Positions 1 to 64,000 of a DNA stretch of 64,000 nucleotides are shown one piece after another (the stretch's first letter is position 1; each line of letters opens with the position of its first letter). The position numbers and the translations under genes are program-made. The notes below the pieces were generated by a model that did not search any database, had not been told where the DNA came from, and saw only the letters and a program-made list of their open reading frames with translations. This DNA is from Azolla caroliniana (lineage: Eukaryota; Plantae; Polypodiophyta). The DNA lies in assembly GCA_043228905.1 (NCBI GenBank), contig JBHGNT010000001.1, positions 8,804,001 through 8,868,000 on the forward strand, in the 5' to 3' direction.

Positions 1-495
1 AGGGCATTGGGTGCATGATGATGGTGCCGTCCGCCTGGGATAAGATGGTTGTTGAGAGACAAGCTCAACATCGGCCAGATCGGTTGAGAAGGTCGAGGAC
101 CGGATCGGTTGGGACCGATCGGTTAGGCCAGACCGGTGCATAAAACGGATGCGTAAACCAGTACGCAAACCGGTGCGTAGGAAGGCCGTATCGGTCCGTA
201 AACCGAAAGGCCGTTAGAAAGATATTCCTCGTAAGAAATAGTTTTGGGAGTAAGAGTCGAGGCTCATTTATGAGCAGTCAAGTACTATCAATACTTGTGT
301 CAGCCTGATTGTCCGGGCTTGTATAAAAGTGCTCACTGAGCACATCCTATGTACAGATTTGAGTATTATTTTTTGAATTAAGTTCTTGTGTTTACTCTCT
401 CTCTCTGTCTCTCCCGTGCGTACTATGCAAACCTAAGCTTTCCATTAAACCTGCGTCTTCTGTTGTTCGGTTTCCTATATTGCTTCCGCACGACA
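1..495 (+). mobile_element. LTR-like fragment (3' part; 5' end outside the window)
   Basis: TATAAAA near 322, CT-rich tract at about 396-415, ends ...CCGCACGACA at 495 next to gypsy RNase H sequence. No TSD can be tested. Confidence 0.45.
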
Positions 496-1131
496 TTCTT
501 TTCAATGGCGCCAATTGCGAAGTCAGTGGCATCGGTTTCGACTTGGAAGGGTCTTGCGGGGTCAACATGTAGAAGCAGGGGGCTAGTGATGAATGTGTGT
601 TTGAGTGAGCCGAACACATTTTGTGCCGTCTAGGTCCATAAAAAGGGACTACCTTTGTGGGTGAGGGCGATAAGAGGTTGGGCTAGGGTGGAAAACCCCT
701 TGATGAAGCGACGGTAACAATTTGCGGAGCCGAGGAAGGATTGCACATCTTTAAGTTACCCACTCCTGAATGACTGAGACCTTCTTCATATCCATCGTGA
801 TGCCAGTGGGCGAGGTGATGTAGCCCAAGAATTCAATCTAGGTACGGTCGAACTCATATTTCTCACTTTTGGCATAAAGGTCGTGCTCCCGAAGTTTACC
901 AAGAACTAATCGGGCATGGCGGGTGTGCTCCGCCATGTTTAGCAAAAAACTGAGAATATCATCAAGGTAGATGACCATGAAATGATCAAGATATTCCCGG
1001 AATATATCGTTCATCATATGCACTGAAAAACAGTTGGGGCGTTAGTAAGGCCAAAAGGCATTACCTTGTATTCGAAATGCCCATACCTTGATCGGAATGC
1101 AGTTTTCCATTCATCATCGGGCTTGATGCGT

Positions 1132-2367
1132 TGTCGCGGCAATCCGCACTTGTGGGTGACCACACTCTGTGAGCTACTTAGAGCTCCTCTATATGTTGGA
1201 CGGTCGAGCCTTCGACGAAACTCGTGGGACTCGGTCCCCGTTGTAACGGTCGACTTCTTCGACCTCGCCCATCTTGATGTGCCGCCTCTTGACTCTCCTT
1301 CTCGAAGTCTTCAGCCTCGAACTCCATCCTCCCTTGCCGCCCTTCACATCGAGTTCACCAAAGATGGCGCAGAAATCCGCGCTTGCATGTCGGATCCAGG
1401 TGGGACCATCACGGTCATGGACCAGGAGAGGAGGAGCTTCCGGAAACCGGAAACCTTTGGAGCTTGCCGCGTTGCCGGCCGGTTCCGGATGCTTTCCGAA
1501 AGCAGCCCGTAAATGCATGGAGAGAGAGATCGCGCGCACTTGTCTGCTCGGCCCTTCTGCCCGTATGTATAAGGGCCTCAAAAGAAGCACGAGCCATGGC
1601 CCGGTTCACCACGCCCGCACCCACACATATATACACTGGTTACGACTGACACTCCTAACCAGTTAACTACACACGCACACGCACTCAAGGCCCCTAACAC
1701 CTACGCTGCCTCCTAGGGACACACACGCATGCATACACGCTGACTCCACACAGAACCTAACGACGACCTCTCATCGCCAAGCTGCCAATCGGGAGCACAC
1801 GGGCTCACCACGCGGATGGGGCCTTGCACGATAGAGAGGGGAACCTAACGCTGACCCTTCAAGCACACGGGCTCGTCTTGAACAGCCACACTGCAGAGAC
1901 AGCTGAGGCACTCAGACAAAGATGTGGTGAGGAGAAGCAAAACATAGACAGAGAAAGACAGAAGACAGACCGCGCTCTGCCGTAGACGGACCCACACACA
2001 CACAGCAACGAAACCCTAACAGAAACAGAAATACCTTCTCGAAGATCAAAATAGAAACAACTTGTATTCACTAGGAAACAAATATGGAACCTCAAACGAG
2101 GAACAGACTATTTGGGACCCAATTGGTGGGAACCCTTGTACAAGAAGCGTGCCCTCCCTTTTATAGAACAAGGTGAGGGTCGCGTGACTATGTGGGATAA
2201 ATCCCGTGATACATGGGATCCTCCGTCCCAACTTAATTGTCGTTCGGCGCCATAAAAGGCCCCCATATTCCCTATACAAGTTTTACAAGAGTGGGTGCAC
2301 ATGGTGCGCCTTGCCGATTCCTCCTATATCTTCTGGTTTCTCACCGTAGCCCAGAATCTTCACGACA
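1132..2367 (-). mobile_element. Solo LTR with 4-bp TSD (GCGT on +, ACGC in element orientation)
   Basis: Element-oriented termini TGTCGTGAAGATTCTGGG...GCCGCGACA. GCGT at 1128-1131 and 2368-2371. Removing the element plus one TSD copy restores the RT frame (LVRIKP). TATAAAAGGGAGGG on minus at 2152-2165. Confidence 0.9.
1194..1627 (+). mobile_element. Possible GC-rich insert nested in the solo LTR
   Basis: TGTTGGA at 1194 to ...CACACA at 1627, flanked by TATA on both sides. Composition differs from the flanks. The termini are imperfect and the TA context makes the TSD ambiguous. Confidence 0.3.
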
Positions 2368-2975
2368 GCGTACCAGATGGTACACGCCATGTAGATCAAC
2401 GTTGGAGAAGACACATGCATCTTGTCTCCTTTTTCATCTCTATCTTCATGTTCTCATGTCGCTCACAACTTCTAGAGTTCCTAGCCTCGTCATTTCTAGC
2501 TCCAAGTTCGTAGCCCGTCGCTCGTAGCCCCATCATCCGTGCTTGGTGTGTCTGTGATAGTTTGAATCCCTTCCAACTAGAAATATCACTCGTCTTCATC
2601 ATCGCCCTTGCTTCTAGTGTTACCATCGTCACAATCCTTGCTTCCAGAGTTGTCTTCGTCAACATCCTTGGTTTTAGAGACGCTTCCTCCTCATCATCAT
2701 CTTCGTTGCCTTGTCTTCGACATCATCATTTTCAGCACCTCTTGTTGTCTTCATCAAACGTTACTTCGCCCAACCTTCATCGTCATCAACACTACTTTGC
2801 ATGGTCTTTCATTATCATCATTGTTCCGCCCTCGTCATTGTCATTGTCAGCATCTATAGGTATAATTTTGCATCACGATTTTGGCAAAGATTGATTCTGA
2901 TTGCTCACCTTCACAATTCCGGTGGGGGTTACAACCTGTGATCACCTTGAATGTAATCTAGGTGAACACACATAT

Positions 2976-3560
2976 TGTTAGGAATGTGTCCCTCCTATGG
3001 GTGCAGCCGACTGGTCCTGTCGAGGGCTGACAATCAAAGACATAGAGAGTCAACAGTGGGAGAGTCCAAGTCAAAGACACGACCGACTAGTCGGGCCAAC
3101 CGGATGATCAAAAATAAGGCCGACTAGTCGGGCCGACTAGGCAATCGACAATGGTGTCGACTAGTTGAACCCCATTGGTTGATTAACTATTATCGCTATA
3201 ATAGTAATGACAGTAGCAGTGGCTACATTTGTAAATAGCCCATATAGTGTATAAGTATAAATACACTTAGGGCAAAGAGAGAAATGTGTAGAATAGAATA
3301 GTTGTTAGCCTCTGTAGTTTGAGGGCGACAGAGAAGAGAGTGTGTAGGAGCGAGGTGGAACAACGCCATAGCTGAGTGAGCTTAGACGACAAGAGCCCTG
3401 TGAGGTTGTTACACTCTAGTGAGAGAGAGTTTTGTAATCTCATCGTTTTGTATATCCATTGTATCGTGAAGACCTCTTCTCCCGTGGTTTTCCCTGTTTA
3501 GGATTTCCACGTAAAACTGTGTATTTGTTGTGTTTGTTGTGTTTTTGTCTTTTCGCGATA
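2976..3560 (+). mobile_element. Truncated copia-type LTR related to the 31075-36418 element
   Basis: Starts TGTTAGG. Shares GTAAATAGCCC..AAGTATAAAT..CTTAGGGCAAA (3231-3276) and CCCGTGGTTTTCCC..TAGG.TTTCCACGT (about 3481-3512) with that element's LTR. Confidence 0.65.
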
Positions 3561-3561
3561 T

Positions 3562-3858
3562 TGTCAAGTAGACACTCAGTCTTTCTCACGACTCCAAGAG
3601 AACGAAACTCATCAAATATTTATACAAGTTCTGAGATTGAATATCTCTAGAATATACCTAAGAAATATCTCTAGAATATACCCGTCTAGAATATACCATA
3701 TCATATTTCTAGTATATACTAACGACTAGAATATTATGAATGTTCTATATGCTAGACTATTCAATGTTAAACCATATACAATTTACATGTAACTTAAGGG
3801 TTAGTAAATGGTTTATCTAATACAAAGCATTGGGTGTGTTATAAGTCTAGATATGACA
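3562..3858 (-). mobile_element. Short AT-rich LTR-like fragment
   Basis: TGTCA...TGACA ends, TATAAATA on minus near 3616, repeated TCTAGAATATACC units at 3641-3700. No TSD found. Confidence 0.4.
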
Positions 3859-6800
3859 TTCTCCGGGTGAACTCTCGAAACGACACAAGCGCGCTCGACA
3901 CAACCATTGAGTTGATAGATGGCGTGATAGGCCAGTTCAATGGCAAAGACACAATGAGTTATCTGGAGGCCTATCGGGTTGAAATGATGATAAGGGATAT
4001 TCCGGAGGATACGACAATTAGCCATATTCCCTCAGGTCGTTACGTTGAGCATCCACACTGAGGTGCTCGAGGTGCAAGCAAACTGTCGTAATTGGGAACA
4101 TTTCGAGGGGAAGCTCCTCAAAAGGTATGGCTTCCATGACTCACTCCAGTTGTCAAAGAAAGAATTTATGGATTGGGTCGAGAGCCCTGACAAAGGTCGG
4201 CATACGTCGACGCTTCTTCAAGAGTTAGAGAAGCGATTCGCACGACTCTTGACACTAGACTGGACCGTGCTCAATACGAGCAAGGTCTTATTGTTTGTGA
4301 AGTCGGTTGACTTGTGGTCGCGAGAAGGTGGGTCTCCTCTTGGAGATGGATGAAGGGCTCACGGCTAACTGGGCCATGGTTAAAAGAGTGTGCAACCGTT
4401 TCGATAAACGACACGATTAGAACAACGTTGGAACGTCATCGACCGGCCCGTATGCCGGGAAGAAGCCGGATGAACCAATTCCTACATGATCGGAAGAAAC
4501 AAGGTGGTGACTCCACTCGGGCTCAACTCTGGCCAACGTGGTCGTTGGACCGGTTGGGGGCGTAGCCCTAGAGGAGTTGTCGAAGACGGTGCATGATCTT
4601 CAGATCGGTCAGGCTCGGAGGGAAGGCGGCGGTCAATTGTGCAATCGGAGCCCTCCGATTGACTAGAGGTGCATGTGGTGCGATGTCGTCGGCCACATCT
4701 GGAGAGAGTGCACCGATTTTGCCAAATCACTCAAAAACAATGTTGTGTACCTCTGGAACGGACAGGTGCACGCATGCGACACGCAAAGGCCCCTTGAGGT
4801 GAACACCAGACGAGGCGGAATGAAGAGGATAATGGAGGAATCCGTAGTCCAGAATGTCGAGGCCATTCACTACTCGGTGTCGACAAATCCGGGGAGATGA
4901 AGAGAAGGGTGTCGGATCCGAAAGCAATACCGGACCCTGACTACTTGTGCTAGAGGGCCTATCCAGCGTGAGGCCAAGGAAGAGGAGGGTCCAAGAGGGC
5001 ACCGGATGGAATGATCCAATAGAAGAGAAAATCAGCTTTGTGGAAGCCGCATGCTAGAACTACGAGGTTCTGGTAGATGATAAGTGGGCCGGAAAGGCCG
5101 GAGGGGTCGGTCCCTCGAACCGGTATGAGACTCGGAGTGGGCCGAAGAAGGATGATTGAAGCCCAACCGGCTCACAGGAGAAGATAAAGTTGTTGAGCTT
5201 TCGGTTGCTCGGAGATAGAGAGAGCGACGAACCTATTGAAGGTCTTGGAGGAACGAATCCTCAACAGCCGGGTGGAACTTGCCCTAAGGGAGATGCAGCC
5301 GGGTGGAGAACTCACCCTGAGGGAGGTGCTCGGGATAGCAAAAAAGGAGTTCCACGATTCTATCGTCGACCTAGTGAAGAGAAAGTGGCCCACATTGAAG
5401 AGGTGACGAGGGTGAAGAGTTTCCGAACAATCACTTCCTGAAGCTGCACTAGCCAAAGAGCGACAACAGAGACTCTAATCCGGATCGGGGATGTGAAGGA
5501 GCCAATAGTAGCAATGATCGACCGTTGATCGACCATGGATCAGAAATCAACCTGATGTCGATGGACTTCTATAAGAAGGGTTAGTGGCCGATCAACACCA
5601 AGCACAGGTGGGAGATTCGTGCGGCGACCGGAGCCACGGAGGAGCTACACAAAGTATGCCTGAATGTCCGAGTGAAGGTCGGGGATGTTGAGATTGACTA
5701 GCACTTCTTCATGCAAGAGAAATCCTCCCATCCGGTGATTCTCAGAGAACCTTAGATTACAACGTTGCGGATGGAGACAAAGGTGTTGGACAACAGTTCA
5801 ACCTACGCGAGGGTGAAGAGTCAAGACAGTCGACACTTCGTCCAGTTCTTGACGGTCTGGCCGAACCACGAGTGGAATCAAGATTCTCTCGGTGGCGAAG
5901 GCCGAGAGGATTTTTAGAGAGGGCTATCAAGGCGTGGAGCCATGATAGCCCGGAGATCCAGAAGAAACCCCACACTTGTACCATAGAAAGGAAATTTTGG
6001 TTCTCCGAAAGCAGAGGTTGTACGATAACCGGCATCAGTGGCGGGGAGAAAAGACAAGTTGAAAGGTGATTGAAGGTGTGCGGAGCCTTGGACCCCAAAG
6101 ACTCGATAAGCGCGCCATGGAGGCAGTCTCATTCGATGACACCTGCAGGGAGATGGAGATGGTGATCAAAGAAGGCCTAAGCAAAGATAGGATGATTCCG
6201 GTCAATCCGGTTGAGATGTACGAATTCATCGCAGACTTCGGAAAGATGATCGGGGTGGGACGGACCGCCCAGGTGGACACAAAGTATAAGACTGTGGACC
6301 AGAACGGAAGACAGTTGGGAGCGGATAAAAGGGGTTGCGACCGACCCAAGCCTACGAGATCCAGCTGGCATAGGGCACCGGTTCACCAAAGAGACATTGC
6401 GGAAGCTCAAAATCGGTGGGGTGGCTTCCTACTGCCGGCAGAGGAGGACCGGTTTCGCAAAATGCTCGAGAGGCACGGGAAAGCCTTTGCATTCTCGCCG
6501 GGGGAGGTTGGGTGTGTCACTCGATGATTGTAGAACTAATAGTGATCTTCACAGTACCGCATGTACCAGGAGTCTCAAACCGATTTCGGTACTTAGAGCT
6601 CACATCCCGAAGTTGATGGAGCTTCTCAAGGAGAAAGTGGAGATGGAAATTCTCAAACCGTTGAGTGTCGCTTATTCGAATCGATGGTTTACGGTGCCAA
6701 AGAAGAACGGCACATTGTGCTTTGTTCAAGACCTGCAGCCGGTCAACAAGGTGACCATTCGAAATGCAAGAGTCGGTCCCACAATAGATGAGTTCGCGGA

Positions 6801-7339
6801 GGCCTTCGCCGGAAGGTCCATCTACTCAGTCGGAGACTTGTATTCTGGGTACGACCAGTTCCAACTAGTCGTGAAGAGTAGGGATATCACAACGATGTGA
6901 ACCCCTCTTGGCCTAGTTCGAATGTGTGTACCTTGCCTCAGTGTGGAACAAATTTAGTGGCGCGCATGGTGAATGAGATGAAGAAGGTGCTGAGGGACTA
7001 CATCCCGGAAATCACCATGTTGTTCCTGGACGACATTCCAATCAAGGGATGTCTGGAGGAAGCAAAGGACGAGTCGATAGGAGCAGATGGATGCCAGAAG
7101 TTTGTCGTGGACCACTTCTCCGATTACGAGAAGATATTGCAGAAGCTTGAGGGCGCTCAACTTACCTTCTCCGGGGAGAAGTCGACTTTTGAACAATCGG
7201 AGGTCCTGGTGGTCGGTCACCTATACGGACCGTATGGCCGGAAACCGTCTACGGCAAAGGTAGAAACCATCTCGGCAATGAGAGAAGAGTGCAGGTTGTT
7301 CACGGAAGTCTGACAATTCTTGGAAGCGTGCACCTTGTA

Positions 7340-7423
7340 CCACATATGGATCCCACATTACGCTGTTGTGAAGATTTTCGGCCACATATGGATCCCACAT
7401 TACGCTGTTGTGAAGATTTTCGG
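7340..7423. repeat. Exact 42-bp tandem duplication spanning an insertion junction
   Basis: CCACATATGGATCCCACATTACGCTGTTGTGAAGATTTTCGG at 7340-7381 and 7382-7423. Confidence 0.95.
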
Positions 7424-8515
7424 CAATGGTGTGAAAATCGCGTGGAATGTGCACATGAATGAATGGGGCGATGGTTACACTCGTACGTTAGCATGTTGTA
7501 AATATAAATGAAATGAGAACCTCTAAGGCCTAGTAGCATTTTCGTGCATACCAAGGGGTGGAAGTAAGGTTTGAACGTTGCACCTCCAAGTTAAGACACA
7601 ATTGACTTACCATTAGGGTAAGTTGTTACTTGTTATACTTTCATCATTGTGTTTTTCACATGTAAATGCTCATACATTAGAGCTTGAATGACGGACATGG
7701 TCATCATGCATCACATGCGATGCATGGGCACCAAATGGCAATCATGCATTGCATGCATCTCATGCATTGTATGCATCTCATGCATTGTATGCATGTCTTA
7801 CACCCTCACATGCACCATATGCATGGGGAAATCTATATAAGAAAGAAAGAAAGGGAAAAGAAAGGTGATCAATCTATGCATCAATCAAGCTATGTATTGA
7901 ATCAACATCTTAATATTAAAAAAACCTACTTATCTTATTGGTGACTCGTCTTTTTTCTCAACATTGATGTCAAGGGTTCAAACCCGGAATTGGAATTTCC
8001 ATCCATCTATCTATCTATCTTAAACACTTCAGCTACTACAATTTCATTTCGTGTGGTCATTCACTCTATCTCTGGAATTCTCATCAAGAAGGAAATAGTA
8101 CTTGCAAAAATCATTTCGTCGTCGTCGTCGCCCGCTAAATGTTGCACACCACCACATTACCGCCGCCTACACATCAATCCACCGCACCGCTGATTCTAGT
8201 TCAGGTGCGTCTTCAACAACAAAGAACAACACAACAATAAACCTAAAATGGTTAATTCATATCCTCCATAACCACTAGCAGATAGAGGTCCGGTGCTTGT
8301 CAGCGCCTGTTTGACACGCACATCGCAACGTTTGGCATGTGTCGTTGATTCTAGTTCGGGTGCGTCTTCGACAACAAAGAATAACACGACAATAAACCTA
8401 AAACGGCTAATTCATCTCCTCCATAACCACTAGCAAATAGAGGCCCGGTGCTTGTCAGCGCCTGTTTGACAAGCACATCGCAACGTTTGGCATGTGTGTC
8501 ACGCGCCACGCGACA
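7406..8515 (+). mobile_element. Solo LTR with 4-bp TSD ACGC
   Basis: TGTTGTGAAGATTTTCGG...CACGCGACA. ACGC at 7402-7405 and 8516-8519. Removal restores host HIWIPHYAHIVEPLYGLL. TATATAA near 7834. Confidence 0.88.
8191..8497. repeat. About 155-bp tandem duplication inside the solo LTR
   Basis: TGATTCTAGTTC...CAACGTTTGGCATGTGT starts at 8191 and again at 8346, with scattered substitutions. An 18-bp x3 ATGCATTGYATGCATCTC repeat lies at about 7743-7797. Confidence 0.9.
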
Positions 8516-9510
8516 ACGCGCATATTGTTGAGCCGCTCTATGGCTTGCTGAAGAAATGTTGGAAGTTCGAATGGACAGGGGAACTAACGGAAGCAATCCG
8601 GAGACTGAAGGAGATGCTAACATCGGCACCAGCTCTCCGAAAAGCGATGTACGAGAAGGACACTCCGGTCTTCGTAACGGTAGACACAAGTCCAACTGCA
8701 ATCGGGTGGGTCATCAATCAAGAGGATGAGACTAACACAAGAGTCCCCATCCGGTTTGGTGCAAAGGTGCTTAGTGAGCGGTACCAAGGATACGCCCAAG
8801 TTAAACGCGAACTTTAGGGTATTGTTTCGGCAGTTACAGCCGATAAAGACTACTTAATCGGGACGGAAGCAGTAATCGAGACAGACTACCTACCGATTCT
8901 CGATATGGTTTCCGGATGCACAACTATGAATTTGGCTATGCTCAGATGGATCCCGTACATCAAGTCCCTGAACCCAGAGATACAACACATCTCTGGGAAG
9001 GACAACACCATGGCCGATATGCTTTTAAGAGCACGGTTCAACAACGAGGATGGCATGGTGTCAAAAGACGAAGAAGTTGGCGAGAACTTCTTCGAGTCAG
9101 CTCGAATGTCGGCGAACAAGCGGAGCACTCTGACCCTGAACGAGTTCGACGAGAACGACTATGACGGGGAGTGGCTCCAGATCGGTAAGTCCGTAAGCAC
9201 GATGGCACCTAACGCAACATGGATGAAGGAAGAGACGAACTGAATCCAGAAAAAGGGCTACAGATTCTTCCTGAAGGACGGCAAAATCGGGCGACTTCCG
9301 AAGAGGTGGAACGACACTCCGCTCCGGGTGGTGACAAAGGAGCCTGGAGGAACCATCGATGCTCGCGTCGGAGTTCCACGAGAGTACTTTGTCCGGACAC
9401 CGGGGAATGTGGGCCACATTCGAGAAGCTTAAGGAGAAGTATTGGTGGCCGAGAATGAATCGTAACGTCCACCACTTCGTGACGACATGCGAGAGTTGTA
9501 AGATACATTT

Positions 9511-9660
9511 TGGACGTACTCACACTATCCCTTCGGGCCATTTGTGTAATTAGCATAAATGGTAGTTGCCCTAAGTCGGTCACTATATATAGTGACCTTG
9601 TAACCTTCTTGTAAGGTTGGGTGTTGTATTATTGTTTCTATTGAATAGAAAGTCTTTTGT

Positions 9661-9694
<34 letters not shown>

Positions 9695-12600
9695 AACGAC
9701 CTAGAAACTGTCATACGCAGGTATTCAAACACCAATCGAATGCTTCTTGATCTTCCGCATAGACGACCTCGTCTCCAACATCTGGTATCAGAGCCTGCAC
9801 AGTAGTCGGTCCTTCAATCTGCTGTCGGCCGTCGTCTCAGCCTGCACAGCATTCGGTTTCCTGCGTCATTCGAAGAAGAGAGAAGAAGAAGAGAAACGAG
9901 GCTTGCATCTCATCGCGTTAGATCATCTTCGCTTGGAGTAAGCCAGCAGGTTGTACTCTGTCCCTTGTGATCGTAACCGCTCGAGGTGAAATCCCCTTGT
10001 GCAACATTGACACGATCGTGCTCCACCCGGTTAAACGGCATCCGAAGAGGTAATCAAACGCCGCTCATTGTAACCACTCGGTGCAGATCGGTCTTAAGAC
10101 AACAACCCCAAATTCGTGCTTCATCTGGCTGATCGACATTCGGGAGGATCAGTTGGATCCGTCTCTCTCGTTGCTGCAGTCAACCGAAGCAGAATCGGTC
10201 CAGATAATCGGTTTCAATAATCGGTATTCGGCATATATATCCGAAACGAACCGGGCTCACTCCGACTCGGCAACATTCGGGAAGACCAGTCGGTTCTGTC
10301 CCTCAAGCTACCGGAGTCAATTCGAGCAAGTTCCGAAGCCGAACCGACTCGGGTTCAAATCCGACTAGAACGATATCGGGTGAGCCAACCGGCTGCACTC
10401 CAACAAGGTTCGTAGTCAACTCCGAACCGAGCTCCGTCAACCGAAACCAAATTTGATGGCATCAACATCCGGCTCGTCAGAAATGAGTCTACGCAAGTTC
10501 GATGGATCGAACTTCAACTTCTGGAAGGAACAAATGCAGGACTATCTCATAGTCAAGGGGCAAATCGATCCCATCGAAAATGAAGAACCTCCAGAAGGAT
10601 ACAAACCAATTGAGTGGCAGAAGCTGGACAGAATCGTCCGCACCACGATTCGGATGCACCTATCGGAATCGGTATACTTTACGGTGCAATCGTGTACGAC
10701 AGCATTCGAACTGTGGAAAACACTGTCGGACACTTACGAAAAGAAGGTCGCCGCAACAAAGATGTTTCTGATCCGGCGCCTCTACAACTTGCGGATGAAA
10801 GAATCCGACTCGGTTCAAGCACACCTCAATGAGTACGAAAGCATAAGCTCCCAAATCTCGTCACAGGGGACGGCAATCGAGGATGAACTCAGAGCAATGA
10901 TACTCATGAGTAGCCTTCCCTCATCATGGGAAACTTTCGTCACAACCGTGTGCAACGCGTCAACCACGGCTGTTAAATACTCCGAAGTCACGAGCGCAAT
11001 CCTGACCGAAGCAGCTCGGAGAAAGTCTTTCGCCAAAGACTCAACAGACGACGCTTATGTAGTACAAGGTTCGACAGACCGATCGAACATACGAGGAAGA
11101 GATTCCTCACGGCCGCCGAACAATCCGCGAAGACGGAGCCAGTCACGGGATAACCGAATCTGCAACTATTGCAAGAAACCCGGACACATCAAAGCCGACT
11201 GCCGCGCACTCAAGAACAAGAACAACAAGAAGAGTGGCCGGCATGAGGAGATCAATTACGTCAGCTTCTCAGCTGATGTGCTACCAGACGACCCGAATAT
11301 ACTATCAATCGAAAATCCAGTCGGATCAGAAGTCCTACTCACGACTGAAGAGTCGAGCACATGGCTCTTAGATTCGGGCGCGTCATTTCACGTGACTCCT
11401 CATCGATCCCAATTTCGGCAATATACGATCCGTCACTCCGACTCAGTTCGAGTCGGCAACTCACAACACTGTGACATCATCGGAATCGGCACAGTAGAGC
11501 TCAACCTTGCAGGTGGCTCTACACTTGTACTCCACAATGTCCGACATGTACCCGAGCTCTCAAGGCCATTGATCTCAGTCGGACAACTAGATGAAGACGG
11601 CATTCGTGCCGGTTTTTCTTCGGGAGGGTGGACACTCCACAGGGGGAACCTCCTGCTTGCTAGAGGACCCAAGATACACTCACTATATCCGTTACATGTT
11701 ACGCTCAGAGAGGGTAACCTGTTTTTGGTGGATATTCCTGTGTCATCACTATGGCACAGAAGATTAGGACACCTCAGCAAGGCCGGCATTACGCATCTAT
11801 CTAGAGCCGGATACATCCCTAAACTATCCTTCTCCGACCATCAATTCTGCGAGCATTGCCAGTATGGCAAACAAGCAGCCGCATCACACCCGACATCAGC
11901 ACCAAGAGAAACGAGACCTCTCGATTTGGTCCATTCGGACGTCTGTGGCCCAATGCCGCATCAGTCTCTAGGCGGTGCCTCTTACTTCGTCACTTTTATT
12001 GACGATTCGACTCGCAAGGTGTGGGCTTATCCGATTCGCACCAAAGATCGGGTCTTCTCGATCTTCTCAGATTGGCTCGCTATGGTAGAAAATCAAACCG
12101 ACCGAAAACTGAAATGCTTTCGGACCGACAATGGGGGAGAGTTCAAATCCGAAGAATTCGTCAAATTCTGCCGACAACGCGGCATCCGACGTGAGTTTAC
12201 GGCACCACACAGTCCGGAGCAAAACGGGATTGCAGAGCGAATGAATCAGACAATCCAAGAACGGATAGTTTCCATGCTCCAACACTCCGGACTGTCGGAT
12301 GGCTTCTGGGCAGAGGCTCTACTCACGGCAGTACACATAATCAATATGTCGCCAAGTAGACCTCTAGGACTTCAAATTCCTCAGGAACTATGGATCGGCA
12401 GTAAGCCGAATTACGACAAGCTGAGGATCTTCGGATGCGAGGCGTACGCCCTTATTCCGAAAGATGATCGCCGAAAACTTGCACCTCGGTCCAGGAAATG
12501 CATTTTCCTCGGATATGGATCCGACGGCGAAATGGGATACCGACTCTGGGATCCCGAACGCAGACAAATCGTCCGAAGTTCGGACGTTGTGTTCAACGAG

Positions 12601-14833
12601 TCGGCTATGAATCCATCAGTCGAAAAACCGATCGAAGTCCGAAGGGTAACATTTTCCGATGTGCCGACCCTTCAAGAAGGCCCCGCTCTCAACACACGGT
12701 CAGCTTCACGGGTAGCTGAACCTTACACTACCGACTCGGACAACTCCGACTCGGCACAGCAGAACAATCCGCTTTCGGACCATCCGACCTCGATACCCGA
12801 TGCGACCAGTCCAATCATACCTCGACGATCCGAGAGACTGTCGCAACCTCCGGAGAGGTATTCTCCTGGAATTTTCTTCACCGACGCCGGCGAACCGACG
12901 TCTTACGAAGAAGCATCGACATCTGTCGATTCCGCCACCTGGCATCTGGCGATGGAGTCGGAAATGCACTCCATTCGGGCAAACAAGACTTGGGATCTGG
13001 TCGAATTACCTAGGAACCGACGTGCTCTTCCTTGCAAGTGGGTCTATCGACTAAAAGAGACGTCTGATTCGACCACCCCAAAGTACAAGGCCAGATTAGT
13101 TGCGAAGGGCTTCCGACAAGAATATGGCGTCGACTTCGACGAGATTTTTTCACCAGTGGTGAAAATGACAACCCTTCGTTTTCTACTCGGCGTAGTGGCA
13201 GCCGACAACCTGGAGCTGATTCAGCTAGATGTCAAAACAGCATTCCTCCATGGTGATCTTGAAGAGGAAATTTATATGGAGCAGCCAAAAGGCTTCGTTG
13301 CTACTGGCCAAGAACATCTAGTCTGCCGACTCAGGAAGAGTCTATACGGCCTCAAACAGGCACCACGACAATGGTACAAGAAGTTCGACGACTTCATCCA
13401 ATCGATCGGCTTCTCAAAAAGCGATGAGGACCATTGTCTCTTCACCAACACAGCTCAAGATGGATCACCCATCTTCCTCATCATTTACGTGGACGACATG
13501 CTAATCTCTGGACGCCACGCGGGCGAACTTGCCGATCTCATTCGGCAACTGCGGTTGAAGTTTGCCATGAAGGACCTCGGTCCGGCACGACACATACTCG
13601 GCATAAAGATTAGTCGGCATCGCGATAAACGACATCTTTTTTTGTCTCAGACCGACTATATCCGACGTGTCTTGGAACGCTTCAACATGCAATCAGCCAA
13701 ATCTGCTTCAACCCCGCTCCCAATGAATCTTCGGCTCTCTCAGCGAGACTGCCCGACATCCGGCCCGGAGGGGGAAGATATGAAGTCGGTACCGTATGCA
13801 CCGGCAGTCGGCTCCCTTATGTACCTGATGGTCGCGACACGGCCTGATATTTCTCACGCCGTAGGAGTCGTTAGCAGATTTATGCACAATCCTGGCCGAT
13901 CGCATTGGAACGCAGTCAAGCATGTGTTCAGATATCTGGCTGGCACAAAAGACCATGGCATTCTTTTCGGTCCGAACCGAACCTCAGGCGTAGTCGGTTA
14001 CACCGACTCGGACTTCGCCGGCTGTATAGACAGTCGGAAATCAACAACCGGATACTGCTTCAAATTCGGCAATGGAGCAATTTCGTGGAAGTCGAAACTT
14101 CAGGAGTGCACAGCGACCTCAACGACCGAAGCAGAATATGTAGCTGCGTCCGACGCAGCAAAAGAAGCCTTATGGCTCGGTCGGCTGGCGCACACGTTTC
14201 GGCAAGTCGATCATGACTCGGCCCCAGTTGTCTATAGCGACAGTCAAGGTGTTGTTGCCTTGTCGAAAAATCCGGTTCACCACAACGCCTCCAAACATAT
14301 CGACGTTCGATATCACTTCGTTCGGGACTGCGTCATCTCAGGGAAAATCGGTCTAGAGAAAATATCCACAACCGACAATGTCGCAGATGGAATGACCAAG
14401 TGTCTTTCGGCAGACCGCTTTCGGTCTCTTCGGCATCAGATGGGCGTAACGACAAACCAGTCCGGTTAGAGCCGGACACAGCGCAGGATGGTTTTCGACA
14501 ACCGACATCAGTTCCTTAATGATCGGCTTCAACTCTTCCGACCCGACCAGTTCGGTCTTCTGCCTTTGGACCCTGCCGACTCGAACAAAAACTGATATGT
14601 CCGAGAACCTAAGTTTATACCTGTAATCTTAGATAACCCATGTATACGCCCATTACGGGGGAGTGTCGAATACAAGTGTATAATGGACGTACTCACACTA
14701 TCCCTTCGGGCCATTTGTGTAATTAGCATAAATGGTAGTTGCCCTAAGTCGGTCACTATATATAGTGACCTTGTAACCTTCTTGTAAGGTTGGGTGTTGT
14801 ATTATTGTTTCTATTGAATAGAAAGTCTTTTGT

Positions 14834-14867
<34 letters not shown>

Positions 14868-14953
14868 AACGACCTAGAAACTGTCATACGCAGGTATTCA
14901 AACACCAATCGAATGCTTCTTGATCTTCCGCATAGACGACCTCGTCTCCAACA
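9511..14953 (+). mobile_element. Young full-length Ty1/copia element (copia-1)
   Basis: 5' LTR 9511-9780 (first 20 bp missing) and 3' LTR 14664-14953 look identical over 270 bp. PBS TGGTATCAGAGCC (tRNA-iMet) 9783-9795; PPT ACGGGGGAG before 14664. Confidence 0.97.
10456..14469 (+). CDS. Copia gag-pol polyprotein (1337 aa from the first ATG)
   Basis: Uninterrupted ORF: CNYCKKPGHIKADC knuckle, LDSGAS protease, WHRRLGH/CEHC, integrase D-D-E (HSDVC, TDNGGEF, AERMN), RT YVDD, RNase H TEAEY/ADGMTK. Confidence 0.96.
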   Translation: MASTSGSSEMSLRKFDGSNFNFWKEQMQDYLIVKGQIDPIENEEPPEGYKPIEWQKLDRIVRTTIRMHLSESVYFTVQSCTTAFELWKTLSDTYEKKVAATKMFLIRRLYNLRMKESDSVQAHLNEYESISSQISSQGTAIEDELRAMILMSSLPSSWETFVTTVCNASTTAVKYSEVTSAILTEAARRKSFAKDSTDDAYVVQGSTDRSNIRGRDSSRPPNNPRRRSQSRDNRICNYCKKPGHIKADCRALKNKNNKKSGRHEEINYVSFSADVLPDDPNILSIENPVGSEVLLTTEESSTWLLDSGASFHVTPHRSQFRQYTIRHSDSVRVGNSQHCDIIGIGTVELNLAGGSTLVLHNVRHVPELSRPLISVGQLDEDGIRAGFSSGGWTLHRGNLLLARGPKIHSLYPLHVTLREGNLFLVDIPVSSLWHRRLGHLSKAGITHLSRAGYIPKLSFSDHQFCEHCQYGKQAAASHPTSAPRETRPLDLVHSDVCGPMPHQSLGGASYFVTFIDDSTRKVWAYPIRTKDRVFSIFSDWLAMVENQTDRKLKCFRTDNGGEFKSEEFVKFCRQRGIRREFTAPHSPEQNGIAERMNQTIQERIVSMLQHSGLSDGFWAEALLTAVHIINMSPSRPLGLQIPQELWIGSKPNYDKLRIFGCEAYALIPKDDRRKLAPRSRKCIFLGYGSDGEMGYRLWDPERRQIVRSSDVVFNESAMNPSVEKPIEVRRVTFSDVPTLQEGPALNTRSASRVAEPYTTDSDNSDSAQQNNPLSDHPTSIPDATSPIIPRRSERLSQPPERYSPGIFFTDAGEPTSYEEASTSVDSATWHLAMESEMHSIRANKTWDLVELPRNRRALPCKWVYRLKETSDSTTPKYKARLVAKGFRQEYGVDFDEIFSPVVKMTTLRFLLGVVAADNLELIQLDVKTAFLHGDLEEEIYMEQPKGFVATGQEHLVCRLRKSLYGLKQAPRQWYKKFDDFIQSIGFSKSDEDHCLFTNTAQDGSPIFLIIYVDDMLISGRHAGELADLIRQLRLKFAMKDLGPARHILGIKISRHRDKRHLFLSQTDYIRRVLERFNMQSAKSASTPLPMNLRLSQRDCPTSGPEGEDMKSVPYAPAVGSLMYLMVATRPDISHAVGVVSRFMHNPGRSHWNAVKHVFRYLAGTKDHGILFGPNRTSGVVGYTDSDFAGCIDSRKSTTGYCFKFGNGAISWKSKLQECTATSTTEAEYVAASDAAKEALWLGRLAHTFRQVDHDSAPVVYSDSQGVVALSKNPVHHNASKHIDVRYHFVRDCVISGKIGLEKISTTDNVADGMTKCLSADRFRSLRHQMGVTTNQSG

Positions 14954-15579
14954 CACCCGACGTACCCACCAACCAATCACTTCAAGTGGATGGTCGGGTT
15001 AGTGACAATGCCGATGGGGGTAGGGAAAATGTGGTACTTGGTGCTTGCAAGAGAGGACCTAACGAACCAGGTGGAGGGCCGATCATTGCCGAACAAGACA
15101 ACTACATCCGTGTGCCGATTTTTTATTGAAGACATGATTTGCCGGTATGGGTGCGTTGAGAAGATCGTGGTCATCTAAGGAGAGTTGGACGCATGACAAG
15201 CCGAGGAGCTATTCGACTGACTAGGGGTCAAGCTTTCCCTCACGTCAACATACAATCCGGAAGTGAATGGGAAGGTCGAACGAGGGCATGGGCTGATCGT
15301 CAAAGCAATAGTGCAGGCATGCGATAAACGAGTCCGAAATTGTCTGAGGCTTCTTCTGTATGTGTTGTGGGCCAATCAGACTACGCACAGTTCAGTGACC
15401 GGGTACATGTTGGTCGAGCTCATGTTCGGACAAAAGCTGATCAGGTCAGTGGAGAGGACGATAGCCTCGTGGATACCGGTCAAGTGGGCGGAGGAGATGA
15501 GCTGGGAGGAATTGTTAGTTGCACGGATTCGACAACTCGAGCAGAGGCCAGAGGATGTGGAACAAGTGAGGGTGAGCTG

Positions 15580-15907
15580 AGTTCGGGAAGAAGGTGGAGT
15601 CCTCTATTCATGTAGGAAGGCCGTGTGCTCCCGATCAGAGGCCACCATTCTCTGTGTGTGCGCGTGTGTAGGGCTCGAAGCTCCGTCATCGCCCGTGTCT
15701 GGTTGTAATCTTGCCTACTTTTCCTCTGTTAATCCTTATTTTGCCGATTTTATCCTTGTGTTCAAGTGTTCCCTCATTCTCGTAGTTCATCTCCGGTTTG
15801 TTGTGCCTAAGCCCATGTGCTCGTCCGTTGAGCTCGGGCTACTAATTCAGAGCAGTATACGTCTTTGAATAAGTCTTGTGCTTTAGATTAAGGTGTTACT
15901 TGTGACT
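15580..15907 (+). mobile_element. LTR fragment directly after the truncated gypsy integrase
   Basis: Contains GCCGTGTGCTCCCGAT (15620-15635), shared with the solo LTRs at 1132-2367 and 49980-50841. Ends near TTGTGAC, possibly a deaminated CCGCGAC. Confidence 0.5.
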
Positions 15908-18900
15908 TAAGAATGGGTCTAATATTGCTTTGTTGTAGAAAACTCGACCTAAGTTTAGCTTGAAATCGTGCACACTACTAATTTTCCCGATCCCAAAATG
16001 GGTTTTCAACATTGACGTCATCGGATTTTCATAATAATACAAAGAGTGAAAATGGTAGCATTGCCTTTTTAAAAGCAATGCTCATAGAACACTAGAAAAT
16101 GATATATGATGATGATCACTAGTAAAATAAAAAACATTAACACAACCCACAGAATCCCAACAAAGTTAGTTGGGAATAACCTCAATTTTTCTGCCATAAA
16201 TTATATGCATTTTGCAAATGATCAGTGCCAAAGGGGAATATCGTTGGAACCCACTACCTTATCATCCCCTTTTTGTATCTTGAAGTACATTACACATCAA
16301 TTTTCTTTATCTACCTTAATTTTAAAGAACAAAATGACTAACTACTTCACATTATCCTGAAATAAGAATGAAATGATTACTCTTCATACTCTAGAGATGA
16401 CTCGACATAAACAAAACAAGGTGAATATATTGAATAGTTTTTTTTGTTCTACCTTACTTGCCTTGCTTGCTTGACTAGTTGAAACTTAAAACTAAGGTAT
16501 TTGTTTGGAGATTGTTAAGCCTTCAATCAATTAGCTAGTTTACATTTTCTCCATGATTTCTTTCATTCCACCAATATGGTATTTATAAGATCACACCCTC
16601 CTTCACTAGATACTTATGATGTTGTCAATCTTGAGTTATATTTCCAGTTTTGTTTTCAATAACATTTGTTTTCCTCCAATTAAGTAACGATAGATACATC
16701 GATCCAAGAAGGATTAATCATGCACAACATCCAAAGTTGTCATTTTCACTCATTGTATTGTGAAAACAAATGTCAATATCAATGTTGACATTTTGATCAC
16801 GAAAGTTTTAGTATGCACACTCCCAAACGAACATTACGTAGATATTTTATAATGAACAGAACATTGAAACCATTGCCCAACACTTGAACAACCCACAAGC
16901 GTAATGTTGCAAAGAACATAGATTTGAAATTGTATAATATATGTATGCAATATAGTGTTCATTTTTTGTATTATTGATTTTGATTTGTTAATAGTTTGCG
17001 ACTAATGGTAACACCTCCAAATTGTGCATAAGATGTACAATTTTTCTTTACCATGCATATTATTTATGTTCAATGAGACTTCAATGCAACATCTCCTAGA
17101 AAGGTCATGTGTTTTAGGCATATCGATTTGGCCTTCAACATAATAAAGATTCTAATTGATGGGATTATTCTACACATGCAATTAGAAGGCCCATGATTAC
17201 CAACTAAGTGCAAGCATGTGTGGTATATATACAAAACATGGTTACACATCATAGGCATGTGGATAGAAGTATGCATGCTAGACTATCAATAGTTCTAGAT
17301 GATTGAACATAATTAATTCCACCTAATGCTTCTCTTTTGCAGTGACAATATCAAAAAAAGTGGGAACACCTTAGCATTCATTCGCAAACAATCAAAAAAC
17401 TTGTGAAGCGCTTGTTGTTTAAAATAAGAAAGAGTAAAAATTACTCAAACCAAAGTATTAAAATACCAATGGCAATGATAACTTCATACCAACTCCAAGA
17501 AACATACAAAACACATGCCAACAAGATTTCACATTAATGAATGAGAATGTAAATCTATGGATTATGCCAACTGATCGCAACTCAATATACTTGACTCAGA
17601 ATATCAAAACAAAACCTTATATCATTTCCTAATGAAAATTCTATCATTCTTGCAATTATGAGTCTCAAATTCATATTCGCTAATTTCGTGTTATATAATA
17701 AATACATGAAATATAAATGGGTCTTACCTGCCTAATCCACCATAATTTATGAACTACTCACTAATTTTTCTTCATTTATTCATTGCATCTTTGTCTTTAT
17801 GAATTGTCCATGATTTGAATGTGACCCAAGTTTATAAGGACACCATGTGCTACTTAGTTGAACAACTAATGCATTGTAATTTCTTAAGGGATGAATCCAT
17901 TTAGTAGGATTTGTGATTAATGGGAAAACATTTAGGTGGGAGTGACCTCTTTTTTTCCAAAAAAAACTCCTTCCATTAGTTATAAATTTTTACAAATGAG
18001 AGTGTTATATACAAATCCCTGTAGAAACACGATAGTTCCATCTTATGTGGATGCCCACTAACCCAAGAAAGGGAGAGGACGACCATTGTTGGATGAAGGT
18101 TAATCGTTGTCTTTCAACTCCATCGGATACACCCGTGAGGTCATCGACAATCGTATTGGCTCTTTAGAGTGACTACGTCACCCATATCTCAAGCATTAAC
18201 ATTAATTGATGCACGGTTTGGTTGGAGAAGACTCGTCTATTGTTGTTTCCATAGAATTCAAAGAGTTATTGGGTTGACTAATTCCAACACAACTTGAGCT
18301 TTGGCACTAATAGGAGTTGAGTGGATATTGTCAATGATGGGGAAAAAATCTCTTGTACTTTTATCACCAAAGTCATCCCCTCCTCTTGACGTTCGTACCT
18401 ATCAACTGAGGCCTGCCATGGTAACCAATATACATTCCCCCACTTGATTGTGCCTTGCATAATTGCAATAGGCAGCCAACCCCCTACCATATTCGAAGTG
18501 ACCTTATTTGTATTTTGGTTGAGAGGCTAGAAAACAAATAAGGACGCATGCACCATGGTGTCCAAAAGAGCATGAATATTAAAAATGGCAAAAGAAATGT
18601 GATTATTTGAGGAGATCACTTTGCGTTCTTCTAGCATCTAAAACTACTTTCATCACCGTTGTAAACATAAGTATACACATGGTTTCACTACCCAACCATC
18701 CAAATAGAGCTCAAATACATGTATAAGCATAGTAATCATCTATACTTAAATTAATTGTTTACATTATAAAGAAATCGAACAATAAAGAAATGATAGAAAT
18801 AGGCCATGTTTGTCGACAACAAAATTACACAACCACACTTCATGAAGGAAGGATACATTCATTTTGCCCAGCTACCAGCATTCATCCAAATCACTATCTT

Positions 18901-19220
18901 TAAATTTATGTTTACAATACAAGGATATACATAGTTAGATGTTTATATTACCACTTTGAAAAAGGGTTTCCAACCAAAATCCGTTCCTTGCCCGTTGGTA
19001 AACAAATAATCTATCAATACGCTCCTTACAACTTTATTCCTAGAAAATAATCAGATTCACAACTGGTTATAAATTTTCAAGAATGCCAAAAACTGCGCAA
19101 TCCTCTCCACAAGTAAAACACCTCTCATTTGTACATGACTGAACAGACGAGTACTTGAAAATAATTGTGATCTTGGGAAGTTAGGAAAAAAATCTTCCTG
19201 AACAAATATGGTCTTCATCA

Positions 19221-22200
19221 TTACAAAACTTTATAGAACTTTGCAACTGCGATAGCTGCTCCACGAAACCAAGCTGATGCTGCCATTGCACCTGGATCAG
19301 GGATGGTTGACAGGACATCGGCTGAAATATAACTGGATCTGCCTGCCTAAAAGAGACAAAGGATACAGAAACATCCATGAAAAACACTAGGAATAGCATT
19401 AACCGACAATATACCCCATAGCTCCTAGAGAGATCATTTATTGAACAAAACTCTGAAAGACAACTGAATTTAATTTCCCCAATACTCCTGAGTTTTCTTG
19501 ATTTCCTCAAAACACCCAAGCGCTTTCTAATCCTACTACTCTCTTGATGGTTGACCAATAACGTTTGGGAAAATAGCTGAACGTTAGGTGGATTTGGAGA
19601 AATAAAGGAACACTGAAAGCATTTCCAAAATTTATTTGGTGAAATTTGCCCGGTGAGCCTTTTTGTCTTGTCTGATTTTTGCTGGAGCTTTGTCAAAGTT
19701 ATGTCTCAAAAAAAAAGGTTATGTCTCAAACCTCGCTTGATAAAGTTCAACAAAGAAACAGAACCTTCATCTCCAAGCAACTGATTGGGATAATTAAAAA
19801 CTAAGATAGTGGGAACACATAAGAAAACAGTTAATGGTGTAATGGTGACTAAATAACACATAATTACGAACAATGATTAAAACATGCTTGTGAAAAGCGA
19901 GTTTATAAATCTTGGATTATAGAAAATGTCTGTTTGCAATAGGCACCAGATGTAAATTTGACTTACTTGAGCCAGTAAATCTTTTGTTGATTCAGCAGCA
20001 GAACAAGCAACATCTGATGCAGAAAGAAATGCTCTTGGTGCATCCTCGCCAAATTCTAGTTTCTGGGTGGAAGGAACTTTGATTCACTAACCCTACTCAA
20101 ACCTCAATGAAAAAATACATTACATTAATGTTCATACTAACTTCTTTAAGGCACGTTGCAGCAGGTATTAAAGCATCTAATAATGTTCGATAACCGAGGG
20201 ATGCACCACCATATTTACTAACAGCAGAGATAGCTGCATGCAGAGCATCCGCCCCTAATTGAGAAACAATATTTCAGTGATATGCTAGAAGGAAATAAAG
20301 TTGTGAAACATAAAAGAGCAGAAGAATAAATAACAGTTCTTACAATTTTCTGCTGACACACTGGTCACAGAGTTCTCTTTCAACCATGCATATGCAGCCT
20401 TACAGAAAATGTCATATCTGAAATAAAGACATGTAAATTTCAACATCTACTTCATATTTTTCCATGAAAAACTCCTCATCCATCTATGATAATGACAATA
20501 AGCAATGAAATATTATTCACAATTATAATGATGATAAATAGTTCATAGTAAATCTATGAAGGACGTTAAATCTCGACCAGAAGTAGCCTGATCATTATCT
20601 TAACAATTTAAGATATTTTAGCATTACAGCCAACATGACTTCTAATTCTGTATTTAATGATGACTAATATTTCTATCATGACATGGAAAAAGGGACTGTA
20701 TAATAAACCAATATCCAGGAGTGTATAAATATGTAATGTCTCTATGAGACCACCCAAACAATATGCAAGAGTGCATGTACAGTGTGGTTGTCTTTGCTCA
20801 ATTTTCCATTTTATGAATCAAGTTTACAATTTCTGACTAAATAGATATGTTCAAAACAAGGAAACTAGCAGGGCCTGTTGTTTCCATCATTAAGCTTGTT
20901 AATGTTATTGCTGATAGTGCTAATTACAACACATTTTTGGCTGACATTTTTTACTTTGGAAATATCACTCTAAACTTAATTTTGGGAATTACAACAAATT
21001 TATGGAATGTATGAGCTTTCTATTTCAGAATCTTAGTACAGAATCTCAGAAAGAGGCATCCGCACAACAAATTCACTACCTTCAGCATTACATAGGTGAG
21101 AAAGTATCAAGCACTTAAGGATGTGCAGTCTTCAAAATGATGAGGACCAGAAAGAAATTTGTACACTGTATGCCTCTAAACTTTCTACGCTTTGCATTAG
21201 ACACTAAAAGAATTGCAGTCATACAGGAGCATTTCCTAGCAAGGAAAGAAACCATGAGGGAAGATCGGACAAGAACAAGCATAACATGGAAGAACGCATG
21301 TGCCCAAAGGAACAAAACAGCTAATAAAGACAGCCACATAATCATCTCAATCATAACATCGATAAACAGCCAGGGAGATGCACATCACATTATGGATCTA
21401 CAACTGACGATTATGGCTAAATCCCCTAAACCTATTGATACCTCACCTCCAAATTCCAACCTTGCTGAAAAAAAACAGAGACAGCAATTCTCTCATCAAT
21501 GATTGTGAACAGATTTGTTGCAATAATGGCTATCAGGACTTCATGAAGAAAAAGCCTTTCATACAACTTTGCAAAGAGCGTGATACCATGTAAAGAAATA
21601 TACTACAGGTTCCTTTCAATAAAACTTGTGTGGGGATACTACACTTAATTATTATATACAAAGTTTAAATCATTGCATCGAAAGTTTGCACTCAATGATC
21701 AAAAGTTTACACTACGATTATACATCAGCACAAAGTTCACATAATTCAAGAAATTATGCATCAAATTTTGGTGCATAGACCAAAAAGTGAGCAATATTCT
21801 TGGTTCATTATGTCTTCAAATTCATGACCTATACTGTAATATACTTTTTCCATAGATGAGAAAAATAAAACCCCATCATCAATAGAAAGAATGACATGTA
21901 CCAGAATAGCTTGGAAAGTTCTAATGCTAAACCTTCTCTCGTGAAATGATGCGAGTATTAATTCAGATGAAAGTGTGAACCACTTTTTGTATTGCCAAAT
22001 TTTTTTGGTTGAAATAGAGGAGGCATGGACAGTCATCACTACGGTTTTGTATCACAAAATTATTATCAGATCCTCTGGAAACATGTCAGAGCAACAATGT
22101 GCCCTTTCTTACATTTGGAGCACTGCCCTTTTCACCCTATAACCATACCCAATTTTGTCTCTATCCTTCTAAAACATCAGGCTTGTGTTATTTGAAATGC

Positions 22201-25200
22201 TGATGAGTAGATGAATGTTTTTTCTTGGGAAACAAATGCACAGGGTTTCGATACTTACATTACACCACTTGTGCCACCCATAACTCTCCGTATCGATATG
22301 CCTATCTCGTTGACTGTTGCCGCAGCATCATTCAGAGGATAGCTGAAAATAAGAAAATTACATTGATATACTTTTTATTTATCTTAAATATTTGAAACAG
22401 TTACAATAATATTACTTACTGCTGCTTAAGATCTTCAAGGACTGCAACGGCACCTTTGCACATCTGAGAAGAACCACAAGAGAATATGTTATCACACTTG
22501 CTCAATCACTGAGGAAACTAAGTCAAAGCTTACCGTTGTTCCACAATCGCCATCCCCGACTTTACTATCCCATTCATTTAGTTCATCTTTCAGATTCACA
22601 ATTGCCTCAGCACCAGCCTGAATTGCCATCTCTAGAACTTGGCCTTGTTGGTTTAACTCTAGTGGTCGGCATGGCACCTCCAAAATAAACAATCATGCGT
22701 TATTCTAGGCTTCTCAAACTAATACTGCTTACAAGTTGGAAAAAAAAGATATAAGAACCACATGACCAGCTTATAGTAACTTTGGGGAATAAATATCAAA
22801 TGATAAAGATGCAAATTCAAGACTGTATGAATCAATGGTGAAATTTTTTATCACTCAAAACAAAATTTGAAACACACTATGCACTTTAGTGTGGTTTATG
22901 CTTCTGTTAGTATTTATTTAATATAAATCTGTGCCTGTTTTCAATGTGCACTGGTTTGGTGACTCATTTTGATTCATTTACTCTTCTTTTATTCTTACTG
23001 CTTCTTTTCCTTCATGTAGTTTCATACATTTATCTTGCACTACAAATTAAAATGTCTTTCACTCAGGTTGGCAATTGTCACTGGTCAGAATACATATGCT
23101 TTATTTAAAAATAATCACAAACATGGCTCCAAAAAGTGTAGAAAATCTGGGATTTTTAATACTACAACAGAACTCACTATACATTTCCATAATTTTCCAT
23201 CACATACCACATGAAGTGTAGATGGAGCTTCTGGTAGATCAACAGGGATTGTTGTCTGTGGTCGAGGTCCTGGTGAAGCAATTAAAGTTAAAACAAACTA
23301 TAAACATTCCATAATAAAAGTCTGAGAACCATAAGAAAGTACCATCAACACCCACTGGCCACGCTGGAGCCCTAGTTGGATGATCCAACCGTGACAGTAT
23401 TGCATCATCAACATTCAGAATAGAAAGGGAAAAACCTAGAGATATATAAACAAAAGGTAGGTGATAAATATCACATCCATCACAATCAAGGATAAAAACT
23501 GTAGCCATTCGCTGAATGCTTTTTCTCCATAAAATGAAAATCCCAAAGAGCAAAGAACGTTTACCTTTCATATCAAGTGAAGTCATAAAACTTCCTGTGT
23601 AGACTCTCTCAACAGCCAACCCATAATCTAGCTGGAGCTGTGCAACAGCTTTTCCCGCTGCAATCATTAGTTCCATGAGAGGGGTTGCCCCTAGCCTATA
23701 GTTACCACAGGAAATAAAAACATTGAGTACCTCACACAGCTTTAAAATCATTTTCAAATGAAACTACAACTTTTGTAAAGTAGCTAACAAACTCAATGTC
23801 CAAAAGTGACTGTGTTGACTTAATTTCCAACTTGGGGTTTGTTGGTTATAAAAAAAGGAAATGTGGTTAAAAAAAAGAATGTGGTGTTTGTGGTTTTCAT
23901 AAGAAGTTATCAAACACATACCCATTCACCATAAGAGCAACTCGATTCCCACGCTTTATGGATACATATTGCATCTCCTAGCAAAGACCAATACCAAACA
24001 ATCCAACATAGATTTTTGAGAAACTATGTGCCTTAAATTGGATTCTTCAATGCTCCTAGCTTCGTAGGTTCAAGTTACCGTTGAAAGAATCTGCTTCAAA
24101 ACAAGGGTCACCACAGAATCAACAGGCTGTATGTCAACGACTACAGCTCCAGGTTCTCCATGCTGCGAGGTCAATGCTACTAGATTGAGATGAAAACAAA
24201 TTTGTTCTTGAGGAAATGTGAAAGAATACAGTAACAATGTAACCATATTATACCAAGTCATAAAATGCTCAACATATAATGATAAAATAGAAACTTACTA
24301 TTCCAAGGCCAAGCTCCATTTTTCCCGAATCCAACCTATCTGATGCAACTTGACCAGGTATTGTGCAGACTGAAAGAGCAACACCCATTGTGCCAACAGA
24401 CACTGCCACTTTTGAAGCTTCTGCAGTCACCTCTGGAAGACTTAATCCTGCTGCAGCAGCGGCTCCCGCAACCTATTTCGGCCACATCAGCTCAATCATG
24501 AAATGGAGGATTTACGAAAACAAAAACGATGATGATTTCAACTGATAATCCATGCCAAAGATTGGATCAAATACTAACCTTGTGAACAAATAGAGTACCA
24601 GCAAGACCCCTGCGTCCTGCAATTCCTCTAGGTGGTAGTGCACAATCATCGCCAACTATTACCATCTACCAATATTGGTCTCCCATTAAATTAGAAAATT
24701 TGAGTGATAATAATGTGTAATATATCTGAACATAAAAGTAATGATCATTCTACCTCAACTTTAAAACCTTCTGCCTTTGCCTGTTCAGCAGCTAGACCAA
24801 AATTTAGACGATCACCAGTATAATTCTACGTGAACCCCCAAGAAAGATACCATATTAAATACCTTTGGTTACAAACACAATTGCAATTATTTCATGAATA
24901 CCAGATATTAATGTCACACCTTCACTACTAGAAGACATCCTGGAGGACCAGTAACAGCTCTAATTGCCTGCACTTTGAGTAGGACAATTATTGCCTCATA
25001 TACGCATAATATATTCATCTTATTGATAACGAAGGTGAACAACGAAAGTCTTAATGCCAACAATTTTGAAATCAACTACCAATTCATAAATAGTAAAAAT
25101 AATTGACTGATGGTTGTTGCAAATCTAAGTACTTACAGCCAAGACTGCAGTTACAGAAGGAGATGCAAAAACATCACCACAAACTGCAGCAGTGAGCATT

Positions 25201-28200
25201 CCATCCCCAATAAATCCAGCATGTGCAGGTTCATGTCCACTACCACCTCCTGGTTATTTTTTAATTCTTCATGTCCTCAATAAAATTCACTTGGAAGCAA
25301 AGCATAAAAGGTGGCAAAAAACTGTATATGAAGTGGCACATATTACATGAGTATTATACATGTAAGAGAGTGCATTCTAAAACAGTTACCTGAAACAATT
25401 GCCACCTTATCATAGGTTCCTTTACAAACATCAGCTCTAAGAACTACTTTCACCTGCAAAAATAACAGCAACTGAGACATTCTTAATACGAAAATAATGT
25501 CTGTAAACGTCTCCACTCTAGAACATATTAATGAAACCAACAATGTGCACATTACTATGAGCAGGGATGACTTGAGAACTACACAAATGGTGAATATTGG
25601 TAAGGTAGGGAATCCTCCTCCTCAGGCAACTTCACTACCGAGGAGGTTAACATCAAAATGTTACAAGGGAAGTTATTCTATGTTATTACAGATATGTTCT
25701 TCCTACTCCAATAATCAAAATCTTACCTCCCCTCATTTGGTACCAATTACCAACCTTCCATTATGCAAACACCTTTTTAATTAGCCCCTAACCGATTATT
25801 GCATCATTTATAAGGCGGTGGTATGTAATGTGCACAGATGAGGTGCATGGAAGTGATGTCTCCTTGGGAACCTTATACACACAATTTTAGAATGATAACC
25901 TAAGGTTCATGAATGTCTAGTTGGTAGCACTCGTTTGTGCATGAGCTGAAACACAAAGCTATGAGACAGCCATATAATCATCAATGATAATGGTGCTGCA
26001 ACATCAAGGTTGGTAAATTGTGGAGGGCGAGGTATATCATGCTCATGGATGTATTCTGTTGATACATCTGAACACTATTCTTTTGTTAACGTCTACAGAA
26101 CATGGCCAAGCACATACAGATTCTACTTATTGTCCATTCAGTCATGTAACGGTGCATGATTCTATGCATGTATTGTTGATAAGTCTAAACACTACTCGTT
26201 ATTTGGAAAAACTTCTATGAATCATGTAGCCAAGCACATACAGATTCCACACATTGTACTCTAGGGTGCTTTTTTTCATAGCAAAGAAAATACTTCTTTT
26301 CAGGTCTGGTTAGCATTATGAATGTTCACCGATTGAACCATTACATCACATACAGGTGACACATAGGTGGTTTGATGCCTTATTTGGAGACAGATACTGT
26401 AGATATTTTTTAAATAATATATACGTACAAAATCCAGATAATAATGTAGTTTGATGGTTTTCATGATGACTGAACATACATGCAAAATCCAGATATTTCG
26501 GTCTGTGGTGTGCATCCTTTTATAGCAGAAAAGGAGTATGTGCTTTCCTTAACCAAGCTTTTACATGAGATGATAAAGGCAATCAAATAAACTTGATGTG
26601 ACTTTATGCAATACTGTAGGTTTGTTTGAAATATTTCTTTTTTATCTAAACCTTTTATGAAAACTCTGGTCAAAATACGTACAAAAATCTTGTATATTTG
26701 TATTGTGGGGTGCATGCTTCAATAACAGAGCAATACTTTTTCGCATACCTAGCACTCTGACATTTGATCACATACAAGCACAAAATTTAATGCATTACAT
26801 CAGGAAAGTACTGTAGAAGTGTTTGCAATACAGCATTTTTTGAGGAGCTTTTATGAATCCTGTGTGGAAACACATAGAAATCCATTCAATCACATCAATG
26901 TTCAGACTTCAATGCATTAATCGGAGAAAATACTGCACATATGCATGTCCCTTTCCTGACCTTTTACCAAACCTACGGCCAAACACATACAACTTCTCAA
27001 ATATCTGTGATGCGATGCATCCTTTGACAGACTAAAAGACTTCTTTAGATTCCTGGAATTATGAATTTTATCCAACTAAGCTGCCAAATATATTTTGACG
27101 TGACTTAATGCATTTCATCTACATATGTGTAATCTGACGTGCTTCTTTTCTAGTCCAAAAGTACTTCTTTTCAAGTCTATCTGGCATGATAAATGGAACT
27201 ACAGAGAGAGAGACAGAAAGAGCGAAAGAAAGAGCAAAGGCAATATTCTTGAACTTCCAGAACGAGATGGATGGGAACTACTATATATACGTTCAGAATA
27301 TTGTATTTCTTTCCTAAATTTTAAAAAAATCCTGTCCGAACACATACAAAGTCTACATATTTGCACTGTCGCCTGCTTCTTTCCTATGAAGAAGATACTT
27401 CTTTGCAGACCTAGCTATAATTATAAACAAAATACGAGAACAAGAGAAATAATGAAAGAGGTCTAGCTAGCATTATTGCATTTCTATAAACAAATGAGGA
27501 CGACAACGTTATATAAGAGTCAGCATATTGCATTCATTTCCTAAACTTTTTAAGACTCTTGTAGTAAAACGCCAAACATATACAAAACCTGCATGTTTGC
27601 ACTTTTGTGTGTTTTCTGTCTTTGAGGAAATTGCTTCTTTTCAGGTCTAGCAAGTACTACAAATTAATGAGAGAGAGAGAGAGAGATCAAAGTACCTCTG
27701 GGAACCCATCTAGATACTGAAGATTCGGATAAGTTTCGACCATACCTTCGATGAGCTCAGTGACCACATCTACAAAAGAAACCACGTGCAGAAAGCAAGT
27801 TCAAAAGCTTTTGATGAGCAAGAGATTGAATACATCGTCTGGCGCTGTATATACAATACAGCATGTGGAAGAAAGGAATGGAAATGTAAAAGCTTGCTGA
27901 AATCAATAACGAGACGTTTCTTGTAAGGAAGAAAGTAGAGATCCTCGGAAAGAAGAATGGAAAGCTTCTTAGAAGAGAGAAAGGAGGAGAGAATGACAGC
28001 GAAAGAACGGGAAGACAAGGAGAAGCGGAGAGGCTCACCGAGGTTTACGAACAAACAAAGACTTATCATTGGGATCATTCATGACCAAAAAAAAAAAAAA
28101 AAAAAATCACTGAAAGAAAGAATGACAAATACAAAACCACCTGGACAGTGTATGACCGTATGTGGAAAAGAAGGAACAGAAAGAAATGGCAGAGAGAACT

Positions 28201-28296
28201 ACAATGACATATACGGAGAGAGACAGGGAAACGGAGGGAGGGGGGGGAGAGGGACTTACCATTGGGATCGTTGATGAGCTTCTTGACAGAGGACAT
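19221..28296 (-). CDS. DAK: Dihydroxyacetone kinase / triose kinase (Dak1+Dak2 domains), 20 coding exons, about 591 aa
   Basis: Exons, all GT-AG and phase-consistent, total 1776 nt: 28260-28296, 27696-27769, 25390-25453, 25137-25249, 24920-24967, 24754-24825, 24579-24665, 24299-24472, 24079-24162, 23922-23977, 23565-23695, 23343-23435, 23208-23269, 22534-22677, 22420-22463, 22259-22342, 20344-20417, 20142-20254, 19967-20062, 19221-19346. Motifs [71 protein letters not shown]. Confidence 0.96.
26090..27670. repeat. Degenerate ancient repeat array in DAK intron 2
   Basis: Recurring ACATACAAA..ATATTTG(C) and TACTTCTTTTCAGGTCT-like blocks. 27300-27450 aligns with 27528-27670. CCAAGCACATACAGATTC occurs at about 26106 and 26230. 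Confidence 0.65.
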
Positions 28297-28325
28297 TCCG
28301 TTAGGTGGAGATGATGATGGTATGT

Positions 28326-28329
<4 letters not shown>

Positions 28330-28361
<32 letters not shown>

Positions 28362-28565
28362 GAGAGACTGCGACAAAGACAACGCGCGGAGGGGGGAGAG
28401 GGAGCAGGTGCAGGTGCAAGTTAAAGGAGCACCATAGCTACTGACTGCAGAGGGAAACAAAAGAAAGAAGAGAGAGAGAGAGAGCAAAACAAAGATACAT
28501 AGACGAGAGAGGCGAAAAGGCGGTAGGTAGGTGAGGAAAAAATACACAAAGGGGGAAGGAACTGC

Positions 28566-28612
<47 letters not shown>

Positions 28613-29304
28613 TTTCTTATTTGATGGATGGATGGTGATGTTGTCTCATGAACCAGAAGACAAGAAAGGACTGACTGTTGGATTAGGCTTTAACTAATTA
28701 ATTAATTAAGACTTTGTGGGTAGGATAAGAAAGCGAAAAGCAGCGGATAAACGCTTACTCACCACTTAAACCATAATATATGTATATAAAATATGTATGT
28801 ACATATATAATATGTATGTATGTATATTTTCAAATGATCGGATCAGGTGTTGGGGGGGGGGGGGGGGGGGGAGGTCCTCGCACACAACAAACATGCCCTT
28901 GTGTGGCCTCCGAAAAATCCAACCTCCACGTTCTTTGTTGTTTTCTGTTCTTTCGTCTTCTTCTTCTTCTTTACGTTTCTCTATATTCCTTTTCCGTTCT
29001 CTTCCTACACCCGAGACTTTAACGAAATCGATGCCTCTCCCCTAGCTCCTTGGTATGTTTATCTCCTCTCTTGAATATTGTGTTGTATACATTATCTAGG
29101 GAGACAAAGAACGAGTGCCTTGAGAGTTATGGACCATATCACACATCGTATTCAAGTGATGGGATCGGCGATGGTTGTTTTGAAGTAAAGTCAGGAAATG
29201 TAAAGTGGAGTCTAATAACTTTACGGCTGCAATTGAACAATATATTGTACTTTATACCCCAATCATGGATCCCATCAATTGAGTACGGTGTGATATATGT
29301 AGTC

Positions 29305-29352
<48 letters not shown>

Positions 29353-29745
29353 GTAAATGTAGAATTAGTATATGGACAATTAAGACTCGTGAATAGGGGG
29401 TGGGGTGTAAGAGAACGGGGGCCAAGGTAACCCTTTGATGTTGTCGATAAGTGAATGTGAAACATGAGAGAGGTATAGGGTAAATTCAAAGTTGGGATAA
29501 GAGGGAGATAAAAAGAGAGCAATGAGTAGATGTAAAGTTGATTTATTGATGATGCAAGAATGTAGGATATGAGGTAGAAGGAAAGTTTAGAAATAGGATA
29601 AGAGAGATGGACGATGGAATAGAATGGGGGCTTCTCAATGATATCCACAACGAGTGAATGTGGCATATGACTTGAGGTATACAAGGTAAGAGGGGTGGCA
29701 TCTTGATGACGATGTTGATGAGAGAATGTAGCATATGAGGATTGA

Positions 29746-29785
<40 letters not shown>
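28330..29785. repeat. (GA)n/(CT)n microsatellites and a G20 run upstream of DAK
   Basis: (AG)n at about 28330-28358, 28567-28607, 29308-29348 and 29749-29782; G20 at 28852-28871. Confidence 0.9.
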
Positions 29786-29787
<2 letters not shown>

Positions 29788-30366
29788 TGTCTCGATGTTG
29801 TTTTAACAAGGAGTAAGTGTAGCCTATGACACTCGGGATAATAGAGAGAAAATGAGAGGGTATGAAATGCATGAAAGAGGAAGGTGTATCGATGATGTTG
29901 TTGACGAGGGAATGTAACATATAAGAAAAAGAACAATATGTGGATGAGAAGTTTGAGATACATCATTAAATGTATTTTATTATCATTCTTGGCATTTAAA
30001 TATGACATATTAGACAAACGTGAAACATTTCCGGTGTGTGTGCTTGGAATTGGTTTGTAGCTCTCAAATTTCAAGGGTCTTAATAATGGATGTTTCCCAT
30101 GAAACATTGTTAGTGATAGTGGCCACACTTTCTTGTGGATTTCTAGAAGCTGCTCTTTAAGCTTTTGAATACACGCAACACATTCATTAACTTTTCGATT
30201 GGAAAAAATGAGCAAGCAAAAAGTGCTAATTGAACATTTGAATTGTATGATAAATAGTTGAGCTTCCTTATAATAACTTGGTTTAGGACCTTATTAGCCT
30301 AATATTATTCATTCTCAATCATTTCAAGCATCTACATTGGTCCTTGACTATTATAAATCTTAGTAA

Positions 30367-30690
30367 CAATCGGCAACGGTTCGGTTTGAGAGTGTCAAAA
30401 CCGAACAATTTAAAAATTTTGAAACTTGAACTGAAACACGAGAACGTTAAATTGAACTGTTTAAAAAAATTAAAACCGTTAAACTTGCGGTTTTGTGGTT
30501 CGGTCAATTTTCAAAATTTTAAAGATTTTCCTAAAATGTGAGAATAAAGCTTGAAAATGAAAAGATTGTTTAAAAAAATAAAAACCATTTAAACCGCAGT
30601 TTCTAACTATTGAAACTGAACTGAACCGTTAAAACTGTTAAGTCGCGGTTTCTCGATTCGATTCGATTCAAACTGAACCATTGCCAACTA
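30367..30690. mobile_element. MITE-like non-autonomous DNA transposon
   Basis: Imperfect terminal inverted repeats GGCAACGGTTCGGTTT / AAACTGAACCATTGCC and many internal AACCG/CGGTT motifs in AT-rich sequence. No clear TSD. Confidence 0.65.
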
Positions 30691-31074
30691 TTAAACCTTA
30701 GTGCTAGTGATCTTTGATCACAACTCTGACAACATCTTCGTTGAGTCTCTAATTATGTCGTTACAATGCTTCACACTTCCCCGAGTTAGTGATCTTATAT
30801 GGGTTCTTCAATGGGATTTCCCCATAATGTATCCCTACAACAACGTTAATTGTCATCACCTTTATGCATATCACAATATATCATCACCCAACTTCCAAGT
30901 TGAATATATACTCCAAATATTTCATGTAGAATGTTCGACTACATCATAATGCCAGTTTATCACATACATTAGCTAAGAAAGAGTTGGGTCCACATCATGT
31001 TGAATGGTTGGACATTGGTTCACAACAATTGTGACCTATATTGTTGAATTTCCCCACTTACTTTGTGTCTGTCG

Positions 31075-34000
31075 TGTTGGAATTACGGTCCCTTCGGATG
31101 GGATGGTCGGATGTCGGAGATGAATGCCGACGAGCCCGTTTTCGGTTTCGGATCCGGATGACGAAGACCCCGGCTTCGGTGCCGGATGACGAATGTACCC
31201 GGAGAGCGATCCGGATGCAGGGACATATCCGTGAATATGTTCGCTATGGGCCCCTAAGGCTATAGTTGTAAATAGCCCAAAGTCATATAAGTATAAATAT
31301 GACTTAGGGCAAATAGTTTTGCTGTTGCTACTCATTTTTCTGTTTTTCCACTCAAGAGGAGTGAAGAGAGAGCAGCCGTGAGAGAGAGAGAGAGAGATAG
31401 AGCGCGAGAGAGAGGAAGAGGTAGACGCCTCTGTGTATTTCCGCCGCCTGTGGCGAGGATAGCGAGCTCAAGGTCGTCGCCTTGCAGCTCGCCATTGTAT
31501 ACTTCTCTGTATAGTGTTGGTTTGGAGTCTTGTACTCCCGTGGTTTTTCCCGTCTAGGGTTTTCCACGTTAATCCCTGTGTGCTCGCGTTTTGTTTCTCT
31601 GTGTGGTTCCTATTTTCTGCTCCATTGATTCGCGCTTACTGTGGTTGTGGCCGAGTGGTGAAGGTGAATAGAAGCGTCTATTCCTTTCAAACTGGTATCA
31701 GAGCGAACTGCTGCAGAAAATGGAAGGCGGCGGCAGCGGGCAGCCGGGGATGATGGTGCTGACTGCGCAGAACTACGCCGACTGGAAGATCAAGATGGAA
31801 GATCTTCTGATTGTTCGGGACCTGTACGAACCGATTGACAGGTCGGAAATACCGAAAGGGGTACTTGAGTCGGAATGGAGGCTTCTGAACCGGAAAGCCG
31901 TTGCAACCATTCGGCAATACGTCGACGTGAGCGTCCTACAACATGTGGCAAACGACACCAACGCATATGAGATGTGGAAGAAGCTGTCGGGCCTCTACGA
32001 GAGGAAGAATGCGTTGAATCGGACCTCCCTGATGAGGAAGATAGTGAATCTCAAGTACCGGGACGGCGAGAGTATGGTGGAACACGTAAGCACGTTCATG
32101 GGATTCGTGAATCAGCTTGCGGCGATCAAGTTCCCGTTGGAGGATGCAATGCAAGCCATCATCCTGATGTGTACATTGCCGGAAAGCTGGGAGAACTTGG
32201 TGGTGACTCTCAGCACCTCCTGCACAGAAGATAACTTGTCCTTACAAACGGTAAAGACAAGTATTTTGAACGAAGAAGCGCGTCGGAGAGATAAAGAACC
32301 GGCCTCCGACTCGAAGGCGCTGCTTACCGAATCGGATCGGGGAAGACAATGGAACCGGAGTCCGCAAAGACGGGAGAAGTCGGGGACCCGGTCGCAGTCA
32401 AGAGGAAGGCCCACATGCTTCCACTGTGGGAAGCCGGGGCACTTCCGAAAGAATTGTCGGCATTACCGAAAAGACAACGGAGCCGACGACACCGATTCGA
32501 AGAAGTCACCGGAGAGAAACGGTGCATACCGGGGAGCCACGGACCGGAGAGGTTCGGATCGGCGAGGGCAGGACCGGAAAGGAACAACGGCACTCGCGGC
32601 AAGTGAGGAAGAAATCATGCTCATCACCGAAGAAAGTGAAGTAAACATTGCCGGCGATGAGACGACCTGGGTGGTCGATTCCGGAGCATCGTTCCACCTG
32701 ACCCCGGAGAGAAGATACTTCTCATCCTACACAGCCGGTGAGCATGGCTGTGTTCGGATGGGAAATGAAGGTACGTGCCGGATTGCCGGCATCGGAGACG
32801 TGTGGTTGACAACCCCGACCGGATGCAAAATGCTGCTGAAGGATGTCCGACACGTTCCGGAGGTTCGATTGAACCTGATTTCGGCCGGAAGGCTAGACGA
32901 TGAAGGCTACACAGGTAGCATCCGGAACGGCGTAATGAAGTTCAGCAAGGGGAGCCTAATAGTGGCTCGGGCCCGGAAAGACAACACACTGTACCTGATG
33001 AATGCCCGGTTATGTCCGGAAGAGCTTAATGTGGCAACCGACACTGCCGGTGAGCTGTGGCACAAAAGACTGTGCCACATGAGTGAGAAGGGGATGAAGA
33101 GGCTTGCAGAAGACAACCTTATTCCAGTGAAGCATGTGCACCTGGAGAAGTGCACCGATTGCCTGGCCGGTAAACAGAACCGAACCTCCTTCCACTCAAG
33201 GCCACCGACGAGACGTAGCGCACCATTGGAGTTGGTGCACACTGATGTGTGTCAGGTAGAAACGAAGTCACATGGCGGAGCCCAGTACTTCGTAACATTC
33301 ATTGATGATCACAGCTGGAAGCTGTGGACGGCACCGTTGAAGACAAAGGACCAAGTGTTGTGCGTTTTCAAAGAACTCCACGCGAGAGTGGAAAGGGAAT
33401 CCGGCAAGAAGCTGAAAGCGATACGAGCGGATAACGGAGGGGAATACCGGGGGCAGTTCGCGGAGTACTGTCGCTCGAAGGGAATCCGGCTCGAGTTTAC
33501 TGTGCCGAAGACGCCGGAACTGAACGGGTTGGCCGAGAGGATGAACCGGACCATAATGGAGAGGGTCCGGAGTATGCTGGCGCATGCGAAATTACCCAAG
33601 GGGTTTTGGGCTGAGGCAATGTCGACGGCGACATATGTGATAAACCGATCACCCTCAGTACCTTTGGACGGAGACACGCCGCAGAGAGTGTGGACCGGTA
33701 GGGAAATATCTTACCGGCATCTGAAGGTGTTCGGGTGTCTCGCATACGTGCACGTGGCAAAGGACCGGAGAGGAAAGCTAGATCCAAAGACCCGGCCATG
33801 CATATTCCTCGGTTACGGCGACGACGAGTTCGGCTACCGAGTATGGGACCCGGTCGACAAGAAGATATTCAGGAGTCGAGACATCATCTTCATGGAGGAC
33901 AAGACACTCGCCGACTGGGAGTCGGAGAAGAAGATGAAGAGCTCCAAGTCGACCGGTGAGGATCAACTCTACGAGGAGCAGTCCCGACCGGCAAGGGACC

Positions 34001-36418
34001 GGTTAGCACTCGAGGATCCGGCCGAAGACGGTGAAGAAACAGAACCGGCCGAAGAAGATGAAAATGATACCGGAACCGGCTCCGATCCCGAAATGGATTC
34101 GGATGAAGAAGAATCGGAGGAACCGGTTACCGAAGCTCCGGAACGGAGATATCCTCTAAGAGAGAGAAGGGCCCCCCGGAGATTTCCGGAACCAGAGCAC
34201 GTGCTGCTAACCGACGAGGGGGAGCCGGAGAGCTTTGAAGAAGCGAAGCACGACACCCAGAGCCGCAGGTGGTTGAGTGCCATGCAGGACGAGATGGATT
34301 CCCTGCATGAGAACCACACATATGAACTTGTGGAGTTGCCGAAAGGAAAGCGGGCACTTCGAAACAAGTGGGTGTTCAAGCTGAAACCGGGAGATGCCGG
34401 AAACCCCCCGAGATACAAAGCCAGGATCGTGGTGAAGGGGTTTCAGCAGAAGAAGGGCGTCGACTTCGACGAGATATTTGCCCCGGTAGTGAAGATGACC
34501 TCCATCCGGACGGTGCTGAGCATAGCGGCAAGCATGGACCTCGAGGTAGAACAGATGGACGTGAAGACGGCATTCCTTCACGGTGACCTCGATGAAGAGA
34601 TCTACATGCAGCAACCGGAAGGATTCGAGAAGAAAGGGAAGGAGCACCTGGTATGCCGGTTGAAGAAGAGCCTTTACGGACTGAAGCAGGCTCCCCGGCA
34701 ATGGTACCGGAAGTTCGATTCCTTCATGACCGACGAAGGGTACCTCAAAACGCAGTCCGACCACTGCGTGTTTGTGAAGAAGTTTGAAGGAGAAGACTCT
34801 CTAATACTCCTCCTGTACGTGGACGACATGTTGATCGTCGGACGGGACCAGGTCAAGATACGGATGCTGAAGAAGGCCCTTCACCGAACCTTCTCAATGA
34901 AGGACCTGGGTCCGGCGAGGCAAATACTAGGGATGCACATCATCCGGGACCGGAAGAAGAAGCAGTTGTGGCTGTCACAGGAGAAGTACGTGACAAAGGT
35001 GCTTAAACGGTTCAACATGTCGGAAGCAAGACCGGTCGGATCGACCCTCCCGGCAAACTGCAAGCTGTCCAGCAAGCAAAGTCCCAAGACAAAGGCTGAA
35101 AAGGAGGATATGATGAAAGTGCCGTATGCCTCAGCCGTCGGGAGCTTGATGTACGCCATGGTGTGTACGAGACCGGACATCGGATATGCAGTCGGAGCGG
35201 TAAGTCGGTACATGAGCAATCCCGGCAAAGAGCACTGGAACGCGGTCAAGTGGATACTTCGATACCTGAAGGGCACGGCAAACGTGTGCCTCCGATTCGG
35301 CTCCGGAATGCCCGAACTCGATGGCTTTACCGATTCGGATATGTCGGCTGATGCAGATACCAGCCGGTCCACATCAGGGTATGTGATGACGTATGCAGGG
35401 GGAGCTGTTTCGTGGCAGTCGAGGCTGCAGAAGACGGTTGCGTTGTCAACCACGGAGGCGGAGTACATGGCGGCTGTTGAAGCCGGCAAGGAAATAATAT
35501 GGATGAAGGACTTCATTAGAGAGCTCGGTATCCGGCAGGAGGAGTACCGACTCTACTGCGACAGTCAGAGTGCAATCCACCTTGCGAAGAACGCGGCCTA
35601 TCACTCCCGGACGAAGCACATCCAGCGAAGATATCACTGGATCCGGGAAAGGATAGAAGACAAGGAGTTCGTGCTGACAAAGATCCACACGGACGAGAAC
35701 GGGTCGGATATGCTGACCAAGGTCCTCACACCCGACAAACTGGAAGCATGCCAGAAGAGGATCGGATTGGAGAGACATCCCATGCCGAAGTGAAGGGGGA
35801 GTTTGTTGGAATTACGGTCCCTTCGGATGGGATGGTCGGATGTCGGAGATGAATGCCGACGAGCCCATTTTCGGTTTCGGATCCGGATGACGAAGACCCC
35901 GGCTTCGGTGCCGGATGACGAATGTACCCGGAGAGCGATCCGGATGCAGGGACATATCCGTGAATATGTTCGCTATGGGCCCCTGAGGCTATAGTTGTAA
36001 ATAGCCCAAAGTCATATAAGTATAAATATGACTTAGGGCAAACAGTTTTGCTGTTGCTACTCATTTTTCTGTTTTTCCACTCAAGAGGAGTGAAGAGAGA
36101 GCAGCCGTGAGAGAGAGAGAGAGAGATAGAGCGCGAGAGAGAGGAAGAGGTAGACGCCTCTGTGTATTTCCGCCGCCTGTGGCGAGGATAGCGAGCTCAA
36201 GGTCGTCGCCTTGCAGCTCGCCATTGTATACTTCTCTGTATAGTGTTGGTTTGGAGTCTTGTACTCCCGTGGTTTTTCCCGTCTAGGGTTTTCCACGTTA
36301 ATCCCTGTGTGCTCGCGTTTTGTTTCTCTGTGTGGTTCCTATTTTCTGCTCCATTGATTTGCGCTTACTGTGGTTGTGGCTGAGTGGTGAAGGTGAATAG
36401 AAGCGTCTATTCCTTTCA
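31075..36418 (+). mobile_element. Young full-length Ty1/copia element (copia-2, Tnt1/Tork-like)
   Basis: 615-bp LTRs 31075-31689 and 35804-36418 (TG...CA, 5 differences by eye). TSD TGTCG at 31070-31074 and 36419-36423. PBS TGGTATCAGAGC 31693-31704; PPT GAAGGGGGAG. Confidence 0.98.
31720..35793 (+). CDS. Copia gag-pol polyprotein (1357 aa)
   Basis: Uninterrupted ORF: CFHCGKPGHFRKNC, VDSGAS, WHKRLCH, integrase D-D-E, YVDD, TEAEY. The stop codon overlaps the PPT. Confidence 0.96.
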   Translation: MEGGGSGQPGMMVLTAQNYADWKIKMEDLLIVRDLYEPIDRSEIPKGVLESEWRLLNRKAVATIRQYVDVSVLQHVANDTNAYEMWKKLSGLYERKNALNRTSLMRKIVNLKYRDGESMVEHVSTFMGFVNQLAAIKFPLEDAMQAIILMCTLPESWENLVVTLSTSCTEDNLSLQTVKTSILNEEARRRDKEPASDSKALLTESDRGRQWNRSPQRREKSGTRSQSRGRPTCFHCGKPGHFRKNCRHYRKDNGADDTDSKKSPERNGAYRGATDRRGSDRRGQDRKGTTALAASEEEIMLITEESEVNIAGDETTWVVDSGASFHLTPERRYFSSYTAGEHGCVRMGNEGTCRIAGIGDVWLTTPTGCKMLLKDVRHVPEVRLNLISAGRLDDEGYTGSIRNGVMKFSKGSLIVARARKDNTLYLMNARLCPEELNVATDTAGELWHKRLCHMSEKGMKRLAEDNLIPVKHVHLEKCTDCLAGKQNRTSFHSRPPTRRSAPLELVHTDVCQVETKSHGGAQYFVTFIDDHSWKLWTAPLKTKDQVLCVFKELHARVERESGKKLKAIRADNGGEYRGQFAEYCRSKGIRLEFTVPKTPELNGLAERMNRTIMERVRSMLAHAKLPKGFWAEAMSTATYVINRSPSVPLDGDTPQRVWTGREISYRHLKVFGCLAYVHVAKDRRGKLDPKTRPCIFLGYGDDEFGYRVWDPVDKKIFRSRDIIFMEDKTLADWESEKKMKSSKSTGEDQLYEEQSRPARDRLALEDPAEDGEETEPAEEDENDTGTGSDPEMDSDEEESEEPVTEAPERRYPLRERRAPRRFPEPEHVLLTDEGEPESFEEAKHDTQSRRWLSAMQDEMDSLHENHTYELVELPKGKRALRNKWVFKLKPGDAGNPPRYKARIVVKGFQQKKGVDFDEIFAPVVKMTSIRTVLSIAASMDLEVEQMDVKTAFLHGDLDEEIYMQQPEGFEKKGKEHLVCRLKKSLYGLKQAPRQWYRKFDSFMTDEGYLKTQSDHCVFVKKFEGEDSLILLLYVDDMLIVGRDQVKIRMLKKALHRTFSMKDLGPARQILGMHIIRDRKKKQLWLSQEKYVTKVLKRFNMSEARPVGSTLPANCKLSSKQSPKTKAEKEDMMKVPYASAVGSLMYAMVCTRPDIGYAVGAVSRYMSNPGKEHWNAVKWILRYLKGTANVCLRFGSGMPELDGFTDSDMSADADTSRSTSGYVMTYAGGAVSWQSRLQKTVALSTTEAEYMAAVEAGKEIIWMKDFIRELGIRQEEYRLYCDSQSAIHLAKNAAYHSRTKHIQRRYHWIRERIEDKEFVLTKIHTDENGSDMLTKVLTPDKLEACQKRIGLERHPMPK

Positions 36419-38160
36419 TGTCGTGACAATTGTGAACATCGTGTTTGCAATATGGCTTCTTAAGGCTTTGTGAGTACCCGGGGTTCTTTAATGAGCTAAT
36501 ATTGTTCTTAATAGAAAGAGAGTGAGAGATAGGCAGTAAAAACAAATAAATGGAATGAAAAATGAACTTCATTCGGTATTTGTGTTTATTAGGAACTAAC
36601 ACAATAAAGGTTAATTTTTTGTCTCCCTTATATTTTTCATTATGGCATGTTGCATCTTTCACCCCTCATCATCATCACTTGTCACGTTGACGATTAGTTG
36701 TTGATTGTGACCACAAATGACATTACCAACCTGTATTGTCCTTACTAATCATTGTTCATCATAACTGGTGTTCAATGTGTAACCTTAGACATTGTTCTCA
36801 TTGGTGTGTAACTTTAAACGTTGGTTGACTTATATAGTTGTGGAATTCATTGTCGTCGTTCTTAAAGACTTAGCAATCCTCGTTGTTTGTCATCCTTGTA
36901 TGCAAAATTTGTATGGAATGATTGGGTGTAGTTGGGTTTCTACACTTCTTGTTAATTTATCTTTCCAATTTAAACTTATGGAGCATGTTAAAAACAATGG
37001 ATGATGGATCCTTTGTTTACTTTGGTATATGAAGATTTGAACCCAAAGTAATTTTATTTTGACACATGTACAACAAAATTCAATAAATTCAAAAGAGGCT
37101 ATAGAGACCATGGATATGGTGAGGAGGTGTTGTATTAGTTTTGAACAGATGTAAGACGACATGTATATTGTTGACTTTAATTTTAATACCAATGGAGGAT
37201 AATTTTAATGGGAAAAAAAATTTCAATAAATTCATTGTTATGTCGTATGCTTCATTAAGTAAGTAACTGTGGTATTTTCTTACTGCCCCACATAGTGCAA
37301 TGAAGTAGAAAAAGTGTATCACCATACTCAAGTAGCAAGTGAGATTGTTGAAAAGAAGTTTGCAAATGCTTAGCAAGACTACGAGGTTCGGGATTCAAAT
37401 ATAGAACATGAATGCAAGTTTGATATTGTCATAAGTAGGATACGCTAAGGTGAAAGTCCATAGATTGAACTTATGCGAACTATCCAACCCAAAACATAAT
37501 GATTTAGTTTGCATCCAACCATAACCATTGTTGCATTTGTATTGTTCATTACATCTTTATCTTGAGTTTGAATTAGAAGCCTTGGGATACTACGTGTTTG
37601 GTCTTAAAGATTCTAAGAACAAAAACACAAAAGAAGAAGAGAATGCATTGTTGAACAATTGATTATCTAGTGAAGGAAATTGTTTGAATCAAGTGGAAAC
37701 CTAAAACATACACAGAGTACCACCATGTCATCACAAACATTGCATACTTCATACAAATGGATACCCCATGATAATAAATAAATCCAAAGGAGGAATTTCT
37801 CACGTCAGCAAAAAGGAGGTTCATATCTCAATAATTTTGAAGGATATGACCACCATTGGATGAATCGTATTTGCAACTTTTTTATTTAGAGGCAACATTA
37901 ACAAAAGAAGGCCAACAACATGGAAGATGAAGACGACATAGATTTATACTAGTTGGCAATGTCAAAAATCCACCAACATAGGATGGAAAGCATCTATTTA
38001 CAAATCGTAGAAAGAAGCAAAAGATAATACATGTAAAGACTCCAGTAGATCACAATTACAATCACTTCTCCTAGGCAAAAGCTTGACTCTATCTTTGAGT
38101 GCAGTAGAATGAAGATGTGTAGAAGTCAAAGTCTCTATGATAATTGCAAACGAAAGGAAG

Positions 38161-41100
38161 TGTTAAGAATTAGGCAAGTAATTAAGCAAGGGTTAATTAG
38201 TACCTAATTATGTGATTAGTTGATAAGCGAAAGATTATGTGATATGTCTGTGTATGTCTGTGAGAGGAAGAGAGAGAGAGAGAGATACACTTATGAACAA
38301 CACAAGATGGGGGATGAGTAACTATATTAAATTAGCATTATTATCATCAAATACAAAAATACCCACAATGAGGTATATATATATCTCATGTGCAAAGGTG
38401 CACATGTGTGAGTAGAATATAGGTACTAAGGTGTAAGTCCTATATTAAATGTACTTAGGAGTGGAGGATCTAGAATATCCCACTTAAGTACAAGGTCCTA
38501 TTTTAAGGCGTTATAGTCAACACTCCTAAGTAGATTCTATCTAGGTAACTACGAAGTTACATGGTTGACTAAATAACTAAACTAAGTTGAGCTTGATCTC
38601 TCAACACGCCCCCTCAAGCTCAAGTGTGAGGCATCTGACATCCGGTTCTGCTTTCGGCGTTGTCCGGCTTTCGATGTCGGCTTCTGTGCAACTTCCGTCC
38701 AACCTTGGGCTTTGTTCGTCGTGGCAATCTCGGGTCCTCCCCCTCAAGCCAGTGATGAAGGCTTGTAGTGTGTGGCCGAAGGCCGACTTCTTCCACCCAT
38801 CGTGGGTTATGAGCCACTTCAGTGGAGCTCTTGGGATCTTGTTCACCGATACCTTCATCGTGAAGGCATAGTGATGGGCCATGTAGACGTTGTAGCCGAG
38901 CCGAGTGACGAGGTTCTTTGCTCTAGATGAGCGTAGAAGTTTTTCACTCACCGATGTGAGCGCCTTCTTTGCTTTGGGTGTCCGCATGTTGGGTACACCG
39001 AACTCACTATCTAGTGAGGGAGCCGACACATCTGAATCACTGTCGTCGGTGTGATCGACTTCGTATTCGGGCATCTTACCTTTGCCTTTGTCCAAGTTCG
39101 TACTTGGCCGCGACGTGCTTGGGTCGCGTGGGGGCACTTGTGGCCTACTAGGCATTGTCGTAATTAGGCTTTCTTCAAACATGTGTTTGAAGCGATCTCC
39201 ATCTTCTACCTCTTGTTCGGTGGATTCCGGGTCGAGCGGAGTAAGAGTCGAAGTTATCTCTGGTGCGTACTAGGATGTGGACTCGTCGAAGACTACGTCT
39301 CGACTTACCCGAACCGCTCGGGTAGAAGGGTTGTAGCACTTGTATGCCTTCTTTTGGACGAGTTTCCTATGAGGATACATTCCTCTGACTTTGCGTCGGG
39401 CTTCTGTCATTGTTCGTTCGGGATGCGTACATTCGCAATGCTTCCGAACCCCTTGAGGTGTGACAATATCGGCTTCCTTCCGACGAGGAGGTCGTAGGGA
39501 GTTAGCTCATGGACTCCATTGGTGGTGCACCGGTTCATGAGATAGACAGCCGTGGATGCCGCGTCGGCCCAATAGAAGTTCGGCATGTGCTTCTCGTGCA
39601 TCATGGCGCGTGCTACCTCGAGTATTTGCCGATTCTTCCTTTTGGCTACTCCATGTTGTTGGGGTGTGTGTCGGCACGAGAATTCTCTCCGAATGCCTTC
39701 ACTTTGGAGGTATGAGGTGAATTCATCAGAGAAGTACTCCTTACCTCCATCCGATCGTAGGCATCGAATGTGCCGATCGGTTTCTTTTTTGACTTGGTCC
39801 TTGAGCTTTTGGAAGTGGGAGAACACTTCACTCTTCTTCTTCATCTGGAAGATCCATGCGTAACGTGAGTAGTTGTCGATGAAGGTGACGTAGAATCAGC
39901 ATCCGTCGATCGTCGGCGTTTGAGCTAGTCCCCATACATCCGAGTGTATGATGTCAAGGAGGCCTTTGTTCGTGTGGCTCTCCTTCAGGAATGGGAGTCG
40001 ATGTTGTTTGCCGAGTTGGCACGCTTTGCATACTCAATCGACTCGTTTCGACTCAAATGTCAGAAGTTCGATGACGACTCCCTTCGTTTGCATCGCTCGA
40101 AGCCGTTGGAGGTTTATGTGGTCGATTCTCTTGTGCCACAACTCAATGCTTGTCTCGGTTTTGAGACCTTTGACATACATGGTTGATTTCACCTTGTTCA
40201 AATCGAGGATGAACATGCGACTGTCTCTCCATCCCTTGGCTATGAGTCAACCATCTTTCTCGATGAAACATCCTTCGTTGTTGAAGCGGACTTGCATGCC
40301 TTGCTCCACGATTTGGCCGACGGAGACCAAATTCTTCGTTATTGTGGGCACATGCAATACATTCTTGATGCAAGTTTGCTTGCCTTCTTTCCTGAATGGG
40401 ACATTGTCGATGTGTCGAATGGGATGTGTGGTGTCGTCTCCCGTCTCTATGAAGCCGGGTCGGTTCTGTGTTCGTAAGTCACGAAACCACTCTTAGTGTG
40501 ACATCATATGATGTGAGGCGCCGGAATCGACAAACCACACGTCTTTTGAGTTGGAGGTGCTTGCGGAGTCGGAGGTCGACATAGAGTTTGCTCTATGCCT
40601 CATTATGAATAGTCCGTCGTAGTCGTCGTATTCAGAGTTGGCGGCGTAATTCATGAGTTGTCGACTTGTCAAAGCCGACTCACTTCTTCTTTTTCGGCAC
40701 TCCTCCTCGCGGTGGTCGATTTTTCCGCAATAGTTGCAAGTTGCGGGCCTCATTTGCCGACCTTGTTCGGCATGGAAGCTCCCCCTTCTTCCGAAGGTTC
40801 CTCGATGGCTTCCATGAAGGTTTGAGTCCCCTTCGTGTGATGGGCCGAATTAGCCTCTTCTATCGTCGTGACCTCGTCCTCGGCCACCATCTGAATTCGA
40901 GAAGAACATTTGTCCTTCCGATGTCTTAGTTTTGGTTTGGTGGTTCTCTTCAACCATTAGCATTGATTGAAGGTCAAAGAACGAAGGAGGGTTTTCCCTT
41001 GCCAAGATTGTCGTCCTCAACGAGTCAAATCATTGTGTGAGGCCGCCCAAGCATACTTGAACCATCTTGTCTTCATCGACGTTTATTTTGATGGAGCCAA

Positions 41101-42126
41101 GCGAGTCGCAAATGCTCTTGATCTTGGCGGTGTAGTCTGACACGAACATGTCTTTTTGCCGAATGTTGTTCAACTCTTGTCAGAGTTGAAGCTTTCGGGC
41201 GGTCGTGTTGACGGCGAACATTTTCTTTAAGTTCTCCCACGCCTCTTTGGGCGTCTTAGCGTCTCAAATGTAGCTAAGCACGTGGTCGTGGACACATGTT
41301 GCCAAGCAATACATGACTCGACTCACCGCTTGCTCCCATGTTGAGTAGTTGGCGTTCTTTGGGTCGGGTCGATTTTCTTGAGCATCGTTGATGTAGCTCC
41401 AATACCCTTGGCCAACGAGGTATTGGGTCATCTTGTACTCCCAAGATGAATAATTGTTCCGGTCTAGTTTTCACTAGGGAGTGAGCTACCCATTTGTGTG
41501 TTCGTGTTGATTGTAGTGTCTTCTCTTCTTTTGCTTTTCTTCCTTCGATCACATACACGTGCTATGTAGTGGCACTACGGTAGCTGATAGTCGGATTTTG
41601 TCGTTGGCGTCTCGAACACACAATCACGGAGTCGGGTGGGCTTAGTGGATTTTCTAAACCACACGCTCTGATACCATGTTAAGAATTAGGCAAGTAATTA
41701 AGCAATGGTTAATTAGTACATAATTATGTGATTAGTTGATAAGTGGAAGATTATGTGATATGTGTGTGTATGTGTGTGAGAGGAAGAGAGAGAGAGAGGG
41801 GAAGTTAACACTTATGAACAACACAAGATGGGGAATGAGTAACTATATTAAATTAGTATCATCATCATCAAATACAAAAATACCCACAATGAGGTATATA
41901 TACATCTCATGTGCAAAGGTGCACATGTGTGAGTAGAATATAGGTACTAAGGTGTAAGTCCTATATTAAATGTACTTAGGAGTGGAGGATCTAGAATATC
42001 CCATTGAAGTACAAGGTTCTATTTAAGGCATTATAGTCAACACTCCTAACTAGATATTATCTAGGTAACTACGAAGTTACATGGTTGACTAAATAACTAA
42101 ACTAAGTTGAGCTTGATCTCTCAACA
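38161..42126 (-). mobile_element. Older copia (copia-3), internally deleted: gag-PR-INT present, RT/RNase H absent
   Basis: LTRs 38161-38606 and 41677-42126 with about 20 differences. TSD GGAAG at 38156-38160 and 42127-42131. PBS complement GCTCTGATACCA 41665-41676; PPT complement CGCCCCCTCAA 38607-38617. Remnants CNYCGKIDHREEEC, WFVDSGASHHM, LRSDGGKEY, with stops. Confidence 0.95.
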
Positions 42127-42399
42127 GGAAGTTACTCTTTAATATTCATCTTTCTATCATATCCAAGTGGGTTTCATTTACCGAGTTCATGTAAATGTTA
42201 CATGGAAATCATTTTCAATATATATATATATATATATCATGCTTAGAATTCATGCACTCATTGTGGACACTGAAGAGGGAATAATTGATATGCGTAAGAG
42301 TAATTATTCTCTAGACTATGGATTAATCAAGGAGCAGACGTAAAGATCACAATAAAATATGATGCATTATTGTGTGGACTTTGCTTGATTGGATATTTG

Positions 42400-43900
42400 A
42401 TATTTATTCTATTTTTTTTACCTTGTTTATGAAATATTGTTTGGAGGAGCAATCTTTGCCATGTAAATCTCTTGTCTATAACCTATATTGCCATTTTCTC
42501 TAGCATCCATAAATCATGTTATTTTATTATAGTCATGGAGATTCAAAAGAGTCCATATTGAGATGAACTTATCTTATTGGCATTTTTTCTAATTGACACT
42601 TTAGGTTAATGGTGGAAAACCTTGAGATAATGTGAAAACTCACGCACAAAAGAACATATACAAGGTTGTGGTTAAAAGCAAAAAAAGTGAAAATTGCCCA
42701 TAAAAATATCATGCACCCAAAGACAATCATGTAATGATTGCCTTTGAGTGTGTCCAAATAAATTAAATTCATGAAAAGATTGTGTGTTATCCATATGGTT
42801 CATAGTCCTCAACCTTACCCAATATAGAATTTACTCCAAGGCAATTTGGGGATTGAGACATATATCTAGAAATATTCACCAAAGTGAAGTCATTAGAAAC
42901 AATGAGATATCCAGACTTATCCCCTTTGGAAGTGCTTAGTGTTGTGGCAACTTCATAGCAAGTGGTTAATGTACTCTAAACCAAGTTCACATTGTTGTTA
43001 TCTCGTTGCAACAATGTACCTTTGTTGAAGTTGTATTCCTACAACTGATACAACCTTAGGCAACAATAGTGTCCCAATAACAAACTTTCTTTTAATGGTA
43101 AGGCAATTTGCCAAGTTCTCGTTAAAGCACATTTTCCCACAAAGACTACGACTCAAGTATACTCTAATGGAGATCACCATATTGTTTTTGGCATGGAGCG
43201 AGAATGAGTAACCTACATACCTTCTTGGGTTTATGTGAACCATAGGTAAAGATTTAGAGCCAACAACCATATTCCAATCTTGAAACCCATTTCATGTCTT
43301 TGATAGTGGGAAGGGTATCCAATCATGAACCAACACCTCCGTTTTATGCAATGTAACTATTTGAGAATGACACAATTTGTGCCTATTAGTACCCTCCATA
43401 AACGAGATCAAATGGTCATCATTTGTCATTACATCCCTGATAGGATAAACAACTTTATTAGAAATGAAACAATATTATATAGGCTTTAGATTCACTAATA
43501 TCAAATGGAATGGCAAATCCAATGAATACCCCCTATTGTGTCGAGTTAGAGCTTGACCCCATCCATTATAACGCATATGCGAAATGACTTTATTCCAATT
43601 TTGTTTTACCTTTTGTAGAAAATGGAGATATTTTTATAATGTTGATATACTTAACAAATCCTACATCCCAAACCATGGTGGTTCAAGATCCCAAATTATT
43701 ATTTTTCATGCATTTGTACATATTTGTCAACATCATCCAAGGTTGGATTTACTTTCCAACTTGACCAGCAATTGGGTTCCTTGATAAGATGTGAATATCT
43801 AAATAGAGTATTATATTCAAACATCCTAGTAACTTTTTTTGTGGAGAGTTATTATGTGACAACAATCTCAACCCTTTACATTTACCTACATATTTTGCCT
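42400..43900 (-). pseudogene. Possible highly decayed LINE ORF2 3' remnant
   Basis: Minus-strand fragments resemble LINE C-terminal motifs (RTWQIALPLK near 43090-43120; HGLG..DL near 43660-43680). No long ORF. Confidence 0.3.
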
Positions 43901-44078
43901 TCCATAATAGCTTTACGACATTTTCAAACCAATTGATCAAAACTAAATAGATTATAGGACTAATGACTACCGATGGGTGGGGGGTGGAGCCGTTCTTGGC
44001 TTCACACGAATGGCTCCACCCCCCTCCCAAGGGGTTAAGAGAGAGAGGGAGAGAAAGAGAGAAAGAGAGAAAGAGAGA

Positions 44079-47000
44079 ATAAGGAATCTTGTGTTGTTGG
44101 CATCCACATACTCAACACACATTGCGGGTCTTCGATTGTATTCATCATCTTCGACCTCTTCAATCGGGTGAGTTCCGGCTGTCTTTCTTGTTCATGGAAA
44201 ATTGTTTTTATCCCGGATCACTATCACATCAAGAATAATGGATATAAACATGAATTCCTCTCAAATTGTGGGGGACATCGATATGGAAACAATTGATCCA
44301 AAAAAGAGTAATGTGATGGTTGAATGTAATCGTGAAAGGGAAGACATTGGAAGCTCTAAGAGGTTTAAGGGCATTGAGGAAATTAATGAGAAAAAAGCGA
44401 CATATGCCGAAGTAATACATGTAGATGAGATTGACAAGGACAATTGTAATTGGGATACTTTATGGGGAATTGCCAATACCTTATTGTCTGATATTGTGGA
44501 AAAAAATGAAAATGCAGTGAAAGAATGCAATTATGAGGATGTGCATGATGTGGATGTTGATGCTAAGGTAGTGTTGCAATCTTTTGATGTATTCTATGAT
44601 CGTACATTTATATTGTTTTTACTGGCAAACTCCCATACATTAATTGGATTAAACAATGGTTGAACACAATCGTGTCACCAAATTGTGTTGAAAATATATA
44701 TGCAGGACCACGAGGGTTTTATGATGTAGTGTTTCGTTTACCAGAACATCGAAGTGCATTGTTGGCTAAAGTTCCAGTGTTTTTTTATAAACGATTGGTG
44801 CATGTAATGTAATGGTCCCTTGTTGTGGACTATCATGCTTTGTTGAAACAAGAATGCCCTGTTTGGGTAATAGTGGATTGTAAGCATGCTTTTTTATGGC
44901 CACTTTTACCAGAGTTGATGAGTCAAATGGGTAAAGTGTTGGTATCTCCACATGCAAATGCTACAAATAAGTGCAGATTTTGTGTGTTATGGGATACAAG
45001 TCGTAAGAGGGCAGGATGGGTGCTTATGAACACACTTGGAATGAAAATACTTTGTTTTAAATTGAAGTGGGAGACATTTGTAGGTCACTGTTTTGGATGT
45101 GGTGAATGGGGTCACTTTATGGCGGAATGCCATCGTCATTGTCCTTCAACTATAGAGGTTCCTAATGAAGGGAATGGTAATGAAGGAGTTGGAGAGATGT
45201 TGGTGTGTCAGATATGGTGGTTGTTATGGATGAAGGAACATCATCTAGAGCAGGTTATAAAGAGGTTTCACTTCAAGGTTTGGGCCCTAAGAATAAGGGA
45301 ACTTAATTTATGGATATGGAAAAACAAAATTTGGTGGTTATAGATAAGGGGGAAAAACCGTTGGATAGAACTAGTAATGATGTTATTGTTGTTGAAAAGG
45401 ATTGGCATCAGGTTAAGGGCAAGTCAAAGGGCAAATCAATTAATATGCAACGTAATAGTTTTGTCCACTACTCATGAGACTACTTGGAAAAGTAATTCAG
45501 GAACTAGGGAGGGTCCTCGAAAAGTTCCGCGGCAAAGACAATTTAGGGATAAGGGATTACCCCTTCACCTTCAATTTGATTCATTGGGATGGGTTGTAAA
45601 TTCATCAAATTCTCGAGGTTTTCGTCAAGCGGGAGAACCTAAACAAAAGAGTTCGAGAGACAACTCTAAGGATGTGGTGCATGAAAATCCATATGCAACA
45701 TTGGAACATGCTTTGACTAGTTTCATGACATCGGTTGCTCTAAAGGAGCAAGTGCACCCATAACATTGTTGACTGAATGAAAGTGGTAACATGGAATGTG
45801 AGAGGGGCATGTTCTCCTCATAAGAAGTATATATTATGGCAAACTTTATTAAGTAAAGAATGGGATATATTATGTGCAGTTGAGCATAAGTGTCATGAGT
45901 TAGCAGGATCCATAGTTCATTTGCGTGGATATTCATCATTCTATGCAGGACATCTTAATAATCATTATTCAAGTGTGGTATTAATCGTGCGGGATAAGTA
46001 TTTTCCTCAGGTGGTGTACAATGATCCTTATGGTCGGTTATTGGTTCTAGAAATCACTTTTTTTGGCAAGGTTGTGTGGGTGGTTGGGATTTATGCCCCT
46101 AACCAAGTCACTCAACGTATTGCATTATGGGGTTCACTCCGTCAAACCCTATGTGTGGGTTGTCCAGGATTATTTATGGGTGATTTTAACATGTGTGTTG
46201 ATGCATCTCAGTCTATGTCTGAACATTCAATCATGGATGATCCTGAACAACTTGCTTGGGATTCATTGGCTATGGAGGTTTTGAAGTTGGATGTTTGGAC
46301 ATGGTTGCATGGGAATGATCTAGGTTTTACTTTCCAATCCGCTCAACATAGACAAACATGGAGTCGGTTAGATAGAATGTATGTGATGCACAATGATTCT
46401 TTTTTACCGGCATCACTTCGTATGGCAATTTTACAAGATGTAGGAACTTCAGATCATTTTCCTATTTGTTTGGAGATTTGTGGTCATGCAATTGTCATGT
46501 ATAAGTCCTTGGAAAGCCTCCATTACGCTTTAACTCTTCTCTTTTGCCTCAACCTCAATTTGATTCTCTCATGGAGCAAATTTTGGTAAATTTTTCACAA
46601 TAAGTGAATCTTAAAGGAGTTAAAGCATGGGATATCACATTACGAAATATTAAGATCATTCATCGTATGTATGGAGTAACTAATGCTCAACGAAGAAGAG
46701 GTCTTCTTCTAAAATTCTGACAAGTACTCTCTAGGTGTAACGCATTGTTGATACATGCACCTTTAGATGAGGAGCTTTTGGATATCCAAAGTCAATTGCA
46801 TGTTATTATTTCTCAGTTGCAATGCCAAAGTTATCGTTATGCGAAGATGCGACAATTGAGGGATGGGCTCATAGATAATCAATGTCAATCCCATTTGTTT
46901 TTCCAAGTGTTACATCCTACTTATACTCGATCTAATGTGGTACATGTGAAGCAAGGTGATGAATGGATAGTGGATCCTACTAAAACAATTGACATATGTG

Positions 47001-49695
47001 TTCATTACTTTAAGGAGTTAATTGGCCCACAATTGTTAAGGACAAATGAGGTGAGTAGAGCATGTCATGAGTTTTATGATGTGGTTGGATGTATTGTGCA
47101 TGACCTCATTGGTCATGAATTGGATGCAGATTTCACTAAGGATGAGGTGGACACAGTTTTAAGGCATCTTCCTAGTGGTAAGAGCCCTGGTTCGGATGGC
47201 TTGACAAATGAAGTTTTTAAGCGATATTCACACATTTTAAAGGGGCCCTTAACTTTGATGTTTCAACATTATTGGGATTCTGGTCATATGCCTCAAGCTT
47301 GGAAGGTTGGTCTAATTAAATTAGTTCCAAAGGTGGCATCTCCAGAGTCATTTCATCAATAGAGACCTATTTCTTTGATGGGGGGGGTGGGTGGGTTGTA
47401 TAAGATATTTAGAAAGGTCTTGGCAAATAGATTACGAAAGTATTTGCCAAAGTTGATACATCCCGCCCAATATGGTTTTATTGCAGGTAGGAATATATGG
47501 CATAATGTGTTGAATATTCAAATGGCCATGGATTATGCTCGAAACACTCATCAAGAATTGATTATGGTGCAATTAGATTCGGAGAAAGGTTATGATCATG
47601 TTAATTGGTCCTTTGTTATTGGGTTAATGCATACAATGGGCTTTGGACCTCGTATGTCTCGCCTCATATTTTTATTAGGACAAGATGCGGTGTCTCGAGT
47701 CATGTTTAATGGAGGAGTTACATTAGATATTGCCCTTACAAGATCCGTTCGTCAAGGATGCCCTATTAGCCCGTTGTTGTTTGCTATTGTTACTCATCCC
47801 TTGTTAGTGATGCTATCAAGGCTTGCAACAAATGGCGATATTGTGGGTCTACACCTTCCGTTTAGAGGGCAATTAGTTGCACAAGCTTTGGTTGATGATT
47901 CTTTCATGTTCTACAAGCCTCACGAGAGAATCTTGAGAAGGGGATGCTTGTATGGAACCAATTTGCATTGGCTTCCGGATTACATATTAATTGGAGGAAA
48001 TCTAGTCTCATATCATGTACTAAAAGGGATTTGGAATGTTTAGGATGGCAAGGATCCGTGGTGAAGAAAGGCTTTATTTTTCGACACTTGGGCTATCCAT
48101 TAGGAATGAATGTTACAAATGGTCAATTGATTGAATGGATGTCTAGTAAGTTGAGGGATAAGTTCATGTATTGGAAATCACAATCTTGGCCATTTCATGT
48201 ACGTTTGAAGCTTGTACAATGTATTATGGAACCTATGATATTATATTACTTGCCATTGCTGTCGTGGACAAAGAAGGCTTTTGCATTCTATTTTGCAACC
48301 TCTTGGATATTTTTTGTGGAAGAAAAGGGATAAGATGGGAATCACTTGGGTTGCATGGAATCATCTAACAACTCCTAAGCGCTTGGGGGGAGATGGAGTA
48401 TTGAATTTATCTAAGCATATGATGGCTTGTAGATTTTCATTATTACAAGACATGTGTTCAAACTCACAACCATGGATATATATTGTTCAATATTTCATTG
48501 AGAACAAGGGTTTAACACATGGGAGGACAACAATTAAGGATTCATGGTGGCAATTACTAAATGGATGTATTTCACTTAGGATTATGGGATCTACATGTGT
48601 TCAACACTTGGTTACCTCATGGCAAGAAGCACTCTTGTTATGTGTATGGAAACCATCATCTAGTACAGAGCATTGTAATTCTTTGCAAAAAGAGTTACTT
48701 GTGTCTTCTCGATTATTATGTTGACCAGGAAAGGAGAGATTATGCTCTCAATTTAATTGTTTGTTTCGTTTGGAGATATAGTTGAGGCTCCATCTCAAAG
48801 AATTTTGGATTTTGTTGAAGCACGACAATTATTACGCATTCCGCCTAATTATGGGTTTATTTGGCAACAACTACGAAATATTCCATTGATGCAAGGTCCC
48901 TTACCTCTACAAACAGGAGAACAACCGTGGATTGATTGGTGTTTAAAGGGACAAACATCATTGTTACAAGTGACTACTAATCTTTTGTATCATTGCTCTG
49001 TTGAGTCTTTTGGATGGTTATCATCTAAGGCTGAAGAAGAATGGAGATTACACAAATTTGATCATGGGTGGTGAAAAATCTTACAACGTAGTTGGCATTC
49101 TAAATTGCCACTTGTAGCAAAGGTCTTCATTTGGAGAGTTTTGATTGGAGGAATGCCTTTGGGATTAGCTTTAAAGCGTCATGGACTAGCAACGGGTAAT
49201 TGCTTTTTTTGCACTGTTCAAATGGAAGATAATACTCATTGATTTATACAATGCCTGATTGCTTCTCAGATTTGGAGTTACATTTCTCAAATTTGGCAAG
49301 TTTTATCACGGTGTTATTTGACACCTAAACAATGGGTGTTTGCACAATTTACACAGGTGGACCCAAAGTCAGAGATGGAGATTGTTTTTCTATTTTTGAG
49401 ATATTGGGGATTGCGTCATAATTGGAATATGCACAACGCTTTTGTATTCGACGGTAGACATGGAGTGAAAGCATATCTACGAAAGTTGAAGGGAGTACTA
49501 ATGTGGTGATTTTCTTTATTGGAGCATGTCGAAATCCTTTCCTCGGTGGAATGTTCGTCTTGCCTATTGGCAATTCAACATGTTCCATTACCCATGTACT
49601 GTAGTCTAGTTAGTGGGTGACCATACTTCATGGTCACACCCATTGTAAGTAGCGTTTTTTACACACATTTATTAATATAATTGTGTGTTTTCACC
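44079..49695 (+). mobile_element. Full-length but decayed L1-clade LINE (ORF1 + APE-RT ORF2)
   Basis: ORF1 remnants 44238-45763 with CFGCGEWGHFMAEC knuckle. ORF2 from ATG 45777: TWNVRG, GDFN, SRLDR, SDHFP, KSPGSDG, RQGCPISPLLF, LVDD, C-terminal CxxC (about 49200). Candidate TSD AAAGAGAGA at 44070-44078 and 49696-49704. Confidence 0.93.
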
Positions 49696-49979
49696 AAAGA
49701 GAGAGAGAGTGTGTGTGTGTGTGAGGGAAAAAGAGATAAAACACAAGTTTGAGGGGTAACTCTTCACTTCTATCGTCCTCGTTCCATTTCATGCCCCATG
49801 GGTGGGGTTTATATACTACATAATGTGACCGTTACATATTCTTACACATGCACACAAATGGGCACGTGTACACACACAGTCGTCTCACACTCACACATTA
49901 CACATTACACACCCACACTATATTCTTTTACCCTTAACCCTCTTGTACATCCCATGTGGGTAACACCTGGCACACCCGT

Positions 49980-50841
49980 TGTCATGGAGGATTCCGGACA
50001 TAAGGAGAAAAGGGAGCTAGGTTCACATGAACGGGGGTGTGCACGGATGCACAGGAGACAATTTGGGGTGTACCAAAATGTGTAAATATTATAGTGTTAG
50101 TTTAAGTGTTGATGAGTACTAGGGAGTGTGATTCGATGGGTACTTTAATGTCCCATAGATAGAGAGGAATAAAAGAAGATATGATGCGAGAGAATCGAGG
50201 AAAGGATGAAGGACAAAAAGTGACTATCTTAACAATATGATGTAATAGTCTCTCTCACTCCTTCAACTATAAAGGGAGGGAGAGAATATTGAGAGAGGAA
50301 TCCCAGTTTTGGAGAACAAAGTGTTGTCTGACCGAGCTCTGCAGACTTCTGTTTCTCTCATTCTCAATTTCAGTTTCTGGTTGTGCTGCGAGGCCTCTGT
50401 TTCGCGCTGGTAGCCCATGTGCTCCCGATCGGAGGCTCGCTAGCATCAATGTATGCGAGTGTGAGGAGTTAGTAGTGTTGTTGTCGGTCGGGTCCGATTG
50501 TAATTCTTTCCCCACTGATTAATAGATTATTATGTTGCCTCCTTGTTCTCGGTTTATCTCCCTTCATGTTGTGTTCTTATCACCATTCCTTCTTGATTTC
50601 GTTTGCATGCCCGAGCGTGTGAGCCCACTGTGCGCCGTCTGACGCTGCTCCAGAACCGGTAAAGCGTATCGCGCCCGTGCGCTCCCCATAAAGCGTTTGA
50701 AAACTTGTTTGGATCAGATACTTGTCTGGACCGCGCTTTGCCGAACTTATCCAGATAGCCCTTCTTCAGTCACTGGCTCCTTGGTCTAAGACCCCGATGG
50801 TCTTGCCATGTTCCAACACTTTCGCACAGAAATCCGCGACA
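49980..50841 (+). mobile_element. Solo LTR with near-perfect 4-bp TSD (CCGT / CCTT)
   Basis: TGTCATGGAGGATTCCGG...TCCGCGACA. TATAAAGGGAGGG at 50268-50280 and AGCCCATGTGCTCCCGAT at 50412-50429, both shared with 1132-2367. Flanks at 49976-49979 and 50842-50845. Confidence 0.8.
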
Positions 50842-52539
50842 CCTTGGGACAGTGCATCACACGTCAAACCCATATGCCCATGCCAAAAAATCGTCGACTA
50901 GAACTCCATTGGTCTTCTCTTCTCTCATCAGTCGGAACTCCTTTCACTGGAACTCTTCTCTTCGATCGGAACATGCTTGACATGAACCTTCCCCTTCTGT
51001 CAACGCACAACACTAACACCAAGCGTTGCAATTGGATCACACACCAATCAACATATTCTCTTTGGCATTTTCTTTGGGTTGTAAAAATTGGGTTTAGTGT
51101 TGTTCATTATATTACATGTAATGACAATGTTGTATTTTTTCATTAGCTTACTTTCATTCTTACTTCATGCATGAGAACCCTCTTTCAACCTTCTCAGGAA
51201 CCATATTCTTATGGTTATTGCATCAGGACCTACCTAAAGGTGAATCAAACCCTGAATTGAATACACGGGTCTCTTCATGAATAGTTGTGCAATGGATTCG
51301 AGAATCCGGGGAAATTTCCTCCAAAGCACACCCATCCAATCCGATAGTCGTTAATGTCCTAAGTGTGGGGAATTGAGACTCAGCGACTGAAGCAACTTAT
51401 CCGACCATCCAATCATGACCGGTTGTTGCCTGATGGTCTAACAACTTGAAAATGGGTGAAGAAAAGTGTTGCTTTGCTTTGCTTTGCTGGATTCACAGAT
51501 TATGGCTAGAAGATGATATTGCCTTCTTGCATGATCCTTCTGAATTTTACCAACGGAATTTCGAAATTCTAGCATTCAATTCTTTCCGCAATCTGAGCCG
51601 CATTAAAGATTATCGTATAATAATCCATGAATATTCAGGCCTTCTTGAAAGTTCAAAAGAAGAACTTTGGTAGCCATTTATATTACACTTTTTACTGCTT
51701 CTTCTTCTTCCGCAGTTTTCTTGCGCTTCATGAAGAAAAGGTGTTGTTTGAAATTGTAGCCTAGAAAATGAATCTCGTATACAATGCTGTGATTACTTTA
51801 TATTGATAAAAAGTCTAGAGAACAATCTGAAATGGGAATACATAAATAATTGTCGGTCATAGAAACGGAAACACATAAATTGTGCAAAAAGTCGCTTCGG
51901 TTGAAATTCCACCACCCACTCAGAGTTTAATTGAAAATTCCATTTCATTATTAAATTGGTTTAGAGTTGATTGTCAAACTCTAGTTAGGAAGTCAGGTCA
52001 GAAGAAAAATATAGCGGAATTACACCGCTTATAGTTTGCACAAGCAAATCCAGACATAGGGAGATCAAATCGAAAGCAATGTAATACTCCATCCTAATAG
52101 AGAGCCTAAAAGCATAACCATTTGATCTCAATAAATGATTTGTAATATTTTTGGGAAGTGTATAAGGGTTCAGATACAAAACGATCAACCTACAATTCGG
52201 ATATGAAACGATCATATTGAGAAACATAGAGGAGGTGCCACCCATCCAATCTAGTTGGATGGTGGACACATGATACAATAGAGTGTGAAAATGTTATACC
52301 ACAATGTCTCCACAAAAGCTTTTGCCATGCTAGTTTCTTGGTCACAAGGACATGCAATGTTACTCGACATATTATCATCATGGGAGGAGAATTACAACTT
52401 GTCAGAGTATCGGGTAAAAAAGGCATGGTGGATTTGTCAAGAAGGAATTCCCTAACATGCCAAAAAAGTCATCAAGGTGAAATGCATTCGATCGCCTCAT
52501 GGGGTTCACGGAAGTCTTGTAAGACCAATGGTGTATCGA

Positions 52540-52691
52540 CACATCCACACACATGTATGTGTGTATGTATGCATACATACATTCACACATACATGCATGC
52601 ATACATAAAAATACATAAATGTATGTATATACATATGCATACTCACACACACATACGTGCATGTATACATACAACCATACATACACATCAT

Positions 52692-52722
<31 letters not shown>

Positions 52723-52785
52723 TACACACACACACACACATACGTACGTACATACATACACAGATACATACAATACATACATGAC
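52540..52785. repeat. Compound (CA)n/(ATAC)n microsatellite
   Basis: Low-complexity CA/TACA run ending about 125 bp upstream of the PP4R2 start codon. Confidence 0.9.
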
Positions 52786-52910
52786 ACAGTGATGAAGTAG
52801 GTTTTGTTTTAACTTTCTGCAGCTAAAGAAACAATACTGTCCGAAGTGGAGGGGAACAGGCCTAGGGTTTCTTCTTCAGTTTTCTTTAGAAAATTTTGCT
52901 TCTTGTCGTG

Positions 52911-55900
52911 ATGAAGGAGAGCTCATCCACATCTCATTCTTCTCCATCTCTAATTATTCCATCTCCATCTCCTTCTGCTTCTGCTTCTGCCTCTTTTTCT
53001 TGCTCTTCTTCTCCGCCACACAATTTCGATGGTTCCTTAGTTCCTCCTCCTCTTTCTGCCTCTTCTTCGACCTCGGATGCTCTGCTTGTTAAGAATGACC
53101 ATCAAACACTTCAAGGTACATTCTTTATTGCGAGTGTTAAGCGAGGGCTAATAGAGAGAACGTGTTCGGTTCATTCCTCTTCATTTGTTTTGAGGCAAGT
53201 AAACGTTTGAACAATTATCTATAAATTTGCAGGGGAGGAGGGAAAGATGGAGGTGGAAGAGAAGATAGAGTTGGAGATCCCGGGAGCCACTAGTCTTACA
53301 AATTTCTGCAGGTAAAGCCTTTACCATCTTCTCTTGTCACATCCAGTAACCGATCACTTCACTCTACGATGCCTATATTTACCAGAGAAAACTTAGTTGT
53401 ACATGGAAATTGTAATCATTGTGGTTCTAGGTTTCATGAACAATGAAAGAAAATTATCATCTTTTCTAAACATTGCGAGATGGAAATTTATTTTACGTGT
53501 AAAAGCATTATTTTTTTGATTCTGTTGAATATGAGAAAGTAGTTACCATTTGATGGTGGAATCATCCTTGTTATTGACCCATATTGCAGAAATGTTCGTT
53601 TACACGTCATTATGTTAAGTACATGAAATAGGCTCCTTTTGCTCAAACACTGCGTTTCTTTTTTACTTACATGTAAAATATGTTTGCTACTAGGACCTAA
53701 ACGAGCAAAGTAGTAATCCTTCAACGAGAATGATATCCTTGAACACACTTATAAAACTAAAATAATAGCGAAAAATGTTTGTCATGATGCTTTTTACTTG
53801 CATATAATTTTTTTTTTGCTATTAGACCTATAAGATCTTCACACATTCTTTAACGAGGAAATCTTCCTTATGCACACTCATAAAGCTGAAACAATAGTAA
53901 AAAGTGTTTTGATGCAATGATCATGTTTTGAAAACTTATGTTTGCCATTTCGTAGAATAGAGGACTATACAAGCACAATAGTTAGCATTCAATGTAAAAT
54001 ATCACATTCTTACCTGCATGATATCTAATTAAAAACTCCATTCTGTTTCCAATTGCTTGATCTCAACTTATTGTGAGATTTATATCTGAAAGCAATGATA
54101 TTTTTCCCATTATCTGTTTGCTGCTGATGGTTGTGAAGATCTATAACAATGGTTATTAGCCAATAAAACATCTATGCTAAATAATACGGGGCATATTCAA
54201 ACCATTAGTTAATATCATCTATGTGCTTATATGTATGTGCATATTTATTTACACAAAACGAGTCAGACTGAATGGGTACCATAGAGGAGGGAGGGAGGGA
54301 GGGAGAGAGAGAGGTGGAAGAGAGATTTCAGTGAGATAGTCAGAGTCTCAGAGAGGGACATAGAGATATCAGAGCAAGATAAAGGAATATAGAGTGGAAG
54401 TGTGTATGAAAGAACGAAAGTGTGAATTCATGGCCATATATGTGACAGAAAATAATAAATTTAGTGAATTAAAACCTTCAGGGAAAAAATAACATTATAC
54501 ACATTTACGATTTTGGATGTTAATGTCACCACACAGTTCCAACCTACAGTGGCTAACTCGAGATGCTCATCAGTAAATGACTTCAGATAGATGCCTCAGC
54601 TAATGCTTGCACATTGCCTTTGTAAAATCTATATTATTCTACTCTCTAGTCCTGACAATGGTTGTGGCGAACATGCAAATTTAATCTGTTGCTGAAATTT
54701 AAGTCGTGCCTTCACTACATCCTTTTTCAATAGAAGGTTAGGCTTGTCCTTAGCCTGAGCAAAGAATGCATGACATGATTATTATTTCTTGCAAAAGTTT
54801 AGCTATGTTACTATCCTTGGCCTTTCAAGGGAGTTGGATATTTCTAGAGTTTTCTCATGTGAATCCATGATTCTTGGGCGGTTTTATCATTGTAACTGTG
54901 GCGATTCAATCTATGGATCAGGTCCGACATGCTTGTTTACTTTCTATTTATGAGGACTTGTACTGTGAACTTAGTATCATGTATACTAATCCTGTGCTTT
55001 GTACGAATGTGGCAAATGTTATATTGTGTGAACTTTGATGTGCACAGTAGAAAAGATCAGATGCCTGACCCGAGTAAGAACCAGTAACAATCTAGGTGTT
55101 CATATATATTATCTCTCTTCATCTCCTTGTATATATCAAATAATCTCTGTTGCTCTTTCAACAGGGAAGATGCATCAGAATTGAAGTTCACAGATGAACT
55201 GAAGCAAATTCTGGAAGTGATAGCATTGACAGGAAACTACTGGTTAGCTCCCTACAGGATTTTGATTTTATTATTTTGACATGTTCTTGTATCAAAATGT
55301 AACATTAAGTTCCTTCAATAAGATTTTCTTGTTTCATTTGGAAATCTTGGTGGTTTCTGTTTCTACAGACATTAGTGTTTTCCTCTCTAGAATGTACTGA
55401 TTTAGTTTCACCTATACATGGCGACTCTTAATTGTATATATCTAATGTTGACATTCTTCTTTCATCTTTTGTATGTTGTAGGCATGAGTGGTCCATGTTA
55501 AAGTGTCTTTTATCATTTCGTTTGAAGCAGGTATGGAGGTATGCATCCATGTTTTTAGTAGATCAACCCTTCTAATAATAAGCAGTTTTGTGATTTCATT
55601 CATTTGGAATATTATCCAGGTATTGACACAATATCATGAATTGTATATTGCATCTGGAGGACAAGAAAGGCTTATTATTGGTGAAACATTCCCTGATCTT
55701 GAGAAGAGACTCCTTGAATGTAATGCTTTCTAGGTACATAACTAATTTTTTGACTTGGAATAAATACACTCACCCATAAGCATTGAAATATCATATTGTT
55801 TCCCTTTTTGTAGGTCTTGACTTATTTGTAGATGGACCTCCATTTACATTGCAACGATTTTGTGAGGTGAAATGGTTTACAATTTTTTAAGTGACATTTC

Positions 55901-56511
55901 CGTATAGAGTTAATATATATTTTCTCTATTGCAGCTACTTTTGAATCCCACTGCCACATATCCAAACATTGATAAAGTGGCGCTAGCATTTGAAAAGGTA
56001 ACTAACTACTACCTTTATACATATCTTATCTGTACCAAATTTGAATGTGTGCAATTTGTTTACATGTAATTGTGTTTACTTCAGTCTTTTTGGTCCTATT
56101 ATATATGTAAATCTTTTGATGACCTATATGCAGCTCCTCTTGGTAACTTCCATTATTCCTGCTTGCAAAGATCCTTACCCTTCTCATATTATAGAAAATA
56201 AAGGTAAGGAAAGCTGCAATCAAGTGGAAGAGATGAGTATTGTGGCAGTTGAAAATGGAGCCCCAGATAAAACTGATGAAGAGATGCTTGAAATGTCATC
56301 AAGTGATGATAATTGTGTAGATGGGAAAAATTTACCTAGTGAGGCATCCATGTCTTTGGAGAATAATGCAATAGCATTAACACCTAAAGATGATCATGTT
56401 ACGGAACAAGATTTTGAAAGAGTTCAGATTCTTAACCAACAACCCCCTTTGATGGATGATGATCTTGTTGATATTCCTTTAGATGATAGAAATCCTGGTA
56501 CATCAGCTTGA
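52911..56511 (+). CDS. PP4R2: Serine/threonine protein phosphatase 4 regulatory subunit 2, about 334 aa
   Basis: Exons 52911-53115, 53233-53311, 55165-55242, 55482-55530, 55620-55719, 55814-55866, 55935-55997, 56134-56511 (GT-AG, in phase). TGNYWHEWSMLKCLLSFRLKQVL and GPPFTLQRFCELLLNP..YPNIDKVALAFEK match the PP4R2 core; acidic C-terminus. The first two exons are less certain. Confidence 0.88.
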
Positions 56512-59209
56512 AGTACCAACTGCACATGGGATCTTTCCATCTTTTTAACCCCTCCCTCCCCCCCAAAGTAGCTGAGAGCAGTTTTTACCATCTTTTAAAA
56601 GTATTTCTCGTTATTGTGCATGCAATTTATCATACACTGATTCCACTGGTGGTGATTGGTTGCCCTACAACTCATAAGCTCTTACAATGGAGTCTTGATT
56701 GATATTTAACCTTGTTTTACAGTGAGTTATTTTGTTCTTTATCTATGTTTTTCTTATGTTTGGCTCAATTCTAAACTTACCTGAAAATTCAAACTTCTTC
56801 AGGAAGCAATTTTTACATGTAACTAGTTATTGAGCTTCAGAGCTTAATTTTTTCAAATTAATTCTAATGCTCACTTTCTATATTTTTCTGGTGTGCTAAT
56901 TTCGAACATTGTTTCTGCTATTAACTCTGTGAATTGCAGAAACTTATAAACCTAAAACCTAGGAAAGTTGATGAAGTCTAACTGAACTGTGGAAAATTGT
57001 AGATGTTGGTAGCTTCTCGTTGGTCTTTCTCATTACAGTGACCTTGTATATAGTCTATAACTGAAACTGTTGAATTAGTCAAATGGCTTTTTAACTGCAC
57101 ACAATGTGACTGAACTGTTACTAAATGGCTGAAAAATATAGATCAGCAGCTTGAAGCTTTTCAAATTGTAGGTATAGTATGGTCAAGCAAATACACAGCC
57201 TGAAGCTCACCCACTGCTTCTTAGTTCTACGCCATCTCTGGGTGCGCCCACATACTAGTGTATGTTCCTAGAGGCGAGTCATGTTATTATTCATGAGAAA
57301 GGTAGAAGAAACAGACTACATGCTTGAAGATAGGCATTGGTGCATACTGTCACCTCTAGGTGTACTCACATACCACTGTATGTTTTTAGTGCTCTAAGTA
57401 GAGATCTTAGAAAATCCTAATAACCTGTCGCACTATCAAACAAATATTTATTTTACCCTCAAGCTAAATTTTGCATTTAGGTATAAGTTGTGGCTTCATC
57501 TAGGCACTATATGGTATAATGTTTTAAATGCTGAGAACATCAGAGATCCAATGCATGTTCAAACAAACAATTGAAGTATGATGGTAATCTGAATCAATGT
57601 CATGACTACTAAGAAGTTCCATTAAAAAGGAAACATTTGCAATCCACCAACCAGAAATAGCAGGAATTGTTGGCATGGTTTCATGTGAAACTATTTGATG
57701 TCTGACTTGGAAGGAAGAAGAAAATAGTTCAAATTTGAGAAAAATGTGAACAAGGGACACAAATAAGAATGAAATGTTGATAGAAACAAAGAGACCTCAC
57801 ATGAGCAAGTTCATTATTATCCCTAAGAGAATTCCATAGAAGGGTGACATCTAAGAGAAATAAAAGCAAATGGGAACAATATTACCCCCACATCTAGTGG
57901 AAAACGCAAACCCTAGGGGGGATATACAAATTGGAGCACAATTTGCTAGTTTAGTAGTAGCCCAAGAACAAAAAAAGCCTAAATGAACAATGGGGGTAGC
58001 TTGGCATCAATTGATTCCAAGATTGGGAGCTCCTAGGTCTAAATAATTCTACATGCATGGACATGCTAAACCTATGCCAAGAGCAAAGGCCAAAGGGGCC
58101 CACTTTTGAAACTTAATTCATGAAATGGAAGAAAATTTGGTTTTACAACTATTGACCCTTGTAGTAATGTTATCCCTTAGGGAAGTATGTAGGTTAATCA
58201 AATGTATAGAATTAGAATAAGGCCTACATTGTGATGACCCTATTTACTCCTTGCAAATGCATGTTAGAGACATTAACTATGTCCAAAAAAGTTCAACATC
58301 TCCATTGCATTACTTAAAGATTGTTACATTTAAGGGATCCATATGCCTCACATTGTTATGAAGATTTGTGATCCATGATAACTAATATTTTGTGATCACA
58401 TACATCTAGTATTTGCCTTCTTTTCATCGAAGATTCAAACAACATGCCCTATGTTGAAGGTCTATGCTCCATGATAACCATTCCTATTCACCCTTCTCAT
58501 ATAAGAGTAGCATTTCCTTTCTTTTCGTGAGTGACTCATATACCATCACTATCACACATGAATACTTATGCTTTGTGATAAAACAACTTGTCCTTGATAT
58601 ATGGCTACTAGCTAGTGGTCGCCTTCGTCGATCTGTGCATTAATGATTCTCAACATGTGATCATTCATATGAGCAATTTGTGTGGGGATGAGCTCTAAAT
58701 TCAAGTACAATTTTGAATCCTTTAATAAAGTTCTTCTATTGGCAACAAACACAAGTTTTTTCTCCATATTCGATTTTTTTTAGTGCCAATATCCTCTCTT
58801 TATTGTTCATATTACTACTAGCTTCCTTACGTTGTTTGATGCCCATAATTTGTTTCTTAAAGAATTTGCATTATCCACAAAAGATCCTTTCTCAGCCCAA
58901 CCAACGATCCAAACTCCTAATGCACATATATATTTATTTGGCTTCTTCCTCAATGATGGACATCTTCATTTTGATCTTATTATAGGGCACCCCCTTATGC
59001 ATTTGACAACATTAATTCACTACATGTATTCCTCTTTATTAGATGGTCTACAAACTACAATGTTCACTTTCTTTTAACTCCTTGGACCACGTCTCCCCAT
59101 GCATGTCCTTAAAAGTATCACTCCCTTTGCACTTATTGTGGTGGATAAGTTGTTGATATAACTTTTGTTTACATTCAAGTGTGGGGTCTTGATTACATGC
59201 ATCTAGCTA

Positions 59210-59406
59210 AGCTTTCAAGCCAATGCTTTCATTTTTGTTGTCCACTAAGCAAATGTGGATTTTAGAGAAATAGCGTTTGCAAATGAAAAATGTTTAGGAC
59301 GGTTTAGTAGCTTTCAAGCCAATGCTTTCATTTTTGTTGTCCACTAAGCAAATGCGGATTTTAGAGAAATAGCGTTTGCAAATGAAAAATGTTTAGGACG
59401 GTTTAC
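59210..59406. repeat. About 99-bp near-perfect tandem duplication
   Basis: AGCTTTCAAGCC...GGACGGTTTA at 59210 and 59309; one substitution and a 1-bp indel. Confidence 0.92.
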
Positions 59407-60278
59407 TAATATATGTGTATGGATATTGAGAACAAAGGCAAGAGTTTCATATTTGTTGATGTTGACACATGTGATTCAGCAAAGCTTCCAGTCTTGAGAC
59501 AAATATTTTAAAGATTTACGTATTGGCATGGAATAACAATGTTGCATTGCATACATTATGGTATATTCTAGTGTAAATTTTTCATGTGCAACTAAACATA
59601 CTTCTCAACTTTGAAAACTCTTTGTATAGTTCAAATCATATATGAAGGTATATGTCAACAAAATTATATGGTATAGTATACACTATTGTAATGTATTGTT
59701 TTTGCTATTATACAAACATCTAAACTTCAAACTTCATTCTAACTCAATTAGAATCACGATATCATGGCATAAGTGCATTTTGATATTTTTGTTTGAATAA
59801 CTTATTCATTCTATCTAATTACCATGATATAAAACTCAAAGAATATGCACACCTAGATATAAAGGACACATTATATCAAAATATACTTTGTAAACAAGTA
59901 TGATATGTTGTTTTACATGAGGCATGTTAAAGAAATGATATTAGATTGTCAACTAAATAGATATATAGCTTTTATGCACATGTTGCTTTTCTATGGCCAA
60001 CACACGACACCATAACTTCATGCAATTGGAGATTTTGTTGATGACTAATTCTCTTTAATTCCCTTGTAAAGTAACAAGTGATGACGTTCCAAGTGTTGAA
60101 ACATGTTTCTAATGTAACTTTGCACTCAGAACTCCGTTTTTAATGATTTTTGGCTCGTTGTGAAGCCCGTTTAGAGAGCTTTCATGGATTATTTGGACGT
60201 TAAGTTTTGTTGTCATTACAAGAAGCTACAAGGAAAATTGTCATAATCTCAGGTTAGTTCTCTCAAATCTCTATTAGG

Positions 60279-63200
60279 ATGGTTGACACAACAACAGGAA
60301 GTGACTTGATGATTGTCGATGGATGTGGTAGTAATGATGGTTGTGAAAATTACAAGGGGCAAAAATGTATCGATTCTACAGAGCATGAGAAAACATCATA
60401 TGCTGCTATTCTTGGTGGGAAAGGTGTTATTGGAGATGGTTATGATATTGATAGTCGTCGTGATTTTGTTAAGGCTTTGCTTTCTGATTTTATGGAAAAA
60501 AATGAGAAAGATGCTAAAGATTGTGTGGAGGAGGATGTTGTAGAGGTGGTGATGGAGACCAAGTCTATGTTAACAACTTTTGATAGGTTCTATGATTGTG
60601 GTGTTATTTTGTATTTCATTAGTAAACTTCCTTTGTTATCATGGATTAAGCAGTGGTTGAATTCATTCATAACGCGTAATTGTGTTGAGGATGTGTATGT
60701 GGGTCCAAGAGGTTTTTATGATTTGGTTTTTCGATTGTTAGAACACCATACGACTTTGATGGCAAAGGTACCAATCTTTTTTGATAAAAGATCAGTGCAT
60801 GTGATGGAATGGGTTCCGGTGGTGGATTATAGAGATTTATTAAAACAACAATGTCCAATTTGGGTGACTGTTGATTGTAGTAACTCATTCTTTTGGGATT
60901 TACTACTAGGATTGATGTCTCAAATTGGTAAAGTTTTGGTTGCTCATGTTAATTCATTGAATAAATGTAGATTTTGCATGTTATGGGATACAAGTTGTAA
61001 ACTTCCAGGGTGGTTGAGTATAGATACATCCTAATTTGGTCGATTTCGTTTTAAGCTTCAATGGGAGACTTTTGTAGGACATTGTTTTAAATGTGGTAAA
61101 TTGGGGCATTTTATGGCAGAATGCCAATATCATGGTGAACTATCCCTAGAAAAATTATGTCAAAGGGAAAAATAAGGAAGATGTTGAGAAGGATATTGTA
61201 TCAACGGTTGATATGGTCATGGATGAGGGAACATCTCATAGGTTAGAGCGAGATCCTAAAGTTCATGGTGATATTTGAGGTGTTGGGGAGGAGAATGGAG
61301 TATGTATTAATGATGACCCAAATGTTGAAGATGAAGAGTGGCATCAAGTGAAGCATAAGATAAAATGGAAGGGTGTTGCCATACAATTAGGGACACAAAA
61401 AATACTAATTGCAAGGCATTACCAAAAGATAATGCCTTAAGATTGAATGAGGGCTTTAAGAAAAATCCTTGGCAGAAACAAGTGCGACATCAAAGAGTGT
61501 CCAACCAATTACAATCCGATTCTTCAGGACGGGTGGTGCGACCTCAATTAAATCAAGGACTTCGTTCTCGTGGAGCTAGACGACAAAACCCTATTATTGG
61601 TGGAGGGGATGTAGTACACACAAATCCTTATGCAACTCTTGAACAAGTAGTTAGTACATTCAAGAATACACTTGCTCATAAAGAGCAAGCTCTAACTAAA
61701 GGTGTTAAATGAAAGTGGTATCATGGAATGTGCGAGGGGCATCTTCTCCTCATAAGAAATATATATTATAGAAAACTTTATTTTATGTGCAGTTGACCAT
61801 AAGTATCATGATTTAGCAGGATCTGTGTTACATTTGCGTGGATATTCCTCATATTATGCAGACCAATTATCACATCATTACTCAGGGGTAGTCATGATTA
61901 TTCGTGATTTGTTTTGTCCACATATAGCCTATAACGATCCATATGGACGTTTTTTGGTGATGGAAGTCAAGTATTTTGAGGATTTGATATGGTTGGTAGG
62001 AACCTATGGACCCAATAATGCTAATCAAAGCATTGAGTTATGGTCTTCAATGTATCCACGATTATTAATGGGTCGTGCTAGTTTGTTAATGGGCGATTTT
62101 AATACGCATGTTGATGCTTCACAATCTACTTCAAGATTCTCATTGATGTTTTGAATGTTCAAATGGCTACCGATTATGCTCGACATACACATAAAGAAAT
62201 GGTAATGGTGCAATTAGATTTGGAAAAAGCATACGATCATGTTAATTGGTCTTTCCTCTCAAGTGTTATGTATAATATGGGGTTTGGTCCTCATATATGT
62301 CGACTTATGTTTTTGCTAGGGCAAAATACAACCTCGTGTGTGATGCATAATGGCGGAGTTACTCCGAAAGTGTTTCTTACTAGATCTGTGTGGCAAGGAT
62401 ATCCACTAAGCCCGTTGTTATTTGCTATTGTTACACATCCTTTATTAGTAATGGTCAAATCTTACGGCCAATGGTGATATTGTGGGTTTGCATCTTACTT
62501 CTGGTGGACAATTGGTGACACAAGCATTGGCTGATGATTCTTTTATGTTTTTACAAGCCTCAAAAGAAAATCTTGAAAGGAGTATGCAAGTTTGGGATCA
62601 ATTTGCTTTGGCTTCAGGGTTGTATATAAATCGGAGGAAGTCTTGCCTTATTTCTTGTACAGAGAGTGATTTGGAATGTTTGGGATGGCGAAGGTCAATG
62701 ATTACATGATGATAAATATATTGACATTTGGGTTATCCATTGGATGTTGATGTTGCAAATGTTCAATTGATTGATTGGATTGGTAGTAAATTGAAGGACA
62801 AATTTATGTATTGGAAGTCTCAATTATGGCCCTTTCATGTACGACAAAAAGTGGTGCAATGTATCTTGATACCCATATTATTATATTTTTTGCCTTTACT
62901 ACCTTGAACTAAGAAGGCATTACAAAACATGTTACAACCTATTCCGTTCATGTTGTGGCGGAAGGGAGAAATGATGGGAGTTACATGGATTTCATGGGAT
63001 CATTTGGCTACTCCTAAAAGGTTAGGTGGTACATCAATATTGGATTTGGAAATGCATTTGGTGGCTCGTAGATTTGCATTATTACGAGATATTTTTCAAC
63101 AAGATCAACCATGGATATCTATGATGCAATATTTTACTAAGCATGAAGGATTGGTGCGCGGGAAAATAAAGATTCAAGCATCCTGGTGGTCATTACTCAA

Positions 63201-64000
63201 TGGAAGCATTCCTCTAAAGATTTGACATTCTGTATGTGGACAACATTTGGTAAGATCATGGCAAGATGCATTATCTCTTTTTGAATGGGGACCATCAAGT
63301 GATTGAGAAGCTTGTAATTCATTACAAAATGAATTGCTTGTTTCTTCTCGAGTTTTGATTTGGCATGGGAAAGAGAAGTTGAGATCTCAATTCAATTGTT
63401 TATTTCGATTGGGGATTGTACATTTGGAAGATGTGGTTGATAATGAATCTCAAAGGTAGTCGGAATTTGAAGATGGCAAGCGATGGTTATGTATTCTCCC
63501 AAATTATGGATTTATTTGGGAGAAATTACAAGATATACCATTGTCACAAGGATCTTTGCCATTGAAAACAAATTTTGCACCTTGGGTGGATTGGCGGTTA
63601 CAAGATGGTACACTCTTGTTACAGGTCACTATAAATATATTGTATCATCATGCGATGGCATCATTATCTTGGCTATCTCCTAAAGCAGAGAAGTTGTCGA
63701 ATGTATGTAAGTCAGATGCAAGGTGGTGGAAAATATTACAACGTAGTTGGCATTCCCATCTACCATTTCGTGCAAAGGTATTCATATGGAGAGTCATGAT
63801 TGGTGGGCTCCGATTAGGTTTGGTCTTAAAGAGACAAGGACTAGGGTCTGGGACTTGTTTCTTTTGCAAAATTCCATTGGAGGATAGTACACATAGGTTC
63901 ATTAAATTTCCTATAGCGTGTACCATTTGGAAGTACTTAACAGACTTTTGGCAAGTTTTAATCCGTTGTTGTTTGAGACCTCAACAATGGGTTTTTTCTC
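60279..64000 (+). mobile_element. Second decayed L1-clade LINE of the same group, internally deleted, running off the window
   Basis: ORF1 from 60279 is homologous to 44238+ (CFKCGKLGHFMAEC near 61083). ORF2 ATG at 61709 overlaps the ORF1 TGA. QLDLEKAYDHVNW, QGYPLSPLLF, LADD. Confidence 0.92.

What the first reader, a model, noticed from the sequence alone, without database searches (positions are those of the whole stretch)
1128..2371. Clan of solo LTRs with 4-bp, CpG-centred target-site duplications (possible sequence-selective integrase)
Seen: three solo LTRs with different interiors share termini. 1132-2367(-) is TGTCGTGAAGATTCTGGG..CCGCGACA, 7406-8515(+) is TGTTGTGAAGATTTTCGG..ACGCGACA, and 49980-50841(+) is TGTCATGGAGGATTCCGG..CCGCGACA. 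The first two have the same exact 4-bp TSD, ACGC, in element orientation (empty sites ggTACGCat and atTACGCgc), and the restored host reading frames fix the length at 4. The third has CCGT/CCTT. Known: plant LTR retrotransposons usually make 5-bp TSDs with weak sequence preference, as the two testable copias here do; 4-bp sequence-biased TSDs are typical of insect errantiviruses (gypsy, ZAM). Inference: a plant gypsy lineage whose integrase cuts with a 4-bp stagger around CG, which would steer it into CpG-rich transposons; all three copies sit inside other elements. Only three sites support this.
Basis: partly seen in the sequence, partly recalled or inferred. Interest (0 to 1): 0.8.

Follow-up and report, generated by a model that had tools for sequence, protein, structure and literature searches.

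The report
Fern Phygy-type retrotransposons inserting at CG
These three stubs belong to a large family of jumping genes, in what is likely a fern genome, that insert almost only at a CG pair and duplicate four bases, a habit already published for the moss Phygy lineage, to which they likely belong.

Summary
All three elements have 4-bp target-site duplications, confirmed on uninterrupted sister copies of each host. Of 51 paired elements elsewhere, 34 have an exact 4-bp TSD, 47 are within one mismatch, none has a 5-bp one, and 33 of the 34 exact ones are NCGN. Genome-wide, 968 of 1,204 outer ends of one subfamily are followed by NCG, against 4.1% CG background. A full-length member is a 7.9-kb Ty3/gypsy element with a tRNA-Trp primer site and no detected chromodomain or archaeal RNase H. 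These are the traits listed for Phygy (4 bp, NCGN, tRNA-Trp; PMC6317226). A tree against labelled Phygy sequences could not be built. What is added: a likely water-fern host, a sharper motif (VCGB, ACGT favoured), and evidence that the CG rule alone accounts for insertion into CG-rich repeats. Correction: 1132-2367 is an internally deleted element, not a solo LTR. The scan noted Phygy-like nesting in this genome and NCGN TSDs in a fungal genome before.

The parts
1128..1131 (-). TSD, downstream copy (ACGC in element orientation)
   Evidence: overlap 4 on 7 of 8 sister host copies
1132..1147 (-). last 16 nt of an LTR, joined to the internal remnant at a 5-6 nt microhomology (inferred deletion junction)
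   Evidence: sister L002 matches query 1-1221 and then diverges
1148..1344 (-). internal (leader) remnant, 85-89% identical to the sequence after the PBS in sister elements
1345..1360 (-). worn primer-binding site complementary to the tRNA-Trp(CCA) 3' end, after a 4-nt spacer (1361-1364)
1365..2367 (-). 5' LTR of element A (1,003 bp)
   Evidence: sister LTRs end at the matching position before the PBS
2368..2371 (-). TSD, upstream copy (ACGC in element orientation)
447..1131 (-). host of A: RT/RNase H remnant of a different gypsy lineage (sister L103 is 25% identical to the clan's RT); about 50 nt more lie at 2368-2420
7340..7423 (+). 42-nt tandem duplication spanning B's left junction; holds TSD copies at 7360-7363 and 7402-7405
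7406..8515 (+). solo LTR B (1,110 bp, with a 155-nt tandem duplication at 8188-8497)
8516..8519 (+). TSD, downstream copy ACGC
3867..15571 (+). host of B: decayed member of the same clan (RT 60-79%, integrase 62-71% identical to L071), also interrupted by a copia at 9511-14953
49976..49979 (+). TSD, upstream copy CCGT
49980..50841 (+). solo LTR C (862 bp), older and more diverged subfamily (sisters 69-81% identical), inserted in a dispersed repeat of untyped class
50842..50845 (+). TSD, downstream copy CCTT (one change from CCGT)

Best explanation
The three stubs are remnants of one clan of non-chromovirus Ty3/gypsy retrotransposons, likely Phygy, that duplicate 4 bp centred on CG, likely because the integrase itself cuts with a 4-bp stagger and selects a central CG step. 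Shown: 4-bp TSDs, central CG, a symmetric VCGB consensus with ACGT favoured, shared tRNA-Trp primer site and polypurine tract, and a gag-protease-RT-RNase H-integrase full-length member. Inferred: the integrase bends the target at the central pyrimidine-purine step, as 4-bp retroviral integrases do, and adds base-specific reading that narrows YR to CG. Also inferred: autonomous members supply the integrase to the many non-coding subfamilies, B and C arose by LTR-LTR recombination, and A by a microhomology deletion. The bias towards CG-rich repeats follows from the motif and needs no second targeting device.
For: TSD table: 34 of 51 exact at 4 bp, 47 of 51 within one mismatch, 0 of 51 at 5 or 6 bp even with one mismatch; 33 of 34 exact TSDs NCGN; 49 of 51 have CG on at least one side. 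Genome-wide: 1,955 ends, 751 followed by the PBS spacer, 968 of the other 1,204 (80%) followed by NCG; background CG 4.1% in 400 kb. ACGT is 14 of 34 exact TSDs against 5.1% of background NCGN sites; T at position 1 is 3-4 of 47 and A at position 4 is 0-1 of 47 against about 31-32% in background. 8 of 13 single mismatches are C>T or G>A at the CG itself, as expected from later decay. L071: 7,859 bp, ACGC/ACGC, LTRs 98.5% identical, RT, RNase H, H2C2 and rve domains, no Chromo or RVT_3 hit. PBS matches tRNA-Trp(CCA) genes of this genome. Sisters of B and C carry integrase, RT or gag pieces of the clan; A-type sisters share the PBS and PPT. Phygy table row: 4 bp (100%) NCGN, tRNA-Trp 81%, 7,656-9,968 bp, no extra domain. 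PFV consensus VYRB with an unstacked central YR (PMC4422553). CG-anchored null fits flank CG density (5.2% observed, 5.7% expected, lower-tail P about 0.10) and repeat status (35 of 51 against 256 of 400).
Against: No labelled Phygy sequence was available, so clade membership is by traits only. Named relatives were liverwort (Riccia), fern (Adiantum) and one fungus (Smittium), none labelled Physcomitrium. Phygy was defined as specific to P. patens, whereas this host looks like a fern. Four of 51 pairs have two mismatches at 4 bp and one exact TSD is CCAT. In the looser set of unpaired 5' junctions only 111 of 206 had CG; I attribute this to false termini but did not check them one by one (unpaired 3' junctions: 77 of 95). 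A-type full-length sisters showed no gag, RT or integrase match of their own, so their link to the clan's integrase rests on termini, PBS, PPT and TSD. No biochemical evidence that the integrase alone sets the motif.
Confidence: 0.85

Rival explanations
1. The clan is a separate non-chromovirus lineage (sister to Phygy or an unnamed fern/liverwort clade) that shares the 4-bp NCGN and tRNA-Trp traits by ancestry or convergence.
For: Host is likely a fern while Phygy was defined from one moss. TatI also has 4-bp TSDs and tRNA-Trp. Ginger1 DNA transposons reach CCGG/CCGT with a gypsy-like integrase (PMC2836005 passages), so the habit can recur.
Against: All six testable Phygy traits are met. TatI's defining archaeal RNase H upstream of RT (PMC4408406) is not found: no Pfam hit at E<=1 and no PDB hit at E<=10 in the 220-aa protease-RT stretch, and no conserved aspartates in its first 130 residues. 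Phygy is also reported from a liverwort (PMC12885004 passages).
Confidence: 0.1
2. The CG preference comes from reading methylated CG or from a host factor bound at methylated repeats, not from plain sequence reading by the integrase.
For: TSD CGs decay by C>T/G>A (8 of 13 single mismatches), so these sites were likely methylated at some time. All three window copies sit in repeats. The clan has no detected chromodomain that could otherwise explain repeat targeting.
Against: A null of 'any CG' already fits flank CG density and repeat status. Methylation after insertion explains the decay. The symmetric preference at positions 1 and 4 matches that of 4-bp retroviral integrases (PMC4422553 section 6), whose local preferences were largely independent of chromatin (abstract).
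Confidence: 0.12
3. The 4-bp CG pattern is an artefact of boundary calling or of three hand-picked sites.
For: Only three sites in the window, one of them mismatched.
Against: Sister-copy overlaps give 4 at all three sites; 0 of 51 pairs fit 5 bp; 968 of 1,204 genome-wide.
Confidence: 0.01

Closest known systems
Phygy clade, non-chromovirus Ty3/gypsy (Neumann et al. 2019, PMC6317226; passages and Additional file 5 read)
   Same: 4-bp TSD, NCGN motif, tRNA-Trp PBS, length 7.7-10 kb for autonomous copies, no chromodomain, no archaeal RNase H, coding region filling the interior.
   Different: Host here is likely a water fern, not P. patens. The motif resolves to VCGB with ACGT favoured. Many short non-autonomous subfamilies are present. 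Tree placement not tested.
TatI (PMC6317226 Additional file 5; PMC4408406 passages)
   Same: 4-bp TSD and tRNA-Trp PBS, non-chromovirus, non-seed plant.
   Different: TatI carries an archaeal RNase H upstream of RT, not found here; no NCGN preference is listed for it.
Selgy (PMC6317226 Additional file 5)
   Same: 4-bp TSD, no extra domains.
   Different: tRNA-Ala PBS, 4.4-6.7 kb, no NCGN preference listed.
Prototype foamy virus and other 4-bp retroviral integrases (PMC4422553; abstract and sections 3 and 6 read)
   Same: 4-bp stagger, central YR step, T disfavoured at the first and A at the last TSD position (VYRB); PFV integrase aligns to the clan's integrase at E about 1e-21.
   Different: Their preference is weak and accepts any YR; here it is nearly all CG, and the PFV Ala188-equivalent column is Glu/Asp.
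Ginger1 DNA transposons (PMC2836005, passages read)
   Same: Gypsy-like integrase, TG termini, 4-bp CG-centred TSD (CCGG 75%, CCGT/ACGG 24%).
   Different: DNA transposons with TIRs and no RT; CCGG rather than ACGT is the top site.

Membership tests
Phygy | 4-bp TSD | tested here: met
   34 of 51 exact, 47 of 51 within one mismatch, 0 of 51 at 5 bp
Phygy | NCGN target motif | tested here: met
   33 of 34 exact TSDs; 968 of 1,204 genome-wide ends
Phygy | tRNA-Trp primer-binding site | tested here: met
   PBS in sisters of A, B and C is complementary to tRNA-Trp(CCA) genes
Phygy | Ty3/gypsy order gag-PROT-RT-RH-INT filling the interior, no extra ORF | tested here: met
   L071 frames run 1877-7566 between PBS and PPT; one element examined in full
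Phygy | No chromodomain and no archaeal RNase H | tested here: met
   No Chromo or RVT_3 hit in L071, P0003 or P0007; only about 27 residues follow the SH3-like region; Pfam lists of the 120 listed RT homologues show neither; one weak RVT_3 hit in P0026 (E 0.048) overlaps its ordinary RNase H
Phygy | Length 7,656-9,968 bp | tested here: met
   L071 is 7,859 bp; non-autonomous copies are 3.7-5.7 kb
Phygy | RT/RH/INT fall in the REXdb Phygy clade | not testable with these tools
   REXdb sequences (Additional files 1 and 3 of PMC6317226) could not be read; no homologue carried a lineage label
TatI | Archaeal RNase H upstream of RT | tested here: not met
Selgy | tRNA-Ala PBS | tested here: not met
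   PBS is tRNA-Trp
Chromoviruses (Tcn1, Galadriel) | Chromodomain after integrase; self-priming or tRNA-Met | tested here: not met
Insect errantiviruses (gypsy, ZAM) | env gene (feature recalled, not from a call) | tested here: not met
   In L071 the integrase frame ends at 7566 and the 3' LTR starts at 7642, leaving no room

The most novel reading that the evidence does not exclude
The Phygy-type integrase is a near-obligate CG reader, conserved from mosses and liverworts to ferns and perhaps fungi, that senses methylated CG directly through its conserved acidic target-contact residue, giving a chromodomain-free route into silenced repeats.
Probability: 0.1. Interest if true: 0.75.

Novelty: new member of a known kind. 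Interest (0 to 1): 0.25.

Why it matters
The headline trait is in print, though I found it only as one sentence and one table row of PMC6317226 (searches), and found no mechanistic study. This genome offers thousands of sites (3,636 hits to the 5' terminus pattern against 26 for the control) and copies with identical LTRs. That makes the one known sequence-selective plant LTR integrase easy to test, and suggests the lineage extends into ferns. Because the TSD starts as CG, paired TSDs also record CpG decay after insertion.

Tried and rejected
5-bp or 6-bp TSD readings: rejected. First pairing pass gave 60 pairs, 29 exact at 4 bp and 0 within one mismatch at 5 bp, but included internal LTR ends with a degenerate PPT or PBS and internal look-alikes of the 5' terminus; I tightened those three rules after seeing that output, without using the TSD, giving the 51 pairs. 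The first sister test for site A found no left-flank hit and was redone with ungapped scanning. Extra targeting beyond the CG rule: no support; the nulls use 40 stretches of 10 kb taken at round coordinates, 15 of them from the first 16 Mb of C1 where most pairs lie, and only downstream flanks. TatI: rejected on the missing archaeal RNase H. A labelled P. patens homologue was sought and not found. No tree was built because no labelled references were at hand. No structure prediction, complex prediction or read mapping was run. No tRNA gene lies in the window. Passages of PMC7466625, PMC13469084, PMC8282616 and PMC6839031 added nothing on Phygy target sites or ferns.

Full report
Observation. 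A (1132-2367, minus) and B (7406-8515) have ACGC on both sides, matching at 4 bp and not at 3, 5 or 6. C (49980-50841) has CCGT/CCTT. To fix the length without trusting TG..CA, I mapped each flank separately onto uninterrupted sister copies of the host. The two flanks overlap by 4 nt in 7 of 8 sisters at A, 5 of 5 at B (two loci overlap each other) and 18 of 20 at C. C's sisters read CCGT in 2 and CTGT in 10, so the left copy is the original. The two testable copia-type neighbours have 5-bp TSDs.

Corrections. A is not a solo LTR. Sister LTRs end about 1,003 nt in and are followed by a 4-nt spacer and a primer-binding site. A has the same site in worn form, then about 200 nt that are 85-89% identical to the sisters' internal sequence, then the last 16 nt of an LTR. 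A short shared word lies at the junction, so a microhomology deletion is the likely origin (inference). B's left junction is tandemly duplicated over 42 nt. B sits in the RT-RNase H region of an older member of its own clan. A sits in the RT of a distant gypsy lineage (sister RT 25% identical to the clan's). C sits in a dispersed repeat whose class I did not determine.

Genome-wide test. The 5' terminus pattern has 3,636 hits against 26 for the reversed control. I fetched DNA around the first 100 listed hits on C1, 30 loci each, and paired ends by rules that do not use the TSD. A first pass gave 60 pairs with mis-called internal ends (29 exact at 4 bp, none at 5). With tightened PPT, PBS and terminus rules 51 pairs remained (42 solo-type, including A itself, and 9 full-length). 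Of these 34 have an exact 4-bp TSD, 47 are within one mismatch and none fits 5, 6 or 7 bp even with one mismatch. 33 of 34 exact TSDs are NCGN and 49 of 51 have CG on at least one side. Among unpaired junctions 77 of 95 3' ends but only 111 of 206 5' ends had CG; the latter set likely includes false termini, which I did not check singly. An independent whole-genome count for one subfamily's LTR end (not the exact end of A, B or C) gave 1,955 hits, 751 followed by the PBS spacer, and 968 of the remaining 1,204 (80%) followed by NCG. CG makes up 4.1% of positions in 400 kb of unbiased sequence.

The motif is narrower than NCGN. ACGT is 14 of 34 exact TSDs but 5.1% of background NCGN sites. T at position 1 (3-4 of 47) and A at position 4 (0-1 of 47) are depleted against about 31-32% in background. 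The consensus is the palindrome VCGB. 8 of 13 single mismatches are C>T or G>A at the CG, as expected from methyl-cytosine decay after insertion.

What the clan is. L071 is a 7,859-bp element with ACGC/ACGC, LTRs 98.5% identical, and gag, DUF4100-like, protease, RT, RNase H and integrase pieces in Ty3/gypsy order, broken by stops. The PBS is complementary to this genome's tRNA-Trp(CCA) genes. No chromodomain or archaeal RNase H was detected. The 220-aa stretch between protease and RT, where TatI keeps its archaeal RNase H (PMC4408406 passages), has no Pfam hit at E<=1, no PDB hit at E<=10 and no conserved aspartate in its first 130 residues. Sisters of B carry integrase remnants 47-74% identical to L071, and sisters of C carry gag, RT or integrase pieces. 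A-type sisters share PBS, PPT and TSD but showed no coding match of their own. Named relatives are liverwort (Riccia, up to 69% in RT), fern (Adiantum) and one fungus. A host phytochrome is closest to Pilularia (89%), then Adiantum and Ceratopteris (86%), against 77% for P. patens, so the host is likely a water fern (one gene, no tree).

Comparison with what is known. Neumann et al. 2019 (PMC6317226; passages and Additional file 5 read) report 93.4% 5-bp TSDs among plant elements and state that, except for Phygy with its preference for NCGN, TSD sequences are highly variable. Their table gives Phygy as 4 bp (100%), NCGN, tRNA-Trp 81%, 7,656-9,968 bp, no extra domain. Every trait I could test is met. 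Tree placement could not be tested because Additional files 1 and 3 were too large to read, and they bear directly on membership. Jedlicka et al. 2019 (PMC6911290, passages) found GC-rich centres in 4-bp TSDs and Phygy-in-Tcn1 as the commonest repeated nesting in P. patens. Phygy is also named in a liverwort genome paper (PMC12885004, passages). Searches for Phygy (18 papers listed), NCGN with retrotransposon (3), and fern with non-chromovirus terms (6) showed no fern report and no mechanistic study in the listings and passages I saw; figures and subscription papers are not covered.

Mechanism. Shown: 4-bp duplication, central CG, dyad symmetry. Inferred: a 4-bp staggered cut with a sharp bend at the central step. 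For PFV the consensus is VYRB, the central YR is unstacked, and all four 4-bp retroviruses disfavour T first and A last (PMC4422553, sections 3 and 6), which matches the outer positions here. Flexibility alone would also admit TA, CA and TG, which are each more common than CG in this genome, yet only 1 of 34 exact TSDs is non-CG. Base-specific reading is therefore likely. The integrase aligns to PFV and Ty3 integrases. The column read from that alignment as equivalent to PFV Ala188, a target contact, is Glu or Asp in 181 of 184 homologues; this is a candidate only. The steering idea holds in weak form: flank CG density is 5.2% against 4.1% at random positions (P 0.004) and 5.7% at random CG sites (lower-tail P about 0.10), and repeat flanks are 35 of 51 against 191 of 400 and 256 of 400. 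No second targeting device is needed. Methyl-CG sensing is not excluded but has no positive support.

Verdict. Real, well supported, and already described for Phygy. The additions are a likely fern host, the VCGB refinement and the null-model result. Interest 0.25.

Noticed in passing
G000:C8:17.80-17.82 Mb (L225), C16:4.99-5.11 Mb (L226), C5:10.105-10.112 Mb (L227): tRNA-Trp(CCA), the clan's primer, lies in tandem arrays: 62 pattern hits in the genome, with 8 genes in 9.9 kb, 6 in 4.5 kb and 7 in 8 kb. Whether this is linked to the clan's expansion is unknown.
   Followed up: partly
L064 (-) 673-6353, L070, L063, L062, L069: Young non-autonomous subfamily (LTRs up to 100% identical) with one open frame from PBS to PPT, up to 1,428 aa: gag-like first 230 aa, then Gly/Glu/Ala/Arg-rich repeats, no Pfam hit, no RT or integrase.
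   Followed up: partly
clan LTR-PBS junctions in L061-L170: The spacer between LTR end and PBS is 4 nt in most copies and 5-8 nt in some subfamilies.
   Followed up: no
L071, L073, L080 and related loci: One subfamily's LTR ends in an inverted copy of its first 12 bases, like a short terminal inverted repeat.
   Followed up: no
window 9511-14953: Copia with a 1,361-aa open frame inserted in the integrase of B's host; no TSD is recognisable at the called ends.
   Followed up: partly
window 15571-15700: The integrase of B's host stops abruptly and runs into sequence that resembles the middle of a clan LTR, perhaps another deletion junction.
   Followed up: no
window 51175-51300: 126 nt that match several places on small contigs (C27, C75, C152, C241) at 99% identity.
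   Followed up: no
L050/L066, L011/L288, L029, L290: Clan members are often nested in other clan members, including inside LTRs.
   Followed up: no
window 44-49 kb and 60-64 kb: Two diverged copies (71-92% in matching blocks) of a long fragmented coding repeat, possibly LINE-like; not typed.
   Followed up: no
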